Positions 1-64,000 of a DNA stretch of 64,000 bases are shown in pieces. The notes below the pieces were generated by a model. That model was given only the letters and a program-made list of their open reading frames with translations. It made no database searches and had not been told where the DNA came from. Each line of letters opens with the position of its first letter. Within the stretch, counting starts at the first letter, position 1. Origin of the DNA: Neoconidiobolus thromboides FSU 785 (taxonomy: Eukaryota > Fungi > Entomophthoromycota); the NCBI GenBank assembly GCA_025603075.1, contig MU626371.1:4276-68275 (forward strand), read 5' to 3'. A program made the translations under genes and the position numbers.

Positions 1-273
1 TTGAAAACGTTCCACCCTAACATTTGCATTTGTATTAAAATTTACTCCTGAGTTGAATGGAGTTTGGACATTGCCCGCTATCCCTACCCCTTTGCCCAAG
101 GATTCTGCTAACACAGATTGTGTATTGCCATTATTAAATGTATCTTGTTTAAACAATGCCCCATCGGTATTAGCATGACGATCTAATTCTTGATTATAAT
201 TCAAATTAACATCCGTACCAATACTTAAGATAGTTTTTAATATAGCCAAACATGGAACTAAATAGAAAATCAT
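1..273 (-). CDS. 5' part of a putative secreted protein, running off the window start (MIFYLVPCLAILKTILSIGTDVNLNYNQELDRH...)
   Basis: Manual translation: ATG at 273 and 91 stop-free codons to position 1; hydrophobic N-terminus; not in the ORF track because no stop lies in the window. Confidence 0.55.
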   Translation of the reverse strand, partial: MIFYLVPCLAILKTILSIGTDVNLNYNQELDRHANTDGALFKQDTFNNGNTQSVLAESLGKGVGIAGNVQTPFNSGVNFNTNANVRVERFQ

Positions 274-1386
274 TTTTGTAATAAACAATGTTATTGTTAT
301 ATTTCATTATATATTACTATTTAATCTATCATATCATTTTAATAAGATGCATCAGTACTTTAAAGATAAAATAACTTTTAAATAAAATTCAAAACTTAAG
401 GGTGATAAAAAGTTTGTCTGCAAACGGTTAAGTTTATTAGTAAGTTGTCTATTTTAAGTTAACAAGTAAGTGGGGATGAAATTCTATAGATTTATTTCTA
501 CAATTTACTAGCATTTAGTTAAAATATAAAAAAACATACTAGTTTTAATTTTCTAATTAAATGATATTAAATCATCTGTTAATATTTTTTACTTTTATTT
601 AATGTGATTCATTTGATAAATTAAATTTAAAAATTGATAAATTTAAAATATCTGCTTTCACATGATGCTATTAAAATTTCAGAACTCTAATTAATAAGAG
701 TATCAAAGCTAATCAATTTCAAGCCAAGTATTGTTATCTAAATCAATTAACTCATTCATGAACTTCATGTGTAAAATACTCGTCTATATTTTGATCCTTG
801 ATTCACAGTATTATTAATATTATATTAATAATTCTACGAGTATTTCTTACAATTTGATAATAAAGAATGAATCATAAAGGTTGTATTTTATTTTTAGCTG
901 TTATCTGAAACATCAATAATAATTGGATTAAAACTAAAACTTGTTTCAGTTCAGAAAACTTCTAAAATTTTGATAAAAAATATTACCGAAATTAACTTTT
1001 TGATTGGACAGGAGTAATATCTTGATTTTTTTTTCAAAAAAAGGTAGTTACAAATTAAATCAATTAGCATAAAGCTTTTACTAAGCTACAGTTAATATTA
1101 AAAAGAACAGTTAACTAAAAAAAACAAGGTTCAAATGAAAGGATGAATTTTATTGGTCTAATATATAGAAATCACCTTTCTCGCACCACTTAAACTCATT
1201 TAAAATTAAGAGGGGAAAATGAATTTGGTAACAAAACTTGGAAAATACTTCGATTCTTATTTGATAACTTTACATACCAAGTAAAATGTATAGTAACACC
1301 CTTACTTTTAATTAAATAATTGTAAAAAAAAAAGATATATAAACATTAAGTTTCCATCAAATTTAATTTAATTTCAATCTTGAATT

Positions 1387-2655
1387 ATGCAATTAAAAAA
1401 AAAATTGAGCTATAATTTATTAAATTTATTCCATTCGAATAATAACGAGGATAGTGCCTCCACTAAACATATTACTATCAATGAAGATCAACCAACAAAA
1501 CATACTAGTAAACAATTAAAGCCTACGCAGTCTTTGAATAATTTAAACCATAGTTCATTTAAAGCTGTGTTTAATAAATTGGTGCCAAATAAAAGAAATA
1601 GTGTTATACAACCTTTACAACCCAATGTAACTCTTGAAGCTCCTCCTTCCCCTACTTTATCAGCCAGTTCTCATATCACCAGTTCTTCCGATTCTTCCCA
1701 TTTTAATGACTTAGATTACCAACATGAGGGTAGTTTACGTTCCATACCTTTACAAAAGATAGCCTCTTCCCCAATCTCTTCAGTCCAAGGTAAAATTTCC
1801 CCAAGGACAAGATCTAATTCACATACAACAGTATCAAGTCAAGGCATTGCCTTAACTCATTCTAGATCTCATTCTTCATCCCAAGCAGAAGAAAGTTTAA
1901 ATGAAAAAAGTACCAAGGTAGTGAACAAAAAGAGTTCCTTTTCAGCTAATTTATCAAATTTATTTAAAAGTAATAAGACGCCATTAGGAGGAACATCCAC
2001 TAAATCAATAGAGTTTATGAATCTTAATTTAAAAGCACCCGATATGGAAGTTTATGAGCCTTTTCAACATAGCTTAAGCTCAAATCATAAATCGGTAGTT
2101 AATATAGAAGAAATGAAAGCCAAAAAAATGTTTTTTTATTTCAAATTAATTAAAGAAAGTTTATTAATTGGTCAAAAGGTTACCGATAAATTATATATAC
2201 CTAAACAAGTGTGGTATCAAAATAACGTTAGCTTATCTAATATGGATGAGAAAGTCAAAAGATTACAATTATTAACTCAACATTTTAATAACTTAATGGA
2301 AAATGATTTTAATGAGTTATCAAGTGTTAAATGTAAATTAGAAGCTTTGGGTAGTAGTATTACTAACTTTCAAATCATCAATAAGGAAAAGAAAAAGAAT
2401 GATGGTTACACCTTGACGGAATACTCCAGCATTTTATTAAATTTTTTAATTGAAAGTCAACATTTTGAGACCACTTACCTTTATCTATTAAAATTAAAAA
2501 AATGTCAAAATACTCAACAAGTTAATAATGTCCTTCATCCTATTCATTGTGTTACTAATTATTTGATCCATACTTTATTAAGAGAATTATTTAGTGACAT
2601 TACTATTCTCTTAAATCATTATCTATCCTCTATCAATACTGATCTTCTTATTTAA
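1387..2655 (+). CDS. Hypothetical 422-aa protein: Ser-rich disordered N-terminus plus C-terminal helical domain
   Basis: Long intronless ORF; the segment KLYIPKQVWYQNNVSL...EKVK resembles a conserved uncharacterised fungal domain (recalled, not searched). Confidence 0.75.
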   Translation: MQLKKKLSYNLLNLFHSNNNEDSASTKHITINEDQPTKHTSKQLKPTQSLNNLNHSSFKAVFNKLVPNKRNSVIQPLQPNVTLEAPPSPTLSASSHITSSSDSSHFNDLDYQHEGSLRSIPLQKIASSPISSVQGKISPRTRSNSHTTVSSQGIALTHSRSHSSSQAEESLNEKSTKVVNKKSSFSANLSNLFKSNKTPLGGTSTKSIEFMNLNLKAPDMEVYEPFQHSLSSNHKSVVNIEEMKAKKMFFYFKLIKESLLIGQKVTDKLYIPKQVWYQNNVSLSNMDEKVKRLQLLTQHFNNLMENDFNELSSVKCKLEALGSSITNFQIINKEKKKNDGYTLTEYSSILLNFLIESQHFETTYLYLLKLKKCQNTQQVNNVLHPIHCVTNYLIHTLLRELFSDITILLNHYLSSINTDLLI

Positions 2656-2829
2656 ACCCTTTAACTCTATATGTTTATGCTATAGTATAGTATAATTTTG
2701 TATATATAAATATTATTTGTCTTACAATCTTTCCCCAATGTTCATTAATTAATAAAAATAAAAATTTAAGTTAGATGTAGTTCTTATTCTTTAGTGTTTA
2801 TTATTTAGCCTAATTATTTTCATATAGTT

Positions 2830-5250
2830 ATTTATATGCTAGTATCTAGAATTGGGATACTGATATGAGTAGTGTTACAATAATATAATAAAGAATAAAT
2901 ATGAAATAAAAATAAAGGTCACAAATCGAGCATTAAAATAAAGGAGCATATAGAAAACCTCCTATTATTATTCAAAAATTATATAGAAAGTTAAACCTTA
3001 ATCTTAGTGTCACTTCCGCTTTACAATCTATTGTTTTTACCTTATATTTATATGCTATTATATTAGAATAGTGATGCTATTGTGGGTGGTATTGTATTAA
3101 TACAGATAAGGAATAAACTACAAAAAGATAAATCTTATAACCAGGCATTGTTTATGGAAGGTATATAAAAAACCATATCGTTATTTGAAAAACACGAGTT
3201 TAAAAACTTAATCAAGTATCACTTCCACTATAAAATGTACCAATTTTTTATTAAAAGCTTTTTCGCATGTTTGCTAAAATCTATATTCAAGTTTGATATC
3301 TCTTATTCTTAATAACTTATTTATTTCTATATACTTGTTTATATGCTATAATAAAGAATAATAGATTTTGATGTGGGTGAGTACTATGATAGAGTAATAA
3401 AGAATAAACTAAATTAAAATATACAGAGTTAGATTGCGCACAAAAAGAGAAGGCTTATAAAACCACTTATTATTTAAAAAAATATGTGGAACGTTGAAAA
3501 GTTTAATCTTACTACTATTTCCACATTATAATATATTATTTTCCCACATACTTCCTCCCATTGTTTATTAATCAATATAGATTAAAGAATAAAAAAATCC
3601 TCAAACTAGCTACTTTATTATCATTTAAGATATTATTATCTATTGAATATATGTAGATATGTGAAATAGAGTGCTTGACATGGGTAGTTTTAGTTTAATC
3701 AAAAACATAATAGATTAATTAAAGGTAAAGTTACAACCGTATAGTTGACAAAGGAAAAACCATAACTAAAGCTACTTACTATTTGAAAAACAAATGAAAC
3801 AAGTAAAAGGAGTAAAAGAATAGACACTACTTTTGTTATATAATGGATTATTTTTGTACTACGTCCTGCCTCTCATTGATCATTAATTTGTGAAAAATAA
3901 CAGCATATAGACAGTAATGCAAAAATGAGTAAACTAAATAACAAGTTATTAAGAATAGAAAACTATATACATTTAATAGAATAGAATAATAAAATTTGAT
4001 GCGGATAAGTGTTGGATAAAATCATAAAGAATAAACTAAAATAAAATATGTAAAGTTATAATTACGCATAAAAAGAGAAGGCTCACACAAAACCACTTAT
4101 TAATATTTTAAAATAGATGGAAAAGATAAAAATAATAGTGTCACTTCCACTTTATAATAATTTATTTTCACTTTGACTTTGTCAAATCCTTGTAATTTAA
4201 TTCATTATATGGGGATGTATTTTTATGTTTAAAAATTTTACTAACAATTTTTCCACTTAAATAGCGCTTAAAAATGAAAAAGATAATGAAGTCAAAAAAA
4301 TACTCCCATATTTTATATTTTATATTCACATTCTCCTTTATTCACTCTTAAAAAGTAAAGCATTTGGGGTTTTATCTATTCAAGTTTCATAAAAAAAAGT
4401 TTAATAGTATAAAAATAAATTATTGTATAGGATGATTCACTTGATAAAGTGAAGTATCATAATAATATAAATAAAGTTTAAATAAAAGTTTAAAACTTGT
4501 AATTGGAAGCATTGAAAAAAGCACATAAGAAACTGATAATTAACAATTGAAGTTATACAAGATTAAAATAGCTTGGTTATAATGTTACTTTCATTTTAAA
4601 ATGTAATATTTTCATTATACAACTTTTTCTAAATGTTTGTTAATATAAATATTCAACTTCAATAGTTTTTATTATTCTCAACTATTAATTATCTTAACTA
4701 TTAACTATCTGAATTACATATTTCTAGAACTAGAGTAACTTGGAGGGTCCTTCTTAAGTATGTAAGCCCTTATTTTTATATTATTGTTTATATGCAATTA
4801 TATTAGACTAATATATCTAGATGTGGTTGAGTATTAGAATAATATAAAGATAAATAAGAAATAAAAGGATAAAAGTTACAATTGAACCATTGTTAATATA
4901 AGGTAGAGTGAAAACTATTTATTGTTTAAAAAATTGTATCGAAAGTTTAATCTAAATGTTATTTCCACTTTATGATATATCACTTTATATCAAACGCTTT
5001 TTCCCATTTTTATTAACAAAATAAAAAACGTTAAAATCAGATATACCTTTTTATTTTTAATAGCTTATTATCCAGATCATTTATTTTTATATTATTGTTT
5101 ATATATTAATATATTGAAATAACAGATTTAAAGATGGATAAGTATTATTATAAGCAAAAACTAGTATTTTAAATTCAAAGTAAACGTAACGATCCTTACA
5201 TCAATCATGAAAGATATACATAAAACTACTTATCACAATCTTATAAAAAA
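2830..5250. repeat. Degenerate tandem array of ~200-bp units (about 5-7 copies)
   Basis: Recurring ordered motifs TATATGC (2833, 3049, 3340, 4789), AAAGAATAAACTA and (G/A)T(G/A)TCACTTCC(A/G)CT (~3007, 3216, 3514, 4138, 4957). Confidence 0.7.
4208..4310 (+). mobile_element. ~105-bp MITE-like element, copy 1
   Basis: TATGGGGATGTATTTTT...central AAATAGCGCTTAAAA...AAAAAAATACTCCCATA; imperfect terminal inverted repeats. Confidence 0.8.
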
Positions 5251-5723
5251 ATTACAAAAAGCTTAAAAAGTTTGGTTCTTAGTTACAAAAATGGCGGAAG
5301 TAAAGTATAAGAATATGTTTTCAAAAAATATTCTAATTAGGATATTGGGGTGAAAATCCAGAGATTAGAAGTGAATTTACTATTCTTTTATAAAAATTTT
5401 AAGGGATTGATAAAAAATATGTCATTTCTAAAAATAAAAATTATTGAAGGACATGGTTCTTATTTGAAGAATTAATGAAGCTTTTGATGTAATTTTTAGA
5501 TCCACCTTAAACATTGCAAAATTCTGATTTTTTTAATTTAAAATTTTGATGCTAATTTTAATAAAATTTCAAACAACCCCCACCCCCCTCGATCTTAGCA
5601 ACTGGTTGAAAAAAAAACATTTCGAAGTAAATCATCCCTTTAAATCTCATAAATTACTAAAATCCAGTTCAACTTCAACTAATGCCCTTAATCATCAACT
5701 TCCAATTAATCTCAATACGATTA

Positions 5724-6805
5724 ATGGGGTATAAGCCACTTCCTCAATTATTAAATAAAAAAATCAAATCCTCTTTACCAACATGGAAACAAATACGGAA
5801 AAAACAAGTAGTACATTTATATCGCGATTTATTAAAATTAAGTACTCAATTTCAATTTGATATGTATCGAAACTATATACAAAACTTTACAAAAGAAAGA
5901 TTTAAGTTTCATAAATTCCAATATGATAATATAAAGTTAAAATTTTTGATACAGGAGGGGATAGAGGTAGGTAATGTTTTTTTGAGTGTTGGATTATAAT
6001 GAATTAAAATAGAGATAGGTGAAAGAGAGGCTAGAGAAATGTCTAAAGGGAGATATAAGTGAATTGAAATTTCTAGACGACTTGGTTTGGGGTAGAACGG
6101 GTAAACTGAAACAAATAGTTGATTGTGTAAGTTTGAATAATATTAGTATCTTTATTGTATTTTATTGTTATTTTATACTTTATTTTATACTTTATTTTAG
6201 ATAAAACAACATCCCAGAGTAATTATTTATTAGATTATTCAATTTTTGTATTTAAAAATAACATAAAAGAAAGATACTCATCCACATCGATCTATCATCG
6301 ACTTACGTTCTAAATTATCAAAGATGAGATACCCATATTTAAAAATACCATTAGATCCGAGAGTATATGAACCAGAGATTAAAGAAAGGCCAAAGAAACT
6401 TAAACAAGCACCTAGTGCTAAAGGATATTTAGTAAAAACCTCATTTGTTTATACTTTTATCAGATATCAAAATCGACCTCAACCTCATTGGTTTTCAATG
6501 ATGTTAAAAAATCGATTATTACAAAGGCAGAAAAGAATGGACTTATATAATAGATTGAAAATGTATTTAATATTTAATCAAACGGAAATGATGTTTCTAC
6601 AGCTATGTGGAGATGCGGAGGGTGTAAGGGAAATTGAGGAATTGAGTAGGTGTATTTTAGTTTTTTATTTGTTATTGATTAATCTTTTTTAGATGTGTTG
6701 CTTAATGATACAATACAGAAGCTTGAAAATGAAAATCAAGAATTACATCAAAAATATAAAGAGATTGCTAATAATTTTAAATTTCAAGTAAAAAAAATAG
6801 AATAA
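5724..6805 (+). CDS. Mitochondrial LYR-motif (Complex1_LYR-like) protein, multi-exon
   Basis: VVHLYRDLLK LYR motif near the N-terminus; downstream exons FLDDLVWGRTGKLK and PQPHWFSMMLKNRLLQRQKR joined by GT-AG introns. Confidence 0.7.
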
Positions 6806-6977
6806 CAGTTAGTTTTATATTGGAGTATAGAAATAAAAAATTAAGTTAATATTTTTATTTGTTATTTTATTAAGTCAATTTCCAAATTTGGTAAATCGAT
6901 TTTAAATATTTTTTTCAGTTGTTTTAACTTTATTTTTAATGTAATCAAAATCTTCTTTTTTAAACTGAATCAAAAGG

Positions 6978-8469
6978 ATGGATAAACGGAATAATAGTAT
7001 AAATCATTTTTCAAGTCCAATAAAGGATGAAGTAGAAGATAAAAAAGAAGATATAAAAAAGCAAAAGATATTTCAAAGTGAAGAAGAAGAAGAAGAAGAA
7101 AGTTTTTTTTTAAATCTAAAAACTTCATTTAATAATTCTATTAACTTGTCTACTTATCAACAAAATTTAACTCAAAACCAAAATAAACAAGATAGGATTT
7201 TAAAGGTGAGTTATTTAAACATTAAGATAAACGATGGTAATTGGTATTTAATAATATCATTTACTACTTCTTAGATCAATCTTTGGCTACAAGAACTGTT
7301 CGATGATATACCTTATTATAAAAAAGACGAAGAAAGTATATTAATACTAGAACAAGAGATGAAAGAATATCGAAAAAAAGAAACAATTTATTATCAAGTT
7401 AATCAATATTATCAACAAAAAAGTGAGGAATATGTTGAGCAAAGTAAACTTTATTTCTATCTATTTTAATTAAGAAGAAAGCTCAATGTTATTAGGTATT
7501 AAACTAAAAGAAAAATTACAATTGATTCATTTACTTGATGAGGATTTAAGTAATATTGGCCAATTATGTTTAGATTCTTTAGTGAAGTTAAGTATTTTAT
7601 TAGATACTAAAGATGTTGATATTGAAAAGTAGGTTATTTTATTATAATTTAAATAATAAGATTATTTTTTTATATCTTATATATTAGTTTACAATTAGCT
7701 ATCTCTTATCATCAAATAGAACTATTCAATCAAGAAAATGAAATTGATAAGATAGATAATAAATTAAATCAAATGGAAGATATTATGAAGCGTATTAAGT
7801 TTGAAAATGGGAAACTAAAAGAGTAATTTAATTATTTAATTAATTTGATTTATTTTTATATTAATATTAATGTTAGTTTAAAATTAAATTTAGAAACCAT
7901 GAATGAGTTAATTAAACACAAAACTCAAACATGGAAAAAAGATAGTTTTAATTTACAATTAAAAGCTAATGAATATGAAAAAAGAGTGAAATTTTTAAAG
8001 GTAGGTTAAATTTATAATACAATATGGGGATATATTTTTGTATTTGAGAATTTTGCTAACAATTTTTCCACTCAAATAGCGCTCAAAAGATGGAAAAAAT
8101 AACCAAGCCAAAAAAAACATCCTCATATAATACATCTTAAACACTATTATTAATATTAATATAAATTTAAAGGTAGATTGGGAAAATAAAAATTTAGACG
8201 CCAAAGAATTAAGGATAAAAGATCTAAATAAGCTAAAAGAACAATTAATTATATTAGAATCTCAATTAGCTACCTATCATTCCAAAATAAAAATTTACCA
8301 TGAATTACCACCCGATTTAAAATTAGTAAGATATCAAATTGAAGAAAAAAAAGAACTATTAGTAAGTTGATATATCTTTATTATTTATAGCTAATAATTA
8401 ATCTCATTTATATAGAAAACGTTATTAATAGAACAAGAAAAATTAATTGAAAAATTAATTTTATTTTAA
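6978..8469 (+). CDS. HAUS1: Augmin/HAUS complex subunit 1-like, multi-exon
   Basis: Spliced peptides INLWLQELFDDIPYY, DLSNIGQLCLDSLVKLSILLDTKD and YHELPPDLKLVRYQIEEKKELL match recalled HAUS1 motifs; coiled-coil character. Confidence 0.7.
8023..8127 (+). mobile_element. ~105-bp MITE-like element, copy 2, inside the 232-nt HAUS1 intron (8001-8232)
   Basis: Same consensus as copy 1; the host intron is about 4-5 times longer than neighbouring introns. Confidence 0.8.
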
Positions 8470-8630
8470 ATTATCTCAATCTTAGTACCTATCTTCTTTT
8501 TGTATAAAAAAATAAACTCACTCCTAAATCGTTACGATAAATCAATAATAAAAACTTAAATTTATTTTAATATTAGTAAATAATATAAAAAAAATGATGG
8601 GTTATTCTCTATAAGATTAATAAAAATACT

Positions 8631-9290
8631 CTATGATTCATCTTGGGCAATTTTTTCGGCTTTTTTAGCAGCTATTTTAGCTTTACGAGCTAACTTTCGT
8701 TGCATTCGATCATAGCGTTTAGCTGACATCTGTATTAATTTTAAAAGTAGTTAATTAATCAAAGTCTAATTTAATGGCTAAGATAAAAGTTTTGTTACCG
8801 TATTTCTCAATGCTTCTTCTTTAGTTTTAGCTTCTTTTTTAATACGTTTAGCAGCCAAAGCTTCACCACGAGCCTAAAAAAGAGAGATTTTATCAATGAA
8901 CAACTTCAAAAACCCATTTCTACTCTTGATCCCAAATCCTGTTTATATGAATTTCAATCTTTTTTCAATCTACTTACTTTTTTCTTATTTTCAGTTTCTT
9001 CTTTTAATTGTTTTAAATGCTCTTTCAACATGGCTTCTTTTTTTCTTTCCTCTTCTCTTAGTTTCCAGGTATTTTTACCTAACTTTAATTGCATGTTTCG
9101 TTGGCTTGGTTTTCTTGAATCTTTCCATACTCGACCTATTAGAGATATTTAATTAATTTATAAGTTAAGAATAACGAGTGAATGTGGCAATGAGAGAGGA
9201 AGGTTTATTATTATCGAACTTACCAGATACTCTAGTTAATGGTGCAGAATCTTTATTTTCTTTAATCTCACTAATTTCTTTGGTATCCAT
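8631..9290 (-). CDS. CGR1: rRNA-processing protein Cgr1/CCDC86-like, multi-exon
   Basis: Spliced RVSGRVWK motif followed by a highly basic coiled coil (...MSAKRYDRMQRKLARKAK...). Confidence 0.7.
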
Positions 9291-9424
9291 TTTGAAATGT
9301 TTGGAATTTTTAAGTGGTTAGCAAGAACTTAATTTTTAAATTGGATTTTATACTTTTTAAATTGCAAAAATTGAATCCAATAATTTCAAAGCAAAAAGTG
9401 AAGCATGTTTTTTTAGAATAGCTA

Positions 9425-9526
9425 ATGGGGGTGTTTTTTTTGACTTCATTACTTTTTCCATTTTTTAAGCGCTATTTGAGCAGAAAATTTGTTAGTAAAA
9501 TTCTTGAACAAAAATACATTCCCTAA
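9425..9526 (-). mobile_element. ~105-bp MITE-like element, copy 3
   Basis: Reverse-complement match to the consensus (TTTTTTAAGCGCTATTTGAGCAGAAAATTTGTTAGTAAAA). Confidence 0.8.
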
Positions 9527-9879
9527 TGATAAATTATTATAGGTTGATATCTTCATCTATTTAACTTAATAAATATGATCATTTTCAATAATATATTATA
9601 ATAGGTGTTAGTAAGAATGTTTTTAACTAGAGATCCTTACCATTTTCTAACTGATTTAATTTTACTTTTCTTTTTTAGCAAAATAAAGCTTGCCATTTTT
9701 AGTCAAGGACAAAAATATATTGATTTAACATAAAAGTAATAAAATTATAAAATATCAAATAGCTCATTTAATAAAAATATACGATAATAAAAAATAATCA
9801 TTTATTTACTAATTAATAATAATAATTAATTTATTTATAAAATCTCTTTAATCTTCCTCATCACCCATCTTCCTATAAC

Positions 9880-12800
9880 TTATAATATATCACTCATCTC
9901 TTCTTCTTCTAAATCTGGAAACAATTGATTTTCTGTATTTGACCTTTCTGTATAATCAAAATATTCCACTCCGGCTTCCCCAATCAATTTGGTTAAAATA
10001 GGTAAATCATTTCTAGTTTCTCTAGCATTAATAGAACGATTCATTATAGTTTTATATAATCCTAATTTTTCCCCAGCTACTAATTCACACATTTCAAATG
10101 AGCGTAAATAATTTCTAGTAAATAGAATTATTAAGTGATTTGTTTGGGATTTGAATTAATGAACTTACTCTGGTATTATATCCTTTGTTTCAGTTAATAA
10201 TTTATATAATGAAAATACCATTTCCGGAATATATACTTGACGTAAAATACTGATTTCTTCTTTAACATTCATATCTATTTTTTTATTTGTTAGTCAATTA
10301 TTTCTTATAATTTATTATATTGATTTTACTCAAGGAACCAAAATGTAATGAACTAGCTGAATTAATTGAACCATCTGGAAAACAATTTAACATCCAATCC
10401 GAATTTAAAGCATATCTCAAGGCAAGTTCAGTTGAACAAGTGATATCCTAATTTAATAATTCAACATAGTTAATATAATTAACAAACAATAAAAATCCCA
10501 TAAAATTACTTACTTTAGCTTCAATTTCCCATTCTTTATATTCTCTTCTAAAAATCACCGTTAATAATTATAAAATAATAAATCTAAAGTTAAATACTTA
10601 CGCAGTAAATTTTGGTTTACGTTTCATTATTAAAATCCAACGATCTAATTGTCTAAAAGCTTCTAAACAAATACCATAATTTAAAAATTCTTGAGCTGCT
10701 AATATTAATTGTTTAGAGGATTCTTGAGTTGGATCTGATTCAGCATCTGCTTTCCATTCCGGTAATACAAAGTTTTTAGGCATTGATTTTAACAATTGAT
10801 CTACTGCCCATAATTTTCCGGATACTAAATAAATAATAAATTAATTCGATCTTAATATAATATATCTACATTTCTGTTTTATACTTACACATGTATTTTC
10901 TACATAATTGATTACATAAAATGATAGCTTCTGAATAGAGAGAAGGATCACTAGTAATCCATTCAAAAGAGCGAATTTGTTTTGTAATAATATCATCTAC
11001 TTTTTTAACTAAAGTAGAAAAATCAAATTCACAATAGTTAATATCTTCTTGAATGGGTTCAAATGCTCCGCTATTTTGTAAACATTTTTGAGCTGTATAA
11101 ACTAATAGATTATCATGATTTAATCCATGAATTGTTCCATAATTTAAACATTCTAAACGCTTTTTTAAGGGGCCTTCTAAGCCTAATTATTTATTGATAT
11201 TAATATGATTATGATTTTAACTTAATCAATTGATTATAATTGTTGTTACCTGCTAATATATCAGTATATGTTTCTAATTGCATATGTCGCGATAATTTAG
11301 AACAATAAAATATTGCTAGTCGAAGCTAAACAAGTAGTTTTAATAAAAAAAGCTTAAAAGGAAGTTAAAAATATTTACTTCTTTAATATTCATCAATCGA
11401 AATATATAACATCTTAATATATTATCTGTAGTTTCATTAATACTCATTATATCAACGGATTGTAAATAGATAACAATTAAGGATAATAATCTTATGTGTA
11501 CAGTTTCTAATCTAATTTTCAAAAAATAATAATTGTATATTGCTGTTTAATAAAAAATATACAATAAACTTACTTATTGGGATAATTAAATCCATGTTCT
11601 TTTATACTTGTTGATATTGTATCCAAAAAATTATCCAATGTATTTAATATAATATGTTTGTTTAATTGACTGTAAAAACTAGATGCCTTTATATTAATTA
11701 ATCGATTACTGGATTGTTCTAATTTCATAAAAAATTCGGTTTCATCTAGTTCGACTTGAGGTGGTCCAGGCAATGGGCACGAAATTTCATTTTTGCGACA
11801 TAATTTTAAATACTAAATAAATTAAAGAATCATGTTTTAAATTGAACACTAAGATTTAAAATTAAATATTGTTTTACTTTTTCAACTTTAGATTCAATCA
11901 TACAATTATAATAAGCCCATAAATAATCTTCCCAAGTTTCACATGCTGATAATATCTATCAAATTATAATTATAATTAAAAAATAAAAAATAAAAAATAA
12001 AAAATAAAAATATAATATAAAATTACATTATCAAGATCGCCACATAAAACACCATATAAAGCACGTTCATAAACATAGTTTTTGGACTAAAAATATTAAT
12101 GACTTAATATATATTCAATTATACATTTTTTTACATCATTAGAAATCATATAGCAAGTAGCCTTCCATAAAGGTCTATTAAAATTACCGCCTGCTTCTTC
12201 TTCTTCTTCTAATTCATCTTCACCTTCTGACATATCATATCCACTTTCTTTTTCCATTTCATAACTTAACCCATCATTAAATTCTAATTCTATAATTAAA
12301 TATTAAAAACAAAAAATCTAAATAAAATTATAATTCATGATTTTTTTTACCAAAGGAAGGGTCTTTGAAATATAGACCACCTTGAATTGAAGCAGCTCTC
12401 CAAGGCTGATCCGAATATAAAGCTAACTTGAATGCTTCTTCAATTTTACCTCGACGTATAAGGAAGTATAACGACTTCAATAACTCTTTTTCATATTTCT
12501 AATTTTATATCAAGTTAATTAACAAGTTAAGAAATTCGAATTTTTACTTCATCTTCAATATGTAATTGTTTTGATGATCTATATGGAGCGTCCGGATCTA
12601 GTTCATTTACATGGTCATTAAATATTGGTTTTAATTGTCTTGTATGAGCCGATAATTCTGCTCTTGTATATAGCCAGCCACCCGTTCTAGGTTCTATTTT
12701 ATTAAATTCACTTGCTATTTCTTCTAACCAAGATCTTACACACTATAGTTTAAAATATAAAAAAAGAACAACATTATTATTATAAAATTCAAGAAAATTG

Positions 12801-13324
12801 ATAAAACTAGTTACTGAAGCTTTTGATATTTTCCAAGAGTTATCAAATAGATGTTGCATTAAGGAAAAATCCGTTAATGGAAATTCAGTTTCGGGGGGTA
12901 ATATTTCATTTTCTTGTTCCACAGCTTGTAAATTGTTTTTTATAAATCGTTCTTGACATATATGTTTAATTAATTTCCATACATTTCTTTCTTCCAATAA
13001 TCCTGTATAAATAGAATCTGAATTCTGTATATTTTCCAAAGATTTACCATTGATACTAAAATAAGTAAATAATTAGTTCAAACATTACTTTAAAAATAAT
13101 GAAATAGTTTACATTTGGTCATAATGATACTCAAAGTTCTCGGCCAAATCTTCAATGTTCCCTCTATTACCTTCAAACAATGAATCGGCTTCAAGTAATA
13201 TTTGAATCAAAGATACATCTGCATCATAATATTGTGTGAATTTAAAATTAGTATCATTTTCTTGAATAATGTTGGATCTTTTTAACCAATTTGTTATTAT
13301 ATGATATGTATTGGATTGGCTCAT
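9880..13324 (-). CDS. NUP84: Nucleoporin Nup84/Nup107, multi-exon
   Basis: Exon peptides LLEERNVWKLI, ELDPDAPYRSSK, LIRRGKIEEAF, RPLWKATC, YERALYG, TWEDYLWAY and IIPEMVFSY are typical of the Nup84/107 family; 3' end uncertain. Confidence 0.85.
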
Positions 13325-13634
13325 TATTATTTTTTTGAATTTTTAAGAGTCAATAGAATTTGATTTTTTTTGAAAAATAAAAGCTTTTTTGAGTGATGTT
13401 TTTATCATTTTTAGTAGCCAATTAAATGAATATTAAAATATTGGACTTGATTTTGTTGTCGTTCAAGCTGACTTATTTGATATTAAAAGCTACGATTGTT
13501 ATAAGATAGTTTTCAGTAATACTACGTTTATTATACATAGTATATACATTATTAAAAATAATTATGGCCTTTTATTATATTAGTTTGGAATTCACCTAAA
13601 GCTTAAATGTTATTATATTCATTCAATTTGAAGT

Positions 13635-13836
13635 ATTTTTAACCTATCACGACTTTAGCAAGAAAATTTAAACAAACTAAAGTAGAATCTTCATTAAGGA
13701 TTATCATTAAAATGAACAAATTTAGAAAATTATATGGAAATTTTTATTTTGTTCATTTTAATGATAATCCTTAATGAAGATTCTACTTTAGTTTGTTTAA
13801 ATTTTCTTCTTGCTAAGGCCGTGATAGGTTAAAAAT
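13635..13836. repeat. Near-perfect inverted repeat (~86-89 bp arms, 27-nt loop)
   Basis: 13635-13720 is the reverse complement of 13748-13836 apart from 2 substitutions and one 3-nt indel. Confidence 0.95.
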
Positions 13837-15120
13837 TCTACACAATTAAGATTTTTAATGATCAAATTATAAAGTTCTTAAATATTTCATTAAGTAAGCA
13901 ACAGTTTTTATATTTAATAAGCATTGTTTTTTATTTTAAAAAACAAAACTAAAAATTCTATCTAAACAGGAAACATCAATGAGAAGGGTTATAAGAGGGA
14001 TTCACAAGAAGCGAAAGATTAGTTAAGGAGGAAAGGCTAATTGAAAATCAACTATAAATCAACTATAAATCAACTATTAATTTTGAAAAGCCCTTATAAC
14101 AACTACCCTTGTTTTCTGCCTATACCGCAATTATTACACAATGTGGGTTTTTCTAAGATAAATATTTTTAGGAAGCTATCTGATAATATCATTTATAAAT
14201 TCTTTTTTTATAGGCAAAACTAGGTGGTAGACATATACAATTGCTACAGATAAAGTTTCTTATTGAAAAAGAGTTTCTCATTTTAAACAGTAGGTACATT
14301 TGCTGCTACAACCAGGATCAAATTGATATTTAAAAAAAAGAAACATATAGCAGCGTAGATTTGATAAAGCAGAAAAGCGTATAATTTATTTAATATAGAA
14401 ACAAAAAGATGGATTTTAAATTAACTTTGTTACTTGACCTTTAAAGCTTGCTAATATATATAATATTGTATACTGGTTTCATTCAAAATGATTGATGATT
14501 TTAAATACACTATGATAGATTTATCTCATGAAAATTTTAGTTTGTTGCTTTTTGGTAAGTTAAACCTGATTAGACTAGCAAGCAAATTTCAAAGGTGGTA
14601 AACTCTGAAAATAAAAAGCAAAATTGGGTCATGATTATTATACTGGGGGAAAACCTAATTTCAATAACTCTAAAAATGTATGGAATGTTGTGCTTAAAAA
14701 TAAGCTATTTTATTTTTCTCAATCGGTAACAATAAGAATTTTTATTTATTATTTATGAACTTCGATCAATTAGGCATATTCTGTACAATAATCTTTTACA
14801 CAGATGGTAGTATAATATTTAGAAAACGTTTGAATGTCATATTTTTAATTTTCTAAAATTTTATTTTCACATTGTTTACTCATTATTTTAGCTTATCCTT
14901 AAAAGTTGTAATTGTTTTGATTTAGCAAAACTGATTGGTATTTTTAAATGAAAAGCAACAAAACTGCTTATAGAACCAATAATGTTTTAGTGCCATAGAA
15001 ACAGTTTACGTCAATTTGCCGAAAAAATGCAAAGGATAAAAAGAAAAATCACAATCGTTCATTTAAACTAGATAAGTTCAAATAAAAAAAATTTCTACTA
15101 TTTATTAACTTTATCTCTAA

Positions 15121-16485
15121 ATGACATTAAGGCTTGAACAACTACCAGATAATAATTTAAAAGAGATCTTTAAACTAATATATCCCAACGAATTATTTAA
15201 TCTACGTTTTTTAAAGAAGCGATTTTTTAAGGTTATAGAAAGTGTGATTGAATATAATTTGATTTATTCGACTTACGGTGAGTTTGAAGAGTACCAATCT
15301 CACCAAGAGAAGTTTATCAAAGGTAATGGTTTATTGATCAAGCATTTAAGCATAAATAGTAATACTATTGAATGTCTAAATTATTGTCCCAATGTATTAT
15401 CAATAAAATACACAGAGACACCCGGAAATTATAATTTCAAGGAAGGTGTGTTAGATGTTAAACTACCAAAGTTAAAAAAGTTAGTTATTGAATCTCCCAA
15501 ATATATAGAAGTATTTGAATTGTTTAAAATGAGTTTAAAGCAGCTTGAGGTGGTCGAAGTTAGTGGCGATATTATAATCGTTTATGATCTTATAAAATAT
15601 TTGAATCCAAATAAGCTCAGATCCCTTTTACTAGACACAAATTTTAATTATCTATACCTATATGGATTAGATATTATTAAGAAGGAATTTAAAAAATTAA
15701 GGAAATTAGAATTACGCGCCATCTCATATTTTTATGCTACTGATAATTGGATTAATCTAGATGCCAATTACAAACTAAAAGTAGAAAATGATCCAAGTAT
15801 AAACTTTAATCCTGATTTGGAGTTAGACATCAGGGTGAATTTGGATTATGTCAATGAAATTAACGTGTTTGGTGATTTAAAAAAAATAAAGAGTGTGAAA
15901 ATAGTAGATTACGAGGGCAAATATCTTGATAGTGATAATGCAGATAACGATTTAAAAACATTTGAAGGCAGTAACATTGTTAGCTTGGGCCATTTTTACC
16001 CAACCGATTCAGGTGGTACAGTTAATTACAAATTTTTAAGGCTTTCGAGTCTAAAGGAAATTACTGTTAGTGGAATATCAAAGGAATTATTTAAACAAGT
16101 TTCATTACTATCACACATCCAACATTTATATATCAATTTAGTTGAGTCTAATATCAATGAAATATTTGACGATTTCGATTTAAGCAATGACGATATTTAT
16201 AACTTAAAGTATGATTCTCTTAGGTGTAACTCCGTAAAACAGATTACAATTGAATCTTTTGTTGACTCGTTCAACCATTTTCTTTGCTTTTTATCTCTTT
16301 TTCCAGCCCTTGAGGTACTTAAAGTTGATTATTTTAAGTTAGAGAGTATCGATATGAGTATCAATTTTAAACCCAGTACTGGCGTTCCTGTATTAGTTAT
16401 TATAAGGCGTATACGTGATATTGATGAAGCTGATTTTAATAAATTGAAAAAAGAAGCTTCAATATTAAACTGGATGTCGTTGTAA
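15121..16485 (+). CDS. Intronless F-box-like / LRR-like protein
   Basis: N-terminal LEQLPDNNLKEIFKLI...LRFLKKRF F-box-like pattern followed by degenerate LxxLxL repeats. Confidence 0.75.
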   Translation: MTLRLEQLPDNNLKEIFKLIYPNELFNLRFLKKRFFKVIESVIEYNLIYSTYGEFEEYQSHQEKFIKGNGLLIKHLSINSNTIECLNYCPNVLSIKYTETPGNYNFKEGVLDVKLPKLKKLVIESPKYIEVFELFKMSLKQLEVVEVSGDIIIVYDLIKYLNPNKLRSLLLDTNFNYLYLYGLDIIKKEFKKLRKLELRAISYFYATDNWINLDANYKLKVENDPSINFNPDLELDIRVNLDYVNEINVFGDLKKIKSVKIVDYEGKYLDSDNADNDLKTFEGSNIVSLGHFYPTDSGGTVNYKFLRLSSLKEITVSGISKELFKQVSLLSHIQHLYINLVESNINEIFDDFDLSNDDIYNLKYDSLRCNSVKQITIESFVDSFNHFLCFLSLFPALEVLKVDYFKLESIDMSINFKPSTGVPVLVIIRRIRDIDEADFNKLKKEASILNWMSL

Positions 16486-16933
16486 TAAAATTTTTTAGTG
16501 GAATATTCTATTGTTACACTTTATAGTAGATAAGTATTTGATAATTGAAAAGTAGGTTTTAAAGTCCATGTATAAGATAATATTTTTAAGCTTTAGCCCA
16601 CTATTAAATATGATGTAAAGAACTTTGCTAGTAGTGATACTTGTCTAAGCGGTTAGCTTCTTTCTTGGTAGTTTAGAAGGTATATTGAAGCATTTAATAT
16701 AATGTAAGTAAGATTTTGATGAGATTGAGATGAAACACGGTGTTGGTAAGATCAGAATGTAATTAAAATGTTTTGTGCAAAGTGCGGTTTATTTATAAGG
16801 TTTTAATGGTTTATGATAGTTTGGGTATTTGGTAAGGGGTGTTCTCTAAGGCGAACCAGTCCCATATAGTCACATTTTCTTTTTAAGTAGATTATTGGAG
16901 ATAAAATAGTTTAAAAATAAAATTGCCTCTTAA

Positions 16934-17030
16934 TATAGGGATGTTTTTAAGGGTTTTAGTGATAGTTTTTCCACTTAAATAGCGTTTAAAAATGGAAAAA
17001 GTGATGGAACAAAAAACACTCATTCCATAT
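16934..17030 (+). mobile_element. ~105-bp MITE-like element, copy 4 (diverged)
   Basis: TATAGGGATGTTTTT...TTTTTCCACTTAAATAGCGTTTAAAAATGGAAAAAG...CATTCCATAT. Confidence 0.7.
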
Positions 17031-17486
17031 GTTTTTTAATATAGTAATGAAATTTATAGGGTATAGTAATTTAGGAGTATACTAACAGTAACGGTATAAG
17101 AAATCTAATGCACTATGAATCTGACAGTATCTCATTTTCATACCAGTTTCCAATTTTTTCAAAAATTTATTTGTCAGATAGAATAATTTAGCTTGTTTTA
17201 CTGTCACTTATTTTTGAAAAAATTTGACTTAATCAGTAGCTCAATCTATTCACTAGTAAGGGCTTTTTTATTAACAGGTAAGCTTAAAAATAATCTAACA
17301 AAGCTCAGATAAAAATATTGTACCATACTTTTTATAAAAAGCATAAATAAAATGTATTATTTTGAGCCTGGAGTTTAAGAATTTTATAAAATCTATTGGC
17401 TAAATCGAAGGAATTTTATCTCAACTTAAATTTAATCTATATTTCAAAACTAACACATTTATAAACTTCTTTTTAAAATAATACAA

Positions 17487-18318
17487 ATGGATAAAGAAAA
17501 TTATCAAACAGCAACATTAGAGAGCAAAATCAAAACTACACTAAAGCAGACTGGATTAGCAGGTAAATCTACAAAGGAAATATCAAAACATATCAATAAC
17601 TAAAGTATTTTAGCTGCTACTGGTATGACAATAGGAACAGTATTAAGCATGAGTTTATTGAAACCAAACGCATTTAAGAATGGATTAAAGATGGGTGCCA
17701 ATTGGGGAATGCTGGGCTTAGTCTTTTTTAGTACTTTTATTTTATCTTTATATCACATACATATTAATTTTATTAAGCTATGAGAAATAATATGTCTGCA
17801 AGACAAGATGAACGTAATTTTTATAAAGGCTTGAAAAAAGGAGTGACTAGAGATACTGATGATTTATACATATCAACCATATCTGGAATGGCAACTGGTG
17901 GATTAATGTCTGGATTAATATGTAAGTAAATTGATAGTATTAAATTATGATAATAATATTTTTAGTTGGTAGTAAAAAAATAGCACCTGGAATGTTTTAT
18001 TATGGACTCGGAGCTAGTGCATTGCAAATGGTATATACGACATTAAATAATTACCGTAAGCAAAAGATATTGAATGACCAAAGCGTTACATCAACTTTAC
18101 CTGATTATTCAATGAAAAATGTTGTGGATTCTATTCTTACTTCTTTACCAGAATCTTTCCCTGTTTCAAAAGTCGATGATAAAAGATATTTGACTGTTTT
18201 AGAAGATAAATTAAATAACTTGGAACAAGAATTAGCAGAGGTTAACAAAGAGCTAACCGAAATTAATCCAATTTTATTAGAATTAATTAAAAAAAGACCA
18301 AATAAAATAGAAGAATAA
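17487..18318 (+). CDS. Tim17/Tim22/Tim23-family mitochondrial inner-membrane protein, 4 exons
   Basis: Gly-rich TM segments (AATGMTIGTVL, GANWGMLGLVF, ISGMATGGLMSG, PGMFYYGLGASALQ) plus a C-terminal coiled coil. Confidence 0.7.
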
Positions 18319-18367
18319 AATATAATTTATTAGCAAATACTTTTATTATCGTTTAACTTTAATAGAT

Positions 18368-19860
18368 CTAATTTTTTATATCAAATTTAGGTGGTGGATA
18401 TTTTAAGTACTCATATGAGCCTACAGATTGATGCACTTTATATAAATTCCATAGACTATCACTTATCATTAATTCATGTATAAACTTTCTAAAATTTTTT
18501 AAAGACAACGAGTTCAAATGATAGTCATACCACGTATTATATTCCTCTATAAACTTCAGTCCTTTTTTACCCTTTTCATTCGCTTCTGTCAAATTCGCAT
18601 AATATTGGGTATATCCTAATAATTCTCCATCAAATGGGGTATATATATAATATCTAAGAGCTGGGTGATTATATGGCGTTATACTTGGACCAGTTGTCAT
18701 TATATTTACAATATTTTTATCTTTCCAAGTATATTCTGGCCTGTCATCTCCAGTCAAAGTAATAAATTCATATTTATTGTGCTTTTTATTACTGGTTATA
18801 AATGAAATAACATCCGCTAAAATAATATTAAATATTAAGATAAATATAGTAAAACAATGTACTTACTATTTGTGTGGCCCCAAAATAAACTTACAATATT
18901 CCCTGAATACTGTCCAACCAAGTTAATTAATTTATTATAACATTCTTTTTTTAAAATTCTACGATTTAACTCATCATGAGGTGGTATATGACCCATAACA
19001 TAAGCTTTAAGATCATTTTCCTTTATCCAGGTTAGTTTTTCTTCCAACCAATGTAGCATAATAGTTGCTGGTGAACTTGGGTCACTACAATCTGCGACTT
19101 CTTTATTTGCAACATATAAATACATTGAATTTATGTTGAGTAGCTTAAGTTTAGTACTAAAACCAAAATCCTGAGCCCAATACCCGCCTTTCAAAAAGGT
19201 GTCTTTCTCTTTTTCGCTATTGTAAAAGCTAAGCAGCTTGTTTGGCTTCCATAAATCAAATAAAGTCTTAAAAATTTTATCATTAGCAGTTAAGGCATTA
19301 TGTTCAATAACATCGTTATTTCCAATAGTAGGGATTAAAATTGTTCTTGATAAATTAAAATTCTTATTAAAGTAATCAAAAACTAAATTATGGTCTGTCA
19401 AAACTTGCTCTTTTGTTCTTGGTGCCTTTTTGTCTCTATTATGTCTAGAACTATCTCCAGTGTAAATAATAAAATCAACATTATGAAATCGATTATTTAT
19501 GTATTCAAAAGATTCTTCTACTAATATATCTGGACTATCGCAGCGAGATCCCAATGCACCGTATATTCCAGCAATATTTTTGGCTCCGTCGCTGTTTTTT
19601 CGGTGACATAATTCATCTGGATCACTACCGTTCATGTAATCAGGGTCAATATGAATATCTTTGAAAATTAACATTAATAAAATATAACTTTTTATCCATT
19701 TACCTGTAATATGTAAGAATGTACCATTGGCTTTTTTCACTGAATATTCTCTTGATTCACATATATTTAATTTAGTGAATCTAGGATGTATTCCGTATAT
19801 GTTTTTTGAAGTAATAACATATAAGTGCAACAAAAACAATGTTAGGTACTTGAACTTCAT
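18368..19860 (-). CDS. PPN1: Endopolyphosphatase Ppn1 / acid-sphingomyelinase-like metallophosphoesterase
   Basis: Calcineurin-like motifs HIT|DIHID (split by a 45-nt stop-free intron), TGDSSRH, GNND, GHIPP, GHTN, GPSITP; N-terminal hydrophobic segment. Confidence 0.85.
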
Positions 19861-20031
19861 TCTATAATTATAAAAAAAGGCTAATCCTTAGATTCAAGTT
19901 ATGCAATTTTTAAATTAAAATTTAATTTTGGGGATTCATTATGCGAAATTTGGGTTTAAACGCATGGAAAGGTATTTTAAATAATCGACCTATAAGTTAA
20001 AGCTTAACTCTTTCTTTATATATTAAAAGGA

Positions 20032-21281
20032 ATGGACTTTCAATCAACTTTATCTTCCGCCTTCACTTCACAATTATATATGTTGGCTTTACCAGTCAGT
20101 ATATATTTAGTGATGAAATTAATAGGATACGTAGCAAATAGGTTAATAAGTCAAGATACTTTAAATAAATGGTTTAAACCGAAAGAAGAAAAGGAGCATG
20201 TGCCTGAAAAACCAAAAAGGCCAAAGTTAAATACTGGTCCATATATCGATAAACCTTCTGAGGAAGAGCCTTATTTACCCAATAACATTAATCCATTAAT
20301 TCAAATTATAAAGAGACAGAATCAAGATAGAGGCTTAACAGAATCTGGATGGTTAAAATCACATCACACTTTCCAATTTGGGAAGTATATAGATGATAGA
20401 TATATTGGACATGGATCTTTAAGAGTCTTTAATGAAGATTTCATTAGCCCAGGTAAATAGAATTTTTAATTTTTAATACTTATAATATCACTTGTTAATA
20501 TTAAATTTATTAGGTAAAGGATTTCCACAACTTTTAAGAAAAGATTTTGAAATCGTTACTATTGTTTTGAAAGGAACTTTGAATCATTATGACTGTAAGC
20601 TTTAATATTATAATTGAATGTTTGTACTAAAAAGGAATAGCTATTGACAACAACTTAAGTTTAGATGCAGGAAGTTGCCAATTAATGACATGTGGAAATG
20701 GAATAAAACACCTTGAAGAAAATGGAAGTTATGATGATACTTTGCAATACTTACAGCTATGGTTTGCACCTAGTTTTTCAGATTTGGAAAGTAGCTACTC
20801 TCATAAGAAATTCGACTTTGAGTATACTAAAAACAAAATGATACCTTTGATATCCCCATACCATAAAGTAGATAAAGTTCCAATTACTCATATACAAGTT
20901 GAAGACGAAAAAAGTAAAAAAAACAAAATAAAAAATGATAAAGGTGAAACAAAAACTGAAGTAAAAGAAGTTAAAAAAGAACTTGAAAATGAAACTAAGA
21001 TAAAAAATACTTTGGGAATAAACTCGGATTCATATATATATTATTCCCAGTTAGAGCCAGGGAAAAAAGTAATTTGCGAAATGCAAAACGGAACCAAAAG
21101 GAAAGGATATGTACACCATATCTCTGATGACGATAGTTCATCTTTGTTATCCATTAATTATGAGCAAAGGTTAAAACCAGGGGATGGTGCTTTTATTGGT
21201 GGACTAACTGACGTTGAGTCTTTGGAGTTCAAAAATTTAGGTGATAGTAATGCTGTATTTATTGTTATTGACATGGCTTAA
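20032..21281 (+). CDS. Pirin/YhhW-like cupin protein with N-terminal hydrophobic anchor, 3 exons
   Basis: DRGLTESGWLKSHHTFQFG, LRVFNED, QLMTCGNGIKHLE, LQLW and the C-terminal GDGAFI pattern follow the YhhW/pirin order. Confidence 0.85.
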
Positions 21282-21580
21282 TTCAGGGATTTTTAATCCA
21301 TCTTCCTATTATTGACTTAAATTAACTATTATGCATAATAAAGATTCAATCAGTATCTATTTGTATTATTATTATTACCTATAAACTTAATAAAAAATTC
21401 ATGACGTCAATCTCCCTGTGGCGAAAAACTGTGAAATTTTCAATTTACAGCCATTTAAAACTCAGCATCCTATTGGCTATAGCATAAGCAAACTAAAAAT
21501 CGACAAAAAATGGATAAATATAGGTCAAACATAAAAAGCTTAGAAACCAATCTTTGATACAAATAGTTTACAATTCAACT

Positions 21581-23949
21581 ATGTTTTCCTCAATATTTGG
21601 CTATAACCCTTTGGACGAGTTGATAGGTAACCTCAATATCTAGTAAAAGTTTTTTTTGGTTTTAATTTAGTTTAAAGATAAGGCGACCTCCGAAAATCTA
21701 CCAAGTGGCCAAGAAGACATTGCTTTAAACTTAGAAATAAGTGACCAGATAAGGTCAAAAACGTTTAACCCAAAAGATGTAATAACTTCATTAAGGCGCA
21801 GACTAAGGCATGCTAACCCAAATGTACAATTACTAGCTTTAACAGTAAGTAGCAACTCGTATAATAAGTTATGATTTATAACTTTTTGATTAGTTAGCTG
21901 ATACTTGTGTGAAGAACGCTGGAGATTTATTTTTAAAAGAATTAGCTAGTAGAGAATTTATGGATGATTTAGTCTCAATATTAAAGCACCCAGTAAATAT
22001 AATACAGTTATTTAATTACTCATAGCTCAATTATATTTGATTATAGGGTGGTATAAATCCACAAGTAAAAACGCGATTATTAGAATCTATTCAAAGCTGG
22101 TCCATTTCATTTAAGGGCAGATCTGATTTGATATATACCTCTCAAATCTTTGGTGCTTTGAAGGCTCAAGGCTATATTTTCCCACCTCCAGAAAGTTTAT
22201 CAAGTGCAATGATTGATACTAAAATAGTAATACCATTTATTATTATTTTAATTGTGCCTAATTTTTATAGGCCCCAGAATGGACAGACTCAGAAGTTTGT
22301 ATGAGATGTAGAACCGCATTTACTTTTACTAATAGAAAGGTAGATATTTTGACTAAATGTTGAAGATTCGAGTTTAAATATCATTTAGCATCATTGTCGT
22401 AACTGTGGTCAAACATTCTGCCAAACATGTTCCAGCAATAGTGTTCCACTTCCACATTTCGGGATAAATGACCCCGTAAGAGTATGTACTGGGTGTTACC
22501 TTGGACTCAAAAGGGTGAATAACGAGTAAGAAAATAGTCATATTGATATTTACAAATAATAATTACATTTAATAGCTCAACATCTCTTTCACTCTCAGAG
22601 TTTATTTCCACAGAAACTCCACCCAACGCAAATAATCCAGAAACTAAAGCTAATAACTATGCTGATATGAACTCTTCTGATTTTGATGCTGATTTAAGGA
22701 AAGCAATAGAACTTTCACTTACGGAAGCCAAAAAAAACGCATCAGACAAAGAAACATATATCGATTACCATGAAGTGAAAAAGCCTGAAATAAATCAAGA
22801 AGAAGATCCAGATTTAGCAGCTGCAATTGCTGCTTCTCTGAAAGATATGGAAATATCTCAACATAGAGTTAATAACAATTCAAACTATTTACCCGATGAG
22901 ATTACAAGGGTATGTATCGTATTAAGTTACGTTATATTATAATTTTTAATCACAAAATATTTAGAAGGAAAGCTTTAAGCCAGAATTACCTCATTTTAAT
23001 CTTTCAGATAAAGAACTTCAAAATTTATCATTATTCTCCAAATTGATTGAAACAATTGATCTCAATCATGGTCGTATTGATCCTTCCATACATGTAATTT
23101 TAATTTAATTTAATTGACATCGCATTAATCTTTAATTTAGAATCTTTATGCAGATATAAGTAGTTTAGCTCCAAAGCTAGCTTTGAGTATAAACGATTCA
23201 ACTTATAAGCATGGTAATTACCTTGTTTTTATAACATTTATAAATATTAAAGTTACTAGGTCATTTTACTGACCTTCAAAATAAACTTAGCTCGGCAGTC
23301 AAAATGTATGACTCTTTATTAGAGAAAAGCATGTATAAAAGACATTATGGATTAAGCAGTACGCCTAATTCTAATCATTATACTTATGGAACCGTAAGTG
23401 TATACTAACGAATAATTATTATAATACTAAATTCTATAGGCCCCAACAGCACCAATTAATCAATTTCAGCATAGTGTACCAAGCTCCTATATAGATCCTT
23501 CAAGAGCGGATGGAAATCCTCATTATCCTCACCATCCTGCGGGTCATGCGCCTTCGCCACATGAATATAATTACCATTCAGCAGAAACTTCCTCACATTA
23601 CCCTTCTCCAGGAGCTCCATCCCACCCTTATAATAATACACCATCAAATATTCCTTCACAAGTTGCCTATCAACACAATCCGTCTGTACCTAGAGCACCC
23701 ATTCATCCACATTACCAACCTGACTCATCTGCTCCTAGTGCCCCCTCTTATTATAATCATAGTGTCGGTACGACACCAAACTCACAAGTGCATCCTGCTT
23801 ATCCCTCTTATCAGCCTAATGTACCAGGAACACCAGGATATCATGAGAATCCTGCTTATCCCCAGGCCGCAACAAATCAGCACCAAGACCCCAACAACCA
23901 CCCACAACCCCAATCTGCACCTCAGGATACACCATTAATTGAACTGTAA
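21581..23949 (+). CDS. VPS27: ESCRT-0 subunit Vps27/Hrs (VHS-FYVE-UIM-UIM), multi-exon
   Basis: VHS (TSENL...[14 protein letters not shown]), FYVE ([10 protein letters not shown]...RKHHCRNCG), two UIMs ([20 protein letters not shown]), Pro/Tyr-rich tail ending PLIEL. Confidence 0.92.
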
Positions 23950-24411
23950 TTTTTTGTTATTTTGATTAAATTTATATTTTTATCTAATTTATCCATAAGC
24001 CAAAACTACTATTATTAAATTCGTGGATTCTACTTTTTATAAAATATTTCTATAACTATTCTATTTCTTTTAATATAGGGTAGGTTTATAAAAAATAAAT
24101 ATAAAACTTAAAATGATTAATATAGAGTTATCTGGTTTCTTTGTTTTGTTTAATTTTTAAGTGCCAATAAATGGGAAAATTATTAGTGGAACTTTTAAAA
24201 AACATACCCATATATTAATATTTTATGTTAATATATATCCAAATAGTGTTTACATTGAAGGCTTGAGGTTTCTTAAGAAACTGACTATCAAATAAATGCC
24301 ATAAGAAATATCAAATTATAGTAATACTTTCAAAGGTTAAGACTATTAGAATTTAGTAATTAGAGAAAGCAATCAAATATTTAAGGCTTTATATCAGCTT
24401 AAAATTGCATT

Positions 24412-25240
24412 TAAAAATTAATAACTATAGTATACAATATATTGATTTATTTTAACTATTACTTACAATATTTAAAGTTTAAGAACCTTCAAAATAGTTC
24501 TTTTAAGAGGTGAGCGTCCTTTAACTTTTGTCTTACCAGCTTCATCTTCAGAGCCTTCACCTGCAAATGTGACCATTCTATCAAAAACCTCTTCCTCAAT
24601 TCCATCGATTTCTGCTTCAAGCTCTTTATCTCTACCTTCCTTGTTTTTAACCACTTCTCTGTAATAATATTCACAATCATGAAGTAAATCTGTCAATTCT
24701 TTTACAGTTGCAGCTGAGTTGAAACGTTTATCATAGTTACACAACTCATAGATAGTGGCTTTACCGTCATTGGTTACAACTCCTTGATTAAACTCACGTT
24801 TAATGCTAGAAAATAAGCCACGAATCGATAGAGTATTTACAGAAAGGGCGGCAGCAGAGAACAAAGCGATATTTAAAAATTTCATCTTGATTTGATTTAT
24901 ATACAATTGATAGGCAGATATATGATTCTTATTTAAAAAGTTTAGTTATATTTGAATGTTTTTTTTGACTATTTATAGCTAATTTTTTTCATTCATTTTA
25001 TTTCTCTATACTTTGAATAGTTTTATTTTAAAGGGATTATGGATGATAATAATTGTTAAACGGATAATTTAAACACTATACTCAAATTTAGTAGTTTCAC
25101 CATACTCTATTTGCAATAAACGGACTATTTATTGTTCTTAAAATGAAATTAATGTTACCTTACGGATATAATAAAGTCTATTATGTAACATTTCCTTTAG
25201 GCATCTAAAAACACGCTAAAATGGCTTTAAATATTTTGTC
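24412..25240. repeat. Segmental duplication, copy A (gene plus 3' and 5' flanks); copy B at ~27950-29020
   Basis: Shared non-coding text, e.g. TTTAAAAATTAATAACTA(T/C)AGTATAC...TTACTTACA and CGGATAATTTAAACA...TTTTGTCCA. Confidence 0.85.
24472..24885 (-). CDS. Small secreted protein with one helical module (137 aa from MKFLN)
   Basis: Signal peptide MKFLNIALFSAAALSVNT, KR site, intronless; paralog at 28009-28635. Confidence 0.85.
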   Translation of the reverse strand: MKFLNIALFSAAALSVNTLSIRGLFSSIKREFNQGVVTNDGKATIYELCNYDKRFNSAATVKELTDLLHDCEYYYREVVKNKEGRDKELEAEIDGIEEEVFDRMVTFAGEGSEDEAGKTKVKGRSPLKRTILKVLKL

Positions 25241-26520
25241 CATATTTTATTTAATGAAACTTTAAAGGTTGTAAGCTGAATATTAAGACAGAAAAGATTC
25301 ATACATATTATCCTTTTAGATCTATAATTTTAATAAAAACGCATAGAGCTAAGTAATGGTATATAAAGACTAGTTGAAAACACTGATAGTTTAATTCTTT
25401 TATGGCTCCTATCTCCAATTCTTTATTTGGATATATTTACTCCAAGCCTTTTAGCTTTTTATGTATGCTGGCTAAAAATAACGAAGTGACGTCAAGGATA
25501 TTATGAGAACAACAAAAGAAGCCTACTAAATTTGCAAGCCTCATGTGATATTTTACTTTTCATGATCTCTAAATTTTTTAGGTATAATCCCCAAGCTAAG
25601 TATCAAAACAATTCTACAAATAAATATCGCAATTCTTTGAATGCATGCATTCAGAATTTCAAAGGTTTGAATTTTTGTAGTTCTTATATATTTTGGCCGC
25701 GTCCAACTATTTTTGAAGTAATAACTCCACTTTTATTTCCTATCTCACTATCCTGCTGATTTCAAATTTTATCCATTAGTAAAATTTACTTCTGCTGCAA
25801 TTCTAATGGGACATTACTAATTAAAAACAAAATTTTCTCAAAACTATGCCAAAAACAGAAGCCAATTATTAAAAAAGCCAAACAAACGAATATTGATTCT
25901 AAAAGTTATCGCATATTAGATCGCAATAAAATTGCAACAGTGTACTATTTTCAGTCTTTAAAACCTTAAAGAATCAATCAACCCCAGCGATTTGCTATTT
26001 TAAAAAATCGAAATAATACAATAAAACAATATTTATATAAAAATACTTTCATAGCTTTCATAAACCCTTGCTGCTAATACCAGTCGAAATTTCCATGTGG
26101 TATTTCAAAATATTGGATTTTAAATTCTATTTTTAGATACTTTATCAACTAATAGCTTTTTATCGTAATAATAGACTTTAAAAACTCCTTCTTAATGTTG
26201 ATTGATTTATTGTCTGTTTTTAAATTATTATCTGTTAAATATCAAACAACTATCATATTTAAAGATCTAGCAAATGCTTTAATTAAAATGTTTTATTTTA
26301 TGAAATTTCAAGTTACAACGTATATTCCAATTTATTGATGGCATCTATAGGACCAAGGACTATACTAATTTTTGTGTATTGAAAAATTAGTTAGAATTAC
26401 ATTTACTGCTATAATGTCTTTATGTAAAAAACTTTTGGACTTATAAACTAAATAAATCTTAAAAATAATAGCAATCAAATTGGACAACTTTATTACAAAA
26501 TTGGTAAAATCAATTCAATA

Positions 26521-26625
26521 TATGGGGATGTATCTTTTTGCCTAGCAACTTTACTAACAATTTCTCTGCTCAAATAGCGCTTAAAAATAGAAAAAGTAAT
26601 GAGACCAGAAAAAATATCTCAATAT
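26521..26625 (+). mobile_element. ~105-bp MITE-like element, copy 5
   Basis: Consensus match. Confidence 0.8.
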
Positions 26626-26898
26626 ATAAAAAACTATTTGTTATACAAATCTCAAGAAAACAAATCGAATAAATTAATGAAATTTATTAAACACCTGTTT
26701 TTTTCACTTTTTCGTTATTCCATTAAATATATCAAAAAACAGCTTGAATAGTAATGAATTGATTTTTCTTTGAGCTTTAATAAAATCAATAGCTTTTCAA
26801 AGGCATATTAACAATTCTGCCAAGTGACTGTATAATAACCCAACTATTATTTGAATGCTATAAAGTCAAAATAGCTAAATTTAAATTTACATCATAAA

Positions 26899-26998
26899 AT
26901 GGAGGTATTTTTTTTGGTTTCATTACTTCTACTTTTTAAGCGCTATTTGAGCGGAAAAACTATTAGTGAAATTCTTAAATACAAAAATACTTCTAAAT
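26899..26998 (-). mobile_element. ~105-bp MITE-like element, copy 6
   Basis: Reverse-complement consensus match; inverted relative to copy 5, ~270 bp away. Confidence 0.75.
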
Positions 26999-28008
26999 TA
27001 TCAAATTAGTAGTATGTCATTTATTAAACTTGGGTTTTTAATATATATAATTGTTACTCTCAAGGAAATAACGGCTTGATTATAAATATCTTTACTAATT
27101 TGAGGATATTTAAACTAAATGACAGTTTGATAATCAAAGGCCACAATGTTAATCGAAAAACATCAAAGTTAAATACTATTAGAGTTTTTATCTCATCAGC
27201 CTATATCCTATTTGTCTAGAAAGCGTGTTAAACTCGCTAAACATTTCTTAAATATTAATTGCATCTCGTCCTCTACAAAATACAAATGGTGAAGATTAAA
27301 GTGTTTATCAAAAAATAGTCATTGTTATTTATTTATTCGATAATGATATATAGAAAGGTTTATTAAAGTCATCTAAGGGAAATAGTAAATTTGAAAACCT
27401 CTCTTCAATGATCACAAGGCCTTATATGATTGATGAACAAAAAGACATTAAAAATATCAAGTTTGCTATTGCTATTGCTATTTTCATTCTCTTTATTGAT
27501 TTATGATATCAATTCTGCATTTTTATAACGCATGATCACTAGTATATTTTTAATATAGCAATATTAAAAATAATATATAGATTCCTTGGCTCTCTGACTG
27601 ATGGGATCATACTACTCTGGATCCACAATCACAATATTGTTTAGTAGTTTGAATTGATTTTGAGTATTTTTGTCGCGCTACTTCTGCACTATAATTTGGA
27701 AATATTGCTTGTAAATCAGCCTAGCTACTGTAAATTATTGAAAAATACTTTTGCATTCTTTTGCCAATGAGATGACTACTGGTTTATATTATAAGGCTCA
27801 AGATAAAAAATTAAATAAATGATCTCTAAGTTAAATACAAAAATACAGCATCGATAAGTTTATTGAAAATTAAATACAATACTGCTACAGTAATTATTGA
27901 AAGTAGTTAGATGTCAAAGCAATGCCTTCTATTAGCTTGAACTCTTGATTTAAAAATTAATAACTACAGTATACTATATTGATTTATTTTAACTATTACT
28001 TACAGAGT

Positions 28009-28635
28009 TTAAAGTTTAAGTATCTTTGAAATAGCCCTTTTAACCATTGAGCTTTTATCATCCTTTACATTGCCTACGTCGTCTTTAGGGCCTACATCAC
28101 CTGCAAACGAATCTATCCTTTTAAAGACCTCATCCTCAATTCCATCGATTTCTGCTTCAAGCTCTTTATCTCTACCTTCCTTGTTTTTAATTACAGCTCT
28201 ATAAAAGTATTCACAATCCTTAATTAAATCTAATAACACTTTTACAGTTTTAGCTGAGTCGAAACGATTACCATAGCCAGATAATTCAGAAATAGTGGCT
28301 TTACCGCCATTGGTTACAACGCCTTGAGGCTCATGGGAGGATTCTTTGTTATTATCATTTTGAAGCGATTTCAATATTTTGTTCAATTTTTTACCACTAT
28401 TTTTGCAAATGCTTTGGCATTGGTCATTATTGTTATTATACTTTTCAATCACCCTTAACGTAGCATGGCAGCTTGACAAACATTTATCAGTAGCATAACG
28501 TACCACTAGCTCCCTTTTACTATAGTTGACACCTTGGTGAATTTCACGTTTAACATTTGAGAATAAACTATCAACGGATAAAGTATTTACAGAAAGAGCA
28601 ATGGTAGAAAATAAAGCAAAGTTTACAAATTTCAT
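28009..28635 (-). CDS. Secreted protein, paralog of 24472-24885 with an extra Cys-containing insert
   Basis: Signal peptide MKFVNFALFSTIALSVNT; shares KNKEGRDKELEAEIDGIE; intronless. Confidence 0.88.
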   Translation of the reverse strand: MKFVNFALFSTIALSVNTLSVDSLFSNVKREIHQGVNYSKRELVVRYATDKCLSSCHATLRVIEKYNNNNDQCQSICKNSGKKLNKILKSLQNDNNKESSHEPQGVVTNGGKATISELSGYGNRFDSAKTVKVLLDLIKDCEYFYRAVIKNKEGRDKELEAEIDGIEDEVFKRIDSFAGDVGPKDDVGNVKDDKSSMVKRAISKILKL

Positions 28636-29820
28636 TTTGATCTATTTAATTTATATAAAATTGATAAGTTGATATATTTGAATTTAAAAGCTAATTTATA
28701 TTAGAATATTTTTTTAGACTTTTTATAGTTGATTTTTTTATCTTACCTTGTTTCTCCGTACTTTGGTTAAGTTTTATTTTGATTGGATTATTATGAATGA
28801 TATTGAAAAAAAAGGATTATTATCAGACGCGGATAATTTAAACAATATACACGAATTTATATGCTCTCCATTTTTTATTTTTAATGAAAAGGGCTATTTA
28901 GTGTTCTTAAGATTTAGTTCATGATATTATTACGGATGTATTAAACTATGTGGTATATCATTTTCTATATACATCTAAATTATGCAGAGATAGATTCTTC
29001 GTTTTAAAATTTTGTCCACTCGTCGTGAAGCACAAAGCTTAGAAACATCTTTAGTCAAAAACTGAGATAAAAAGTAGTATTCCCACATGTAGGATTTTTT
29101 AAAATAGTTTATTTTTAGTCAGAATTATATATAGTTAATTTATCAGATACAGATATATATTGTAAACAACTTTGAATTAACTATATTATACCACATTTCC
29201 TTTTTTACGCTAATAGGTTCACTACCAGCCTTCTAGCTTAGTATCCATTTGAATAAAATAATAATCATATCTAGAACCAATAACAAGAATCTATAAAATC
29301 TTACTGTGGATTAACATCTTACCTTCTTACAAGAGTCACTGAACCTCTCAAACATATTGTCTAAGAAACAGAATAATTAAGTCTGTAAATAAACTCGATC
29401 TTTTTGATTGCATGCTTGGTATCTTATCTCGAATTTTTAGAATCTGGGACCTTTACAGTTTTTATTAAGCTAACCGACTTTAGTAATACTTTAAAACAAC
29501 AATTCCATTTTATTTACTATCTTGTTATTCTAGCAATTCCAACTATTATATAACTTTTATTATTTTCCAAACTTCTAAAACCTTCAAAGATCCAATCAAC
29601 TTTTGTTCATTTTAATATTAGAAGAAATCAAAATATATAAAAATCTATGACAAAAGCGAATGGTAGCATAATATACTTTATCCATTATCATTGAGAAAAA
29701 GGTTATTGTCAAAAGCTTTCTATCCTAGTATTAGTGGCATGCATGGATATTTATTTATATCTCATGTCTTTAATTGGCAATTTAGATGTAATATTCAAAA
29801 TTTCTAATAAATTTTTTATA

Positions 29821-29924
29821 TATGCGGATGTATTTTTTTGCTTAAAAATTTTACTAACAATTTTTCCGCTCAAATAGCGCTTAAAAATAGAAAAAGTAGT
29901 GAAACCAGAAAAAATACCTCCATA
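29821..29924 (+). mobile_element. ~105-bp MITE-like element, copy 7
   Basis: Consensus match. Confidence 0.8.
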
Positions 29925-30012
29925 TCAAGTTTTATTTGTTTGGTTAGGTTGGAGTTTAAGACCTATTTAATTCTCAATTCATTAAAGCTACCTAAGGCAT
30001 TAGATCCTAATA

Positions 30013-30117
30013 TATGGGAATGTATTTTTGTATTTAATGATTTTACTAACAATTTTTTCATGCAAATAGCGCTTAAAAGATGGAAAAAGTAATAAAGTCA
30101 AAAAAAACATCTCCATA
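30013..30117 (+). mobile_element. ~105-bp MITE-like element, copy 8
   Basis: Consensus match; direct orientation ~90 bp after copy 7. Confidence 0.8.
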
Positions 30118-30303
30118 TTTTGGCATATTATGTGTATTTAAGTAGAGTTATTCTTTACTATTATATAATATTTTGATATTAATGTGACAAACTCACAGGT
30201 ACAAATATACAAAAATGATAAATATCAAGCGAAATGACTTTAAATTTTATAAGAAATTGGAAATTAAAAAATATAAATAAAATAAATTTAATAACTAGGC
30301 TAA

Positions 30304-30609
30304 TCAGTCTAAATCATGAATAACAGTAGGAGTAATTTGCTTCTTTTTAGGTCCCTCTTTAAAAGAAACAATTTTTTTAACTTCATTTAAACCGGCATTT
30401 AAATGATAACGAATTTTTTTGATGCTACCGATATCCTTTTTAACTAACTGATACTTTAGTTTGAAATCTCTTGGGATCAACGCACTTAATTGGGATCTTA
30501 AATAATATTTGCTACCTTTGATCATCCCATTTTTTAAATAGTCGAATGAACGAGAGACTATGGCTAAAGTCATGGTTATCATTAAGAAAAAAAGGAATAG
30601 TAACTTCAT
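30304..30609 (-). CDS. Small Lys-rich putative secreted protein (101 aa)
   Basis: Signal peptide MKLLFLFFLMITMTLA; intronless; TATAAAAG-like element ~90 bp upstream on the minus strand. Confidence 0.7.
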   Translation of the reverse strand: MKLLFLFFLMITMTLAIVSRSFDYLKNGMIKGSKYYLRSQLSALIPRDFKLKYQLVKKDIGSIKKIRYHLNAGLNEVKKIVSFKEGPKKKQITPTVIHDLD

Positions 30610-31327
30610 TTTTATTTATTATTTACAGGTATTGTATATTTAAATTAAAAATATTAATAAATTAAACTAAAAACTAATTTTTATGAAATATTGTTTTCTT
30701 TTATACTAATTAAACGGAGTAAATTTATATTTTCTCTTGCGGAGTAATTAAGTTCCTTTTTTAACTTCCGCTTTTTATTGGCTTATTCAAGTTCTTTTAA
30801 ATAATCTATTTTTATTATAGTCCCATACGTTACTAGTGTTAATATCCTTCTCAAACTAGTCTTTAATGATGCTATTAAAGAGTATAGCTCAACTACCTTT
30901 TAGATAAAAATACGAGTTTTTTTAAAATATATATTTACTAAAATATTAGTAAAAAAGCACTATTGGCAAAGCATGAATTTTTTAACGAGTTTTATTTTGA
31001 TGCATTACTTTTTCGGAAGATGTGTAGATCAGAGTTTAAAACAATGAATTTACCCAAAGTCAAAAAAATGGAGGAGTAAATCAAGACGTCACTCCTAAAA
31101 ACGTCAAGAAATTAATAGTAGAGAATATAGTTATCAAGTTATTTATAAACTCGAGTTTAGTCTACTTGAAATTTACAAAGTAGTATATTTGAATTTCTAC
31201 CTTAAACATACCATGCTGATTACAATATTTACCCTATAAGTAACATTGTTTTTTAAAAAGTAATTAGAAAAGTAATTAGCATAAAATTTTCAAAGAAAAT
31301 ATATTTTTATTTACATACTAATAACCT

Positions 31328-32254
31328 TTATGGCTTGAATTTACTCTTAGCATCCACAATTTTAGCTTTAAGGTACTCCAACTCTTGTTGTAACTTAACC
31401 GTTTTAGAAGAATCAGTATTAAGTTGAACAAAAGCGATATTGCAATCATTAATAAGGTTATCAAAATCAGCGTAAGACCTAGCAGCGGCTAAACGACTAT
31501 CTACTTTTACTAAAGTAGCGATTTGAGTACTACCACCTGGATTACCACCTGGATTACCACCTGGATTACCAGTATCCGGATGTTCTCTTGCAAAATCTTC
31601 TTGAGCTACTTTAATACGGTTTTGTACTCGAAGCCATTCACTATTTAATTCATTGATTCGGCTTGGGTCATTGTTTAATAACTCATTATAAGATGTACTA
31701 CATGAGCTTAATATAACATCAAACTCTTCTCTCTTTTTTACTAGCTTGATTTTGTTTTCAATGTCACAGCGTTGGAAAATAGTTTGACCTGGAGGTATAG
31801 TAGGTATTGGGGTCGAGGAGGAAGTTGTAGTGGAAGTAACAGGAGGCTTAGTGGTAGAAGTAGCAGTAGTGGAAGTAACAGGAGGATTTGTAGTAGTAGA
31901 AGTAACAGGAGGATTTGAAGTGCTAGGACCACCTGGTGGATGAGATAAAAAGTAATCGTTTTTATATTTTGAAAATTGCTCTTTGATGTAAACAATTTCA
32001 GCTTGAAGTGCAATCGCATTTTGTTGAGATGAATCTCTTGCCAATAAAGTATTATAGGCATTGTTACAATCATTCATTATTTCATTAAACCCACTTTCAG
32101 TAGTTGCTGCCTTTAAACGAGACTCGAATTTACATTCGACTGCTATTGGACCATACCCACGTCTTGTTATTTGATGAGTAACATCATTACTAAGTAATGA
32201 AAAAGCAGAGATGTAAGAAACCCCAAAAGCTAGGATAAGGTTATAAAATTTCAT
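31328..32254 (-). CDS. Secreted protein with three helical modules separated by Pro/Thr/Ser and GNPG linkers
   Basis: Signal peptide, RR site, three internal repeats (ESRL..A..F..I..DC..AY..LL), PPVTSTT x3 and GNPG x3 linkers. Confidence 0.9.
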   Translation of the reverse strand: MKFYNLILAFGVSYISAFSLLSNDVTHQITRRGYGPIAVECKFESRLKAATTESGFNEIMNDCNNAYNTLLARDSSQQNAIALQAEIVYIKEQFSKYKNDYFLSHPPGGPSTSNPPVTSTTTNPPVTSTTATSTTKPPVTSTTTSSSTPIPTIPPGQTIFQRCDIENKIKLVKKREEFDVILSSCSTSYNELLNNDPSRINELNSEWLRVQNRIKVAQEDFAREHPDTGNPGGNPGGNPGGSTQIATLVKVDSRLAAARSYADFDNLINDCNIAFVQLNTDSSKTVKLQQELEYLKAKIVDAKSKFKP

Positions 32255-32298
32255 AGTCTAAACTAATAGTAATATTGGTTTGTTGATGGTTTTAGGCT

Positions 32299-32310
32299 GT
32301 TTATATAGTT
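32299..32310 (-). promoter_or_regulatory. TATA element AACTATATAAAC upstream of the 31328-32254 gene
   Basis: Identical 12-mer also at 34194-34205 and 36187-36198, each 33-45 nt upstream of an ATG. Confidence 0.7.
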
Positions 32311-33329
32311 TTCATTCATAATTAGTAAAAGTTAAATGTTTTTTGTTTTTTTTGTGAGTTATTAATCTTATTACAATTTATCAACTCATGACCAAGGCGC
32401 TCTGGAATCCTTAGCATCATCCTCTATTTTTGGGTTAAAAATAGAAATGAATTAGTGATTTTCATTGTATTTTTAGACTGCTTAAAATATTAAAAATTGA
32501 TTGCGATCACTATTTGTAATTCTTAATTTAAACTATTATGTTTCTTCGTTCTATTGTTTCATATCTGTATTATTTATAATATATTACATCGTTTTTAACT
32601 TATCATAATTGTTCATTAACATAATTAAATTAAAACGATAAGTTTCAGTATTGAAAACAATAAAGTGACTACTTTTTTAAGGATAAATACCCTTAAGGAA
32701 AAAAATGAAATAATTCAAGGCTAAATGGCCATAAGATAAGTCATAATATAAAGAGCTCAATCCGTGTGTATAAAATTAACTCATCAATGTTATTAATAGT
32801 AGTTAAATAATAATAAACAACTCAAATGAGACACTTGTTCAAATTGTTGTTTTATTTTTAGACTAAAGAATTTTATTTTTTTTAGTCATCTTTAAATTGC
32901 TATTATTTTCAATAAAAACTTGAATTGTTAAAACTTAATACTACAAATTAAAGGATAATTTGATAAGGTAAATTCATATATATAATTAACTTATCAGTGA
33001 TAGAAAATATATATTAATGTATTATTGAGTCTAAAAGAGACATGTCTATACACAAGTAGTTTATTTTTGTAGTCGAATATCTAATAATAATTCAATTATT
33101 TTTAGATTAGAAGTGAAAATTCGGCTTTTCTATACTCACTTTTAAATTATTATTACTTAAAAAGGTTGGTATGAGTGTGCTCTTTATTTATCCAAGAGTT
33201 CATTCCTTTTTATATAATATTCAAGAAAGTAGTCAGTAATGAAGCAAAGATAGAATTTTATAATATCAGTCTTATTGTATAAAGTTAGAAACTTGAGAAA
33301 TAAATAATAGATTGTGTAAAAAAAACATA

Positions 33330-33402
33330 TGCCTTCTATCGGAATCGAACCAATGACCTTCCGCTTACTAGGCGGACGCTCTGCCAACTGAGCCAAGAAG
33401 GC
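33330..33402 (-). tRNA. tRNA-Thr (anticodon AGT), intronless
   Basis: GCCTTCT/AGAAGGC acceptor stem, TGGCTCAGTTGG A-box, TCCGC-CTAGTAA-GCGGA anticodon arm, GGTTCGATTCC B-box, oligo-T terminator immediately downstream. Confidence 0.95.
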
Positions 33403-33732
33403 AAACATGACAATACAGAATTTGAGTTTATCCACAAAATATAAAACATAGTAACTTTATTATTATAGCTATTGATGACAAAAGTTGAAATAGCATCAGC
33501 AAATTTAATTGATCAATATCTATATTCATAATTTTTATAAGTTATATATTAATATGAAGTTAATTCAATGAACTATCATTCATTAAAAACAAAGGAAGTA
33601 AAAATCCATGTAGCATAACTCATTATACTATAAAAACATAAAACTCATAATTAAAGTTGAATACTTTATTGATGATGCAATGTAAAAAGAAAATTAAAAT
33701 TGATAAGGGGATAAGATAAACAAATATCTTCT

Positions 33733-34161
33733 TTACCAACCCCAACCCCATGGACGTCCCCAACCCCATCCTCCTCTCCATCCCCATGGACGTCCCCAAC
33801 CCCATCCTCCTCTCCATCCCCATCCTCCTCTCCAACCCCATGGACGTCCCCAACCCCATCCTCCTCTCCAGCCTCCTCTCCATCCTCCTCTCCATCCTCC
33901 TCTCCAGCCCCATGGCTCAGCAGCAAAAGCGGGTGCACCTGGAGTCGAGTTTAATTGCTCATCTTGTTTTTCCTCTACTAAATTTGAGTTTGGTTCCACT
34001 AAGTTCGAATTACTCTCTTCCATTAAGTTAGAAATAGGTTGATTTAAGTTTTCTTTCTCAAGGAGTAAAGCATTATTTTGATTCAATTCATTTTCAGTAG
34101 CTGGAATGGTGCTGCAGTTAACTACAGCTGCAGTGAATAGGATTAAATGATTGAGTTTCAT
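33733..34161 (-). CDS. Secreted Gly/Trp/Arg-repeat peptide precursor 1 (142 aa)
   Basis: Signal peptide + acidic pro-region + PAFAAEP junction + 59-aa tail made only of G, W, R and P. Confidence 0.85.
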   Translation of the reverse strand: MKLNHLILFTAAVVNCSTIPATENELNQNNALLLEKENLNQPISNLMEESNSNLVEPNSNLVEEKQDEQLNSTPGAPAFAAEPWGWRGGWRGGWRGGWRGGWGWGRPWGWRGGWGWRGGWGWGRPWGWRGGWGWGRPWGWGW

Positions 34162-34193
34162 TTTTGTTGAGGTATATGTAATGAATAGTATCG

Positions 34194-34205
34194 GTTTATA
34201 TAGTT
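34194..34205 (-). promoter_or_regulatory. TATA element AACTATATAAAC
   Basis: 33 nt upstream of ATG 34161; identical to the elements at 32299 and 36187. Confidence 0.7.
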
Positions 34206-34423
34206 TTGTTTCTTACGCTTATCACTTTTATCAGTTTAAAGTTTATCAAGCACCAGTTCATTTTGTAATGTTTATTATTATGTTTAGTTTGTTCTATTGT
34301 TTTATTGTTTATTATATTTCTTATAGCATGATTAATTTTTATCAATTTAGGTTTATTAATTTTTTCATTTTTTATATTAATTGTTAATTCTTTTTATCAG
34401 CTGTTAGTTAATCAAGTGGTTTA

Positions 34424-34424
<1 letters not shown>

Positions 34425-34469
<45 letters not shown>

Positions 34470-34490
34470 GTTATTATTGTTATCATTATT
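34425..34490. repeat. (TTA)n microsatellite, intergenic
   Basis: Direct reading. Confidence 0.9.
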
Positions 34491-35614
34491 TAATGAATAA
34501 TCAGTATTATTTTATATAACTTAAGAGATACATAAAGTAATAACAAATAATAAACAAATTAAGTTTAAACAACATAAATCTAATATTTAGATTTTAAATA
34601 TTTTGGTCATTATTGATCAATAGATTTTGTGTTTCAAAAGTTAACTTATTAAATCTCTTTTTATTTGTGATATTATCAACTTTTTTGTCAACTTTCTTTA
34701 TTGTAATACAAAACTCTATCTTTTTCATGAATATATTTACTGAGAGTAAACAGAATAAATACTGTAATAATTTTTTAATACAATCTATAAATAATAAACT
34801 TAATAAACTCAAGTTTATTATACATCAAAATCAATTAAAAAATAAAGCTAGATAAATCATTTATTGAGTGCACTCATAGATTATGAGTATAGACATAATT
34901 ATCATATTCAATTATTAAGTATACTTTATTGAATTGATAAATTTCTTATTTTAATAAAAATACTAATAAATTAAAAATTATCCTTAATCTATTTCAATAT
35001 AATTAAAAACTCATCATCTAATTATTTATATTTTAATAAGTGTAAATTATAGATGTTTTTTTTACTCTATACATACGTTATAACATATAGTATAATTTAT
35101 TTGAAACAATACAGGAATTGAAGAGAATAAAGCAAATAGAAGTGGAAGAGAAAAGCTTGAAAAAAATATATTAATGTTTATAACTAAGCTTATTAATTCT
35201 ATCAGTTCATACTGTTTATACTTCTACTTTTGTTCTTTACAGGCTGTTGTTTATTATCCGTATGATTGCCAGCTTTTAATTTAATTATGACTAGATATTA
35301 AATTGATGTGTATGTACTAAACATACTGTTATGACTAAAATAAGAGTACACTAAGTTAATGGAAGGTTTTATTTAGTTTAAGTCAAATGTTATCTTTTTA
35401 AGGCTTTTCAACCATTTTAAAATTAAATGCCATTATTTTATACAAAGCTTCACAATCAATAGCCTTTAAAACTTAATTTGATGTGTAAACAATTATATGG
35501 TACTACAAATAAAAATCAAAGCAAATAGTCAAAGGGCACTTTATTTTAATGCAATGAAAATAGAAAACTTAAGCTTGTTATGAGAATAACAAGATATAGC
35601 ATCATATATTACCA

Positions 35615-36154
35615 TTACCAACGACGCCCACCTCTCCATCCTCCCCAACGTCCACCTCTCCATCCTCCCCAACGTCCACCTCTCCATCCTCCCCAGCGTC
35701 CACCTCTCCATCCTCCGCGATAGTAGCCACCGCCTCCATAGTAGCCTCCACCTCCATAATAACCACCACCCCCATAGTAGCCGCCACCCCAACGTCCACC
35801 TCTCCACCCTCCCCAACGTCCACCTCTCCATCCACCCCAACGTCCACCTCTCCATCCTCCCCAACGTCCACCTCTCCATCCTCCCCGGCGTCCACCTCTC
35901 CATCCTCCACGCCATCCACCTCTACGCCAAGGTTCAGTAGCAAAAGCAGGGGTACTTGGTGAAGAATTTAATTGTTCTTTATCCGCTTCAATCAAACTAG
36001 GATTGGGTTGTAGTAATAAGTTGGAAACGATAGGTTCCATTGGTACCTTTTGAAGGAATAAATCATTGCTTTCAGTACTATCAGAGGATGAGATAGGAAT
36101 TATATTACCACAAATTAAAGTGGCAATAAACGGTAATAGTAAAGTGAATTTCAT
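35615..36154 (-). CDS. Secreted Gly/Trp/Arg(/Tyr)-repeat peptide precursor 2 (179 aa)
   Basis: Paralogous pro-region (PIVSNL, EQLNS, PAFATEP) followed by GGWRGGRW octarepeats flanking GGG(G)YY repeats. Confidence 0.85.
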   Translation of the reverse strand: MKFTLLLPFIATLICGNIIPISSSDSTESNDLFLQKVPMEPIVSNLLLQPNPSLIEADKEQLNSSPSTPAFATEPWRRGGWRGGWRGGRRGGWRGGRWGGWRGGRWGGWRGGRWGGWRGGRWGGGYYGGGGYYGGGGYYGGGGYYRGGWRGGRWGGWRGGRWGGWRGGRWGGWRGGRRW

Positions 36155-36186
36155 CTTTTTTACTGAGTTGATTTTGAGTGGTATGG

Positions 36187-36198
36187 GTTTATATAGTT
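36187..36198 (-). promoter_or_regulatory. TATA element AACTATATAAAC
   Basis: 33 nt upstream of ATG 36154. Confidence 0.7.
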
Positions 36199-36712
36199 TA
36201 TTGTAGGTTATACATCACTCTTATTTAGGATTCAAGTATCAAGTATCAAATATCAAGTGTCTAGGTTTAGACTATTACTTTAGTTTGAGTTATTAGGTTA
36301 TATATTTGTATTATATATTAAATTCATAGATACTGAATAGCGTAAGTGATAAACAATATATTTTTTTAAAGTTTATTTTACTAATATATTAATTGATAGA
36401 AATTGTAAAAGTAATAATAATTTGATTTCATAATATTTAAATAAATTGATAACTAATAATAAATATATATACTAGTTAAACAATTTTATTGTTTTTCATT
36501 AATATATAATAATAGATTGAATTAGAAGTAATAGAGTTTAAAAAATATTAATCAAAATAAATCATTTTATTTGAATAACATCAAATTAAACAATTTAACA
36601 TCTCTATCAAGTCAAAATTGAAATAAAACAAATAAAGCCTAAATAACAAAAATAACCTTTATTCAATAATCACAAAAAACAATATCATCCAAAGCCCCTT
36701 TCACCACCTTAT

Positions 36713-37964
<1,252 letters not shown>

Positions 37965-38224
37965 TTTTATTAGTTGAATGAAATAACAAAAATAAAGAAT
38001 AAAGAATAAAGAATAAAGACATTTTTTGAAAATTGTTTAATTATTTGTCATTGGATGAATTCAAGTTTATTTTTAAACAACAGTAAAAATTAAAATTAAA
38101 ATGGGGACAATCGTCCAAAGAAAAAGGGAGGGTAGAATGACGTCAATCAAACTAATAGAAATATAATAGAAATTAAATTTTATTTATATACTATTTCTTT
38201 TTACATATTTTATACTTCTTCATT

Positions 38225-40420
38225 ATGTCTACAACAATGATTCACATGTAACCTTATACTGCTTCTATTCAATTAATTGCAGGTGCTAATCATTTTGATC
38301 TATAGTTATACTACCCTAAATCAAATAATAATCTTAGGAAAAGATCAAAAAGAGAAAATTGAAATCAATGATAAGGAATATCAATTAAATATTGAAAGTA
38401 GGAAAAATAGATAAATAAATAATTGTTATAAAAAGAGGAATTAACTTTAATATTTAGAAATTAAAACCAATAATGAATACCAATCTTTACTCACCGCTTA
38501 CCCCTTTAAACCCTATTTTGGTATTATAAATATAATAACTCTTAACCAAGGTAACTTATATTTACCTTATATTAGTTAATTAATCAATAGTTTATAATTA
38601 TTAGGGATTATAGTCTATCTTATAAAATCAATAGAAACCTTACCAACTTTCGATAACAAAACCATTCACAAAATAACTTCAATAGAAACTGTATTTTTAA
38701 TGAAATCAACTTGGCTTAATAAATATATATTATTTACAACTAATTTAATGATTAATAATGAATCCTTTTACTATTTGGAAAATGGTGATTTAACTAGTGA
38801 AGGTTTAAAAAGTGGAATAGATGGAAAGGGGGTAAGCTTTTATTATCATTTTGAGATTTCAATTGTATTTATTTGAATTACTTTTTTAGTATCAATCCAA
38901 ATTTCAATTTAATAAAGGATTATTAGAATACTTTAGTTGGAAGAAAGTAAGTTTATTTTAATACATCAGAATACATAATCATATTAATTGATTTGTTATT
39001 ATGTTAGTTCCATAATTTTTCAAACATTATAATCTCTGGATGTAAGTTTGTCTATTTATTTTATTTCGATAATAAATTCATTAATATAATTTTAAAAAAA
39101 GACATTGAAATTTTAACGGAAATGATTAATAAAGACAATACTTTAAATTGTTGTCTAATATCAAAAAGAAGTAATCAAAGGATAGGTAATTTATATCAAA
39201 TAATTAAGTAACCAAGTAATAATAATAATAATTATTATTATTATAGGAATTCGACTAATTGAACGAGGAATGGATTTATTAGGAAACTGTAGCAATACTA
39301 TTGAAACTGAACAGATTATACATTATAAAGATAAGAAGTATAGTTTTGCAACAATAAGAGGACATGTACCTTTATTTTGGTATCAAAATAATTTTGAAGT
39401 CATTAATAGTATTCAATTAATCCAAAATAATGAATCCAAAATGGTAATTTTATTTTTAGTTTTATTTATAATATTGCTTTATAAATGTAAATGTAAATGA
39501 AAAAATTAATCGAAGTTATTATTATTTAGTTTAGTGCCTTTGAAAAGCATATTCAAAAAATATATAAAAATGGGAAGCAATTAATTCTAATTAATTTATT
39601 AAAAGATAACGGAAATGAAAAAATACTAAGTGCAAAATATCAGGATTATTGTAATAAGAAAGAATTGAGTTATTTTCATTTAAGAAATCATATTGAAATT
39701 AAGAATTATATTGAAGAATTAAATAGGTAAACTAAATTTATTCTAATATATATTTGTTTATTAATGATATTGAATTTGTTTATTTACTCTTATAGTTATT
39801 CATTAAATGAATTATTAAATTTAAACTTTCGATTAAACTGTAAAAGTTGTATTGATCGTACCAATGGTTTTCAATATCAATTAAATCAGTTAGTATTAAA
39901 AAAAATAATACAACATAGTAATAATAATAATAATAATAGTAATTTGATTGTTTTCTCTTCTTTTTACAAAAAATATCAACAATGTTGGATAAATAATGGA
40001 AATAATTTATCAAGGTTATACAATGATACTAATTGTATCAAAAAATATATGACATCCTCACCACAAGATAATAATATAATAGAATTAGTGTGGATTTCTA
40101 TTAAGAGAAAATTTTATTCTTATTTTTATCATGGTTATAAATTTGATGGTTATCAATTTTATTTTATTAACAATTTAAATAATAATAATAATAGTAATAA
40201 TAATAATAATCAACAACAATATCAAAAATACAACTTTACTCAATTATTCAATTTCAATTTATTCAATTTTACTATCTATTTACTTTTAACAATTTTAAAT
40301 TATACATATAGAAATAATAATAGTATAGTTAATATATTCTTATCTATTGCTTATACATTAACTTTGTTTTTAAAAAAACCAATAACGTCTGTATTTATTG
40401 ATAAATCCAACGATAATTGA
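38225..40420 (+). CDS. Divergent SAC-domain phosphoinositide phosphatase (Sac1-like), multi-exon
   Basis: SKRSNQRIGIRLIERG, SFATIRGHVPLFWYQ, FRLNCKSCIDRTN (CX5RT), WINNGNNLSRLY, C-terminal hydrophobic segments. Confidence 0.8.
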
Positions 40421-40718
40421 ATAATTTAATTTGAGTAATTAATTCATTACTATTATTAATTAAATGGTATTTGATTATGTCTTTATTCTTTAATGGTATG
40501 TTAATAAATCTTAAATTGATATCTTCTAATTCTTTTATATTATTATTACTATTGTTATCGTTATGATTTATGTTAAATAATAAAGTATTAAGTATTGGTA
40601 ATTTATAATTTATTGTTATAAAATTCATTTTTAAATAAATTTGTTTTAAATAAATATTAAAAAATAACAATAATTGGGAAGATTGAAATATACCATTCAA
40701 TTTAATTGCTTGATATCG

Positions 40719-40757
<39 letters not shown>

Positions 40758-43026
40758 TAAAATATTATTATTTAAAATATTATTAATACTATCTAAATTG
40801 TTGCTTATTAATTTAACCTAAAATAATAATTAATAACTTCTATAATTTTAAAAAACCTAGCCACTTACCTTCGGTATTATTGTCATAGCATTCATGAAAT
40901 ATTGGTTTGAAATTAACCTTGGTAATTTTAATTTTAATGTGTTAAAATTAAATTTATTATATTCCAATAATTCCAATATATAGTTTTGAATCCTTAATAC
41001 ATCTTTAATAATTATTTTGTTTTTTGGTTGTCTTATTAAGTCTAAGTATTTTCGTTGATCTTCTTTTTTTAAACTAAAAATAAAAATAAATATATCAATT
41101 ATTACTACTATTGAATTTCTTTTTTAGATTGACTTTCTTTTTACCTCATAAACACATTTCTTTCACTTTTTAAACTCATGCTCGTATTATATTTTTCAAA
41201 AGGAATATCTAAAAATGTAAAGATATTAATATGTTAACTTTAAATAAACTTATAATAACCACATACCCCTTAATTTTAAATCATTTAAAAATTGTTGATT
41301 AGAATTAAAAATAATTGCGTTACAATTATTATCAATATTTAAAAATAATATACTCATTTCATCAGTAATATAATAGAAATAATCTAATAAGTGGACTCTT
41401 AATTTCATTACTAACTCATTAAAACTTTGTTTCCTATTTAAAATAAATAGACTATTAATATTCTATATAGAATATATATTCTATAACTTACCATTCTTCT
41501 TTAGTATTATTAAATTGTTTCATTAACTCATTTTCAATTTTATTAATTGATTTTTCTTTTTCTTTTTTTAGTAAAATCCCATTTAATTCCTTTTCTAATT
41601 CACTAGTTATATCTTCTTTTGGATATTGATAACTAGTAAAACAAGCTAATAGTAAAGCCTGAATAAAAAAATTCTATCAAAATCTACTCGCATAGTCATA
41701 GTAAAAATATTTTTTTACCTCTTTATTTAATTCATTATAATTGATGTAATTGTAATTATTATTATTAATATTAATACCATGATTATTAAACAATGTCGTT
41801 TTATAATAAGTTGCTAATGTGATTAATTTTTCATCAACGGTATTAAATAATTGAATATTAGAATCTAATTTTAATATGATTTCTTCACGTAAGATATAGT
41901 CTATTGGAAAAGTAGAAGATATCTATCGAATGATAATAATAATAATAATCAATATTATGATTCTTAATAGTAGCAATTGTGAACTTACTTTAAACTCTTT
42001 ATGATTTTTTTCTTTGGTTTTATTATACAAACTTAAAAATTTTTGTCTTTTAACTTCTATATTAAAATTAAATATATGAATAAAATAGTACAAATTATAA
42101 TATTATTAATATTACCCATCTCATTCTTTTTTGTATCTTCTTTACTTTCTTTTATCTAAAAATTCCTTTAATATTTATATCCAATCAATTAATTTAAATC
42201 TTACTTTATCTTCTGTCTTCTTTTTATTCTTTTTTTTATTATCAAATTTAAAAAAAGATTCATCCGATAAACTACTTTCTTCAAATAACTCTTCACTCGT
42301 TGTTTCTTCTTCACTCTCTTCTTCAATACTATCTCTCTCGCCAACGTCTAATGAATTTATCTTGTTTCTGACCTCCTTTGTAAACCCCCCATTCTCCATC
42401 TTCTCAATTTCCATCTCTTGATTAATACACATTACTTTCAATTTATTTAAAATCCTACTAAAATCTTTAAAGCCAGATTGCTTTCTAAACTCTATCTCTT
42501 CCTTCTCCCTTCCCACTTTCTCTTCCTTCTCTCCTTTAATCACTCTAACAAATGGACTCACTCCTTCAAATTTTCTTAATTTTTCAGAATCCATCAACTC
42601 TTGTAAAGTAATTCCAAGCCCTTTCTCTTCTTCAAAACATCCTAATATATGATGAAAATTTCTAGTACTTTGATCCATTTTACTTTCATCTAATAATATA
42701 CTTCGACCTCCACCAGCATTTAATTTCCTTTTTTTAATCTCTGTTCGTACTACTTTTTGAAACAATTTTTCTTTTATTAACATAGATTCATTGGGATTGT
42801 ATTGTAATATGGAGGTTGAATGAATCAGTGATGTATTAGGATGATTTGGTAGGGTGACATTGTGGTTGATAGAAGTGTTGAATTGTAACTTACTACGATC
42901 AAGAAACAGAGAAGTATCATGAGCTATGCCTTCTTTTTTTCGATTGGATATCTGGCGTTGGCGTAATTCTTCCATACTCATGAGGCTGCCATCTTCTTTT
43001 AAATATTTATTCAATGTTTTTTTCAT
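40395..43026 (-). CDS. Hypothetical multi-exon protein (charged/acidic N-terminal half, Asn-rich helical C-terminal half); 3' exon uncertain
   Basis: 283-aa first exon plus several stop-free GT-AG-bounded exons; family not recognised. Confidence 0.6.
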
Positions 43027-43730
43027 TTTAATATATTAGTTAATTGAATAAAGGACGAAATTTTATAATTTTAATTGTTTAAAAATAGTAAATTTTAAAA
43101 TAGAATTTGTTATAACTGTGATTGGTCTCAACATCAATTTGGAATCAACATTGTAATTCCAATAAAAATAAAATATTAAATAAAGTTATTAATGTAATAT
43201 ATAAACGATCTTATTAGATTAAAATTTTGTTAGCTACTTATTAACAACAATATCCATCTTTGATATGTTAATAGTCTCTTTCATTGAACTTTGATTATTT
43301 TAATAATACTAATTTGAGCTTCCTCTCCTTAAATAAAGCTTCTTTCTGTTAAAAATAACAAACTTTTTAACTTATCAATAATTAACTAATGTTTTCAATA
43401 AATATTCTCCTTTGATAATATTACTGTTAGATAAGACCGATACTTTTTAGATAAAACTTTAGATGAAAGAGTAGTAAATTATTGATAATATAAAAAATAA
43501 CTTTTATGTATGTAAATAAAAATAACTTAGTATTAAACTAAAATCCCGTTTCAGTTTAATTACCTTGAGTAAAAACATAAGATATATATTTATTAGAACT
43601 TATAATATTATGAGTCCTTCCTTCTATTTCAATTTTTAATTTCAATTTTTCAGACATTTTCTCATTTTTTTCTAAAAATAAGTTTTTTTGAACGTCATAT
43701 TTTTTAATTTTCTTTCTCAATTCTAAAATC

Positions 43731-44940
43731 ATGGAAGACTTTAAAGATGCCGATTACATACCTTACAGCGAACGTAGTGAATGGAAAGATGTTATCCCAG
43801 TTCAACAAAAAGAAGCGGATCATCCAATTGCACCGATTAATTATTCTTTTGAATGTAAGATAAATAACTAATTACTATTATAAAAAATAGAAAATAAATC
43901 TAAATTTAATGTTTTTTTAATATCAGATAAGGATGCTATGGATTATTTCCGTGCAATAAGTATTAATGAAGAAGTATCCGAAAGAGCATTAGAGTTAACT
44001 GAAACTATTATCAATTTTAGTCCTGCTCATTATACTGTTTGGTAACTTTAATTTTTTTTATAATATTGAAAAAAAATGAATTGAAATTTCTACTTGGCAG
44101 GTTATATCGTCAAAAGATAATCCAATCATTAAGTATGGACTTAAATCAAGAACTAGAATTTTTAAAACGTTTAGTCGAAGAAAATCCAAAATGTTATCAG
44201 TTATGGTAAGTTATTAGAGCCTATTTCACCTTCCTTCCATGTTTACTAACCCTCTCTCTTTTAGGCAACATCGTCAATTCATTTTATCCAACCTCAACGA
44301 TGCTTCCTCCGAAGAAGACTTCATTAATTTAGTATTAGAAGATGATAATAAAAACTTTCATGCTTGGAGTTATCGTCAATGGGTTATAAAAAAATTTAAT
44401 TTATTTTCCAATGAATTAAGTTATACCAATGATATGCTAACTAAAGATGTCCGCAATAATTCTGCTTGGAATCAAAGATATTTTGTATTAACAAATAATC
44501 AAGAGAAACAGTTAGATAAGGAAGTAATGGAAAGGGAAATTGAGTTTACTGTACAGAAAATGGAAAAGGTTCCTTTTAATGAAGCAGCTTATAATTATTT
44601 AAAGGGTTTGTTGATGTACTTTTATAATGAAAAGTATGCAATCGAATTATTAAATGTAGCTAAAGTATTAGAGGACAAAAAGATTAAAAGTAAACATTTA
44701 TATAGTTGGTATGTAGATATTTACTATGAGTTAATTAAATTAAATGATGATAAAAAAGAAGAGTTTATTTCAAATGGGATTGAAGTAAGTTTAAAATATT
44801 TATTAACTATTCTAATTTATAATATACCATTTATTAATTTATTTTTATTTTAGTATTGTAATAAATTATTATCTTTAGATATAGTACGTAAAAATTATTG
44901 GGAATATCGATTAACTCAATTTGAAGCTCTAAAGTTATAA
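43731..44940 (+). CDS. RAM2: Protein farnesyltransferase/geranylgeranyltransferase-I alpha subunit, multi-exon
   Basis: YSERSEWKDVIPV, DAMDYFRAI, SPAHYTVW, KNFHAWSYRQW and RNNSAWNQRYFV PPTA repeats. Confidence 0.93.
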
Positions 44941-45004
44941 AAATTAAAAATATTATATATTTACATTTTTAAATATTAATTTTATATTATATTATATTAT
45001 TTAT

Positions 45005-48000
45005 TTAATATATATCTTCATTATCAATATCCGCTTTATTTGGTTTTTTATTGGACAAATCCAATTGTTTTTGGTATAATTCAGCTATCTATTGAAATAA
45101 AAAGTGATTAAATAAATAGACAAATAAAAAATATATTGTTATTTGTATTTACCTGTTTACTATCAGTACAATTTTCAGGTGTTTTATCCCCTCTTACACG
45201 TATAAATCTTGGGAATCTTAATGAAATTCCTTTTTCTTCATCATGCTAATTATTAAAATGAAAATAGAGTTAATAAATCAATTTAATAAATAATAAAGTA
45301 ACATGAAATAACTTACGATACCAATAGCTGCTTTATAAACTGGAGAAATTGAAAGATCCGCTGCTTTAACTTCCCAAACCTAATAAACAAATAAATTTTG
45401 TAGAAAACAAATCAACAAAATTACTTACAAAAGCAGGTTCAAACCAAATATCAGGACCTTTTGATTCATCATAATTATAGTATGATTTTGGTGCTTGTAT
45501 AATATGATTTTGTAATTCAGTGAATTGATTTTTTAATACTTCTTCAGAAAATCCAGTACCAATCTATTATTATTATTATAAAATATAGTTAACACAATTA
45601 TTTTAAAATAAACTTACTTTACAAATACTTTGATATTGTTCTAGATCTTTATCATAACAGGCCAATAAATACCCGCCATAAACTCCTGTTCTTTTCCCTT
45701 TACCAGTATAAGCACCAATTACTGTTAAATCTACTGAATCTCCAATACCAGTCAAATAATCTTTTTTAACCTAAAAATACAAATTTTATTAAAATTAACA
45801 ATCAATAATTAATAGTTCAATAATTAGTTACTTTTAACCAATTACGTGATCTCTTTGAAGGTTCATAACTGGATTCTTCTCCTTTTAATAATTTGACCAT
45901 TAAACCTTCACATTGATCTGAGATACTATTATCTAAAAAGGTTTGTATATCTTCGACTTCATTTGTAATCAAACTTTTAGCAAAGTTAAACATTCCATCT
46001 AATTCATTAAAATTTTCAGCTAATAATTGTTTACGTTCATCAAGGGAAGTCCTTAATAAAGACTAGATAAAATAAAAATAAAAATAAAAATAAAAATAAA
46101 AATAAAATAACATTAGATATAAGCATTATTATTACAATATTAATTTACCTTTTCATTAAAATAAAGCAAATCAAAGCCAAAGATAACTACTTTAACTTTG
46201 ATATCTTCTTCTCTAACATCTTTTCTTTTACGTGTGCTTAATATTTGAAATGGTAATAATTTTTTTTCTTCTTTATCCCATGCTACTGCTTCACAATCCA
46301 TCACGAAAGATTGAACATTTTCTTTTTTAAACTAAGATAAAATTTAAAAAAATAAACAAAATTAATTTAATAAATTATCCATGTTATTTTGTTATTTAGT
46401 TCGACTTACTTTTCCAACATTAACAATGATATCTGGATATTTACTAGTCATATCTTCTGAATTTCTTGAATAAATATGCACTTCTCCATTAGGTAATAAA
46501 TGAATCTATTACATTATATTTTAGTTTAATTTAATTTAACTTAATAGATTAAGTTATTTTAATTATTCAATTTACCTGTGCTCTTTCACCATCATATTTA
46601 TATTCACAGATAAAATCTTTATTCGTAAATCGTTCAAATATGGCATCAAGTCCTTTAGTTGGATGGGCTAACATTGGTTTAATTGGTATACCTAATAAAT
46701 ATAATAAGTATGACTATAATTGGTTTTTTAGTTAGTAAATATTACCAGGAACTAATTTACAATGTTGAGCTAATTGTTCATAACCTTTTTCAATTAAAAT
46801 AGGTACAATTAATTCATAATTAGGTAATTCTGAATAAGCTGTTTTGACCGCTTCAGATGCTTCTTCTAATTCTTTAATTAAGTGTTCTTTATTGAATGTA
46901 CCTGTTTAATATAGAATAAATCCAAATTATTACTATAAATACAATAGTTCCGATTACCATTTCTATATAAAACAGAAGCTTGAGCCAATGATACTAACAC
47001 TGTTTTTTCAGCTAAACCAATGCGTAATTTACCTTCAAGGGATCTTTAGATTTGTTTTGTTTTATTAAGTTAATATTATCAAATAAATAAATTTTAAAAG
47101 AATTACCTTATAAGATATTTAGCTTCTTTACCTTGACATGAAATTAACATATGTTTAATTTTACCAATTTTTTGATTCATGGACTAAAATGAAAGAAAAA
47201 TCAAATTTAATAATTAAAATCCATTAACTTTAAAAAGAATCCTCACTGAACGTCCCGTAATTTGAGCAATTTCTTTTAAAGTGTTAAACACAAAGGGTAA
47301 GCTTAGTGGCTTAGGTTGAAATATTGTCTTTTGAGTACTACGAAATTCCTAATGAAATTTGATTAGTATCATTATTCTAGAATTCTATGGAATTTGAGTT
47401 ACTTGTGCAATTTCTCCGAGATCTCCAACTTTAACTAATCTTTCTTTAATTTTCAAACTACTTGTACCTGTCGCTTCCACTACTGCTTTAATTAGTACCT
47501 GTTCACCAATACCTAATTCTAGTCCAGCGTATTCGGGTGCAATCTAAATTGAACTATAATTAATTTTTATCACGCTATTTGTAACAAATGATAATTCATA
47601 CTCTATTGATACAAAGATAAATGCACATTACAATAACAGACATTTCTTTTTCATTATTAGATTTGGATTTTAATATTTGTAGAAAAAATTTAGTTAATAT
47701 GCTGATTTTTTCTAAACTAAAATAACAGGTTTGGTTAATATTAATCGCAGTTGTGACAATGTATTTGATTTGTTATCTTACCGCTTTGGATTAGCCTCGA
47801 TTTTTTCAAAGATATCACAAAGTTGACTATAATTTAAATTAACTAAACTAAAATTAAATTAAAGAATGTGTTAATATATATTTATTATTCTCAACTTCAT
47901 TATTGTTTACCTTTCATCTTTTAATTTAACATCAGTATCTTCCAGTTTAATATCTGCTATTTTTTCTGCTGCTAAAGCATCTTCTTCACTCTCTTTTTTA

Positions 48001-48553
48001 ACTGATGTAGCACTATCAAATTATTGAGATTAATATCGAACATTTGAAAAATAGAATTGAACTTACTCATTTAAGTCTACTTCTTTTTTTGGTTTATTAT
48101 TTTTAACTCCGAGTTGTTTTAAAAAAAAAGGATGAATTTCTTTTTTTGCTCTAGATCGAGTAGAAAGTGGTTTAATCTCTTCTTTTTTTACTCTAGAAAT
48201 AAGCTTCAATCATAATCCGAATTTCCATTAAAAAAATCACTTACTCTACTTTAATCTTGGCATCTAAATCTTGTTTTTGTTCGCTAATTTCACTCTTGAT
48301 TTCTTTTTTTTCTTCTTCTTCCTCTACTTTTGCTTTTCCTAATTTTTTTCTTTTTCTATCAGGTGATTGTCTACCATTTGAATTCTTTTTGTTGTTAATT
48401 AACTCTTTGATCTTTTTTCGATTTTCATTCTCTTTGATTTCCTTTACTTCTTCTACTTTATTTAAGTTCGGGAAAAATTCACTTACAATAAACTTTTAGT
48501 CTATTGTTCACAATAAAATGAAAATAAAGTTACCTAATATCTTTTTCACTCAT
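45005..48553 (-). CDS. CDC9: DNA ligase I, multi-exon
   Basis: Active-site [19 protein letters not shown](L)KVKKDYL, VRGDK; N-terminal MSEKDIS|EFF PIP-box-like motif across the first intron. Confidence 0.95.
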
Positions 48554-49063
48554 CTTTTTTGAATAATAGCTAAACTGAAGTTTTGATAGGTTAAAAAGCA
48601 ATGCTTTCTTTTTGAATTTTGTTATAAACTTTAATGAATTTATCTTTTTTTATATACTGTAAATGAAGATTTTTTGATTTACTATTTTTATTTTTTATAA
48701 TATTTCGATTTATGGATTTTGATTTGATTTTATAATTTTTTAAAAGGGGTTTTATTGGTTAATTAATTCGATTTTAGAAATTTTAAATAAAAGGTTGAGA
48801 ATACGTATTGAGTGGCTACAGTAAAGTAATAACAACAACGAAGGGTTTAATAACAAAGGAAATAGAAACTACAATGTGTAACATATAGATAATAAAAAAC
48901 TGTCGCTAAATTATATTATATTATCGATTCTATTAAAATAGTAAATTTAATGACAACCTTATTATTGAAATTTCAATTTCATTACTGCGAGTTAACTGTG
49001 CAAAAATCGACTTTAAAAAGAATTGACTGCGTAACAAAAGAACCCATCTTTAACTATTCAAGC

Positions 49064-51445
49064 ATGAAAGTAGAAGTGAATATTAAAGAAAATAGTCGAT
49101 TACTCGAAAAGGTACGCTCAAACATCCCAGGCTTAGATTTAGCTATTGTAGATTATATCAAAGGATATTTAGAAGATACCACTAGTATCTCCGTTGAAGG
49201 CGATGCTTTTCTTACGGATTTTATTGAGCCCTTTTTAAAAGATTCTATTGCTGAAGAAAAAGTATATCAAAATTTATGTCAAGATTTTAAGAATTTATTC
49301 ATCCAATACAATGCTCAGTTAAAATTAGATACAGATGAAAATGGACCAAAGGTATTACGTCAATTGGATGTACCTTTACAAATGACTAAACAACAAGCCA
49401 TGTCTTCTACATTTAAGTTTGATCCAACTTCAACGGATATTGAGTCAGCTAACAAACGTAAAGTAGCTTCTCAAGTGGATACTAAAAAATTAGAAAAAGC
49501 AGAAAAAAAGATTGCAGAAAAGATACAAAAAAGAGAAAGAAGAACTTTATATGAAGCTAGTAAAATTGTTACTAAAGAACAACAAAATTTGGATATTTTA
49601 GCTATTAACCCTATTTTGGATTATACTACTACTAAAGGTAAATCAAAAGATATTAAGTTGGATCTTTTCGATATCTCTTTTGCTGGTAAGAGAATTCTTA
49701 CTGATGCTTTATTAACCCTCGCTTATGGTAGACGTTATGGTGTGGTTGGTAGAAATGGTATTGGTAAATCCACTTTATTAAGAGCTATTTCTAGACGTGA
49801 ATTAAATATCCCTACTCATATCAGTATTCTTCACGTAGAGCAAGAGGTAATAGTTTTATAAATTTATAATTAAACAGTAATTAAATAGTTTTTATTAATA
49901 GATTGCTGGGGATGATACACCTGCTTTACAATCAGTATTAAAAGCTGATTTATTCAGAGAACATCTTTTAGCTGAAGAAATTAATTTTACTCAATTAATT
50001 CAATCGATCGATGATCAACTTTCAAACCCTGATATTGAAAAAGAATTAAAAGAACAGCTTGAAGATGAAAGAGATGAAGCTGATAGTAAATTGAAAGAAG
50101 TTTATACTAAACTTGAAGATATTGAATCTGATAAAGCAGAAGCAAAGTAGTTTTTTGATTTAGTTTATTTATTGACTTTTTTTGACTGATTTTTTATAGA
50201 GCTTCTACTATCCTCTGTGGTTTAGGTTTTGGCCAAAACCAATTACAAAATGCCACTAGAACATTCTCTGGAGGTTGGAGAATGAGATTGGCGTTAGCAA
50301 GAGCTTTATTCTGTAAACCTGATCTTTTACTTCTTGATGAACCTACGAATATGTTGGATATCCCCGCCGTAATTTGGTTAGAAAATTATTTACAAACATG
50401 GGAAAGTACTTTAGTAGTTGTATCCCATGATCGAGAATTTTTAGATGAGGTAGCTACGGATATTATCCATCAACATAGTGAAAAATTAGACCAATATAAG
50501 GGCAACTTTACTTTCTTTTATAGTACTAAAGAAGAGCGTCGTAAAACAATGGCTCGAGATTATGAAAATCAATTGGTTTATCGTAAACATTTACAAGATT
50601 TCATTGATAAAAATCGATACAATGCCAACACTGCAACTCAAGCTCAAATGAAAATCAAAATATTAGAAAAATTACCAGTTTTAGAAAAACCTGAAGATGA
50701 GATTGTTGTTAGTTTCAGATTCCCAGATGCAGAGTCTTTATCCCCACCTATCTTACAATTATCCAATGTTACTTTTGGTTATTCACCAGATAAAATTCAA
50801 CTTAGTAAAGTGGATTTGGATGTACAAATGGATTCAAGAGTAGCTGTTATTGGTCCCAATGGTGCTGGTAAATCTACCTTAGTAAGTTTAATTTAACATT
50901 ATTATATAACTTAATATTAACATTTTATTTAGCTTAAACTATTATCTGGTAAATTAGAACCAAATAAAGGTTTCTTAAATCGCCATGGTAGATTAAGGTT
51001 TGCTTTCTTCACCCAACATCACGTTGATCAATTAGATTTAAATGATACAGCTGTTGGTTATATGGCTAAGACTTATCCAGGTAAATCGGATGAAGAATAT
51101 CGTCGAAGATTAGGCTCTTTTGGTATCACTGGTATGGTGGGATTACAAAAAGTAGCTACTTTATCAGGAGGACAAAAATCGAGAGTAGCATTTGCATGTT
51201 TAGGTTTACAAAATCCACATATTTTAATATTAGATGAACCTACCAATCATTTAGATATGGAATCTATGGATGCTTTAATCGATGCTATTAAAGCTTTTAC
51301 TGGTGGTGTTATCCTTGTCTCTCATGATGAGCGTTTCATTAATTCTGTTGCTACTCAGCTTTGGATCTGTGATAATAATACGGTGACTAAGTTTCAAGGC
51401 AACATTAAGGATTATAAGAAAATGGTTGCTCCTCCAGAGCTTTAA
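49064..51445 (+). CDS. GCN20: ABC-F protein Gcn20/ABCF3, multi-exon
   Basis: Two ABC cassettes (GRNGIGKST, FSGGWRMRLALA, LLLDEPTN; GPNGAGKST, LSGGQKSRVAFA); no TM domains; likely start MKVEV at 49064. Confidence 0.93.
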
Positions 51446-51760
51446 AAAGGAGATAAAGTACTTTGTAAGTGTGAAAAAAATAAAACTTGTTTTTAGATCA
51501 TTGTCTTTATTTAAAATTAAATTTATTACTATTATTGGTTTGTATGTTTAGTTTAATATGCTTCTTTTAAATTTTAAATATTTTAACTTTTTTGTTTCAT
51601 CAAAATTCATTCTTTATTAAAAAGAATTCTTAAAGCAAGCTAAGCTTAATGTGCTAATTTCATTGGTCATTCAAAGAATTATGGGAATAATTTCAAACTT
51701 TTGATCAAACTCAATCTCCAGCTTAAATTTTTTTACCAAAAAAATCATTAGAAAATCAAA

Positions 51761-51958
51761 ATGGCAAGTAACTTTGGAGCAAGTGGTAAAGGCTATACCT
51801 TAGAAAATAAAGAAGAAGGTTTTTTTAGCAAACTTTATCGTAATGAAATTCAAAATCCACAAAATCGAGCTGGTAATTTAAACATCCTTTTTAATGCATC
51901 CGTATTTGGTGCCGCTGTTTTCATCTTAAAGAACTTTGGAGACGTTTTGTTTGTTTAA
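51761..51958 (+). CDS. Small single-TM protein, probable TOM complex subunit Tom6-like
   Basis: 65-aa ORF with C-terminal TM (ASVFGAAVFILKNFGDVLF) and FSKLY..E...P.NR pattern recalled from fungal Tom6; good AAAATGG start context. Confidence 0.5.
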   Translation: MASNFGASGKGYTLENKEEGFFSKLYRNEIQNPQNRAGNLNILFNASVFGAAVFILKNFGDVLFV

Positions 51959-52113
51959 ATTGAAAAAAAAAGTATTAGGGGTTCGTAGAAAATAAATTTA
52001 ACTGCTTTTTTTATTTACAATCGTTTTGCAAATTAATGATTTAGTATTTTTTAGTGAAAGTGATACCACATTTTAATGTAATTTTTAGGATAATCATAAA
52101 TTTTAGGTTAAGA

Positions 52114-52219
52114 TATGTAGATGTTTTTTTTTTGCTTCATTACTTTTTCCATCTTTTAAGCGCTATTTATGTAGAAAAATTATTAGTAAAATTCTTAAAT
52201 ACAAAAATACATTCCCATA
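52114..52219 (-). mobile_element. ~105-bp MITE-like element, copy 9
   Basis: Reverse-complement consensus match. Confidence 0.8.
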
Positions 52220-52563
52220 TGAAAGTTTATTTTGTAAGTCATTTATTACTGGTAATTATATACACTAAAATAATTGCTTTTATAAATTATATTTTCTATA
52301 GTAGAACTCTACTAACTAATATTATGTTAGAACAACTCAAAATTCTAATCTTCAATAATTGACGATTTAAAAAATCCGAAATTATTTTATTTTATCAAAA
52401 AAGCGAAGAGAAAGAGCCTCAACTAACTCTTAGCACCTATTTTAACTAATTGTAAAAAAATCTAATATTAAAAAGAATAATTATATAACTTCTTCCATCA
52501 ATACATTAAAACCACTTTTACAAGGAAATAGATGAATCGTTAAACGAACTAAAAACAAGTAAC

Positions 52564-55500
52564 TTAAAACCCACCTTCAAGGTTGGTTATTGGGGTGCCA
52601 ACTTTAGTGGCTAATACGGCTGGTTCAGTGGATGGTAATGGTTGGATATCGTAAGTTAAAACCATATCGCCACCTGATTTCCATAAATGATAACGAACTG
52701 TAGCTAAAGTCATGGTTAAAGAAACAGGCTAATAATTTTATGTTAATATTCATATATAAAAACACGATAAATTATATTACCTGTCCGTTACAACTCAATA
52801 CGATCCAATTTTCTGGTATAAATGGTGGTAATGTTGAAGGTAAAGGAGCTTTTATCTTATCTGTTGTAGTAGTAGTAGTTGGTGTTGAATTACTGTTAAC
52901 TTCCGATTTGACTTGATTTTGTCGATTAAGTAATAAATTATGCAAAATATCTGGCGTAAAGTTGAGTTTGTCCCAAATATACCCAACCAACTTTTTACAT
53001 CTTAATGTTCTACTTGCTAATAATCGTGAGGAGCTAAAACATATATTAATACATTGTTAAAATAACTATAGAAGTTGTTACGATGAAGGCAAAGAAGATA
53101 ACCCAGAAGACTCTTGTGGTTTAAGTAAAAACGCTATTTTTACTGGTTCTTTAAATGGGATTGAATCCTAAATAAAGCAATATTAATTGTTTTATATATT
53201 CTATGATTTTTAAATTACTTACATTAATTAAGCAATTTTTAATCCAACTTGGTATATTCTTCGTGAGTAAAGGATAATCTTGTATTTGATTACCTAAGGA
53301 ACCTGAGAATACATCGATACATCTAGAAACGTCATGAGATTCTTCAGAAAGGAGTAGGTTGATATGTGGGGGTAAATCAAGTGGTGGTATCTTGGTTAAA
53401 TTTGGTTCATTAAGAGAAGGTGACTTTGTAGAATTAACATTAGTTTGTGGTACTGTGTCTTTGGGTGGTGGTGGTATTGGATTTTCTGAGCTTGTTTTAG
53501 GTTGAGATTCTTCTGGAATTGGTGCATTATTTTGATTTGTTTCAGTTGATGGAGAGGAGGAGGAAGAGTTATTAGGTTTTTCAGGAGTAGTTGGACTGAT
53601 AGGAGTAAACTTACTGTTATGTGGGCTTAAAGTTGGATTTAACATATCGTTTATTGGTCGTGTACTTCCTTGTGAGAAATTATCGGTTGAGCTTAAATTT
53701 AATGCTTTTGGTGGATCTGGAGAACGGTTTAATTTCTTTTGTGAAAATTGACGCAAACGCCCCATAAAGCTTGAAGACGAAGAAAGGGCAGGTGGTGGGG
53801 GATTGATAGATTGATTTCCACCTGGCGAGGTTGGAGTAGAAACTGGTTGACTTAGAGTGTTTTCATTTTGATAGGAATACTGACTATTATTATTAGTTGG
53901 ACTTTGAGATTTATCTGATAGATTATTTGTTGTATAAGATCTCGCTATCATAGCTGGGGGCGAAGGTATTTTATCAGGGTTATAATTAAAATACCCTTGA
54001 CCATCCATTCCAGTTTTAGAAGTAAGTATAGAGCCTGTACTCATCTTCCGTGGGCCAGCCATTGAAGCTGTTGGTTTAGGTGGTAGATGATGATGATTAG
54101 TTATACTAGATAGTGTAACAGAAAATGGACTTAACGGTGTATCATCCTTAACAATGGAAGTATGAACAGGTTGAGGACAAGTAGGCGAATTAAGAGAGAC
54201 AAGTATTTTATTACTTGTTTCTTCCTTATTCTCATCATCTGTCACTGTATTGTTCGCTTTATTTAATTCTTCTCCTTTTTTTGCTTTTTCTTCAAGTAAA
54301 TCAAGCTGAGCTTTTTCCTCTAAATATTTTTTAGTAAAGGCTTTGAATAAACTTTTAATAACCCATTTCCCTATGTTAATTTGTGTATCTGAAATTATAT
54401 TGGACTCTTTATTTGTAGATTCAATTTTCATATCTTCAATATCATCCCCATAAATCTCAGCATCAAAACATTTGTTTTCATCAAGTCGAACCATAAGTGA
54501 ACCAAGCTTTGTATCAACTGTACACCAGCTCGGTACTGAAATTAAACTGTTAATCTCTTGATACACTTCATCGATATTAGCCTGTCCATAACTTCTAACA
54601 AAGCAGCACTAAAACGGATTAAAATATTGTAAAACAGAAAACAAAAATTACTTTAACGATATCCCAAAGCATGACTTCACCTTTAGAATCCAAAGATAAA
54701 ACTTGAAATCTGTTTGAAAGTATAAAACATTTTGTTAAACCCGTCTTTCCCTTAATGATTTCTAAAGGTTTTAAACGAATTGGAACTAAATTTGATTCGA
54801 ATTCTTCATCCTCAGATGAGTCATTATTATCATTTTGGGCATTTGTTATATTTTCTATAGTCGCTCCATTTGCTAAAGTGTTTGGAAATGTATGCTTTTC
54901 AAAATCAACTAAATTTGTTTCATTCCCATAATTCCCATCAAACTGAGAAATTGAAACTGGATTGATATTGATTAACCCTAGCTGATCCCCAACACCACTA
55001 TCTGAAATAATAGGTTCTTTCTCTTTTACAAGTTCCGTAGGTTCTACATCCTCCCATTTAGAAATCTCGGCGTTGGTAGTTGATGTCCATACACATGAAT
55101 GATCTTTATGTGCAATGATGCTTGTAATCCCCTTTTCTTCTTGACAGATGGTAACTGTATTGCTATCATCATCGTTGTCCAATTCCTCTAAATAATAATG
55201 GTTCCCTTCACTATTTATACCTTTGTTATCATCTGTTATATCCTGTGGTATTAATGTTTTAGTAACCATCCCGTTTCTTGATCCTGCATAAAAATATTTG
55301 AAATCAGGCTCTGCTGAAAACAAAGTCCACACCGGTTCGGTATGCATTGTGTAAGTTTTTATACAGCGCTGGGAGGCCATAGACCACAATTTTATTGTAC
55401 AATCACTAGACCCCGATAAGATCCATCTTCCGTCATCTGACATTAATAATGAACGGACAAGATCAGAATGTCCAGTAAAGTGAGCGATGGTACCAGAATT

Positions 55501-56264
55501 AGGACTCGATCTTGGATCCCAAAGTCGAATCCAGCCATCTGGTGAGCCTGCCGAAACCAGCCTTCCAGTTTGACTGACAGCCAATGAGTAATAAGATGTA
55601 TTCGGCGCTTCAGGATCACATAGTGACAATAAAGAATTAATGTCCATACCTTTATTTTCTATTGTTGACGTTGCTTGGTTTACATCCCAAATATTAATTT
55701 TGCCATCTAAGCCAGCTGAAAATAACCATTCACTTGACTGGACATAGGACAAACATTTTACAAAGTCCTTATGGAATCCAACGGTACTCACCTTGTTTTC
55801 CTGCTGCTCTTTATAGGGTTGCCATAGTTTAACGGTGAGATCCGAAGAGGCAGTAAAAACTAAAGTTTATTAAGAGTGAATTTAGATTTTAATGCAGCCA
55901 AATTATTTTTACCTGACTGTCCATTATGAGCCACAGTAACATCATTTATCCAATCAGAATGGTGTTGGGAAGAAAAATAAGGCTCTGAGTGCTTGTTTAC
56001 CTTAAATCGCTTATTTAGTTCCAGTTGGCTATAAGTTTATATAATTAAAACAAGAATGGTAATTACTTTGGAATCTACTTGAGTATCCACTTTCCAACCA
56101 ACGGTCAATCCATCCCTTCCCCCAGAATATAAAATACCATTCGTTTCATCATAAGCCATTCCATTGACGCCTAAGCAATGTGTTGGACTCTCTTTTTTTA
56201 TTGCTTCATTGGTTACTTCGTTAGGGATAATATACGCTATCGAGTGCTTGGTTGCCCGCTTCAT
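52564..56264 (-). CDS. WDR48: WD-repeat protein WDR48/UAF1 (deubiquitinase activator), multi-exon
   Basis: HCLGVNGMAYD...LYSGGRDG, WD repeats (LFSAGLDG, GHSDLVRSLL, LSGSSDCTIKLW), LMVRLDENKCFDAEIY, C-terminal SUMO-like-domain region. Confidence 0.9.
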
Positions 56265-56832
56265 ATAAAATTGTCTTTAAATTGGAATATTAGATAATGA
56301 AATGAAATGAAATTAAGTTTGGTTGTTCATTTTTTCTTTCAAATTATTTTACCTAAAATTTCAACTTAAATTGTAAAAAATAGACTTTTCGATTTGTCAT
56401 AGTGGCTTATAAAAATAATAGGCTAACATTGCTTATTTTATTCTTGATAAACTATTAGCAGCAAAAAGATAGGAACATAAAACTATGTAATTAATACTTT
56501 TAAAATTGTTTAATACTGTTTGAGCAAAGTAGATATCTTTTTTATGCTACTAAAGTAGTTAAAATAGTAATACTAAATACAAATTATCAACGAAAAACGT
56601 TTATAGAAAGAAAATCACTTGATATTAAACAACTTTAATAAAACAATCTAAAAATAAATCATCAAAATAGAAAAACCATAAAAGGCAGATATGCCCCTAA
56701 GGATGAAAATTAAAGAATAGGTAATAACGAGAAAAATTAAACAAAGAGAACCGCAGATAAAGGTATATACGAGTAAATGTTAAATCATAGTAACTGATAA
56801 TATAAAAATACAAGTTTTCATTTTATAATAAT

Positions 56833-59800
56833 TTAAGCAATTTTACAATCATCAGCTTTCTTTTTCTTTTTTATGATCGCTTTTTGCTTCTCCCATGGTG
56901 TTGTTGAGTTTTGTGGTTGTGACGTATTAGGGCTGGCCATCTTAATTTGGTTAGGAGAAATCGCCCCTTCAGACTGGAAACCTCTTCGATTACTATATTT
57001 CCTTGTATATAATGGCCTGGTCAGTGGTGTTGTCTTTTTTATTGGAGTTTTAGTTAACCCAGTACTAATTTGCGTGATTGGCTATAAAACAATAATTTTT
57101 TAGTGATTTATTGTAATATATTATAGCCTGATATTACCTCACTTCGTGTGTGACATAATGCATTGGCATGCTTTACACATTTTGGATGGCATATTAATCC
57201 GCAATCTAAATTTTGTTTTAACCAAATTTCAAATAATTACTAATGAATATACCGTCACACAACATTGCTTGTTGTTTAATATATTGTCTACAAATTTTAC
57301 ATAGAACAGCTAATAAAATATATTAGTAACAAGATATATTGTTATAAGCTAGTTACCTTTTTCAAAAGTACTTTTAATAAATTGATGCTCTTCATCTTGT
57401 TTAACATAATAGCTTGGAAGCCTTACTAATCCTGTTGATTCTGGTGAAGTGATTAAGGGATTGTCAGCATGAGGATAGCAGGTCCGCCAAAGAGAATCAG
57501 TAATTTGGTTATCCCTTATGCTTTCTTCCAATTTTTTGTCGTTTTCGTTTAAATCTAAGTTGCCAAAATCCTAGTTTAAATTTGATTAATATTTGAAGTA
57601 CTTCTAATAGTAAATCATGTTTACCATTGCCAGCTGTGACTCTATAATCCAATCATGGAAAAATAACTCTTCAGCTGTGGGTCTAGTCACTGGCTCTTTT
57701 TGAAAACATAAAATAAGGAAATTGTGTAGATTCTAAAATTATTAGAAAGAATCAAGAACTAAACAAAAATAATATTACCTCGCTTAAATCGTCTGGGAGT
57801 GGTGGATGATGGTCTTCTACAATACGATATAGAGCAGCCATAGCATTCAATTCTGAATATGGAGGTTTCCCTGTAAGTAATTCAATGATTGTACATCCTA
57901 AACTCCTATAAATAAAGTTAATTAAGTTTTACTTTAATATTGTTTCAAATTACCAAATATCTGAAGCTGTAGAAGCGCCCTGTAAACTAATAACTTCTGG
58001 TGCCACTAAAACAATATTAGAACAAAATAAAAATATATAAGTTGTAAATTACTCCAATTAGGTGTACCAGCCACAATCTCACCATTGTCACTTGATTTTA
58101 TATTTAAATTAAGCGAAACACCAAAATCAGTGAGTTTGACTTTCCCATCCTTTGTTGTTAAAATGTTGGCTGCTTTTAAATCACAATGAACAACCTAAAT
58201 AATTTAATTATCTTTAATATAAAAATTAAATAAAATTACATCTTTAGCATGTAGATATATCAAACCTTCCAAAATTTGTGAAGTATATGAACAAACCAAG
58301 GTAGGTGAAAAAGTTCCATAAGATCTTAAAAGCTGTTGAAGTGATCCATTCTCTACAAACTCTAAAATGATATCCAAGCAAGATTCCGATTGTACATAGC
58401 CCAAATAATTAACTATTCTTACATGTGAAAGCGACTTTAACAGATCTACTTCTCCCATTAAGCTTTCAGCTTCAACTTTACTTCTCCCATCCAAATCAAT
58501 TCTTTTGACTGCTGTTATTTGCCCTGTTTGCATGTTGAGTGCTTTATATACTGACCCAAATTGCCCTTTGCCTAAGCAATCTCCCAATTGGTATTGCGTT
58601 ATTGCTTTACTTGTTGGATTGATTAAAGATATCCTATCATTTCTATATACTTTGTTACCATCGCTTCCTGCCCTTGGTCTATAAATCATACCATCGCTAT
58701 TTTTACTAACTGGCTTTTCACTATGATTACGTGAATGTGATTTTTTTAGTCCGAAGTCACTTTGCAGTAATTGTTTTTGACTTGTAGGATCATTAAATGA
58801 ACGCGGTATGTTTGTTCTTTCTGTTAATTGATTCATAGCAAAATCATTCATGTTTACTATATCCTCCTTTTTAAAAGTAGATTTCATGCTTAAAGATGGA
58901 CTAGATAAAATGGACTCTGCTCTTGATATGAAGCTACCATCATCTAAATCCCAGTCTATAAAATCCAATCGTAAAACATCCCCCCTCGATTCTTTGGTTG
59001 TATTTTTTTTAATTGATAAATCTAAATCTTCAATCAACCCTCCTTTGCCCACTCGGTAATTTTGTGGCTTTCTTACTCTATCTTCAGCTGTCGGAACTGG
59101 GTCATCAAAGTATTCTTTATTTAACGATGGTTCTGAGTATACCCCTGAGTCATCTATTTCATCATTATTTCTATAAAGCTCTTCTTCTTTATATTCAAAT
59201 GAATCATCTTGAGTATATGTTACACTATCTTTAACATCTGATTTTGATTTAAGTTTTAAGTTAAGTGAGCTATCCTCTTTTTTTAATAAGTTAGGCGTAC
59301 TATTTGACTTTTCTTTCTTGTCTTCCAATTTACCTAAATAATTATTTTGAGCTTTTGGATCAAATAAAGGCGGCTTATATACTGGATCAAATAGCTGCCT
59401 TAAATTTTGTATCTTTCCAGTTGGGCTTAAAGGACTGTTAGGCGGTGAATTTTCTTTTTTTTTAAGTTTATCTTTTTGATGTAAAACTTTTGAGTTTGAG
59501 TCTTTCAAAGGTAATAAAGGCAACATAGATTTACGATTATTAGCTTTAGCTATACTAATTTCTTCAAATACAGATTCTTTTCTTGTTTGAATTGGTAACA
59601 TTGACTTCCTTTTTTCTGTTTTATCGAAATGATGAAACCTTGGCTCTTTTTTCCTTAATATAGAAAAGTTATCTAAGGGTGTACTTAATAATTCGCCTGT
59701 TTCATTTTTTTTCACTATTTTATCCTTATCTTGTTTTTTATTGACCAATACCTTTTCTTCAATTATCTCAGGTGATGTTTTTACTGGAGAGGTAACCATT

Positions 59801-60478
59801 GTCTCTTCATCTTCATACGTCGATTCATTTAGTGATAATATCACTTCATTTTTGAAGATGGCTTCGTTTGTAATTGGGCTACTTTTTGAGCCTTTTTCTG
59901 AGTTTCTATTTGAAGAGGATCTGCTAGGGAAGGATACATTGCATAACTTTCTTGCCACTGCTAATATAGTAAGAAACACTCTAGACATATCTTTCCCTTC
60001 ATAAAGGTCTACCGTTTCAAACAAGTCAGAAGCTTCTAAACCTAGTTTAGTAGCAGCATTTAAAAATGCAAATATGTTTGACATCTAATAAAAGTTAGAC
60101 CAAAAAATATATAACAAATTTGTTTACTTGGTTAAACGGCGTCGGGGTTTTACTAATCTGTCTTATTATCCCGGGTTTTATTTGGTTTAATAGTCTAAAA
60201 AATAATCAATATTTTTAACATACTAAAGAAAATTTAGCTTAAACTTACTCACACAACATGATCCCATCCTTTAAAAATAGATGGACATTTCCATCTGGTA
60301 TCGAGTAGCCCAGTAACGACTCCATAAACTCCAAAGCAGCTTTTTGATTACTTAACAGCTGTTCTGCACGATATTGTCTAATCTGTTTCTCAGAATGCCC
60401 TGAATTAAATGAGATTGGCCTATTTCCATTCATCTGTTTACTTGTTATTAGCATTAATTAGTTTAAATTACTCCCCAT
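56833..60478 (-). CDS. Cdc15/SepH-like Ser/Thr kinase with N-terminal CH domain, C-terminal C1 domain and polybasic CaaX tail, multi-exon
   Basis: CH (FLKDGIMLC...[13 protein letters not shown]); kinase ([24 protein letters not shown]); C1 H-x12-C-x2-C-x10-C-x2-C-x4-H-x2-C-x7-C; ends [12 protein letters not shown]-stop. Confidence 0.85.
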
Positions 60479-61852
60479 TCACTAGATCTTTAAAAACTAA
60501 TTAGTTCCTCTTTTTGCTCGTTGTAAATTAACGTGCTTTTTGTTGGCTAATTTTGACTGTGTGCTTATTGGCTATAAACTCCAATTTGAAATGTAACTCA
60601 TTAGTTGAAGTAATGAAATATATTTTCTTTTAGGGGGTTTTAGTTAACTTTATTGGTTGAGTTAAGAATTTTTAGGTGGGAACATTATGTAAATAGCGTA
60701 AAAATTCACGCCTGCTTTGATGGACAATTAAAATACTTTGTATGAAAAGTTACCTAAATTTTGATATAAATAAAGCTTATAGGCAGTTTTTTGAAGAATT
60801 AACTATATCAAATTATAAAGACCATAACTCAGGAGTTTATTGATAAACATATTTAAGGCTATATATGGCTTTAAATATTTTAGGTAAGATATTGCCGTTT
60901 TTTTAGATTACTAATATAAATATGTAAATGTTTCTCTATAAGAATCTAGTTAGTATATTTTAAATTTTAAGCTGCTCAAAAATATTAATGAAACAAAAAA
61001 ATAGCTTACAGATATCATGTAATTGTTTAGGATTTTAACCCTAAGAGTATCTTTCAATCAGAAGTTTTACAAAAAAATAATAATGATTTCTTTCACTGTT
61101 TATATCAGCATATTAAATAAAAACTACTAATACATCACCAGGGTGCAGGCTGATTAAGCTTACACTCCTTATTAAAATGACTATTTATAGCTCGGTTTTA
61201 CGGTTTATTTAACAAAGCAGTGATTATTCTATCATTTATTCATAAGTTATAAATATAGCTAAAAACCAGACTATAGTAAATTATGTTATTAGTAGTTCCA
61301 AAGGTTTATTAAAAGCTGAAATGTCATAAAATGCTGATTATAAGTTGACTTAGATAAAAATATATTATAAAAACAAATAAATCCAATAATTTGTTTTTTA
61401 CTATTCAGCTTTTGATAGCATAATTGTTTGTTTCGTTATAATCAATAAAGTTATAATTGATCTACATTTAAAAACAATGTTTTTTTAAATCCATTAAACT
61501 ATTTGAACTAGTATAATTAGGACTTTGTAATATTGTAACTTATATAACTTTATGCGTATTAGTTTACCTAGTTTTAAAATAAATGAATATAAAAAGTTTT
61601 GTTAAATTCCTGATTATTTTTTTTATGACATTAATACCTTTGAAACTCAATTAAAAATTTTAATTTATTGTTATTAACCTAGTAATTTGGGATACGATTA
61701 ATAACAAATATAATATTATCATAAATAATCCATTTGATCTCTAATGATTTGTTTTGGGTAGTAACGCTTTCATCTTAAATACTATATGCTACAATCAGAC
61801 TACCATCAATATTGCTAATATAAGGAGTACAAAATATTATATAAAATTAGTA

Positions 61853-62056
61853 TATAGGGATGTATTTTTTTGCTTAATAATTACTAACAATTTTTCCACT
61901 CGAATAGTGCTTAAAGAATGGAAAAAGCTATGAAACCAAAAAAAACGGCTCTATGTAGTGATGTATTTATATGTTTGAGAATTTTATTAATTTTTCCGCT
62001 CAAACAGCGCTTAAAAAGTGGAAAAAGTGATGAAGTCAAAAAAAAACACCTATGTA
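61853..62056 (+). mobile_element. Two tandem ~100-bp MITE-like copies (10 and 11: ~61853-61955 and ~61958-62056)
   Basis: Both carry TTTTTCC(A/G)CTC(G/A)AA(T/C)AG(T/C)GCTTAAA.A.TGGAAAAAG. Confidence 0.75.
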
Positions 62057-62862
62057 TCATCTTTACCTTATTTTTAACTGTAACAACTGGATTTTTATAG
62101 GTAAAATTAAAATGTATAACAAATTTCAGGAAATGAAATGATATATATTTGGGGATGTCCATATTGGTTTCAAAATCTATCTAAAAATTAATATAAATTG
62201 AATTTTCAAATTTACATTTTCAACATCTGGTTAGTTAAATTTAAAGAGTCTAAAACTAAATTTTTTATTTAACTTAAAAAATCTATTTTAACTATTTTGT
62301 TTTTTTAGAATTAATTTCTTTATATACTTTATATCATTTTTGTTGAATGTTTAAAATAACCTCACTAAAATTGAACAGAATAGAATATGCGTGTAGTAGT
62401 TACTTTATTTTCTATTAAAATAAAAACAATGCAAGCTTTTATAGCTAAATTTCAAAAGAAAACTTTTAAAGATTTTAATATAATAATAAAAAATAATAAA
62501 ACCAAAAAAACACAAAAATACATCCCCATCTTTATATAATTAAAGTTTATTATTGATAATTATAAATTTAATTAAATAACATATGAAATTAATGTTTTAA
62601 ATAGAAAATAAAAGTAAAAAAATAATACGTAATAAATATCTTGATAGCTTAAAATATAAAGCAGTGTGAAATATCGCCTTTTTAGCTCCATGGTTGATTA
62701 TACCATAATAACCACTTAAGTTGTTGTGTTCTCGAGCTCAGAGACAATCAATGCGATGCTCCTAGTTTGATTTGCCATGAGAATTTTTAACTTTACATCC
62801 CAAAGAATATTATCTTCTCGTTTTGATATCTATACCGTCAGAATATAAAAAAGATTTTAGAG

Positions 62863-62967
62863 TATGGGAGTATTTTTTTTACTTCATTATTTTTTCCGTT
62901 TTTAAGCGCTATTTAAGCGGAAAATTTGTTAGTAAAATTCTTAAACACAAAAATACATCCCCGTATA
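62863..62967 (-). mobile_element. ~105-bp MITE-like element, copy 12
   Basis: Reverse-complement consensus match; abuts the ~1-kb inverted-repeat element. Confidence 0.8.
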
Positions 62968-63956
62968 GTAGCCCGAGGCTTTTCAACTGAATTATTCCCT
63001 GATATCTCGTACATTTAATAAAGCCAATAAATTTTCTTAATAGTATTTTACGTAGATTTTACAGTAATACTGTCTATTATGTTTGTCTTACATAGTCTGT
63101 AGTATATTACGTGCTATTCTTCATAATTCAAGTCTACCTTAGTCACATAAACTAAGACTTCGACTTGTAGCTAGTTAATCAATTAAAAACTGCTTTTAAT
63201 TCCAACTACTGAGCACTACCTTTTACAATGTTTAAAAAAAGTTATAAAATAAATAATAATTTAAAAATCAAGTTTAGTTCTTTCATCAATTATTATTTTT
63301 TAAAATAATTAATAAGCATTTTAAAAAAGAAATACAACAGAAAAATAGTTTAAAGCATCAGATAAAATAAGAATATAAAGAGTGTAATTTTTATTTTATT
63401 TTCTAAATACTACTTAAGCAAAAAAATTGTTAGCAAAGTTTTGAAATAAAGAAATAATAGAATAATAAAGATATAAAGCATTAAAAAGTTTTTATATTTT
63501 AAACACAATAATAAGTTATATCATTATTCAGCATCTAATAAATTAATAAATTAATAAATAATTAAAAACTAAGCAATTTTAATAACAAATAAAAATTATT
63601 ATTATTATCTTATTTATATTATATAAAAATAACTAATTATAATTTGAAGCTTTTTTATGCACCCATTTATTAAACTAATAATATAGGGATGTGAAATCTG
63701 GTACTCAGGGTTTGGAGTCAAGAACAGCTATTGCTGGGTTGACTACACTATAAGTCGAAAGGTCTTAGTTTATGTGACTAAGATAGACTTGGATTATGAG
63801 GAATAGCACGTAATAGGTTACAAGCTATATAAGACAAATAGAATAGACAACACTAATGTAAAATCTACGTAAAATACTATTAAGAAAACTTAGTGGCTTT
63901 ATTAAATGTTCGAGATATCAGGGATTAATTCAGTTAAAAAGCCTCGAACTATTATA
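62964..63956. mobile_element. ~1-kb non-autonomous foldback/TIR-like element with ~210-bp inverted arms
   Basis: 62964-~63175 is an imperfect reverse complement of ~63740-63956 (e.g. CCCTGATATCTCG / CGAGATATCAGGG; TTAGTCACATAAACTAAGAC / GTCTTAGTTTATGTGACTAA); AT-rich non-coding spacer. Confidence 0.8.
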
Positions 63957-64000
63957 CTCTGTAAACTCTTTTATACTCTGAAAAGTATAAGTATCAAAAT

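Follow-up and report, generated by a model that had tools for sequence, protein, structure and literature searches.

A tandem pair of secreted-looking Trp/Arg/Gly repeat proteins in Neoconidiobolus thromboides as candidate precursors of a cationic peptide

Two paralogous genes with Trp/Arg/Gly repeat tails

The window, i.e. the whole stretch of 64,000 nucleotides analysed here, carries on its minus strand an intronless open reading frame for a protein of 142 amino acids (ORF1, 33733..34161), which is composed of a predicted signal peptide, an acidic spacer and a tail built from Trp, Arg and Gly. The signal peptide (residues 1-16, 34114..34161) starts with MK, followed by a hydrophobic core and the residues V-N-C before Ser17; it was called from hydropathy, which supports the signal-peptide-like N-terminus proposed in the initial annotation, and its cleavage site was inferred from the -3/-1 rule. 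The spacer (residues 17-83, 33913..34113) is rich in Asn, Glu, Leu and Ser, lacks Arg and, with 11 Glu and one Asp versus two Lys, has a net charge of -10 (pI 4.05). It leads into a junction of the form EQLNS-x-P-xx-PAFA-x-EPW (residues 68-84, 33910..33960), which includes an N-x-S/T sequon and agrees with the paralogue described below at 13 of its 17 positions. The tail (residues 84-142, 33736..33912; 7.1 kDa, pI 12, net +10) is made up of 26 Gly, 20 Trp, 10 Arg and 3 Pro and nothing else, so that Gly accounts for 44% of its 59 residues. RGGW and GWGRPW units recur in it, the Trp residues are spaced 2-4 residues apart and create 20 GW/WG dipeptide contexts, and Pro is found exclusively as R-P-W, an echo of the E-P-W at the junction. 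The residue counts, the +10 of the tail, the -10 of the spacer and the RGGW/GWGRPW repeats, which had all been pointed out before, were reproduced from 33733-34161 (minus strand). The single Cys of the protein (residue 16) lies within the predicted signal peptide, and not one dibasic pair occurs anywhere in the protein.

At the DNA level, the tail-coding part of ORF1 has a G+C content of 63%, compared with 26.7% across the window, because the TGG, GGN and Arg codons are required. It forms a tandem array of 12-nt units (RGGW) and 36-nt units (GWGRPWGWRGGW), and some of the 36-nt copies are 97-100% identical to each other. Therefore, the four-letter alphabet of the tail is the product of repetition, not of chance.

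When the window's own genome (24.6 Mb) was searched in all six frames, one other member was found, ORF2 (35615..36154, minus strand), a tandem paralogue of 179 amino acids that lies 1.5 kb from ORF1 in the same orientation; the remaining weak matches were long RGG-containing frames elsewhere. ORF2 has a like signal peptide, which contains its single Cys (residue 15), a like spacer and a like junction (residues 60-76, 35927..35977) that aligns with the one of ORF1. Its tail (residues 76-179, 35618..35929) comprises 104 amino acids (53 Gly, 24 Arg, 19 Trp and 8 Tyr), in which RGGW/RGGRWGGW arrays stand on both sides of a (GGGGYY)x4 core. Three RR pairs are present, placed irregularly relative to the repeat units. 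The two proteins have much in common: the spacers measure 59-67 amino acids, are both free of Arg and share a pI of 4.05, both tails have a pI of 12, and Gly makes up 44-51% of the tails, the remainder being essentially aromatic residues and Arg. Charge is another matter. The initial annotation had regarded an exact balance between the anionic and the cationic part as the design principle of the precursor, but in ORF2 a spacer of -6 faces a tail of +24. The -10/+10 equality of ORF1 is thus a coincidence of one copy and not a property of the family.

When ORF1 and ORF2 are aligned, all gaps are in frame. According to the Nei-Gojobori method, synonymous sites are saturated (dS about 2), and dN amounts to 0.37 overall, 0.55 in the spacer and 0.13 in the junction. 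Therefore, the duplication is old and both copies have been under purifying selection. Judged from these values, the junction is the most constrained segment apart from the repeats, which would suit a site of recognition or cleavage. The repeat unit, on the other hand, differs by copy, with 36 nt in ORF1 and 24 nt in ORF2, and each is homogenised; the arrays therefore expanded separately. Three DNA runs with other organism codes hold 74-94% of the words of the locus. ORF1 and ORF2 are best described as old tandem paralogues restricted to this species or near relatives.

No stable structure emerged from modelling. An AlphaFold2 single-sequence model of ORF1 reached a pLDDT of 54 with no fold; low-confidence helices appeared solely in the signal peptide (7-14) and at residues 23-49, and the tail was coil. 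The ESM Atlas models (pLDDT 0.45 and 0.38) had no fold either. A wall anchor, a GPI signal or a cross-linking Cys was found in neither ORF1 nor ORF2. Both products are predicted to be small, intrinsically disordered proteins that would be secreted. Intact, they amount to 14.4 kDa (ORF1) and 18.0 kDa (ORF2), and the ORF2 tail has 11.6 kDa.

Transcription, sequence variation and neighbouring genes

Evidence from reads was obtained as Logan contigs, and three runs from three studies (X4, X7 and X9) are probable RNA runs, a status guessed by the tool. ORF1 is represented in all three, by X4 (33841-34094), X7 (33536-34148, in the two pieces 33841-34148 and 33536-33771, which are colinear with the genome) and X9 (33878-34148), whereas ORF2 is present in X4 (35642-36154) and X9 (35920-36149) but absent from X7, the one run that shares its organism code with the best DNA holder. 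Regulation may thus differ between the paralogues. The DNA between the two genes is uncovered in the RNA-type runs, except for repeat fragments that continue into unlike sequence; in the DNA run X3 all bins of the locus are covered. ORF1 and ORF2 are probably transcribed. Together with the in-frame alignment of the paralogues and a dN far below the saturated dS, the probable-RNA contigs on the ORF bear out the earlier view of ORF1 as a genuine gene. Its 3' untranslated region extends at least over 33536..33732 (minus strand), as seen from the X7 contig 33536-33771, which shows no differences from the genome.

The RNA-type contigs end at the start codons or within 13 nt of them. These ends would fit a very short leader behind a TATA-type 12-mer, AACTATATAAAC, which is located 33 nt upstream of the ATG of ORF1 (34194..34205, minus strand) and again 33 nt upstream of the ATG of ORF2 (36187..36198, minus strand). 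A further copy (32299-32310, minus strand) lies upstream of the ATG of a mucin-like gene for a 308-aa protein, and thus the element precedes, by 33-45 nt, the ATGs of three neighbouring genes for secreted proteins that belong to two unrelated families. Within the window, its three matches, all on the minus strand, compare with 0.08 expected; genome-wide there is no enrichment (49 matches versus 40 for the control).

ORF1 and ORF2 lie within a series of ORFs in the same orientation whose N-termini are signal-like. The secreted-looking 308-aa protein (31328-32254, minus strand) has three helical two-Cys modules, and its linkers are Thr/Pro-rich (PPVTSTTT) with GNPGG, hence the term mucin-like; its sole Pfam match, to the Drosophila 'New glue' family, is sub-threshold (E 0.0065). 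Two further secreted-looking proteins (24472-24906 and 28009-28635, both minus strand) are paralogues with a common C-terminal Glu-rich domain and no Pfam match in either, and each carries a KR of the Kex2 type about 10 residues past the signal peptide. For one neighbour gene the nearest Atlas clusters are fungal. A tRNA-Thr(AGU) gene (33329-33403, minus strand), covered by an X4 contig, sits 330 nt downstream of ORF1 amid the secreted-protein genes, and the spacer upstream of ORF1 contains a (TTA)n microsatellite of about 24 copies (34421-34490). In contrast to the intronless secreted genes of the window, three housekeeping genes are split by introns; these encode an ABC-F ATPase (48950-50896, plus strand), a WDR48-like WD40 + DUF3337 protein (53151-55791, minus strand) and a CH-domain protein kinase (58204-60084, minus strand). 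A microsporidian SSU model matched nothing in the genome, and a microsporidian origin was dismissed on account of the introns and of the fungal Atlas clusters.

The repeat tail of ORF1 varies between runs. Counting the best-supported differences alone, three positions (33781, 33793 and 33823) differ in other runs, and all three are synonymous Gly changes. Since 21% of the possible single-base changes in the tail are synonymous, the probability of this outcome is about 0.009. In addition, X3 carries a second version of the 3' flank of ORF1 (33377-33915) at half depth and with about 7% divergence, and in the corresponding contig 144 nt of the repeat tail, equal to 48 codons and in frame, seem to be missing. 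This may reflect variation in repeat number or a second allele. As the 27-nt sides of the apparent joints in X3 (144 nt and 1744 nt) fall within repeats, these joints were set aside. Short stretches flanking both paralogues (33525-33555 and 36454-36490) match a 3.2-kb high-depth contig of X7 on opposite strands, which points to a dispersed repeat, perhaps a MITE, that an abundant transcript from elsewhere contains as well.

Search for relatives and comparison with known systems

The initial annotation had recognised no equivalent fungal family, and our searches agree with it, as neither a relative nor a described family turned up among Pfam, word, profile or metagenome matches. Pfam scans of ORF1 and ORF2 up to E 10 gave nothing meaningful and no family at E<=0.01, the best score belonging to an unrelated coiled-coil DUF (E 0.022). 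A word-index search with residues 1-92 of ORF1 had zero matches. The profile search of the pro-region that had been recommended earlier was run with HMMER, exhaustively, against 1.84 billion protein representatives; the profile was built from both N-terminal parts (the first ~98 residues, with signal peptide, spacer, junction and first repeats), and it retrieved 0 matches from other organisms. Among the JGI metagenomes, 600 pattern matches contained 0 relatives. On this basis ORF1 and ORF2 would represent a sequence-orphan form of the secreted, glycine-rich, cationic repeat peptides or proteins.

A word-index search with the tail yielded the single match that passed E 0.1, a marginal one (E 0.08) to the bacterial metagenomic protein P0001 (106 aa, L009:4001-4321). 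Like ORF1, P0001 has a signal-like N-terminus followed by repeats of the WRGGW/HGGW/GWGW type, but it uses His in place of Arg and has a different, Tyr/Trp-rich C-terminus. The likeness is one of convergent low complexity. The P0001 gene belongs to no family and adjoins CstA and a small gene of the Sel_put family, an uninformative neighbourhood. Other leads were discarded. The nearest ESM Atlas clusters score 0.84 and 0.78 and include an oomycete 'glycine-rich protein' and a bacterial hypothetical, but shuffled sequences also reach such values, and the same holds for a sub-threshold hit (0.76) to a cluster of bacterial cyclophane RiPP precursors. A link to the insecticidal coronatin-2 of Conidiobolus coronatus was dropped, as the papers found provide no sequence for comparison.

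Peptides rich in Trp and Arg form an established class of antimicrobials that act on membranes. Indolicidin and tritrpticin, of 13 aa each, are released from a precursor with a cathelin domain, and the Trp domain of puroindoline is part of a folded seed protein. The tails of ORF1 and ORF2 are similar to these in being cationic, very rich in Trp and devoid of Cys or a stable fold, and the production of Trp/Arg-rich antimicrobial peptides from a precursor with a removable pro-part invites comparison with the layout of ORF1 and ORF2. Unlike the precursors of indolicidin and tritrpticin, however, the two proteins lack a cathelin domain according to Pfam, and the ORF1 tail is a tandem repeat with 44% Gly. 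Defensin-type prepropeptides likewise proceed from a signal peptide to an anionic and then a cationic segment, as ORF1 does with its -10/+10, but the tails of ORF1 and ORF2 are free of Cys, and a charge balance is absent from ORF2.

The closest resemblance in composition is to nematode peptides. nAMP-LP-104 consists, apart from an N-terminal Gln, of W, R and G only, contains RGGWRGGW and inhibited six bacteria at 64-512 ug/ml (PMC10414684). In view of this measured antibacterial activity of a W/R/G-only peptide, the antimicrobial role suggested in the initial annotation appears reasonable by analogy, although the activity is weak and the likeness to the ORF1 and ORF2 tails is convergent rather than a sign of kinship. 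Together with the nematode NLP/CNC group, nAMP-LP-104 shares with the two fungal proteins the character of secreted Gly-rich peptides with aromatic/Arg repeats. On the other hand, the organisms belong to different kingdoms, no sequence relationship to NLP/CNC was detectable (0 profile matches, and word searches), and ORF1 and ORF2 differ by an acidic spacer of 59-67 aa, a conserved junction and tails that are 2-4 times longer.

Structural proteins offer another comparison. In plant GRPs and in the RGG regions of FUS, as in the two tails, Gly spacers alternate with Arg and Tyr/Trp stickers, and the GGGGYY blocks of ORF2 fit this pattern. In contrast to such condensate formers, ORF1 and ORF2 have no Pfam GRP match, prefer Trp over Tyr and possess an acidic N-terminal block; compared with nuclear RGG proteins, they are predicted to be secreted. 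Fungal Kex2-processed repeat proteins have KR or RR between their units, whereas ORF1 has no such pair and the RR pairs of ORF2 are irregular. Dikaritin-type RiPPs of fungi differ by DUF3328/UstYa, which is missing from the 20 neighbouring ORFs of the window that were scanned, and by KR.

Possible functions of the repeat tails

From the precursor-like order in both copies, i.e. a hydrophobic N-terminus, an anionic part and a cationic part, and by analogy with the peptides above, we tentatively propose that ORF1 and ORF2 encode precursors of a cationic, membrane-active peptide, a reading to which we assign a probability of about 0.38. With the acidic spacer attached, the sticky cationic tail would stay in solution and do no harm while in the secretory pathway. 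A protease that is not Kex2-like would cut at or beside the conserved junction, PAFA-x-EP|W. Candidate cuts would be a post-proline cleavage or a cleavage of the subtilisin/chymotrypsin type after Phe, followed by dipeptidyl trimming. The released tail of 7 kDa (ORF1) or 12 kDa (ORF2) would then bind anionic membranes at the interface through its Arg and Trp residues, and might damage competing microbes or host cells. For N. thromboides, 18 subtilisin-like proteases have been reported (PMC6169396).

Of the prepro-peptide of the initial annotation, the layout and the conserved junction stand, but no dibasic or other canonical site occurs at the junction. It is solely the top conservation of this segment that suggests cleavage there. 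The absence of a canonical processing site from either junction and of any dibasic pair from ORF1 argues against a precursor, and the contrast with the two neighbouring secreted genes, which have KR soon after the signal peptide, is evident. The unconserved charge neutralisation (-6 versus +24 in ORF2) points in the same direction. Moreover, with 104 aa and a GGGGYY core, the tail of ORF2 bears a closer resemblance to structural glycine-rich proteins than to a peptide antibiotic.

Most peptides secreted by fungi follow the Kex2 dibasic rule. Provided that the tails are set free and have activity, they would add a fungal, sequence-unrelated case to the Trp/Arg/Gly peptide antibiotics, with a processing signal unlike the Kex2 rule. 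It is conceivable, if rather improbable, that they constitute the first family of ribosomal peptides for host defence or competition to be described from an early-diverging (entomophthoralean) fungus; in that case, a peptide of W, R and G alone would be freed from its acidic carrier at the non-dibasic PAFA-x-EP|W, and further R-P|W cuts in ORF1 would give nested WGW...GRP peptides.

Nearly equal to the peptide-precursor reading, and close to it, is the possibility that the proteins form a self-associating extracellular material such as a surface coat, a conidial glue or a wall-bound layer, which possibly works uncleaved. This explanation, somewhat doubtful in its own right, corresponds to the cation-pi adhesive or coacervate that the initial annotation had listed as an alternative and that we regard as about as likely. 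The Gly spacers with their Arg and Trp/Tyr 'stickers' might condense by cation-pi and pi-pi contacts, and the acidic block could pair with the cationic block or face outward. The composition of the tails, with aromatic residues and Arg as the only residues between 44-51% Gly, is in line with a material, and so is the block layout of ORF2, since RGG/W arrays that flank (GGGGYY)x4 resemble structural glycine-rich proteins. Polyproline-II helices held by Arg-aromatic contacts have been described for an RGG-Y/W model peptide (bioRxiv 10.1101/2020.07.30.229062). The disorder of both models, the position of the genes within a run of co-oriented secreted genes and the otherwise rare 12-mer promoter element that they have in common with the adjacent mucin-like gene likewise speak for a material. 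However, both proteins are small and lack a wall anchor, a GPI signal and cross-linking Cys, and a strongly conserved junction next to an acidic spacer without Arg is a feature to be expected of precursors more than of structural glycine-rich proteins. In the case of condensation into a coat or glue, the proteins would provide a compact natural 'sticker-spacer' system outside the cell that is relevant to cation-pi adhesion.

Two further explanations are improbable, and to a similar degree. Arg/Trp peptides are known cell penetrators, and the tail of a host-directed effector might enter insect cells and bind nucleic acids or the Trp pockets of Argonaute; the predicted secretion and the 20 GW/WG contexts within 59 residues would agree with this. 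Yet in known Argonaute hooks the Trp residues are spaced much more widely than the 2-4 residues seen here, and the presence of ORF1 in X7, a run that bears the organism code of the fungus itself, implies expression independent of a host. Equally hard to sustain is a polyprotein that yields numerous very short peptides, or a RiPP precursor with cross-linked Trp. The regular R-G and R-P-W units, the RR pairs of ORF2 and the sub-threshold Atlas lead to a cyclophane RiPP precursor cluster would favour it, but ORF1 lacks dibasic sites, no tailoring-enzyme domain (DUF3328/UstYa or radical SAM) was detected in the neighbours scanned, and the Atlas score of 0.76 is within the range of shuffled proteins.

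Least probable of all is an intracellular RGG-type protein that binds RNA or undergoes phase separation, or no functional gene at all. The repeat units resemble RGG boxes, and the other weak genome matches to ORF2 are RGG-containing frames as well, but both paralogues have a hydrophobic signal-like N-terminus, which also makes the nucleic-acid binder considered in the initial annotation unlikely, and, in contrast to RGG-box RNA-binding proteins, they contain no RRM, KH or other domain in Pfam searches; the notion of a non-gene runs counter to purifying selection and the probable transcription.
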